A program made the position numbers and the translations under genes. 5,747 nt of DNA. Origin: a virus. Lineage: Duplodnaviria; Heunggongvirae; Uroviricota; Caudoviricetes. The DNA lies in the IMG/VR virus record IMGVR_UViG_2576861133_000018, one strand, 5' to 3'. This document shows positions 1-5,747 of this stretch, one piece after another; positions within the stretch are counted from its first letter, which is position 1, and each line of letters opens with the position of its first letter. The notes under the pieces are model-generated. The model was not told where the DNA came from. It saw nothing but the letters and a program-made list of their open reading frames with translations, and searched no databases.

Positions 1-15
1 CTCGGTTTACGAGAA
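1..15. other. Partial invertase crossover site (pix/gix-like), left boundary of the invertible segment, cut by the window edge
   Basis: ctcggtttacgagaa matches positions 12-26 of the reverse complement of the site at 3323-3348 (ttatctaaaacc tc ggtttacaggaa) except for an AG to GA swap. Only the core and one half-site are visible. Confidence 0.5.
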
Positions 16-948
16 CTCGGCACAAGCGGGGAGAAAATACCGTTACTCAGTACAGCGAATACCTGGACTAATCGACAAACATTCAGCGGTGGCCTTTCTG
101 GTGAACTATCCGGCAATGCTTCTACAGCTGCAAAATTAAAAACTGCCAGGAAAATAAGCAATGTGGCTTTTGATGGTTCCTCCGATATCACATTAAAAGC
201 AAGTCATGTTGGTGCGTTTGCCTTAGGGAAAACAGGAAGCACCGTTGCGAATGATAAAGCAGTTGGATGGAACTGGAGTAGCGGAGCCTATAACGCAACT
301 ATTAGTGGTGCATCAACGTTAATTATTCATTTTTATATGGGAGAAGGAAGTTGTCCTGCAGCTCAGTTTCGGATTAATTATAAAAATGGCGGTATTTTTT
401 ATCGTTCAGCCCGTGATGGTTATGGTTTTGAAGCCGACTGGTCCGAATTTTACACCACCACCAGAAAGCCTTCAGCAGGAGATGTTGGTGCACTGCCGTT
501 ATCTGGTGGTCAACTGAATGGTGCACTGGGTATCGGAACATCCAGTGCTCTTGGCGGTAATTCGATTGTATTGGGTGATAATGACACGGGCTTTAAACAA
601 AATGGCGATGGTAATCTGGATGTTTATGCTAATAACGTCCATGTTATGCGCTTTGTCTCCGGAAGCATTCAAAGTAATAAAACCATAAATATTACAGGGC
701 GTGTTAACCCCTCGGATTACGGTAACTTTGATTCCCGTTATGTGAAAGATGTTCGACTTGGTTCACAGCAATATTATGGAGTGAACAACTGGCAAACATG
801 GAATTTCCAGTGCCCTTCAGGTCATGTATTGTCTGGTATTAATGTTCAGGATACAGGGTCTAACTCTGCCGATAATATAGCGGGCGTTTATTACAGACCC
901 GTTCAAAAGTATATAAATGGCACCTGGTATAATGTAGCGAGCGTTTAA
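1..948 (+). CDS. Phage tail-fibre protein, C-terminal variable domain (5' end lies upstream of the window)
   Basis: Frame 1 is open from nt 1 to TAA at 946-948; the ORF track reports only the GTG-bounded part 163-948. Gly/Asn/Ser-rich. Shares motif [22 protein letters not shown] with the minus-strand paralogue (ALGGNSITLGDNDTGIKQGGDG) and a similar C-terminal tip ([14 protein letters not shown] vs RPLQKYISGNWYNV). Starts LGLRE, encoded by the partial crossover site at 1-15. A tfa gene follows 1 nt after the stop. Confidence 0.8.
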
Positions 949-949
949 T

Positions 950-1483
950 ATGATGCACTTAAAGAACATAAAAGCGGGTAATGCTAAAACACTGGAACAG
1001 TATGAGTTAACAAAGAAACACGGAGTTATCTGGCTTTACTCTGAGGACGGAAAAAACTGGTATGAGGAAGTGAAAAACTTTCAGCCAGACACCATAAAGA
1101 TTGTTTACGATGAAAATAATATTATTGTTGCCATAACCAAAGATGCCTCCACACTTAACCCTGAAGGTTATAGCGTCGTTGAGATTCCTGATATTACCGC
1201 CAACCGGCGTGCTGACGACTCAGGTAAATGGATGTTTAAAGATGGCGCAGTCATTAAACGTGTATATACCGAAGAAGAGTTGCGCCTACAGACGGAAAAC
1301 CAGAAAAAAATATTATTACAGCAGGCCAGAGAAAAAACGCAGTTCTGGCAAACACAGCTTACTTTGGGGATTATCACTGATTCAGACAGACAGCAACTGA
1401 TGAACTGGATGCGATACGTGCAACAGGTTGAGACAACTGATACCTCGGTTCTTCCTGTAACATTCCCGGAACCACCAGAATAA
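950..1483 (+). CDS. tfa: Tail-fibre assembly protein (Tfa chaperone)
   Basis: 177-aa ORF starting 1 nt after the tail-fibre stop. N-terminus [11 protein letters not shown]...[16 protein letters not shown] is nearly identical in pattern to the convergent paralogue at 1514-2041, with a divergent C-terminal half, as expected for Tfa/U-type chaperones. Start may be the second ATG at 953. Confidence 0.85.
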
Positions 1484-1484
1484 G

Positions 1485-1510
1485 AAAAGGCCCGTACGGG
1501 CCTTAATTTG
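1485..1510. terminator. Bidirectional intrinsic terminator between the convergent tfa genes
   Basis: Perfect palindrome ggcccgtacgggcc at 1489-1502, flanked by aaaa (1485-1488) and ttaatttg (1503-1510). It sits in the 30-nt gap between the stop codons of the two tfa genes. Confidence 0.6.
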
Positions 1511-1513
1511 TTG

Positions 1514-2041
1514 TTATTCTGGTTTCTGTGGCCATTCAGGCTTTGCAGTATCCACACGGCTGACCATAACGCTGTAGCGTTCCCATGATTCCAGTCGTGT
1601 GCGTTCCTCATCAGTTGCCATATTCAGTCTGACAGCACGTTCCAGCGGTTGAATCACAGACTCCGCTTCGGAAAGCAAAGCGGCTTTTTGTAACTCTGCC
1701 TGCTGTTGCAGTTCCTGTTTTGTATATTCCCGCTTTACTACTTTACCATCCAGAAACTTCCAGTTTCCCGAGATATCGGCGCGACGGTTGGCTGTTATAT
1801 TCGGTAACTCAACAACACTTAACCCGTCAGGGTTAAGTGTTGATACGTCTTTCTCAATACAACGAATAATCCCCTTCTGGTCATAAGCTATTTTTAAAGT
1901 ATCATCCTGAAAGTTTTTTAATTCGTCATACCAGTTTTTACCGTCTTCTGTATATAGCCAGATAACGCCAGCTTTTTTCGTAAGCTGATACTGCTCAATG
2001 GTTTTGGGGTTTCCGGCGGTAATATTTTTCAGATGTTGCAT
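1514..2041 (-). CDS. tfa: Tail-fibre assembly protein (Tfa chaperone), alternate copy
   Basis: 175-aa [43 protein letters not shown]..., paralogous to 950-1483. It lies immediately downstream of the minus-strand tail-fibre gene; start ATG 2039-2041 is 15 nt after that gene's stop. Confidence 0.85.
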
Positions 2042-2056
2042 ATATTCTCCTGATGG

Positions 2057-3338
2057 CTATGCCTGTTCAACGTTATACCAGTTACCAGAAATGTATTTTT
2101 GTAGTGGTCGTGACACCATCCAGTCATCTCCATCAACCTCACCAATAATTTGCAATCCTGTTGTCACATGACCATTACCTGGTTCGCAAAGTCCTCCGCG
2201 ATATAATGTGTCAGAACGTCTGCCTCCCAGACGCACATTTCTGATAAAAGAACTATTCAGGTAATCATTTAAGTTTGACCCCCAGCACCCACCAAATATA
2301 TTTCCATCGGTGTTATAACGGACGCCACCCGCAATAAGAGCACCCGGTGAAATAAAGGATTTATCGTTCGGGTTAAACTGCCATAAAGCATCATTACCGC
2401 CATCGCCACGCATATGAATACATGGAACCGGAAATCCATACTGTTCTGTCAGTAAATACCCAAAGCTGACCGCGCCGGGATAGCCCTGTCCATTGCGAAT
2501 GGACAAGCCCTTAACTATCGGCACGTAAAGACCACCAGGAGTGGGATTCCAGGCAAACTGCGTCTGAACAAAAGGCGCGGTGGCATTATTCAACTGGTCT
2601 GCAAATGCGCCACTTCCATCAGGAATTATTCCCTGATGAATATATGCAACCCGCTTATAAAAATCAGCAGATGCGGGTTGAAGCCCAAATGCCAGTTGTC
2701 CATTTGAATAGAATAAAAGGACACCGTCGCCGCCCTGTTTAATACCAGTGTCGTTATCTCCGAGAGTAATGGAATTACCGCCCAGTGCGTTATCTGTACC
2801 AAGCGCCAGCCCACCATCAATTTTGGCCCCGTGGCTGACAGATATAGCACCTGTTCTCAGATTTATAGCGAATGGCCTTAATGGGCCGATATCACCGTTT
2901 TCGCCTTGTCCTTCAGCCGTCGGAATGAAATGAAGAAAATCTTCTGAACGACGGAAAATAAGACCGAAGGCATCATTGAAAATTCGCAGCGCATTCACCG
3001 TGCCAATTTTCAGTTCTCCGGTCATTTTATCGCCGGAACGCTGAACGGCGTTACCAGCCTTGTTTACCGTTTCCTGTAAACCGAGGTAGACAGATATAGC
3101 ACCTGTTCTCAGATTTATAGCGAATGGCCTTAATGGGCCGATATCACCGTTTTCGCCTTGTCCTTCAGCCGTCGGAATGAAATGAAGAAAATCTTCTGAA
3201 CGACGGAAAATAAGACCGAAGGCATCATTGAAAATTCGCAGCGCATTCACCGTGCCAATTTTCAGTTCTCCGGTCATTTTATCGCCGGAACGCTGAACGG
3301 CGTTACCAGCCTTGTTTACCGTTTCCTGTAAACCGAGG
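2057..3338 (-). CDS. Alternate tail-fibre C-terminal variable domain (no own start; would be fused to the constant N-terminal part only after inversion); contains an in-frame 84-aa tandem duplication
   Basis: Frame is open from the crossover site down to the stop at 2057; the ORF track starts at Met 3277. Immediately upstream in frame is NLGLQETVNK, encoded by the crossover site, preceded by TAA. Shares the Gly-rich motif and C-terminal tip with the + strand tail fibre. The 5' boundary is approximate. Confidence 0.8.
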
Positions 3339-3340
3339 TT
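2837..3340. repeat. Perfect direct tandem duplication, 2 x 252 bp (copy 1 about 2837-3088, copy 2 about 3089-3340)
   Basis: By eye the two copies are identical over about 250 bp (gacagatatagcacctgttctcag ... gtttcctgtaaaccgagg). The encoded 84 aa (MTGELKIGTVNALRIF ... AVQRSGDK) appears twice in the 2057-3277 ORF. Each copy ends with ttcctgtaaaccgagg, the left half and core of the crossover site. Confidence 0.9.
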
Positions 3341-3348
3341 TTAGATAA
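3323..3348. other. 26-bp invertase crossover site (pix/gix/hix family), right boundary of the invertible segment
   Basis: ttcctgtaaacc ga ggttttagataa has two 12-bp inverted half-sites around a 2-bp core. From memory it differs at one position from the phage Mu gix site (TTCCTGTAAACCGAGGTTTTGGATAA). It lies just upstream of the invertase gene, the position it occupies in Mu, P1 and e14. Confidence 0.75.
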
Positions 3349-3349
3349 T
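3323..3349 (+). promoter_or_regulatory. Possible invertase promoter overlapping the crossover site
   Basis: -10-like GATAAT at 3344-3349, about 54 nt upstream of the GTG at 3403. In Mu and relatives the invertase promoter overlaps the crossover site. No convincing -35 was identified. Confidence 0.2.
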
Positions 3350-3402
3350 GGCGGTTTCTGGCCTGCATGGCATGATTTGTGCTTTTGGACGGGAGATTCA
3401 GC

Positions 3403-3645
3403 GTGCTGATTGGCTATGTAAGGGTATCAACAAATGACCAGAATACAGATCTGCAACGAAACGCTCTTGTTTGTGCAGGATATGAACAAATATTTGAAGA
3501 TAAATTAAGCGGAACAAGGACAGGCCGACCTGGATTAAAACGTGCTTTAAAGCGCCTTCAAAAAGGTGACGCACTGGTTGTCTGAAAACTGGACTGACTG
3601 GTTCACTGTATGCGGCATCTTGTCGTGCTGGTGGTGGAAGCCTAG
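3403..3645 (+). pseudogene. pin: Decayed Pin/Gin/Cin-family serine DNA invertase (N-terminal fragment only)
   Basis: RBS ggaga at 3392-3396, then GTG 3403 encoding (M)LIGYVRVSTNDQNTDLQRNALVCAGYEQIFEDKLSGTRTGRPGLKRALKRLQKGDALVV, the conserved invertase N-terminus including the catalytic Ser in VRVST. TGA at 3583-3585 sits where family members have Trp (WKLDRLGRS). A second in-frame TGA at 3595-3597 is followed by recognisable homology (HCMRHLVVLVVEA) to TAG at 3643-3645. The C-terminal two-thirds, including the DNA-binding domain, is missing. The ORF track calls 3379-3585. Confidence 0.75.
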
Positions 3646-3729
3646 AAAAAGTATCGGGTGTTACTGAACCGTGTTGATACATCAACTGCACCTGATATTG
3701 AGTGGCCTACGAACCCTGTCAGGGAGTAA
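3646..3729 (+). pseudogene. 3' fragment of a tail-fibre assembly gene, fused in frame to the invertase remnant
   Basis: Encodes [27 protein letters not shown], matching the C-terminus of the ORF at 4509-4778 ([27 protein letters not shown]). No start codon and no N-terminal part. Confidence 0.65.
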
Positions 3730-3780
3730 TCATTGGGATTATGCCGCAGCACGTCTTAAGCAAGAACGTGCTGCGGTTGG
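3646..3780. repeat. Direct repeat copy A (tfa 3' end plus downstream hairpin), about 135 bp, roughly 85-90% identical to copy B
   Basis: Identical blocks cgtgttgatacatcaactgcacctgatattgagtggcct and cctgtcagggagtaatcattgggattatgccgcag are shared with 4694-4829; differences are scattered elsewhere. Confidence 0.8.
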
Positions 3781-3792
3781 ATGCTATTTTTT
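3744..3792 (+). terminator. Hairpin with trailing T-run between the pin/tfa remnant (+) and the convergent methyltransferase gene (-)
   Basis: Perfect 11-bp stem ccgcagcacgt / acgtgctgcgg with an 11-nt loop (3744-3776), followed by ttggatgctatttttt. The T-run is separated from the stem by 8 nt, so not a textbook terminator. Confidence 0.4.
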
Positions 3793-4452
3793 CCCTGAAG
3801 CGGAAAACATTACTACAGTACCTTGAACCTTGGTTTTAACATTCTCGAAATGCTCTGAGAGTATATGTGTTAAGCCTTCTTCGGAATCTTTTGTGTTTGA
3901 AAAGATGCCTTTCTGATTGTAAATGCGCATCAGTTTTTGACCGAAGCTATTGTGCACAACTCCATCGCCAAGAATTGTGGCTCCGTATAGAGTTCCATCG
4001 TCAGTTAAGGCCTGCGCCGCATTGCGTATTACACAGCTTTTTGTAGATATATTTCCAGGCAGGCAGTGAAGAAGGTAAAACATGGAAATGGAATCAAATT
4101 GACCATGTAACGCCGCGGGATAAGGTTCAAAAACATCATGGCTAATTTTATGTTTAATTTTTGATTCCCCAGCCCTTGTAGATGCCGCGTTCAGGCTAGC
4201 TTCGTTCAAATCCATTAAAGATATCAGACTACTCTCAGGTACGTGAGTAAGGTAAAACCCAGTTCCAACACCAATATCCAGATGGTTGTTACCTACATGT
4301 TCCAGAAAGTGTGGAAGAAGGTGTTCCTTTGTAGGACATCCCCATGCAAGCCGATTTGATACTCCCAAAACCCACCAGTCATAAAGCTTTAGGGTAAGTG
4401 GTGTGTAAATTTTAGCCCCATCATCTGTGTTTTTTTTCATTGATTTCACCAT
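3784..4452 (-). CDS. Class I SAM-dependent methyltransferase (Rossmann fold), substrate unknown
   Basis: 222-aa ORF with glycine-rich motif I HLDIGVGTGFYL, an acidic post-I residue (LMDLN) and motifs II/III (FDSISMFYLLHCL, LTDDGTLYGATIL). No DPPY/NPPY/SPPF or PC/ENV DNA-methyltransferase motifs. Start could be ATG 4452 or the in-frame ATG 12 nt downstream; neither has a strong SD. Confidence 0.75.
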   Translation of the reverse strand: MVKSMKKNTDDGAKIYTPLTLKLYDWWVLGVSNRLAWGCPTKEHLLPHFLEHVGNNHLDIGVGTGFYLTHVPESSLISLMDLNEASLNAASTRAGESKIKHKISHDVFEPYPAALHGQFDSISMFYLLHCLPGNISTKSCVIRNAAQALTDDGTLYGATILGDGVVHNSFGQKLMRIYNQKGIFSNTKDSEEGLTHILSEHFENVKTKVQGTVVMFSASGKK

Positions 4453-4471
4453 GTTATAGTTTTATTTGTGA

Positions 4472-4500
4472 ATTAAATCAATTATGGCGATGAATTACAA
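4472..4500 (-). promoter_or_regulatory. Candidate sigma70 promoter for the methyltransferase gene
   Basis: On the minus strand: TTGTAA (plus 4495-4500), 17-nt spacer, TTTAAT (plus 4472-4477), about 20 nt upstream of ATG 4452, in an AT-rich 56-bp divergent intergenic region. Confidence 0.3.
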
Positions 4501-4508
4501 GGGGTTAA

Positions 4509-4778
4509 ATGCTGCCGCAGCATAGCGATATTGAAATAGCCTGGTATGCTTCGATACAGCAGGAGCCGAATGGCTGGAAGACCGTCACCACACAGTTCTA
4601 CATCCAGGAATTCAGTGAGTATATTGCGCCACTGCAGGATGCTGTAGATCTGGAAATCGCAACGGAGGAAGAAAGATCGTTGCTGGAGGCATGGAATAAA
4701 TATCGGGTATTGTTGAATCGTGTTGATACATCAACTGCACCTGATATTGAGTGGCCTGCAAATCCTGTCAGGGAGTAA
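4509..4778 (+). CDS. Truncated tail-fibre assembly protein (C-terminal domain only)
   Basis: 89-aa ORF with RBS aagggg 4 nt before ATG 4509. The C-terminal part ([39 protein letters not shown]) resembles the C-terminus of the Tfa at 1514-2041 ([36 protein letters not shown]). The conserved Tfa N-terminus (MxHLKNI...GVIWLY) is absent. Confidence 0.6.
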
Positions 4779-4829
4779 TCATTGGGATTATGCCGCAGAC
4801 ACGTCGTATGCAGGAACGTGCTGCGGTTA
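4694..4829. repeat. Direct repeat copy B (tfa 3' end plus imperfect hairpin 4793-4826)
   Basis: Partner of 3646-3780; see copy A. The hairpin ccgcagacacgt ... acgtgctgcgg has a one-base bulge. Confidence 0.8.
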
Positions 4830-4892
4830 GTTTGTGAGCTTTCGATAGTGGTTGTTATTTTTGCCCTTATTTGTTCCGGAGGCCATGGTTCA

Positions 4893-5063
4893 ATGGTCCG
4901 TCTGCCCCCTGTGGTGATGTCAGCAAAATCAGCCACTGCGCGAACCACAATAGCCCGGGAAGATGCTGAAGATCACCAGGTAAAGCTGTCAGCGCAGAAA
5001 CTGGAAGAACTGCTCGCATCAATGGTTAAGGATGAGGTTGATCGCAATGATGGGATTTATTGA
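4893..5063 (+). CDS. Hypothetical small protein (56 aa); possibly a pseudogene whose frame continues past an in-frame TGA to 5153
   Basis: ATG 4893 is preceded by ggagg at 4876-4880 (12-nt spacing). Encodes MVRLPPVVMSAKSATARTTIAREDAEDHQVKLSAQKLEELLASMVKDEVDRNDGIY. The ORF-track TTG start at 4782 overlaps the upstream hairpin and is less plausible. The same frame stays open after TGA 5061-5063 for 29 more codons to TAA 5151-5153. No recognisable family. Confidence 0.3.
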   Translation: MVRLPPVVMSAKSATARTTIAREDAEDHQVKLSAQKLEELLASMVKDEVDRNDGIY

Positions 5064-5157
5064 CGTCAGCGAGAGCAGAAGGAAGAACTGAATAACCTGA
5101 ATGATTTACGCTCAATCAGAGCGATGGCGATTAGCGGCAATCACGCTCGATAAAATT

Positions 5158-5184
5158 AACCCCGGTGATCATCCGGGGTTTTGC
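5158..5184. terminator. Intrinsic terminator, probably bidirectional
   Basis: GC stem ccccgg (5160-5165) / ccgggg (5173-5178) with palindromic loop tgatcat, followed by tttt (5179-5182) on the + strand; the minus strand reads stem then ttaatttta. It lies between the end of the + frame at 5153 and the Rha gene stop at 5190. Confidence 0.65.
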
Positions 5185-5189
5185 ATTCA

Positions 5190-5747
5190 TTAAAACCGCA
5201 TCAACCTTTCCACCAATTGTTCTTTACGGGCAACGATCCACCCATGTTGCTCCAGATAAAATTTAAACCGTTCCAGCGTGCATACCATCGCATCGGCGGG
5301 GACTTTTTCTGTGAACTCGACCTGACCGTGTTTATCGAAGTGGATCAGTAATGCGCATCCATTATTTGGGGCGGGGGAGTTTTGTGCTGCAGGAGGACGT
5401 TTGTGGAGTTCTTCTTCCATTGCGTTAAATTTTTCAATGTAAGCTTCTTTTAGTCTGGCTGCTTTTTTGCCAGTAAATCCCATTACGAGGAACATGAAGC
5501 CGTCTTTTGTGATCAGGTAGCATCGTGATTCACGTTCTGCGCCGTTGCCAATTTCGACAGTCTGAACATCGGCCGAAAAGTTGGCTGATGTAAATTCGGG
5601 AGAGCAGTCGAGTGTGTCAATCTTAGCTAAAACGTGTTTATGTTGTTTATCGAAGTAGTCGGCAACAGCTTGAGAGGTGGTAACCAGGCGACCATCTTTG
5701 AAAAAGACTTTTGGTGACTCGTTAGAAAAAGTTATAGCTGTATTCAT
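5190..5747 (-). CDS. Rha-family phage regulatory protein (antirepressor-like)
   Basis: 185-aa ORF whose N-terminal half (FFKDGRLVTTSQAVADYFDKQHKHVLAKIDTL...YLITKDGFMFLVMGFTGKKAARLKEAYIEKFNAMEEEL) matches the pattern of the phage Rha regulatory domain. The start ATG is the last 3 nt of the window, so the true start could lie further upstream. Confidence 0.7.
   Translation of the reverse strand: MNTAITFSNESPKVFFKDGRLVTTSQAVADYFDKQHKHVLAKIDTLDCSPEFTSANFSADVQTVEIGNGAERESRCYLITKDGFMFLVMGFTGKKAARLKEAYIEKFNAMEEELHKRPPAAQNSPAPNNGCALLIHFDKHGQVEFTEKVPADAMVCTLERFKFYLEQHGWIVARKEQLVERLMRF

Follow-up and report, generated by a model that had tools for sequence, protein, structure and literature searches.

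The invertible tail-fibre segment of Escherichia coli ST131 prophage Phi4, in a copy that carries a 252-bp tandem duplication

Introduction

The stretch of viral DNA analysed here (5,747 nucleotides, hereafter the window) is identified, with a probability of about 0.93 for the explanation as a whole, as the locus of the invertible host-range segment of Phi4, a lambdoid prophage of Escherichia coli ST131 that is inserted at ompW, beside the trp operon. With nt 2837–3088 removed, the window equals nt 1488208–1493702 of the JJ1886 genome, with 0 differences over 5495 nt (100% identity); the annotations of JJ1886 and EC958 are the source of the prophage context given below.

The segment has been described before. 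A "3106 bp invertible segment" of Phi4 in EC958 was published with both of its 26-bp sites (Table 3 of Forde et al., 2014, PLoS One 9:e104400, PMC4134206), and the same authors remarked on the severe truncation of the Phi4 invertase and proposed that the invertase of another prophage, Phi1, acts on Phi4 in trans. The sites, the truncated invertase, the genes and the flanks are all common to EC958 Phi4 and the window locus, and the two are 100% identical once the segment is exactly flipped, apart from the 252-bp duplication; the window has the orientation of JJ1886, which is the opposite of the EC958 reference. Since the 2014 paper already covers the whole system at this very locus, the present finding is mainly a correct identification: the locus and its switch are already known, and what is unreported so far is the tandem duplication, which is present in the window and in no public genome searched. 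An earlier note on this DNA had proposed an invertible tail-fibre segment from the letters alone; it had passed over the duplication, the third, partial site that the duplication makes and an invertase stump of 60 codons.

Results

Two tail-fibre cassettes converge on a palindromic hairpin, AAGGCCCGTACGGGCCTT (Table 1), the arrangement that the earlier note had recognized: StfA and TfaA are read from the plus strand, and StfB and TfaB from the minus strand. The hairpin (folding energy −14.3 kcal/mol, z = −3.55) is a predicted terminator on each strand and would serve both cassettes.

Table 1. Features of the Phi4 invertible segment and its right flank, in window coordinates.
Feature	Position	Strand	Details
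Left crossover site, inner part	1..15		Core TC at nt 2-3; inner half GGTTTACGAGAA
StfA, variable C-terminal fibre part expressed in the window orientation	1..948	+	315 codons; Mu/P1 S'-like
TfaA, tail-fibre assembly chaperone	950..1483	+	177 aa; PF02413, E = 6e-32; 5yvq_B, E = 2e-70
Palindromic hairpin, predicted terminator of both converging cassettes	1487..1504	both	Predicted terminator on each strand
TfaB, tail-fibre assembly chaperone	1514..2041	-	175 aa; PF02413, E = 9e-35; 5yvq_B, E = 3e-86
StfB, silent alternative variable fibre part	2057..3337	-	No start codon; begins LGLQETVNK at the site
Duplication, copy 1	2837..3088		Ends GGTA, the start of the left outer half-site
Third, partial site made by the duplication	3071..3096		Good inner half and core GA; outer half essentially random
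Duplication, copy 2	3089..3340		Differs from copy 1 in the last base only (T, not A)
Right crossover site	3323..3348		TTCCTGTAAACC GA GGTTTTAGATAA; core 3335-3336
Serine invertase gene stump	3403..3585	+	60 codons, then TGA; Pfam Resolvase, E = 3e-15, positions 2-69 of 145
Stretch homologous to the recombinational enhancer	3421..3492		Intact within the stump

StfA opens with the LGLRE read earlier and runs as LGLRELGTS... to its stop, continuing a constant part located upstream; a single CDS in the JJ1886 annotation (6123–8948 of the extracted JJ1886 locus, L001) covers the constant part and StfA and passes through the left site. It matches Pfam gp37_C and, in the PDB, the Mu S/S' chains (8ju3, E = 2e-54; 5yvq, E = 2e-15). 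StfB is 84 codons longer here than in all other genomes, owing to the duplication; from nt 3343 downwards its frame reads TAA-N-LGLQETVNK..., which bears out the description of a minus-strand fibre that lacks a start codon and follows a stop. A Pfam search found no family for StfB, and its homology is known from a representative-protein search and from the PDB match of its tip to Mu S (5yvq_A, E = 2e-14) only. Behind each variable part lies a Tfa (U-type) chaperone gene of its own; TfaA is 69% identical to Mu U' and TfaB 78% identical to Mu U (blastp), and the chain that both match in the PDB (5yvq_B) is that of Mu U.

The constant fibre part and the left outer half-site were taken from window-identical genomes and are presumed for the window itself. 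In those genomes the constant part comprises 626 codons, lies directly upstream and is in frame in either orientation. When the flip is computed, the constant part and StfB form an uninterrupted fibre of 968 codons, and the same fused form is on record as a protein of 968 aa (P0002). Both elements that had been expected beyond the left edge of the window, an inverted copy of the site and an in-frame N-terminal fibre part, are thus present in window-identical genomes.

The right crossover site agrees with Mu gix at 25 of 26 positions and has the same GA core. Its inverted partner is found, as had been claimed, at the very start of the window, where nt 1 is the last base of the left outer half-site; the remaining 11 nt of that half lie upstream, and the window contains no more than 15 of the partner's 26 nt. 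Both sites have a 2-bp core flanked by two 12-bp half-sites. These 15 nt match nt 3323–3337 in inverted form with 2 mismatches (13/15). The full left site in JJ1886 is TTATCGAATACC TC GGTTTACGAGAA; it is like the right site at 22 of 26 positions, and the cores TC and GA are equal once inverted. A site search of the window returned three matches, against 0.01 expected by chance. Without the duplication the segment measures 3083 bp from core to core; the earlier estimate of about 3.35 kb was correct in placing it above the e14 segment (about 1.83 kb between sites) and included about 252 bp that are due to the tandem duplication.

The segment inverts. Reverse-complementing nt 8002–11084 of the JJ1886 locus (L001) gives the EC958 sequence with 0 differences over 7200 nt, and the flip is exact at the central dinucleotide. 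In a census of complete genomes made with equal 1600-nt junction-spanning queries for the two orientations, 212 had the window orientation and 234 the flipped one. Both states occur among closely related isolates: U12A has the window orientation and U13A, U14A and U15A the flipped one, and these four come from one patient and are only 26 core SNPs apart (PMC6692316). The long-read evidence that the earlier note had asked for is published for EC958, where PacBio data of one culture hold the Phi4 segment in both orientations, with a separate contig for the alternative allele, and about half of the PacBio reads of the Phi1 segment fall in each orientation (PMC4134206). Least probable of the alternatives considered here is that the segment is a frozen fossil, in which inversion stopped with the truncation of the invertase and the orientations in databases are old, clonally inherited states: the neighbouring invertase is indeed a 60-codon stump, and lom split by ISEc12 and Tfa fragments testify to further prophage damage, but same-patient isolates 26 core SNPs apart differ in orientation, the separate contigs for the alternative Phi4 allele came from one EC958 DNA preparation (PMC4134206), and the near-even split among ST131-like genomes fits free switching.

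In this explanation a Gin-family serine invertase makes its cuts at the central dinucleotide (TC/GA) of the two inverted sites, upon which the 3.08 kb between them flips and the expressed fibre tip and chaperone are swapped. A functional invertase gene is absent beside the segment; only the stump adjoins the right site. The motif with the catalytic serine, YVRVST, is preserved in it, but the remainder of the catalytic domain is missing and so is the domain that binds DNA; its sequence has 95% identity with residues 1–60 of Gin, and RefSeq labels it "recombinase family protein, incomplete". Because the prophage's own invertase is a stump, the enzyme must be supplied in trans, and the inversion system is complete in trans only. 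The trans enzyme is most likely the Phi1 invertase (WP_000905061.1, 199 aa), which is intact in EC958 and JJ1886 and 93% identical to the stump over the 60 aa that they have in common; Phi1 is a P2-like prophage of the same lineage, and its sites are nearly identical to those of Phi4.

The enhancer-homologous stretch within the stump is identical at 55 of 72 positions to the enhancer annotated in the P1 record at nt 19–90 of cin, and at 70 of 72 positions to the intact Phi1 invertase gene. Homology with the P1 annotation suggests an enhancer role for this stretch, and its retention as a Fis-dependent-enhancer-like element in the stump is probably why the segment still flips.

The tandem duplication is direct and in frame (84 codons) and lies beside the right crossover site, with one end 4 nt from the core; GGTA at its junction is identical to the four bases with which the left outer half-site, GGTATTCGATAA, starts. 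The 84-aa unit is a module of which natural fibres have two to four repeats, and in one relative, P0009, such a module is duplicated in tandem over 125 aa, the copies being 99% identical. The junction was sought with a 50-mer (25 nt from each side, halves too short to seed alone) and a 30-nt exact pattern: there were 0 matches among 5426 complete E. coli genomes, and it was not found in phage or plasmid records, GTDB species-representative genomes, IMG/VR viral contigs or JGI metagenome contigs. The true right boundary, used as the positive control, was found in 478 genomes. The 406-aa open reading frame created by the duplication is not on record in an exact-protein look-up, a weak test in that gene callers could pick the second Met and so hide the duplication.

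A half-site matrix was derived from 11 different half-sites of Mu, P1, e14, Phi1 and Phi4; with it the inner and outer halves of the third site score 12.6 and 0.6 bits, against 12.6–17.3 bits for real halves. Products of its use were absent from the complete E. coli, GTDB, IMG/VR and JGI metagenome collections searched. Because the outer half reaches only 0.6 bits and these collections contain no product, the window copy is not a multi-site system of the Min or shufflon kind, which needs at least three functional sites.

Discussion

Among known inversion systems, the closest counterpart of the Phi4 segment is Mu G, which has the same layout (Sc-[Sv-U-U'-Sv']-invertase), a segment of 3059 bp as compared with 3083 bp, and closely matching chaperones (Tfa, 69–78% identity). 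The differences from Mu lie in the constant part, which in Phi4 is a long lambda-type Stf N-terminal domain of a siphovirus-type prophage in place of the Mu Sc part; in the body of StfB, which is largely unrelated to Mu Sv save at its start and tip; and in the invertase in cis, which is dead in Phi4, unlike Mu Gin. P1 C/Cin has the same fibre, chaperone and invertase families, its Sv' has a block in common with StfA (82% identical), and its enhancer is at the 5' end of cin, as the homologous stretch of Phi4 is in the stump; the P1 cix core, however, is TT/AA as against TC/GA, and cin is on the other side of the segment and reads towards cixL. The P1 C segment is also larger than that of Phi4, at 4.2 kb, and has long inverted repeats of 0.6 kb.

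The earlier comparison with the Mu G, P1 C and e14 P segments stands for the layout of the first two, and the locus is of the Mu G type rather than the e14 type. The P/PinE system of e14 in E. coli K-12 likewise belongs to a defective prophage in the chromosome, and its stf-tfa cassettes converge beside a Pin invertase; unlike that of Phi4, this invertase is intact. As a candidate for the closest relative, e14 was rejected: its Tfa proteins are barely related to those of Phi4 (TfaP alone gives a match, with 31% identity over 62 aa), its segment is half as long, and its core dinucleotide is another one (AA/TT). Min of p15B is a multi-site inversion system; by comparison, the window copy has three site-like sequences and could in principle undergo nested inversions, the third sequence having one credible half-site only.

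As to the duplication, an error of assembly, consensus or sequence handling, at a locus known to confuse assemblers, is a minority possibility that carries real weight. Cultures that hold both orientations do confuse assemblers at such loci, artefactual duplications in these phage regions have been warned of (Forde et al., 2014; PMC4134206), no collection searched contains the junction, and the reading frame is not on record. Mixed orientations should, however, yield inverted chimeras, whereas this duplication is direct; it is also in frame and exact but for one base, and the odd base is precisely the one expected had the duplication arisen in the flipped state and been carried through a genuine inversion. 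Fresh tandem duplications of this fibre module, moreover, occur naturally, as in P0009.

That the duplication is real and its location at the crossover site no coincidence, the first fibre module behind the site having recently been copied in frame together with the inner half-site and the core and then inverted, is a tentative and rather doubtful reading. An exact duplication made in the window orientation was tried and rejected: it predicts the junction GAGGTTGACAG, and GAGGTAGACAG is observed, one base off. The simplest history, in an argument that turns on this one base, would be that the duplication arose while the segment was in the opposite orientation, with a duplicated unit that took in the core together with 4 nt of the half-site on the constant-part side and the opening 246 nt of StfB, and that inversion through the outer, complete site followed. 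Were the duplication real, a join at the inner site would read ...GAATACC TC GGTTTACAGG..., and StfB proper would follow 252 bp later.

It is very unlikely that the invertase itself made the duplication, by joining the real site to a quasi-site located 252 bp within StfB in an unequal exchange of sister chromatids. One endpoint does lie only 4 nt from the crossover core, and the native far endpoint, TATCTGTCAGCC AC GG, shares 8 of 12 in-register positions with the inner half-site; a conservative exchange, however, predicts CTGTCAGCC-NC-GGTTTAC, and CTGTCTACC-TC-GGTTTAC is observed. The quasi-site was rejected as the main explanation because it ranks only in the top 3–5% of all positions in the 21.5 kb scanned with the half-site matrix, and because serine invertases cut within the 2-bp core, whereas the junction is 4 nt outside it. 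The Gin/Hin topological filter, besides, strongly disfavours exchange between sites in direct repeat in this family.

Phi4 looks defective: in the JJ1886 annotation, lom is interrupted by ISEc12 and Tfa fragments are present. Given this appearance, the switch may have no present effect on any virion.

The segment shows a prophage switching its receptor-binding fibre tip, and how one that looks defective can go on switching with an invertase most likely borrowed from a neighbouring prophage; the survival of the enhancer-homologous stretch in a dead invertase gene is a small addition to the published account. Differences in orientation between assemblies of this locus are biological, and are to be read neither as misassembly nor as phylogenetic signal. 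If the duplication is real, it would illustrate the gain of a module and a site together, a private, in-frame event ending 4 nt from the crossover, and the two possible fusion points would give fibres of two lengths. Should the proposed origin at the crossover site also hold, the window would be a snapshot of cassettes gaining fibre modules and additional sites for crossover, from which multi-site systems like Min could be built.

Tail-fibre cassettes and crossover sites

The locus is an ordinary, already documented Gin-family tail-fibre inversion system that works in trans, and the earlier note identified the feature correctly. In the six-frame open reading frame list and the sequence, two cassettes converge: a variable fibre part on the + strand (StfA) with its chaperone (TfaA), and a silent part on the − strand (StfB) with its own (TfaB). 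Both Tfa genes encode tail-fibre assembly proteins (Pfam PF02413) that match the Mu chaperone U, for which a structure has been solved, and both fibre frames match the Mu S/S′ chains. The palindrome between the cassettes folds far better than shuffled sequence. Open frames, Pfam, Mu matches and a two-strand terminator score thus bear out the convergent cassettes and palindromic terminator of the earlier note, and the StfB translation shows the start-less alternative fibre that it had read after TAA, with site-encoded LGLQET.

Features of the invertible locus (window coordinates)
Feature	Position (nt)	Strand	Remarks
StfA frame, LGLRELGTS...	1 to stop at 946–948	+	open frame
TfaA gene, 177 aa	950–1483	+	PF02413; Mu U match E = 2e-70
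Palindrome AAGGCCCGTACGGGCCTT	1487–1504	both	terminator score; between cassettes
TfaB gene, 175 aa	1514–2041	−	PF02413; Mu U match E = 3e-86
StfB long frame, without start codon	2057–3337	−	TAA, Asn codon, then LGLQETVNK
Direct tandem repeat, 252 bp	2837–3088 and 3089–3340		copies differ solely in last base, A vs. T
Third copy of inner half-site and core	3071–3096		created by duplication
Right crossover site TTCCTGTAAACC GA GGTTTTAGATAA	3323–3348		26 bp
Invertase stump, 60 residues then TGA	3403–3585		95% identical to Gin
Class I SAM-dependent methyltransferase gene, 222 aa	3784–4452	−	several Pfam methyltransferase domains; between tfa-fragment repeats
C-terminal half of third Tfa, 89 aa	within 4509–5063		PF02413 positions 75–130

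The crossover site comprises two 12-bp half-sites (outer and inner) around a 2-bp core. The inner 15 nt of the right site are found inverted at nt 1–15 with two mismatches, and the window holds three site matches (0.01 expected by chance); with cassettes and inverted matches as described, the earlier observation is correct as written. Window nt 1 is position 12 of the left site, one base ahead of the core, so the left site is not visible whole from the window alone. In the E. coli ST131 genome JJ1886, the 11 nt directly upstream of nt 1 complete it as TTATCGAATACC TC GGTTTACGAGAA, and the tail-fibre coding sequence starts 1878 bp upstream of nt 1 and reads through it. Both things on which the claim had been staked, an inverted partner site and a constant fibre part in frame with nt 1, are therefore present upstream. 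At its other end (5747) the window stops exactly at the ATG of a Rha-family regulator gene (5190–5747, − strand).

Genomic source and inversion

Megablast of the window against 5426 complete E. coli genomes gave 100% identity across the entire window in ST131 strains such as JJ1886, but the match spans just 5495 bp; the window minus nt 2837–3088 is JJ1886 base for base. The prophage that carries the locus there is lambdoid and occupies ompW, next to the trp operon; the locus corresponds to that of prophage Phi4 in a second ST131 genome, EC958 (Forde et al., 2014; PMC4134206). That study described a '3106 bp invertible segment' with exactly these two 26-bp sites at its ends, a 'severely truncated' invertase and the alternative orientation on a separate PacBio contig, and proposed that the invertase of Phi1, a P2-like prophage of the same lineage with near-identical sites, acts in trans. 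Upstream of the window in JJ1886 (2779–5971 of L001, the Phi4 region), a lom-like prophage gene is interrupted by ISEc12 (IS21-family), and ompW is cut short where it meets the end of the prophage, so Phi4 may be defective.

Reverse-complementing JJ1886 between the central dinucleotides (3083 bp) yields EC958 with 0 differences in 7200 nt, and the fibre reading frame remains intact after this computed flip. Two 1600-nt queries of equal design across the left junction found the window orientation in 212 genomes and the flipped one in 234. Among four isolates obtained from a single patient over four years and 26 core SNPs apart (PMC6692316), U12A carries the window orientation and U13A, U14A and U15A the other; the Phi4 segment therefore switches over short periods despite its dead cis invertase.

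Invertase and enhancer-like stretch

In the invertase stump beside the right site the catalytic serine survives within its YVRVST motif, but the remaining catalytic domain and the DNA-binding domain are gone. An intact 199-aa invertase (WP_000905061.1) adjoins the Phi1 invertible segment in both EC958 and JJ1886, and the Phi1 sites have both half-site types and the GA/TC core in common with those of Phi4. We infer, as did Forde et al., that this is the enzyme acting on Phi4, whose segment it would flip in trans. The invertible segment of Phi1 itself (2822–5593 of L003 in EC958; also in L007, from JJ1886) has inner half-sites that are both of the StfA type, GGTTTACGAGAA, and the JJ1886 annotation marks a frameshift in one of the Phi1 Tfa genes.

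In the P1 record, the Cin enhancer is placed at nt 19–90 of cin. The homologous stretch of the stump (3421–3492) is intact and agrees with the live Phi1 gene at 70 of 72 positions and with P1 at 55 of 72. Judging from sequence, survival of this enhancer-like cis element may explain why the Phi4 segment still flips, a point apparently not discussed in Forde et al.

Relation to Mu and other known systems

The module is of the Mu G type, and the likeness drawn in the earlier note is upheld by segment length (3059 bp in Mu G vs. 3083 bp), by a right site equal to Mu gix at 25 of 26 positions with a common GA core, and by Tfa identity (TfaB 78% to U, TfaA 69% to U′). The window orientation has its counterpart in Mu G(−), with the S′-like part expressed. 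Two features set it apart from Mu: a long N-terminal domain of the lambda Stf type as its constant part, and a dead cis invertase. The parallel with e14 holds only partly: its P segment is only ~1.83 kb, shorter than the present one as the earlier note had stated, has an AA/TT core and encodes Tfa proteins barely related to those of the window. Some Mu-like Yersinia phages show 97% DNA identity along nt 553–3348.

Downstream debris

Past the stump, the frame continues to ~3650, interrupted by two stop codons, and there joins the 3′ end of a tfa gene (3586–3780). The stretch 3632–3778 is repeated at 4681–4828 (89–90% identical), the same hairpin, GCCGCAGCACGT...ACGTGCTGCGG, ends both copies of the tfa 3′-end repeat, and these repeats (3586–3780, 4630–4830) bracket an inserted cassette. 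Its methyltransferase gene looks like cargo that replaced the remaining invertase and tfa region. The third Tfa fragment and the DUF4376 pseudogene with an internal stop that follows it (4509–5063, JJ1886 annotation) are more debris of tail-fibre modules.

A 252-bp tandem duplication

The 252-bp repeat is in frame, doubles an 84-aa stretch of silent StfB and ends 4 nt past the right crossover core. The outer half of the third site is essentially random (0.6 bits vs. 12.6–17.3 for real halves). A search validated by a positive control found the duplication junction absent from complete E. coli genomes, phage and plasmid records, species-representative genomes, and viral and metagenome contigs.

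The junction reads GGTA (A at 3088), the opening bases of the left outer half-site GGTATTCGATAA. Had the 252 bp been duplicated exactly with the segment in the window orientation, this position would be T; that model is rejected. Since the junction A matches the left outer half-site, the simplest history has two steps: with the constant part fused to StfB, an exact tandem duplication would first have copied TACC, the core and the first 246 nt of StfB, and ordinary inversion via the complete outer site would have followed. One base thus suggests duplication in the flipped state and then inversion.

An assembly error could also have produced the repeat, though this is less likely than not. As a fibre module the 84-aa unit recurs: relatives found among 1.84 billion representative proteins have 2–4 matched copies, and one weak hit has seven. 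P0009, a natural relative of these fibres from that search, carries a 125-aa tandem duplication of a comparable module (residues 176–425, 99% identical); fresh in-frame duplications therefore occur naturally in this fibre family. Duplication by the invertase through a quasi-site is unlikely, because the junction lies 4 nt outside the cleavage core and the candidate quasi-site is unremarkable.

Just two observations add to the literature, the private duplication and the enhancer-like stretch, and neither alters the overall picture of the switch.

What the first reader, a model, noticed from the sequence alone, without database searches (positions are those of the whole stretch)
3379..3645. Invertase gene decayed by nonsense mutations and fused to a tfa 3' end, so the switch is probably locked
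The sequence keeps the invertase N-terminus with the catalytic serine, but TGA replaces the conserved Trp codon at 3583-3585, a second TGA follows at 3595-3597, and around 3630-3645 the reading frame runs into the 3' end of a tfa gene. The DNA-binding domain and most of the catalytic domain are gone. The invertible segment therefore cannot be flipped by its own recombinase, although the crossover site looks intact and a paralogous invertase elsewhere in the genome could act in trans, as Gin, Pin, Cin and Hin cross-complement. The current orientation would express the + strand tail-fibre variant.
Basis: partly seen in the sequence, partly recalled or inferred. Interest (0 to 1): 0.5.

Follow-up and report, generated by a model that had tools for sequence, protein, structure and literature searches.

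The report
Dead invertase gene, switch still flips
This is the decayed stump of a DNA invertase gene beside a phage tail-fibre inversion switch in E. coli ST131; the switch is not locked, because it is found in both orientations, and all of this was published in 2014.

Summary
Window 3403-3582 encodes residues 1-60 of a Gin-type serine invertase, about 95% identical in DNA to Mu and SfMu gin. TGA at 3583-3585 replaces the Trp61 codon and TGA at 3595-3597 replaces the Arg65 codon. A third stop, TAG, lies at 3643-3645. From about 3632-3640 the frame runs into the last 26 codons of a tail-fibre assembly gene. No other part of the invertase is in the window.

The inference that the switch is "probably locked" is wrong. 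The locus is prophage Phi4 of E. coli ST131. An inverted right junction that I built in silico occurs at 100% identity in 302 complete genomes. The window's orientation occurs in 152, all with the same stump. One assembly holds both orientations. Forde et al. 2014 saw Phi4 inversion in PacBio data, noted the truncated invertase and proposed action in trans by the invertase of the P2-like prophage Phi1. That gene is intact in three ST131 genomes I checked.

New minor details:
- The stump is a Gin/Pin mosaic.
- It probably still carries the cis-acting Fis enhancer (inferred).
- The window has a private 252-bp in-frame duplication whose junction shows it formed in the inverted state.

Already known; low interest.

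The parts
1..15 (.). Inner part of the left 26-bp crossover site. The full site is TTATCGAATACC TC GGTTTACGAGAA. The core TC is at window 2-3 and the half-site at 4-15. The outer half-site lies just upstream of the window.
   Evidence: L001 11990-12015 read directly. It matches the left (5') half of Phi4_5prime and the right half of Phi4_3prime in Table 3 of Forde 2014, as expected for the opposite orientation. Inverted repeat with 3323-3337 (I8).
1..948 (+). Variable C-terminal part of the side tail fibre gene, as expressed in this orientation. It is joined in frame to the constant part upstream of the window.
   Evidence: JJ1886 annotation gives a 941-aa intact tail fibre ORF ending here. 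Pfam gp37_C and gp37_trimer.
950..1483 (+). Tail fibre assembly gene (tfa) that goes with the + strand variant.
   Evidence: 177-aa ORF. Caudo_TAP E = 6e-32.
1514..2041 (-). Alternative tail fibre assembly gene (tfa').
   Evidence: 175-aa ORF. Caudo_TAP E = 9e-35.
2057..3337 (-). Alternative variable C-terminal part of the tail fibre. It is silent in this orientation and becomes fused in frame to the constant part after inversion. Here it carries an extra 84 codons.
   Evidence: Reading frame open from the crossover site. In EC958, which is in the inverted state, the fused ORF is intact at 968 aa.
2837..3340 (-). Two tandem copies of a 252-bp unit (2837-3088 and 3089-3340), in frame. Seen only in this window.
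   Evidence: the repeat finder family D1. JJ1886 and 67 other full-length matches span 5495 bp, not 5747. The best matches start at query base 9. The junction is absent from genome contigs, metagenome contigs and the protein collection. The unit is contiguous with 0 mismatches only in the inverted state.
3071..3096 (.). Third, partly degenerate crossover-like site created by the duplication: TTCCTGTAAACC GA GGTAGACAGATA. It has the same orientation as the right site.
   Evidence: Inverted repeat I7 with window 1-15. Sequence read directly. Whether it works was not tested.
3323..3348 (.). Right 26-bp crossover site, TTCCTGTAAACC GA GGTTTTAGATAA, with the core GA at 3335-3336.
   Evidence: Identical to the SfMu site and one base different from Mu gix. 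Forde 2014 Table 3.
3403..3582 (+). Invertase pseudogene, codons 1-60, Gin-like. GTG start; catalytic Ser9 codon at 3427-3429.
   Evidence: 57/60 residues identical to Mu Gin and 56/60 to the Phi1 invertase.
3424..3487 (.). Probable cis-acting recombinational enhancer, with two candidate 15-bp Fis sites: GTATCAACAAATGAC at 3424-3438 and GTGCAGGATATGAAC at 3473-3487. It lies about 120 bp from the right crossover core.
   Evidence: Inferred. This stretch is the homologue of the 5' part of Mu gin, with two substitutions. The G and C ends of both 15-mers are invariant across gin, the Phi1 invertase, pinE and a fourth phage invertase, although nearby third codon positions vary. Serine invertases need a Fis-bound enhancer, about 100 bp from hixL in Hin. 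The title of Kahmann et al. 1985 places the Mu element inside the invertase gene (reference list).
3583..3585 (+). TGA in place of the Trp61 codon (TGG).
   Evidence: It is still TGG in the related X14-3 copy, so this mutation is the later one.
3595..3597 (+). TGA in place of the Arg65 codon. It is shared with the X14-3 copy and is therefore older.
3594..3640 (+). Second piece of the invertase stump (codons about 65-79). It is e14 Pin-like, not Gin-like, and is preceded by a strongly diverged patch at 3592-3608.
   Evidence: Alignment A4: 3609-3634 is 26/26 identical to pinE and to the vB_EcoM-606R2 invertase.
3632..3729 (+). 3' end of a tail fibre assembly gene, fused in frame to the stump. 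It contains TAG 3643-3645 in place of a Trp codon.
   Evidence: Direct repeat D2 with 4681-4798, 89% identical. Caudo_TAP positions 105-130 of 131. PGAP pseudogene. Homology to the widespread tfa-methyltransferase module begins at query bases 227-233, which is window 3629-3635.

Best explanation
The window is the right end of the defective lambdoid prophage Phi4 of E. coli ST131, which is inserted in ompW next to the trp operon. It holds a Mu G-segment-type tail-fibre switch: two mirror-image cassettes (variable fibre C-terminus plus tfa) between two inverted 26-bp crossover sites.

The switch's own invertase gene is dead. What remains is a Gin/Pin mosaic of about 79 codons with two TGA stops. 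An old deletion fused it to the last 26 codons of a downstream tfa gene.

The switch still works. An intact Gin-family invertase made elsewhere in the chromosome binds the two sites and inverts the segment. The most likely enzyme is the invertase of the P2-like prophage Phi1 at serS. The retained first 190 bp of the dead gene most likely still supply the Fis-bound enhancer that this enzyme family needs in cis.

Shown: the pseudogene status, the intact sites, both orientations in nature, and an intact paralogue in the same genomes. Inferred: which enzyme does the work, and that the stump acts as the enhancer.
For: Identity of the locus:
- 100% match to JJ1886 and 67 other complete genomes.
- Annotation context.
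- The Phi4 coordinates and crossover sites in Forde 2014 Table 3 coincide with the EC958 locus.

Dead gene.

The switch is active:
- The inverted junction is found at 100% identity in 302 complete genomes, and the window junction in 152, all with the same stump.
- Both orientations occur within one assembly: chromosome NZ_CP015085.1 and the spurious contig NZ_CP015087.1.
- A PacBio alternative contig for Phi4 came from one EC958 culture.
- A preprint confirms inversion by PCR in ST131 isolates, in a prophage it does not list as carrying an invertase.
- The window's 252-bp duplicated unit is contiguous only in the inverted state, so this chromosome flipped after the duplication arose. The duplication is far younger than the pseudogene shared by about 450 genomes.
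- Both orientations give complete fibre ORFs, 941 and 968 aa.

Trans enzyme:
- An intact 199-aa recombinase lies in the P2-like prophage at serS in EC958, JJ1886 and U12A, and it aligns full length with Gin and Pin.
- Forde 2014 reports that the Phi1 and Phi4 crossover sites are near-identical and proposes Phi1 action in trans.
- Cross-complementation among Gin, Cin, Pin and Hin is established knowledge, stated from memory.

Enhancer:
- The 5' 191 bp are about 95% identical to Mu gin.
- The candidate Fis 15-mers are conserved.
- The family requires a Fis-bound enhancer in cis.
Against: - No experiment or computation here ties the inversion to the Phi1 enzyme specifically. ST131 genomes carry other invertases (Phi2, and Mu-like prophages in some strains).
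- The enhancer positions in the stump rest on homology and on my memory of the Hin and Gin literature. I could not retrieve the primary papers.
- The 302:152 split alone could reflect two stable clades. The case for active switching rests on the within-assembly and within-culture evidence.
- Phi4 is defective, with an IS in lom and a truncated tape measure gene. The switching may therefore have no phenotypic consequence.
Confidence: 0.85

Rival explanations
1. The switch is locked in the present orientation because its recombinase is dead.
For: The invertase gene is unquestionably non-functional.
Against: Both orientations are found next to the identical stump in 302 and 152 complete genomes. 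They also occur together in one assembly and in one PacBio-sequenced culture. The window's own duplication records a flip.
Confidence: 0.03
2. The two orientations arise by general (RecA-dependent) homologous recombination between the short inverted repeats, not by a site-specific invertase.
For: No enzyme assay was done here. The sites lie inside a 36-bp imperfect inverted repeat.
Against: A 36-bp repeat with three mismatches is far below efficient RecA substrate length (general knowledge). Yet the alternative allele was abundant enough in one culture to assemble as its own contig. The junctions in 454 genomes fall exactly at the 26-bp site, with the half-sites swapped as crossover at the core dinucleotide predicts. 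An intact invertase with near-identical sites is present.
Confidence: 0.04
3. Inversion is site-specific and acts in trans, but the enzyme is not the Phi1 invertase. It is another Gin-family paralogue, such as that of Phi2, a Mu-like prophage, or a plasmid or phage-plasmid.
For: Several invertible tail-fibre regions and invertases exist in ST131. U12A has a different allele of the serS-prophage invertase, only about 65% identical to the stump over the first 80 residues. Members of the family cross-complement broadly (from memory).
Against: The Phi2 crossover sites differ clearly from those of Phi4, whereas the Phi1 sites are nearly the same. All three genomes checked have an intact invertase in the serS prophage.
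Confidence: 0.15
4. The stump still makes a functional product, either by stop-codon readthrough or as a 60-residue peptide that modulates the trans-acting invertase.
For: The 5' region and start codon are kept, and the first 60 codons are nearly unchanged.
Against: There are three in-frame stops. The rest of the catalytic domain, helix E and the DNA-binding domain are missing. The related X14-3 copy differs in which stops it has, as expected for neutral decay.
Confidence: 0.01

Closest known systems
Prophage Phi4 tail-fibre inversion region of E. coli ST131 EC958 (Forde et al. 2014, PLoS One 9:e104400, PMC4134206)
   Same: It is the same locus. EC958 carries the identical stump and flanks (the in-silico inverted junction matches at 100%), the crossover sites match those published when inversion is allowed for, the invertase is 'severely truncated', and the downstream genes are the same. 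The paper already states that inversion must be mediated in trans, probably by the Phi1 invertase.
   Different: The window is in the opposite orientation to the EC958 reference. It also carries a 252-bp in-frame duplication not present in EC958 or in any other complete genome searched.
Phage Mu G segment with Gin, gix sites and the sis enhancer
   Same: Mirror-image cassettes of fibre C-terminus plus tfa. 26-bp sites with a GA/TC core; the right site differs from Mu gix by one base. The invertase gene lies just outside the segment. The first 191 bp of the gene are about 92-95% identical to gin of Mu and SfMu.
   Different: The invertase here is a pseudogene. The host element is a defective lambdoid prophage, not a Mu-like phage. 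The stump switches to Pin-like sequence after codon 64.
e14 Pin / P-segment of E. coli K-12
   Same: It is a cryptic-prophage tail-fibre switch of the same family. Window 3609-3634 is 26/26 identical to pinE.
   Different: pinE is intact (184 aa) and its 5' half is clearly different in DNA from the window's 5' half.
Truncated recombinase plus tfa fragment in the prophage next to bioA-ybhB in E. coli X14-3 (NZ_CP084055.1)
   Same: It has the same Gin/Pin mosaic, the same fusion to a tfa 3' end and the same TGA at codon 65, with 95% identity over 314 bp.
   Different: It sits at a different chromosomal site. It has no methyltransferase module downstream. Trp61 and the tfa Trp codon are still TGG.

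Membership tests
Functional Gin/Hin/Cin/Pin serine DNA invertase | Complete resolvase-type catalytic domain (Pfam PF00239, about 145 positions) | tested here: not met
   Only profile positions 2-69 are covered, or 2-92 if two stops are read through.
Functional Gin/Hin/Cin/Pin serine DNA invertase | Catalytic serine in the N-terminal YVRVST motif | tested here: met
   Ser9 codon at 3427-3429. The motif is identical to Gin, Pin and the Phi1 invertase.
Functional Gin/Hin/Cin/Pin serine DNA invertase | Oligomerisation helix E and C-terminal helix-turn-helix DNA-binding domain | tested here: not met
   tblastn with Gin and PinE finds nothing beyond residue about 99 anywhere in the window. What aligns after residue 80 is the tfa fragment.
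Functional Gin/Hin/Cin/Pin serine DNA invertase | Uninterrupted ORF of about 185-200 codons | tested here: not met
   Stops at 3583, 3595 and 3643. Fusion to tfa at about 3632-3640.
Invertase-driven tail-fibre switch (Mu G / P1 C / e14 P type) | Two 26-bp crossover sites in inverted orientation with matching core dinucleotide | tested here: met
   Left site TTATCGAATACC TC GGTTTACGAGAA. Right site at 3323-3348, TTCCTGTAAACC GA GGTTTTAGATAA. Forde 2014 Table 3.
Invertase-driven tail-fibre switch (Mu G / P1 C / e14 P type) | Two alternative fibre C-termini, each with its own tfa, in mirror-image arrangement and in frame with one constant N-terminal part | tested here: met
   ORFs and Pfam hits. 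Intact fused ORFs in both orientations: 941 aa in JJ1886 and 968 aa in EC958.
Invertase-driven tail-fibre switch (Mu G / P1 C / e14 P type) | Segment actually found in both orientations | tested here: met
   302 against 152 complete genomes. Both in one assembly. PacBio evidence in Forde 2014.
Invertase-driven tail-fibre switch (Mu G / P1 C / e14 P type) | Fis-dependent recombinational enhancer in cis | tested here: inconclusive
   The DNA homologous to the 5' part of gin is retained with two substitutions, and two conserved candidate Fis 15-mers are present.
Invertase-driven tail-fibre switch (Mu G / P1 C / e14 P type) | Functional cognate invertase encoded next to the segment | tested here: not met
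   The adjacent gene is a pseudogene. An intact paralogue lies about 530 kb away in prophage Phi1.

The most novel reading that the evidence does not exclude
The private 252-bp duplication may be real and may have turned a two-state switch into a multi-site one. It placed a third crossover-like site (3071-3096: intact left half-site and core, right half-site 8/12 like a working half-site) inside the segment. The trans-acting invertase could then also invert between the left site and this inner site, producing fibre variants that differ by an 84-residue repeat. This would be an early step toward a Min- or shufflon-like system. In addition, the dead gene may be kept because its first 190 bp are the enhancer that the orphan switch needs.
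Probability: 0.1. Interest if true: 0.35.

Novelty: already known. Interest (0 to 1): 0.15.

Why it matters
The finding matters little beyond serving as a worked example. A pseudogenised recombinase next to an invertible segment does not mean the switch is frozen, because serine invertases of the Gin family act in trans on related sites. A defective prophage's tail-fibre switch can therefore be driven by another prophage in the same cell.

There is a practical point for annotation and assembly. Such loci produce spurious alternative contigs: one is deposited as an 'extrachromosomal' record, NZ_CP015087.1. They also produce orientation differences between near-identical genomes that should not be read as strain differences.

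The idea that the 5' stump survives because it carries the cis enhancer is a small, testable addition to what is published.

Tried and rejected
1. I looked for the source of the 252-bp duplication.
   - The exact junction 30-mer gave no match in genome contigs or metagenome contigs.
   - The exact 406-aa product is not in the 15-billion-protein collection.
   - No complete E. coli genome extends across the junction.
   - The duplication therefore remains private to the window's unknown source, and I cannot exclude a sequencing artefact. A simple mis-join of the two orientations would not create the GTC|TACC junction.
2. I considered whether the invertase made the duplication at a pseudo-site. 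I rejected this because the breakpoint lies 4 bp outside the core dinucleotide.
3. From memory I expected K-12 pinR to be the Pin-like relative. The fetched gene is a different, resolvase-like sequence and aligned poorly. e14 pinE was the right comparison.
4. I tried to retrieve the primary or review literature for the exact enhancer coordinates in gin and cin (PMC4384473, PMC146962, PMC400844). None is held, and one literature search returned only fish genomics papers. The enhancer claim therefore rests on homology, two open Hin papers and memory.
5. I considered using places_in_record = 1 as a sign that some genomes lack the Phi1 invertase. On inspection, U12A has an intact but more divergent allele at the same site, so that shortcut is invalid.

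Full report
**What is in the window**

The 5747-bp window matches 68 complete E. coli genomes over its whole length at 100% identity. These include JJ1886, JJ1887 and other ST131 strains. The matches span 5495 bp rather than 5747 bp. In JJ1886 the annotation places the window at the right end of a lambdoid prophage inserted in ompW next to trpA. The gene order there is:
- gpJ;
- lom, interrupted by ISEc12;
- a 941-aa tail fibre gene;
- tfa;
- tfa on the opposite strand;
- a 'hypothetical protein' on the opposite strand;
- a recombinase pseudogene 'missing C-terminus';
- a tfa pseudogene 'missing N-terminus';
- a class I SAM-dependent methyltransferase;
- another tfa fragment;
- a DUF4376 fragment;
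- Rha and Ash.

The window begins inside the left crossover site. The full left site is TTATCGAATACC TC GGTTTACGAGAA. The right site is at 3323-3348, TTCCTGTAAACC GA GGTTTTAGATAA.

**Checking the observation**

Translation from GTG 3403 gives [105 protein letters not shown]. Mu Gin reads ...GDTLVVWKLDRLGRSMKHL....
- TGA 3583-3585 stands where gin has TGG (Trp61), and TGA 3595-3597 where gin has CGC (Arg65).
- A third stop, TAG 3643-3645, lies in the tfa part.
- Pfam places the 60-residue product on positions 2-69 of the 145-position Resolvase domain (E = 2.9e-15). The residues after the junction fall on the last 26 positions of Caudo_TAP (E = 2.2e-10).
- DNA identity to SfMu gin is 94.9% over 3300-3593, and 92-94% to Mu and D108 gin.
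- tblastn with Gin and PinE finds no other invertase sequence in the window.

The real start is GTG 3403, as in Mu. The GTG at 3379 only opens the mechanical ORF.

**Finer anatomy of the stump**

High identity to gin, and to the Phi1 invertase gene of EC958, ends at 3593. Positions 3609-3634 are 26/26 identical to e14 pinE and to the invertase of phage vB_EcoM-606R2, but only about half identical to gin. Between these two pieces lies a strongly diverged patch at 3592-3608, which contains the second TGA. The stump is therefore a Gin/Pin mosaic.

From about 3632 the sequence is a direct repeat (89% identical) of the tfa 3' end at 4681-4798. Homology to a widespread 'tfa 3' end - methyltransferase' module starts at window 3629-3635 in thousands of E. 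coli genomes. The fusion is in frame.

A copy of the same mosaic and the same fusion sits in a different prophage, next to ybhB-bioA, in strain X14-3, at 95% identity. That copy shares the TGA at codon 65 but has TGG at codon 61 and at the tfa Trp codon. So the deletion-fusion and TGA-65 are old. TGA-61 and the TAG are later decay in the ST131 lineage.

**Is the switch locked?**

It is not.
- I built the right junction expected after inversion: the reverse complement of window 1-300 joined at the core to window 3338-3640. This junction is present at 100% identity as a single piece in 302 complete genomes, EC958 among them.
- The window's own junction (3089-3640) is present in 152. All of these carry the same stump.
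- In strain O25b:H4 the chromosome (NZ_CP015085.1) has the inverted form. A 32.7-kb 'extrachromosomal' record (NZ_CP015087.1) has the window form. That record is simply a second copy of the Phi4-trp region, full of frameshifts. This is what a mixed culture gives in a long-read assembly.
- Similarly named isolates differ in orientation: 4/0 against 4/1-1 and 4/4; 1162C against 1162T7 and 1162invT2; 2019_APHA against 2017_APHA; p11A against p4A. I could not verify how close these pairs are, so this point is only suggestive.
- Both orientations give complete fibre ORFs: 941 aa in JJ1886 and 968 aa in EC958.

**Published record**

Forde et al. 2014 (PMC4134206) describe this locus as prophage Phi4 of EC958.
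- They give a 3106-bp invertible segment, with crossover sites at 1484784-1484809 and 1487865-1487890.
- They recovered a separately assembled alternative contig from one PacBio run.
- They add that Phi1 and Phi4 have near-identical 26-bp sites, so the Phi1 invertase may do it.

The EC958 coordinates coincide with the locus I fetched. A preprint on ST131 wound isolates reports PCR and XmnI-digest confirmation of tail-fibre switching in a P88-like and a BP-4795-like prophage. It lists an invertase only for the P88-like and phiE255-like prophages. That the BP-4795-like prophage is Phi4 is my assumption.

**The trans enzyme**

The P2-like prophage at serS encodes an intact 199-aa recombinase in all three genomes I checked. 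EC958 and JJ1886 have WP_000905061.1, and U12A has a variant, WP_001375851.1. Both align over their full length with Gin and Pin. The Phi1 gene is about 96% identical in DNA to the stump up to 3593. Cross-complementation among Gin, Cin, Pin and Hin is established knowledge, which I state from memory. Which paralogue acts on Phi4 has not been tested.

**Probable role of the stump as DNA**

Serine invertases require a Fis-bound enhancer in cis. In Hin it lies about 100 bp from hixL. For Mu, the title of Kahmann et al. 1985 places it 'within the invertase gene' (reference list). The stretch homologous to the 5' part of gin is retained here with two substitutions. Two 15-mers with the G...C ends typical of Fis sites lie in it: 3424-3438 GTATCAACAAATGAC and 3473-3487 GTGCAGGATATGAAC. 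Their ends are conserved across gin, the Phi1 invertase, pinE and a fourth phage invertase, although neighbouring third codon positions vary. The centre of this stretch is about 120 bp from the right crossover core. I infer that the dead gene still supplies the enhancer. This is not shown.

**The duplication**

Window 2837-3088 and 3089-3340 are tandem copies of a 252-bp unit of 84 codons, in frame in the silent fibre variant. No complete genome has this duplication. The junction is also absent from the genome and metagenome contig collections and from the protein collection.

The inner copy starts TACC TC GGTTTACAGG. The outer copy starts AACC TC GGTTTACAGG. TACC is the constant-side half-site, which adjoins this sequence only in the inverted state. 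The 252-nt unit is contiguous with no mismatch in EC958 (L005 3293-3544). The simplest history is a tandem duplication in the inverted state, followed by a flip at the outermost site. That flip occurred long after the invertase gene died.

The duplication leaves a third crossover-like site at 3071-3096. The breakpoint lies 4 bp outside the core, so the invertase did not make the duplication. I cannot exclude a sequencing artefact, but a mis-join of the two orientations would not create this junction.

**Verdict**

The pseudogene reading is correct. The matter has been in the literature since 2014. The novelty class is 'already known' and the interest is low. The mosaic origin of the stump, the probable enhancer role, the orientation census and the private duplication are small additions.

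Noticed in passing
window 2837-3340 (junction at 3088/3089; quasi-site 3071-3096): There is a 252-bp in-frame tandem duplication in the silent tail-fibre variant. It is absent from every complete E. coli genome and from the contig and protein collections searched. Its junction carries the constant-side TACC, so it formed in the inverted state. It also creates a third crossover-like site.
   Followed up: partly
window 3592-3640: The invertase stump changes from Gin-like to e14 Pin-like sequence (26/26 identical to pinE at 3609-3634). Between the two pieces is a short patch (3592-3608) diverged from both. This suggests past recombination between invertase paralogues.
   Followed up: partly
L011 5001-5327 (E. 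coli X14-3, NZ_CP084055.1 4414647-4414973): The same mosaic stump fused to a tfa 3' end occurs in another prophage, next to ybhB-bioA, at 95% identity. It has TGG instead of TGA at codon 61 and TGG instead of TAG in the tfa part. This dates the fusion and TGA-65 as older than the other two stops.
   Followed up: partly
window 3632-4828: A class I SAM-dependent methyltransferase (3784-4452, minus strand) is flanked by two direct copies of a tfa 3' end (3632-3778 and 4681-4828, 89% identical). This tfa-methyltransferase module is present at 91-99% identity in thousands of E. coli genomes, including K-12-like laboratory strains at about 581 kb. From memory, that is the tfaD-ybcY-tfaX region of DLP12. 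The function of the methyltransferase is unknown.
   Followed up: no
L010 (NZ_CP015087.1, whole 32.7-kb record): A RefSeq record labelled 'extrachromosomal' is a frameshift-ridden second copy of the chromosomal Phi4-trp-rluB region with the segment in the other orientation. It is a spurious alternative-allele contig, not a replicon.
   Followed up: yes
L005 1418-4324 (EC958, NZ_HG941718.1 1482917-1485823): In the inverted state the fused tail-fibre ORF is intact (968 aa). RefSeq nevertheless annotates only its first 1497 bp, as a pseudogene 'missing C-terminus', and leaves the rest unannotated. Several other inverted-state genomes likewise show no feature over this stretch.
   Followed up: partly
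window 4782-5150: A DUF4376-domain gene fragment with an internal stop lies between the second tfa fragment and the Rha/Ash genes. Together with the IS in lom and the truncated tape measure gene upstream, it shows that the prophage is broadly decayed.
   Followed up: no
window 3451 and 3483: The stretch proposed as the enhancer contains two ST131-lineage substitutions. One is C to T in the spacer. The other is G to A at position +2 of the second candidate Fis site, which is also the Cys27Tyr change. Mu, the Phi1 invertase and the X14-3 copy keep the ancestral bases. The effect on inversion rate is unknown.
   Followed up: no

Follow-up and report, generated by a model that had tools for sequence, protein, structure and literature searches.

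What is a lone methyltransferase gene doing in the tail region of a lambdoid prophage, antisense to the tail genes and set between two partial copies of a tfa gene? The gene lies in the window analyzed here, a stretch of viral DNA of 5,747 nucleotides, and a preliminary description made from the sequence had taken it for moron-type cargo with a promoter of its own. That description held up on comparison with related phages, in which the same slot is empty or otherwise filled. It remained to be asked which gene this is, how it came to be bracketed by repeats, whether it is kept for a function, and what its product might act on. Coordinates of the features discussed below are collected in Table 1.

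Table 1. Features of the ybcY locus in the window, with the evidence for each
Feature	Position	Strand	Evidence
Decayed pin/gin-type serine invertase, about the first 85 residues, two in-frame stops, without the C-terminal half	3379..3631	+	Pfam, PGAP, tblastn
Copy A, last ~30 codons of a lambda-type tfa, joined to the pin remnant	3632..3729	+	Repeat, tblastn
Hairpin A (CCGCAGCACGT...ACGTGCTGCGG)	3744..3776	.	Folding, conservation
ybcY coding sequence from the probable start Met5	3784..4440	-	Pfam, PHROG 2132 over residues 5-222, homologue starts, selection, AF2
ybcY sigma-70 promoter, TTGATT-17-TATAAC	4453..4481	-	Exact match, published K-12 promoter
Putative original upstream sequence of the captured gene, at the right-hand limit of the ~824-bp cargo (about 3772-4595)	4482..4595	-	Citrobacter homology, Ayreon scar
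Copy B, 5'-truncated lambda-type tfa, codons 137-194 plus stop	4602..4778	+	tblastn, PGAP, Pfam
Hairpin B, bulged copy	4793..4826	.	Folding, 90% identity to lambda
Conserved right flank, decayed DUF4376/tail-fibre-related fragment	4829..5189	+	PGAP, PHROG tail-fibre matches

Identity of the methyltransferase gene

The gene is already known. Profile and nucleotide matches identify it as ybcY of lambda-like prophages, a member of PHROG 2132 that is annotated in K-12. The phrog_2132 profile matches the product with an E value of 4e-157, covering all 218 profile positions, and K-12 ybcY records show 98.8-98.9% nucleotide identity to the window gene and have the same flanks. The longest ORF (3784-4452, minus strand) encodes 222 amino acids; from Met5 (ATG at 4440-4438) the product has 218. 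Met5 is almost certainly the true start, because homologues begin at this residue, the PHROG 2132 match starts at residue 5, and both the selection data and the position of the promoter favor it.

ST131 genomes match the window at 100% identity; in them the ybcY locus forms the right end of a prophage adjoining ompW'/trpA. All neighbours of ybcY from pin to rha are pseudogenes. The gene had been thought, by eye, to be AT-richer than the tail genes, but there is no meaningful gap: ybcY has 41.1% GC and a GC3 of 35.9%, compared with 41.6-46.4% and 32.4-43.8% for the tail genes. With values this close, a foreign origin argued from composition was rejected, and ybcY lacks the distinct nucleotide composition that is one criterion for a moron. 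The sole part of the locus that stands out in composition is the 56-bp spacer upstream of the gene (26.8% GC).

Duplicated tfa ends and hairpins

A direct repeat brackets ybcY. Positions 3632-3749 and 4681-4798 are 89% identical and positions 3750-3778 and 4800-4828 are 90% identical, with a 1-nt indel between the two segments, in the hairpin. The two diverged direct copies that had been described are thus present (3632-3778 and 4681-4828, ~89% identical overall). Each consists of the 3' end of a lambda-type tfa gene and a stem-loop, and ybcY lies antisense between them. A repeat of this size is far beyond chance, since the remaining two-copy repeats in the window are at most 29 nt long, apart from an unrelated 252-bp tandem duplication. 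The junction of that duplication has no contiguous match in complete E. coli genomes or IMG/VR, and a single copy of the 252-bp unit is found in all ten complete genomes listed and in JJ1886.

The left copy (copy A) carries an in-frame TAG at 3643-3645, ends with a stop at 3727-3729 and is 90.6% identical by tblastn to residues 163-194 of the Tfa protein of phage PhiR26_1. Its proposed fusion to a decayed invertase was borne out: the pin frame can be followed past two in-frame stops to about 3630, where it passes directly into copy A. The pin remnant matches the Pfam Resolvase N-terminal domain (E 4.6e-15) and is annotated by PGAP as "recombinase family protein, missing C-terminus". The right copy (copy B) forms the end of an ORF at 4509-4778, in which only codons 32-89 (4602-4775) are derived from Tfa; they correspond to residues 137-194 and are 88% identical to PhiR26_1 Tfa by tblastn. 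PGAP calls copy B "tail fiber assembly protein, missing N-terminus", and it aligns with positions 75-130 of the Pfam Caudo_TAP profile. These matches mark copy B as the right-hand duplicate, equivalent to tfaX of K-12.

Hairpin A lies 14 nt past the tfa stop and, on the opposite strand, 7 nt beyond the ybcY stop. A 76-nt segment containing it folds with -28.6 kcal/mol (z -4.0) on the plus strand and -25.4 kcal/mol (z -4.5) on the minus strand; hairpin B is weaker (z -1.8 and -3.2). Hairpin A is the stem-loop found after tfa in lambdoid phages and is conserved where the flanks differ. In the place of a moron terminator, ybcY has a strong hairpin that derives from the phage rather than from the captured gene. 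It is a candidate terminator, and a putative shield of ybcY against convergent transcription as the preliminary description had it, but no U-tract adjoins it on either strand, which leaves the role of terminator unproven. The hairpin of the first copy in lambda shows one compensatory change, from C-G to A-T; apart from this change, covariation in the hairpin sample does not count as evidence, because the sample was gathered with a pattern that fixes one arm.

Extent and origin of the cargo unit

An invariant core of the ybcY locus is common to 85 loci, and comparisons around it suggest where the inserted piece begins and ends. A Citrobacter relative is homologous over window positions 4595-3772 (91.8%) and has neither tfa nor the hairpin there; hairpin A is likewise absent from non-phage relatives of ybcY. 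Phage Ayreon carries the scar of a 659-bp internal deletion that also ends at 4595. Two related loci (L111 and L153) are empty sites, with a full tfa, the hairpin and the conserved flank, and no ybcY. From the Citrobacter relative, the Ayreon scar and the empty sites together, we infer a bacterial cassette of ~824 bp that comprises ybcY and its sigma-70 promoter. The empty sites, the filled site in PhiR26_1 and the Ayreon scar also place ybcY between sequences that are adjacent in relatives, as expected of a moron.

These comparisons suggest that a piece of bacterial DNA of about this length was inserted, antisense, directly past the stem-loop after tfa, and that the insertion duplicated ~227 bp, so that tfa codons 137-194 and the hairpin now stand at either end of the cassette. 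The preliminary description had seen the repeats as sites of recombination at tfa 3' ends; the repeats are real, and are better read as a duplication made at insertion. This is the best reading of the structure, but it is a reconstruction, and unequal crossover between two phages would yield the same arrangement. The joining of copy A to pin is found in 11 of the 85 loci, most related loci having a full tfa at this place. It would reflect a later deletion in the ST131-type prophage at the ompW site, which joined the left duplicate to the dead pin gene.

The cassette has spread among lambdoid phages, probably by homologous recombination between conserved stretches of tfa and hairpin. At 95-100% nucleotide identity, ybcY is present in 3,836 of 5,426 complete E. 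coli genomes (71%), a single genome having as many as four copies, and it also occurs in sequenced lambdoid phages. The gene is thus cargo, as had been proposed, but its acquisition was not specific to this prophage.

A cargo slot after tfa

The hairpin and its right flank bound cargo other than ybcY: ea47 of lambda, an EcoRII enzyme, a MASE4-GGDEF protein, an IpaH/NEL effector and an invertase. Of 147 hairpins, 77 have a sequence of the right-flank family on their right, and hairpin B with its flank (window 4792-4850) is 90% identical to lambda 24161-24219, the second hairpin copy and flank beyond ea47. Such matches identify hairpin B and the right-hand flank as the conserved right boundary of a cargo slot. 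Within this flank, PGAP annotates 4875-5153 as [quoted passage not shown]. The gene order in PhiR26_1 is J-lom-stf-tfa(full)-ybcY-tfa'-hydrolase-ompT.

A slot of this kind could be served by a recombinase that swaps cargo between hairpins, the repeats being functional ends comparable to integron attC sites. The nearly invariant hairpin sequence amid differing flanks would fit such a system, as would its bracketing of ybcY here and of ea47 in lambda and its place at the edge of many unrelated cargos. However, the duplication takes in 58 tfa codons and not the hairpin alone, the junctions on the left side of the hairpin are variable, the Citrobacter cargo unit lacks the hairpin, and no dedicated recombinase co-occurs. 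Homologous recombination of the ordinary kind in conserved tfa/hairpin DNA accounts for the pattern, and we consider active hairpin sites quite improbable.

Promoter and expression

The published K-12 ybcY promoter has one exact match in the window, with none expected by chance. The -35 element lies at 4481-4476 and the -10 element at 4458-4453, so that by this match ybcY possesses the promoter of its own that defines a moron. The K-12 promoter was listed in a spacer bound in vitro by RpoD holoenzyme and also bound by H-NS (PMC3946193). From these K-12 data, ybcY would be transcribed in the lysogen from its sigma-70 promoter, RNA polymerase binding without activators, and H-NS binding may silence it in vivo. 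Translation would start at Met5 after a very short leader, and the transcript probably ends at, or is stabilized by, hairpin A. Mentions of ybcY in the literature are incidental: the promoter table, the context of ompT, and a screen for Hha toxicity in which deletion of the gene had no effect (PMC2408971), the K-12 copy being frameshifted anyway.

Distribution and selection

Of 85 sampled loci, 83 have an intact coding sequence. Compared with the Salmonella allele its dN/dS ratio is 0.17, and among E. coli copies it is 0.05, values that indicate purifying selection, and 58 residues are invariant across genera in a family found in at least 527 species representatives. As judged from these sequence comparisons, the ybcY product is a functional enzyme kept by selection. 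Indirectly, such selection also favors expression from the repressed prophage and an advantage to the host, as would be expected of a moron. The same figures bear on the view that ybcY is a functionless passenger decaying slowly in a recombination-prone region. The K-12 copy is indeed frameshifted, Ayreon has lost the gene by deletion, pseudogenes surround it, and its promoter region is bound by the silencer H-NS; but the intact loci, the low dN/dS and the residues invariant in so broad a family all speak against slow decay, and we judge this view very improbable.

In Pseudomonas, Enterobacter and Salmonella, the family is chromosomal and shows genus-level synteny. Conserved chromosomal synteny would have spoken against a cargo gene; it is found in these three genera at genus level, but the genes of the E. 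coli lineage and of its nearest relatives are on mobile elements. We clustered the ORFs within ±4.5 kb of 78 loci from many genera and found no partner gene that crosses genera. The synteny that emerged is at genus level only, such as that in Pseudomonas with a methyltransferase, a crotonase-like gene and a CorA-like gene. An Rce1/CPBP-like gene lies near the methyltransferase in three loci; it was considered as a partner and did not generalize. All in all, ybcY is an ordinary moron, and its product a widespread orphan enzyme.

Enzyme class and likely substrate

Three Pfam models match the product above their cut-offs: Methyltransf_12 (37.5 bits, cut-off 30), Methyltransf_23 (29, cut-off 27) and Methyltransf_25 (27.7, cut-off 27). 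Residues D59, G61, G63, T64, G65 and D81 are invariant in the family and D106 is nearly so, and the AF2 model (mean pLDDT 89.9) has alternating beta/alpha elements. By profile, conserved residues and predicted fold, the product is a class I SAM-dependent methyltransferase; this part of the preliminary assignment stands, and the length of 222 amino acids that accompanied it gives way to 218. The family also has an invariant signature of its own (YDWWVL, FYLLHCLPG and YNxKGIFSN).

Placing the enzyme in a subfamily is harder. A profile search against PDB sequences returned JHAMT and UbiG only, with E values of 1e-5 to 1e-3. Sub-threshold NCBIfam matches were to CpaM, PmtA and RquA, all far below the cut-offs; an assignment as PmtA (NF045882) was rejected at 15.7 bits against a cut-off of 390. 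In the fold searches the matches were small-molecule methyltransferases that ranked about evenly, none of them decisively the nearest. By fold and by profile, the enzyme resembles methyltransferases that act on small molecules or lipids and not those that act on DNA.

A nucleic-acid substrate, whether through a mom-like or anti-restriction DNA modification or through methylation of rRNA or tRNA, is accordingly a reading to which we give very little credence. The product of the 222-aa ORF contains neither the (D/N/S)PP(Y/F/W) nor the PC/ENV motif set, C5 motifs or a target-recognition domain. No DNA-methyltransferase family of Pfam matches it, the Pfam domains found being generic small-molecule ones, and its top fold neighbours are small-molecule or lipid enzymes, with no DNA methyltransferase among them. 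Among PADLOC defence models the sole match was mad2 (E 0.009, no significant domain), which is not meaningful. Most phages have no invertase beside ybcY, and its orthologues are stand-alone chromosomal genes without a restriction partner. The earlier view that this is not a DNA methyltransferase is supported. Least credible of all is a role in the tail module, with methylation of the tail fibre, Tfa or another virion protein: in E. coli phages ybcY always lies beside tfa sequences, but it is antisense to the late operon with its own sigma-70 promoter, it stays intact in prophages with decayed tail genes and is also kept in the tail-gene-less DLP12, its close and distant relatives have no phage genes nearby, and unrelated non-structural cargo fills the same slot in other phages.

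The weakest step of our account is the substrate itself. YbcY would methylate not DNA but a small molecule, probably lipophilic, from the cell or the environment, to the benefit of the host and not of virion assembly. We regard as probable the account as a whole, in which ybcY is a moron that was inserted with a duplication, spread among phages, is expressed in lysogens and methylates a small molecule. A more specific proposal is that YbcY is a lysogenic-conversion enzyme with PmtA/PfPMT-like chemistry, acting on some component of the membrane or envelope, for instance phosphatidylethanolamine or a phosphoethanolamine group, or on an external lipophilic toxin, with the tfa hairpin as a docking point for cargo exchange. 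This we consider unlikely; if true, lambdoid prophages would quietly change the chemistry of the cell surface or of small molecules in ~70% of E. coli strains.

The ybcY gene is among the most widespread prophage cargo genes of E. coli and stays intact as the surrounding prophage genes decay. Knowing its substrate would show what this very common accessory enzyme does in E. coli, in commensal and pathogenic strains alike and in ST131 among them, and the hairpin-bounded slot after tfa offers a simple sequence handle for cataloguing the cargo genes of lambdoid prophages. Neither the spread of the gene nor this handle overturns current understanding.

Comparison with known systems

The closest known arrangement is tfaD'-ybcY-tfaX' of the K-12 prophage DLP12, followed by appY-ompT, which has the same gene in the same antisense orientation, with the promoter spacer, the hairpin and the tfa fragments. 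The two differ in that ybcY is frameshifted in DLP12 and intact in the window. The left tfa fragment of K-12 is longer and follows a terminase remnant, whereas that of the window has ~30 codons joined to the pin remnant. To the right, K-12 has appY/ompT and the window has the DUF4376 fragment, rha/ash and attR at ompW.

Phage morons are autonomous promoter-gene-terminator insertions, such as lom and bor of lambda, and effector loci are found downstream of the tail-fibre genes in O157 prophages. Like these, ybcY is a single gene with its own promoter, set between sequences that are contiguous in related phages, and it lies in the variable region known to follow the tail-fibre genes. Unlike them, it is not distinctive in composition, its candidate terminator is the phage's own tfa hairpin, and a ~227-bp duplication flanks it. 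The ea47 gene in the b region of lambda fills this slot too, likewise antisense, with two copies of the same hairpin around it. However, the ea47 protein is unrelated to the ybcY product and has no Pfam match, and the right-hand copy in lambda consists of the hairpin only, without tfa codons.

The gene had also been likened to mom, which lies next to gin in phage Mu. In the window, too, a modification-type gene comes after a G-segment-like invertible tail-fibre cassette, which has gix-like sites, and a gene of the pin/gin family. This analogy did not survive beyond position, and even that applies to this sub-lineage only: transcription of ybcY runs towards pin, the Pfam models that match its product are generic SAM-methyltransferase ones only, the gene normally adjoins no invertase, and nothing ties it to DNA modification. 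Among enzymes, JHAMT, UbiG/Coq5, bacterial PmtA, Plasmodium PfPMT and BelI/CysG are the known systems with which the ybcY product can be compared, at only 11-21% sequence identity.

The methyltransferase gene

The antisense methyltransferase gene of the window is ybcY, which encodes a widespread orphan enzyme. Of 5,426 complete E. coli genomes, 3,836 carry it at 95-100% nucleotide identity, with one to four copies each, and in PHROGs it is family 2132, function unknown. In K-12 it is frameshifted, flanked by two DLP12 tfa fragments and located upstream of appY-ompT. Sequenced lambdoid phages that carry it include ev243, 2G7b, PhiR26_1, PhiR29, Kati and Turner, among others; PhiR26_1 has the canonical layout of J, lom, stf, full-length tfa, antisense ybcY, tfa fragment, hydrolase and ompT. 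The moron reading of the preliminary description stands in outline, but the cassette is very common and had been catalogued before; it is not peculiar to this prophage.

At least 527 gammaproteobacterial species representatives carry a member of the ybcY family, and there the orthologs are mostly stand-alone chromosomal genes with synteny only at the genus level. The closest relatives of E. coli ybcY lie on plasmid-like, IS-flanked or prophage-remnant DNA. Diverged family members (64-67% identical) in Salmonella (loci L102-L104) and E. albertii (loci L105-L106) also occupy cargo-like positions; beside mutS, one Salmonella gene adjoins an integrase and is accompanied by a ricin-B lectin gene, and one E. 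albertii gene has NleG and OspG effector genes and cdtA around it. The ortholog in 15-17 Pseudomonas species representatives (loci L258-L299) precedes two same-strand genes, one crotonase/enoyl-CoA-hydratase-like and one CorA-like, named by reading the sequences only. This genus-level synteny may point to a substrate related to acyl-CoA or fatty acids.

The true start of ybcY is almost certainly Met5, rather than the start of the 222-aa product first proposed. All homologs outside the E. coli/Citrobacter lineage start there, the PHROG profile spans residues 5-222, the upstream ATG is lost in some alleles and the Met5 ATG in none, and the promoter -10 element abuts the upstream ATG. The suggestion that the gene is AT-richer than the tail genes fails (41.1% GC versus 41.6-46.4%); only the 56-bp upstream spacer stands apart, at 26.8%. 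The gene does have its own candidate promoter: the published K-12 ybcY promoter, TTGATT-17-TATAAC (PMC3946193), occurs once in the window, where none is expected by chance. In K-12 its spacer binds RpoD holoenzyme in vitro, and an H-NS site is also present (PMC3946193). From a second promoter-like site the leader would be longer and would carry GGTGA as a Shine-Dalgarno 5 nt before Met5. Hairpin A, 7 nt past the ybcY stop codon but without a U-tract, may serve as a terminator or mRNA stabilizer.

Features of the window (positions in nt)
Feature	Position	Remarks
Invertible cassette, Sv-tfa / tfa'-Sv'	1-3348	inverted sites 1-15 and 3323-3348
GC-rich hairpin	1487-1510	AAAAGGCCCGTACGGGCCTTAATTT; z -4.3
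Alternative tail-fibre C-terminus (ORF)	2057-3277 (-)	silent
Tandem duplication	2829-3332	units 2829-3080 and 3081-3332, 99% identical
Extra gix-like half-site	3071-3086	
Full gix-like site	3323-3348	TTCCTGTAAACCGAGGTTTTAGATAA
Direct repeat, first block	3632-3749 / 4681-4798	89%
Direct repeat, second block	3750-3778 / 4800-4828	90%
TGG-to-TAG in copy A	3643-3645	
Stop of copy A	3727-3729	
45-aa ORF	3702-3839 (+)	
Hairpin A	3744-3776	after copy A; z about -4, both strands
ybcY	3784-4440 (-)	from Met5
ybcY promoter	4453-4481 (-)	
Second promoter-like site	4508-4481	
89-aa ORF	4509-4778	tfa-derived part only 4602-4775 (Tfa residues 137-194)
Hairpin B	4793-4826	after copy B; bulged, weaker than hairpin A

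Selection and enzyme class

Among 85 E. coli-type loci ybcY is intact in 83, the exceptions being K-12 and one locus cut at a contig end. Comparison with an 88%-identical Salmonella allele gives a dN/dS of 0.17, the most divergent pair within E. coli gives 0.05, and 58 residues are invariant in the family. The Pfam matches above threshold are solely to Methyltransf_12, _23, _25 and _11, and the protein sequence contains no DNA-methyltransferase motifs, as had been noted previously. AF2 models the protein with confidence (mean pLDDT 89.9), and the Foldseek neighbors of the model are small-molecule and lipid methyltransferases (JHAMT, PmtA, SgvM, PfPMT, CysG/BelI, NovO/CouO and NodS). Profile searches contribute just JHAMT and UbiG, with CpaM, PmtA and RquA below threshold. 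No DNA methyltransferase appears near the top of the matches, and no defence-system model gives a meaningful match. On the strength of the selection data, the fold neighbors, the profile matches and the lack of a DNA-methyltransferase or defence match, we commit to the prediction that YbcY is a stand-alone small-molecule methyltransferase that works in the lysogen; its substrate is probably lipophilic. The analogy to mom, offered as a supporting argument, does not stand.

Host prophage and invertible segment

A nucleotide search matched window 3300-5200 at 100% identity to ST131-type E. coli chromosomes (e.g. JJ1886). The prophage is lambdoid and inserted in ompW beside trpA, and the window lies at its right end. 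The genes run in the order J, lom::ISEc12, stf, tfa, inverted tfa, alternative stf C-terminus, pin pseudogene, tfa fragment, class I SAM methyltransferase (-), second tfa fragment, DUF4376 pseudogene, rha, ash and ompW'; all genes between pin and rha other than ybcY are pseudogenes. The pin frame can be followed to ~3630 across two in-frame stops and there abuts copy A, which confirms the fusion of a decayed invertase to this repeat. The fusion is found in 11 of 85 sampled loci, and the window-type arrangement containing it in 420 genomes at ≥80% coverage of the 3300-5200 query.

The stf end, tfa, inverted tfa and alternative stf C-terminus form a G-segment-like invertible cassette, whose orientation is reversed between the Swedish isolates 4/0 and 4/1-1 (loci L307 and L308). 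In both isolates pin, next to the cassette, is a pseudogene; to judge from these sequences, inversion must be catalyzed in trans by another invertase of the genome. The hairpin separating the convergent, intact tfa genes of the segment resembles a bidirectional terminator. The silent C-terminus contains an in-frame tandem duplication of 252 bp, with its junction at the core of a gix-like site, and the extra half-site sits beside the full site. JJ1886 and the other ST131 genomes among the matches listed have one unit each, and the junction sequence was not found in IMG/VR. A rare product of aberrant invertase action or of slippage, or else an assembly artefact, could explain the duplication.

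Boundaries and origin of the cassette

The direct repeats of a tfa 3' end and stem-loop that had been described around ybcY are confirmed as two aligned blocks. Copy A corresponds to approximately the last 30 codons of lambda-type Tfa, and copy B to the 3' end of the 89-aa ORF. This ORF, formerly a "truncated tfa", is a chimera whose first ~29 codons (4509-4595) come from the native upstream flank of the methyltransferase; only codons 32-89 are tfa-derived. It matches its own PHROG, phrog_2341, over 88/88 profile positions, because the junction is inherited together with the cassette. The 45-aa ORF spanning hairpin A and the ybcY 3' end (a hypothetical protein in PGAP, a "nucleocapsid protein" in K-12 records) is probably a spurious gene call.

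Hairpin A, ybcY, the 56-bp spacer, 4509-4680 and the first 53-76 nt of copy B are invariant across the 85 loci. Left of hairpin A there is full tfa, a pin remnant or unrelated sequence, and the DNA right of copy B is likewise variable. Relatives, a deletion scar and empty sites fix the boundaries of the captured DNA. In a 92%-identical Citrobacter relative, whose context has no tfa or hairpin, homology runs exactly from window 4595 to 3772, and in Salmonella relatives from ~4509 or 4481 to 3778 or 3788. Phage Ayreon joins window 3632-3819 to 4479-4595, homology again stopping at 4595. In two empty sites (L111 and L153) a full lambda-type tfa is followed by the hairpin and then the conserved right flank, and the methyltransferase is absent. 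The Ayreon junction (locus L098, 4042-4342) is a clean 659-bp internal ybcY deletion that leaves the last 36 nt and part of the upstream region; the gene is thus dispensable for a phage still growing lytically.

The simplest reading is a single insertion of ~824 bp of bacterial DNA, the gene with its native upstream region, directly past the tfa-terminal hairpin, with ~227 bp (tfa codons 137-194 and the hairpin) duplicated to either side of it. Unequal crossover between two phage genomes, in place of such an insertion, would give the same product. With a single insertion, the 11% divergence between copies A and B would come from age and from each copy recombining independently with other tfa alleles. 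Copy A of the window, previously taken as an arm of the acquisition, would instead be the left duplicate, with the remainder of tfa and the 3' half of pin lost to a later deletion.

A cargo slot bounded by the hairpin

The hairpin core is conserved even beside unrelated left flanks. An IMG/VR scan together with eight reference loci yielded 147 occurrences of the hairpin. On the right side, 57 of these have the ybcY 3' end and 77 a single conserved flank family, and in 13 the contig ends there. To the left lies a tfa end in 103 and other sequence in 44, including an invertase, lambda ea47, an antisense EcoRII endonuclease, a MASE4-GGDEF protein, an IpaH-type NEL effector and membrane proteins. 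These many unrelated neighbors indicate that the slot is the familiar variable cargo region past the tail-fibre genes, with the hairpin and flank as its recognizable right boundary, and ybcY is one among many alternative occupants. In the first hairpin copy of lambda, one stem pair has switched from C-G to A-T, a compensatory change. The lambda copies (L097, NC_001416), at 22560-22610 and 24161-24219, bracket ea47; the second has the right flank of copy B, the same bracketing as for ybcY.

Follow-up and report, generated by a model that had tools for sequence, protein, structure and literature searches.

An intact tfaX-type open reading frame in a lambdoid prophage moron region, probably a remnant of gene fusion

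Introduction

Does an open reading frame with a good ribosome-binding site and a convincing domain match encode a protein of use to the phage that carries it? The question is raised by an 89-codon open reading frame (ORF) in a 5747-nucleotide stretch of caudoviral DNA (IMG/VR record IMGVR_UViG_2576861133_000018), the whole of which is referred to here as the window. A preliminary description saw in it a C-terminal domain of the tail fibre assembly protein Tfa, standing alone behind its own ribosome-binding site and preceded by about 35 novel residues, and offered two explanations: an expressed, truncated chaperone domain, or a remnant left when the adjoining methyltransferase region was acquired. 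In the sections of PMC9608196 that cite North et al. (2019), Tfa is described as modular: a variable N-terminal domain attaches to the fibre tip, and trimerisation is mediated by a conserved helical domain at the C-terminus. Here we show that the ORF is an ordinary, already annotated chimeric pseudogene of the tfaX type, present in the window as an intact allele, and we argue that it is very probably a non-functional fusion remnant that happens to have stayed open.

Results

Anatomy of the open reading frame

The ORF lies on the + strand between an ATG at 4509–4511 and a TAA at 4776–4778, and the preliminary description was accurate as to its 89-residue length, its good Shine–Dalgarno (SD) sequence and their 4-nt spacing: AAGGGG occupies positions 4499–4504, with the four bases TTAA separating it from the start codon. 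Its parts are as follows.

4485–4508, + strand: 5′ untranslated region of about 24 nt from a phrog_3893-type gene, including the SD sequence (DNA alignment with L093, L094 and phage Ayreon)
4509–4778, + strand: the 89-residue chimeric ORF, allelic to K-12 tfaX/ylcE and belonging to phrog_2341
4509–4595, + strand: codons 1–29, the unambiguous 5′ end of a phrog_3893-type gene (phmmer, PHROGs, DNA alignment)
4596–4616, + strand: junction zone, codons 30–36 (FYIQEFS), from DNA alignment against lambda tfa and phrog_3893 genes
4617–4778, + strand: 3′ end of a lambda-type tfa gene (the last 53 or so codons and the stop), coding for the conserved helical region at the C-terminus

In the PHROGs database, the ORF as a whole corresponds over its full length to phrog_2341 (E 4e-61). 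PGAP calls only positions 4602–4778, as a tail fiber assembly protein pseudogene that is incomplete and missing its N-terminus. Since an N-terminus of the phrog_3893 family is joined to a Tfa C-terminus, the ORF is a scrap of gene fusion. Neither the ORF nor the phrog_3893 members gave an NCBIfam match, the window contains no RNA family recognised by Rfam, and the RNA structure of the leader and start region is not unusual (z +0.77).

The 5′ part derives from a phrog_3893 gene

The N-terminal residues are indeed unlike Tfa, the Pfam Caudo_TAP match being confined to residues 31–86, but they are not novel. Residues 3–37 match positions 2–36 of the 79-position phrog_3893 profile (E 3e-7). A phmmer search with residues 1–38 against 1.8 billion representative proteins returned only copies of the chimera and full-length relatives. 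Two of the latter, P0123 and P0124 (relatives of 77–117 residues), are 65–69% identical to the ORF over residues 1–36 (E 5e-8 and 2e-7) and part from it after ...KTVTTQ; beyond the shared stretch they continue ...TVTTQRFVQGLSKVNW..., where the window sequence is different. The P0123 gene is divergent from a dinI gene. A tblastn search of phage genomes with residues 1–38 found the identical ORF in lambdoid phages, a match of 51% identity in Klebsiella phage Kp4882-3 (E 8e-6) and weaker matches in Eeyore, HK225, HK140 and mEp390. Intact 79-residue ORFs, for example MPRNSDIEIAWRQAIVIEPNGRRTVTTSGFIRELAKVNWHWS..., occupy the match sites; they are assigned to phrog_3893, a family of unknown function, with E-values of 1e-37 to 5e-42, and in Kp4882-3 and Eeyore they lie directly 5′ of umuD-like genes. 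Family members were located at 3004–3243 of L011, 2504–2743 of L012, 228–461 of L093 and 332–685 of L094, the last of these divergent from dinI.

In the alignment with P0123, P0124, Kp4882-3 and Eeyore, similarity ends after residue 35 or so, and the conserved C-terminal half of the full-length 79-residue protein is absent from the ORF. In the DNA alignment, the window becomes homologous to native phrog_3893 genes near position 4485, about 24 nt 5′ of the ATG; the homology takes in the SD sequence and is unambiguous as far as 4595. The native genes have LexA boxes 35–60 nt 5′ of their start codons; these are perfect matches to CTGT-N8-ACAG in Kp4882-3 and Eeyore and carry one mismatch in L093 and L094. 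No such box, with up to one mismatch allowed, occurs between 4301 and 4560 of the window, so the ORF has neither the upstream LexA box nor the SOS-gene neighbourhood (dinI, umuD-like) that characterises phrog_3893. As the 5′ homology includes the SD sequence and nothing of the LexA box, we conclude that the ribosome-binding site came with the phrog_3893 gene and that the SOS promoter/operator region was left behind. The site noted previously is thus present, but in origin it is not the ORF's own.

Pfam gave no significant match to phrog_3893 members. A conserved family of 77–79-residue proteins with a LexA box just upstream of the gene, phrog_3893 looks like an uncharacterised SOS-regulated gene. 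A literature search with the peptide string gave no match; we found no record of a phrog_3893 origin for the 5′ third of tfaX-type ORFs, which may be a new detail.

The 3′ part is the C-terminal end of Tfa

Residues 31–86 match positions 75–130 of the 131-position Caudo_TAP profile (PF02413; E 6e-25, 88 bits), a similarity to Tfa that on this E-value is far beyond chance, and the restriction of the match to these positions means that the ORF covers no more than the C-terminal 43% of the family model. No Tfa model in Pfam or PHROGs matches the first 30–35 residues, and none extends upstream of residue 29. Residues 32–86 align with residues 123–174 of the 175-residue Mu Tfa (PDB 5YVQ_B), and lambda-type Tfa proteins show 79–81% identity from ORF residue 27 onwards. 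Relative to the full-length lambda-type proteins, the first helix of the C-domain is short of about 20 residues (AEKLFRIREAEETKNSLMQVA). Alignment to full-length Tfa, recommended earlier as the way to define the breakpoint, places the junction at 4596–4616. This zone is about equally like both parents and contains the motif CAGGnAnnCAG, a resemblance that fits a microhomology-mediated join.

The ORF therefore retains, though incompletely, the conserved helical (oligomerisation) region of Tfa, and it could be imagined to work as a generic trimerisation helper for fibre folding, either in cis or for other prophages. The SD sequence, the ATG and the reading frame are intact, and what has been kept is the conserved helical portion to which trimerisation is ascribed in the part of PMC9608196 that draws on North et al. 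(2019). AlphaFold2, run with a shallow alignment, predicts helices at residues 28–47 and 53–71 with pLDDT of about 70–84; elsewhere confidence is low, with a mean of 59.6 for the ORF and values below 50 at the N-terminus. The ORF is also common enough to form a PHROG of its own. Against such a role, it lacks the fibre-binding N-terminal domain altogether, giving no match to Caudo_TAP_N, as well as the residues missing from the first helix. Moreover, tfa genes lie immediately 3′ of their cognate fibre genes and in the same orientation, whereas the upstream neighbour of the ORF is a methyltransferase gene on the opposite strand. Both fibre genes of the window (ending at 948 and at 2057, minus strand) have full-length Tfa genes of their own (950–1483 and 1514–2041, minus strand), which cover Caudo_TAP positions 2–131.

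Two further features were observed to the left of the ORF. The minus-strand tail-fibre C-terminal ORF at 2057–3277 contains a 252-nt tandem duplication (2829–3080 and 3081–3332, 99% identical), which appears in its 406-residue product as a duplicated segment of 84 residues, MTGELKIGTVNALRIF... A pin-type DNA invertase gene at 3379–3585 is cut to its first 68 codons (Pfam Resolvase positions 2–69 of 145; a PGAP pseudogene), a reduction that presumably locks the invertible stf/tfa segment on its left.

A methyltransferase gene bracketed by tfa 3′ ends

The surroundings of the ORF comprise the following features.

3632–3778, + strand: left-hand tfa 3′ end, with an in-frame TAG, and hairpin; a direct repeat with 4681–4828 and a PGAP pseudogene
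3784–4452, minus strand: class I SAM-dependent methyltransferase gene of the ybcY family (phrog_2132)
4779–4828, + strand: right-hand copy of the conserved, terminator-like hairpin after tfa, aligning with sequence 3′ of lambda tfa

The start-less tfa fragment reported earlier at 3646–3729 is real and forms part of a 147-nt direct repeat (3632–3778 and 4681–4828, about 89% identity) that consists of a tfa 3′ end with its hairpin. The two copies bracket the methyltransferase gene and the phrog_3893 scrap. Their hairpins have folding energies of −28.5 kcal/mol (z −5.2) on the left and −24.1 kcal/mol (z −2.6) on the right. In the left-hand scrap (3632–3729), the in-frame TAG (GAAGCCTAGAAA; TGG in other tfa genes) falls at the tryptophan codon equivalent to Trp62 of the ORF, which is TGA in K-12 tfaX.

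Positions 3300–5200 are 100% identical to many E. coli chromosomes of the ST131 type, such as that of JJ1886, where they lie beside ompW′/trpA, at the right-hand end of a lambdoid prophage that has decayed. The order there is J, lom split by ISEc12, stf, tfa, an inverted tfa/stf′ pair, the pin fragment, a tfa scrap, the methyltransferase gene, the second tfa scrap, a DUF4376 pseudogene, rha and ash. Among 84 related loci, the tfa frame on the other, left-hand side of the methyltransferase gene is open for at least 150 residues in 32, and we take these frames to be full-length tfa genes; in the three loci for which gene calls were available (L223, L224 and L226), it encodes a Tfa of 194 residues that has both Pfam domains. 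A full-length tfa was never found in the related loci at the site of the ORF itself. In phage Ayreon the arrangement is the same except that the methyltransferase gene is deleted and more of the phrog_3893 gene is kept, interrupted by a stop. In L225 the module adjoins P2-type tail genes, and in L226 three tfa 3′ ends follow one another. In L226, which comes from another E. coli, we also observed, at 2728–3312, a fusion of the sequence that follows the hairpin of the ORF (window 4782–4930) to a further tfa 3′ end; its product, P0074, is joined at almost the same point as the ORF (...SAKSA/EYIAPLQ..., the slash marking the join), which suggests a recurrent recombination point near SEYIAPLQ. The duplicated tfa 3′ ends probably let the ybcY-type methyltransferase moron move between phages by homologous recombination.

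The methyltransferase gene has a run of eight A residues (4430–4437, minus strand) at codons 5–8. Four of its IMG/VR copies end after five codons when read from the internal ATG, and K-12 ybcY is frameshifted; the run could be a slippage site or the seat of a sequencing error.

The ORF is an allele of tfaX

Alignment with K-12 DLP12, ev243 and PhiR68_2 shows the spacer and the junction to be invariant. The ORF thus has the phrog_3893/tfa junction of tfaX and, like it, is divergent from a ybcY-type methyltransferase gene. The order in DLP12 is nohD, tfaD′, ybcY (frameshifted), a tfa pseudogene with an "internal stop", appY and ompT. Of 5426 complete E. coli genomes, 3868 contain the 161 nt made up of the spacer and codons 1–30, with as many as four copies per genome. 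When one genome per species was searched with a 22-mer from the N-terminal segment, only E. coli, Shigella flexneri, E. albertii and two metagenome-assembled contigs were found; the latter (L216 and L222), which carry the exact 22-mer, are short (3–4 kb) and labelled Bacillus sp. and Planococcaceae, and most likely represent Escherichia contamination. Degraded remnants of DLP12 keep the methyltransferase gene and lose the ORF after about nine codons.

Variation in the ORF resembles neutral decay

Rare variants, defined as those seen in three loci or fewer, were counted in 80 IMG/VR loci picked by best similarity, a sample biased for that reason towards intact copies. The ORF has 24 nonsynonymous rare variants, three of them nonsense, and seven synonymous (pN/pS 0.93), which is not distinguishable from neutrality (binomial p 0.83). 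In the methyltransferase gene of the same 80 loci, there are 12 nonsynonymous and 11 synonymous variants and no stops (pN/pS 0.31; p 0.009 against neutrality). The two genes compared directly give Fisher p = 0.08, and these selection statistics rest on about 30 rare variants. Purifying selection on the ORF as a coding gene was thus not seen, the variants being few and the power limited.

When all variants are taken, pN/pS in the tfa part is 0.34; the common variants there come in linked blocks and are mostly synonymous. Comparison of the window with the lineage of P0022 (L223/L224) gives a dS of 0.62 in the tfa part and 0.014 in the methyltransferase gene, with 55 of 56 spacer positions identical. 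So high a dS beside so low a one indicates that recombination has exchanged the tfa part for that of other tfa alleles. Omega in this part is 0.17, and codons 1–35 differ at five nonsynonymous and two synonymous positions. We attribute the low tfa-part values of omega and pN/pS to import from functional tfa genes, a pattern that selection on the ORF could mimic.

Disruption was surveyed in 120 IMG/VR contigs picked by the N-terminal 22-mer alone, in which 117 copies of the ORF could be scored. Intact copies number 74 (63%) and disrupted copies 41 (35%), the remaining two being otherwise aberrant. A premature stop or frameshift is present in 25, arising from at least eight different lesions that include at least four different nonsense mutations, and in 16 the last 13 or so Tfa residues are swapped for unrelated sequence. 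The methyltransferase gene, though 2.5-fold longer, is intact in 104 of 115 cases and broken in 11 (10%). It is apparently the selected cargo with which the ORF travels. That the frame is open here and in most sampled copies, behind a good SD sequence and ATG, weighs against a remnant; neutral decay of an ORF so short and young would be slow.

Overall, the variation looks neutral, with no sign of upkeep for function. The preliminary description had held that an unconserved N-terminus derived from out-of-frame or non-coding sequence, together with a lack of expression, would speak against a gene; what was found is in-frame coding sequence of another gene, which nevertheless amounts to a foreign scrap showing no sign of constraint. 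These observations also bear on the proposed trimerisation helper: rare variation is neutral, 35% of copies are disrupted, and truncated alleles occur in viable phages, plaque-forming PhiR68_2 carrying one of 61 residues and plaque-forming ev243 one with a replaced C-terminus, while the K-12 allele has a stop at codon 62. We consider that role unlikely.

Expression

The SD sequence and ATG being intact, the protein may be made whenever transcription crosses the ORF, which is possibly translated but not selected. A consensus scan for promoters on the + strand found none 5′ of the ATG; by eye, a candidate extended −10-like element, TGTTATAGT, was noticed at 4452–4460. For K-12, in vitro binding of RNA polymerase and H-NS to the ybcY/tfaX spacer has been described, and a promoter ATGGCA-15-TTAAAT has been proposed for tfaX (PMC3946193). 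This promoter overlaps the ATG, so its transcript would start downstream of the start codon. In a mixed biofilm, the ylcE/tfaX signal changed 2.55-fold on a macroarray (PMC3646849), and an overexpression screen lists tfaX among unconfirmed candidates for a 3-fold increase in kanamycin MIC (PMC12924614). The polymerase binding, macroarray and kanamycin reports have no bearing on a selected function.

Discussion

The chimeric anatomy of the ORF, the shared junction, the loss of the LexA box, the neutral variation and the frequent disruption all point to a remnant. Of the two explanations offered at the outset, the remnant is supported; the truncated chaperone domain may be expressed but, given the population variation and the disrupted copies, is unsupported as a function.

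Two other functional readings rank below the trimerisation helper. The product might act as a decoy, co-oligomerising with the C-domain of full-length Tfa and so poisoning fibre assembly in competing or superinfecting lambdoid phages; the support for this is only indirect, namely that the ORF retains the oligomerisation region without the fibre-binding region, is very widespread and sits in a prophage moron region. A decoy would, however, harm its own carrier, since carrier phages depend on their own lambda-type Tfa about 1 kb away. The ORF has, moreover, no promoter of its own, the native LexA box having been lost, and its neutral rare variation and the 35% of disrupted copies speak against a decoy as they do against a helper. 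We regard it as very unlikely. The chimera could alternatively be made at prophage induction, through late read-through, and, with its Tfa oligomerisation helices but no fibre-binding domain, act in trans as a modulator or poison of fibre assembly in other lambdoid phages that have the conserved Tfa C-domain in common. If true, this would amount to inter-phage competition at the assembly step, but we give the idea just as little credence.

Least probable of all is that the N-terminal 35 residues are not foreign and represent the diverged middle of a 5′-truncated tfa gene or an antisense dinI remnant. Two things might suggest this: a forced alignment, in which the DNA 5′ of the junction is weakly similar to lambda tfa, with gaps, and a minus-strand "DinI family protein" pseudogene called by PGAP in EC11. 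Against it, residues 1–36 are in frame with full-length phrog_3893 proteins (E 5e-8 to 3e-7) and share their SD sequence and ATG, no Tfa model reaches upstream of residue 29, and the DinI domain of Eeyore lies elsewhere. Both candidates were rejected, the first on the grounds that the forced MAFFT alignment with lambda tfa is gapped and frame-breaking while in-frame phrog_3893 homologues exist, and the second after minus-strand translation and inspection of Eeyore had revealed an over-extended CDS antisense to the 79-residue gene. The EC11 call is a frameshifted pseudogene antisense to the N-terminal scrap, at 3088–3167 of L010 (equivalent to window 4527–4606, minus strand). In Eeyore, the N-terminal extension of an over-extended 160-residue CDS is antisense to the 79-residue gene and its true DinI domain is elsewhere in that CDS; over-extended DinI CDSs such as this explain the EC11 call, which is probably an annotation artefact.

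For the fusion remnant that we favour, the following history can be proposed. Illegitimate recombination at the level of microhomology would have joined the ribosome-binding site, start codon and first 30–35 codons of a small phrog_3893 phage gene to the last 55 or so codons of a lambda-type tfa. The join would have adjoined the methyltransferase moron and left it bracketed by two tfa 3′ ends with their terminator hairpins. Because the junction is identical everywhere it was found, this fusion appears to have happened once. The product would then have spread through the lambdoid and P2-like prophages of Escherichia and Shigella as a hitch-hiker on the methyltransferase gene, and the two tfa 3′ repeats probably act as homology arms that recombine with resident tfa genes. 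Such exchange may go on overwriting the tfa part of the ORF with sequence from functional tfa genes and so help the frame to stay open. Whereas the anatomy and the variation are observed, the order of events and the role of the repeats as homology arms are what we infer from them.

As biology, the ORF matters little. It is a worked example of how, where the moron DNA of lambdoid prophages is mosaic, a good ribosome-binding site and an intact domain match can make a recombination scar look like a gene.

Comparison with known systems places the ORF between its two parents and beside one sibling. The phrog_3893 proteins of Kp4882-3 and Eeyore resemble it in their first 35 or so residues, and the SD sequence and start codon are homologous; the window has neither their C-terminal 44 residues (...NWxWS...ANxWIE...) nor the LexA box, the divergent dinI or the umuD-like gene that follows. 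With full-length lambda-type Tfa (lambda orf-194, comprising Caudo_TAP_N and Caudo_TAP), the ORF shares the last 55 or so residues, at 79–81% identity, and the same terminator hairpin follows the stop in lambda tfa. Unlike the lambda-type proteins and Mu Tfa (gpU, PDB 5YVQ), it is missing the entire N-terminal fibre-binding domain and the first part of the helical domain, and it differs from full-length Tfa genes in not lying 3′ of a fibre gene and in not showing purifying selection.

The closest counterpart is K-12 tfaX (ylcE, b0563), which lies beside ybcY in DLP12 and has the same methyltransferase neighbour, spacer, SD sequence, ATG and phrog_3893/tfa junction. The two are identical nucleotide for nucleotide in the spacer and junction and up to codon 58. 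At codon 62, TGG has become TGA in K-12, leaving an ORF of 61 residues, and beyond this codon the K-12 sequence is that of another tfa allele with another right-hand junction. The prophages differ in location, that of the window lying near trp/ompW and DLP12 at argU. The ORF of the window, by contrast with K-12 tfaX, is open to the natural tfa stop and has a complete Tfa C-terminus.
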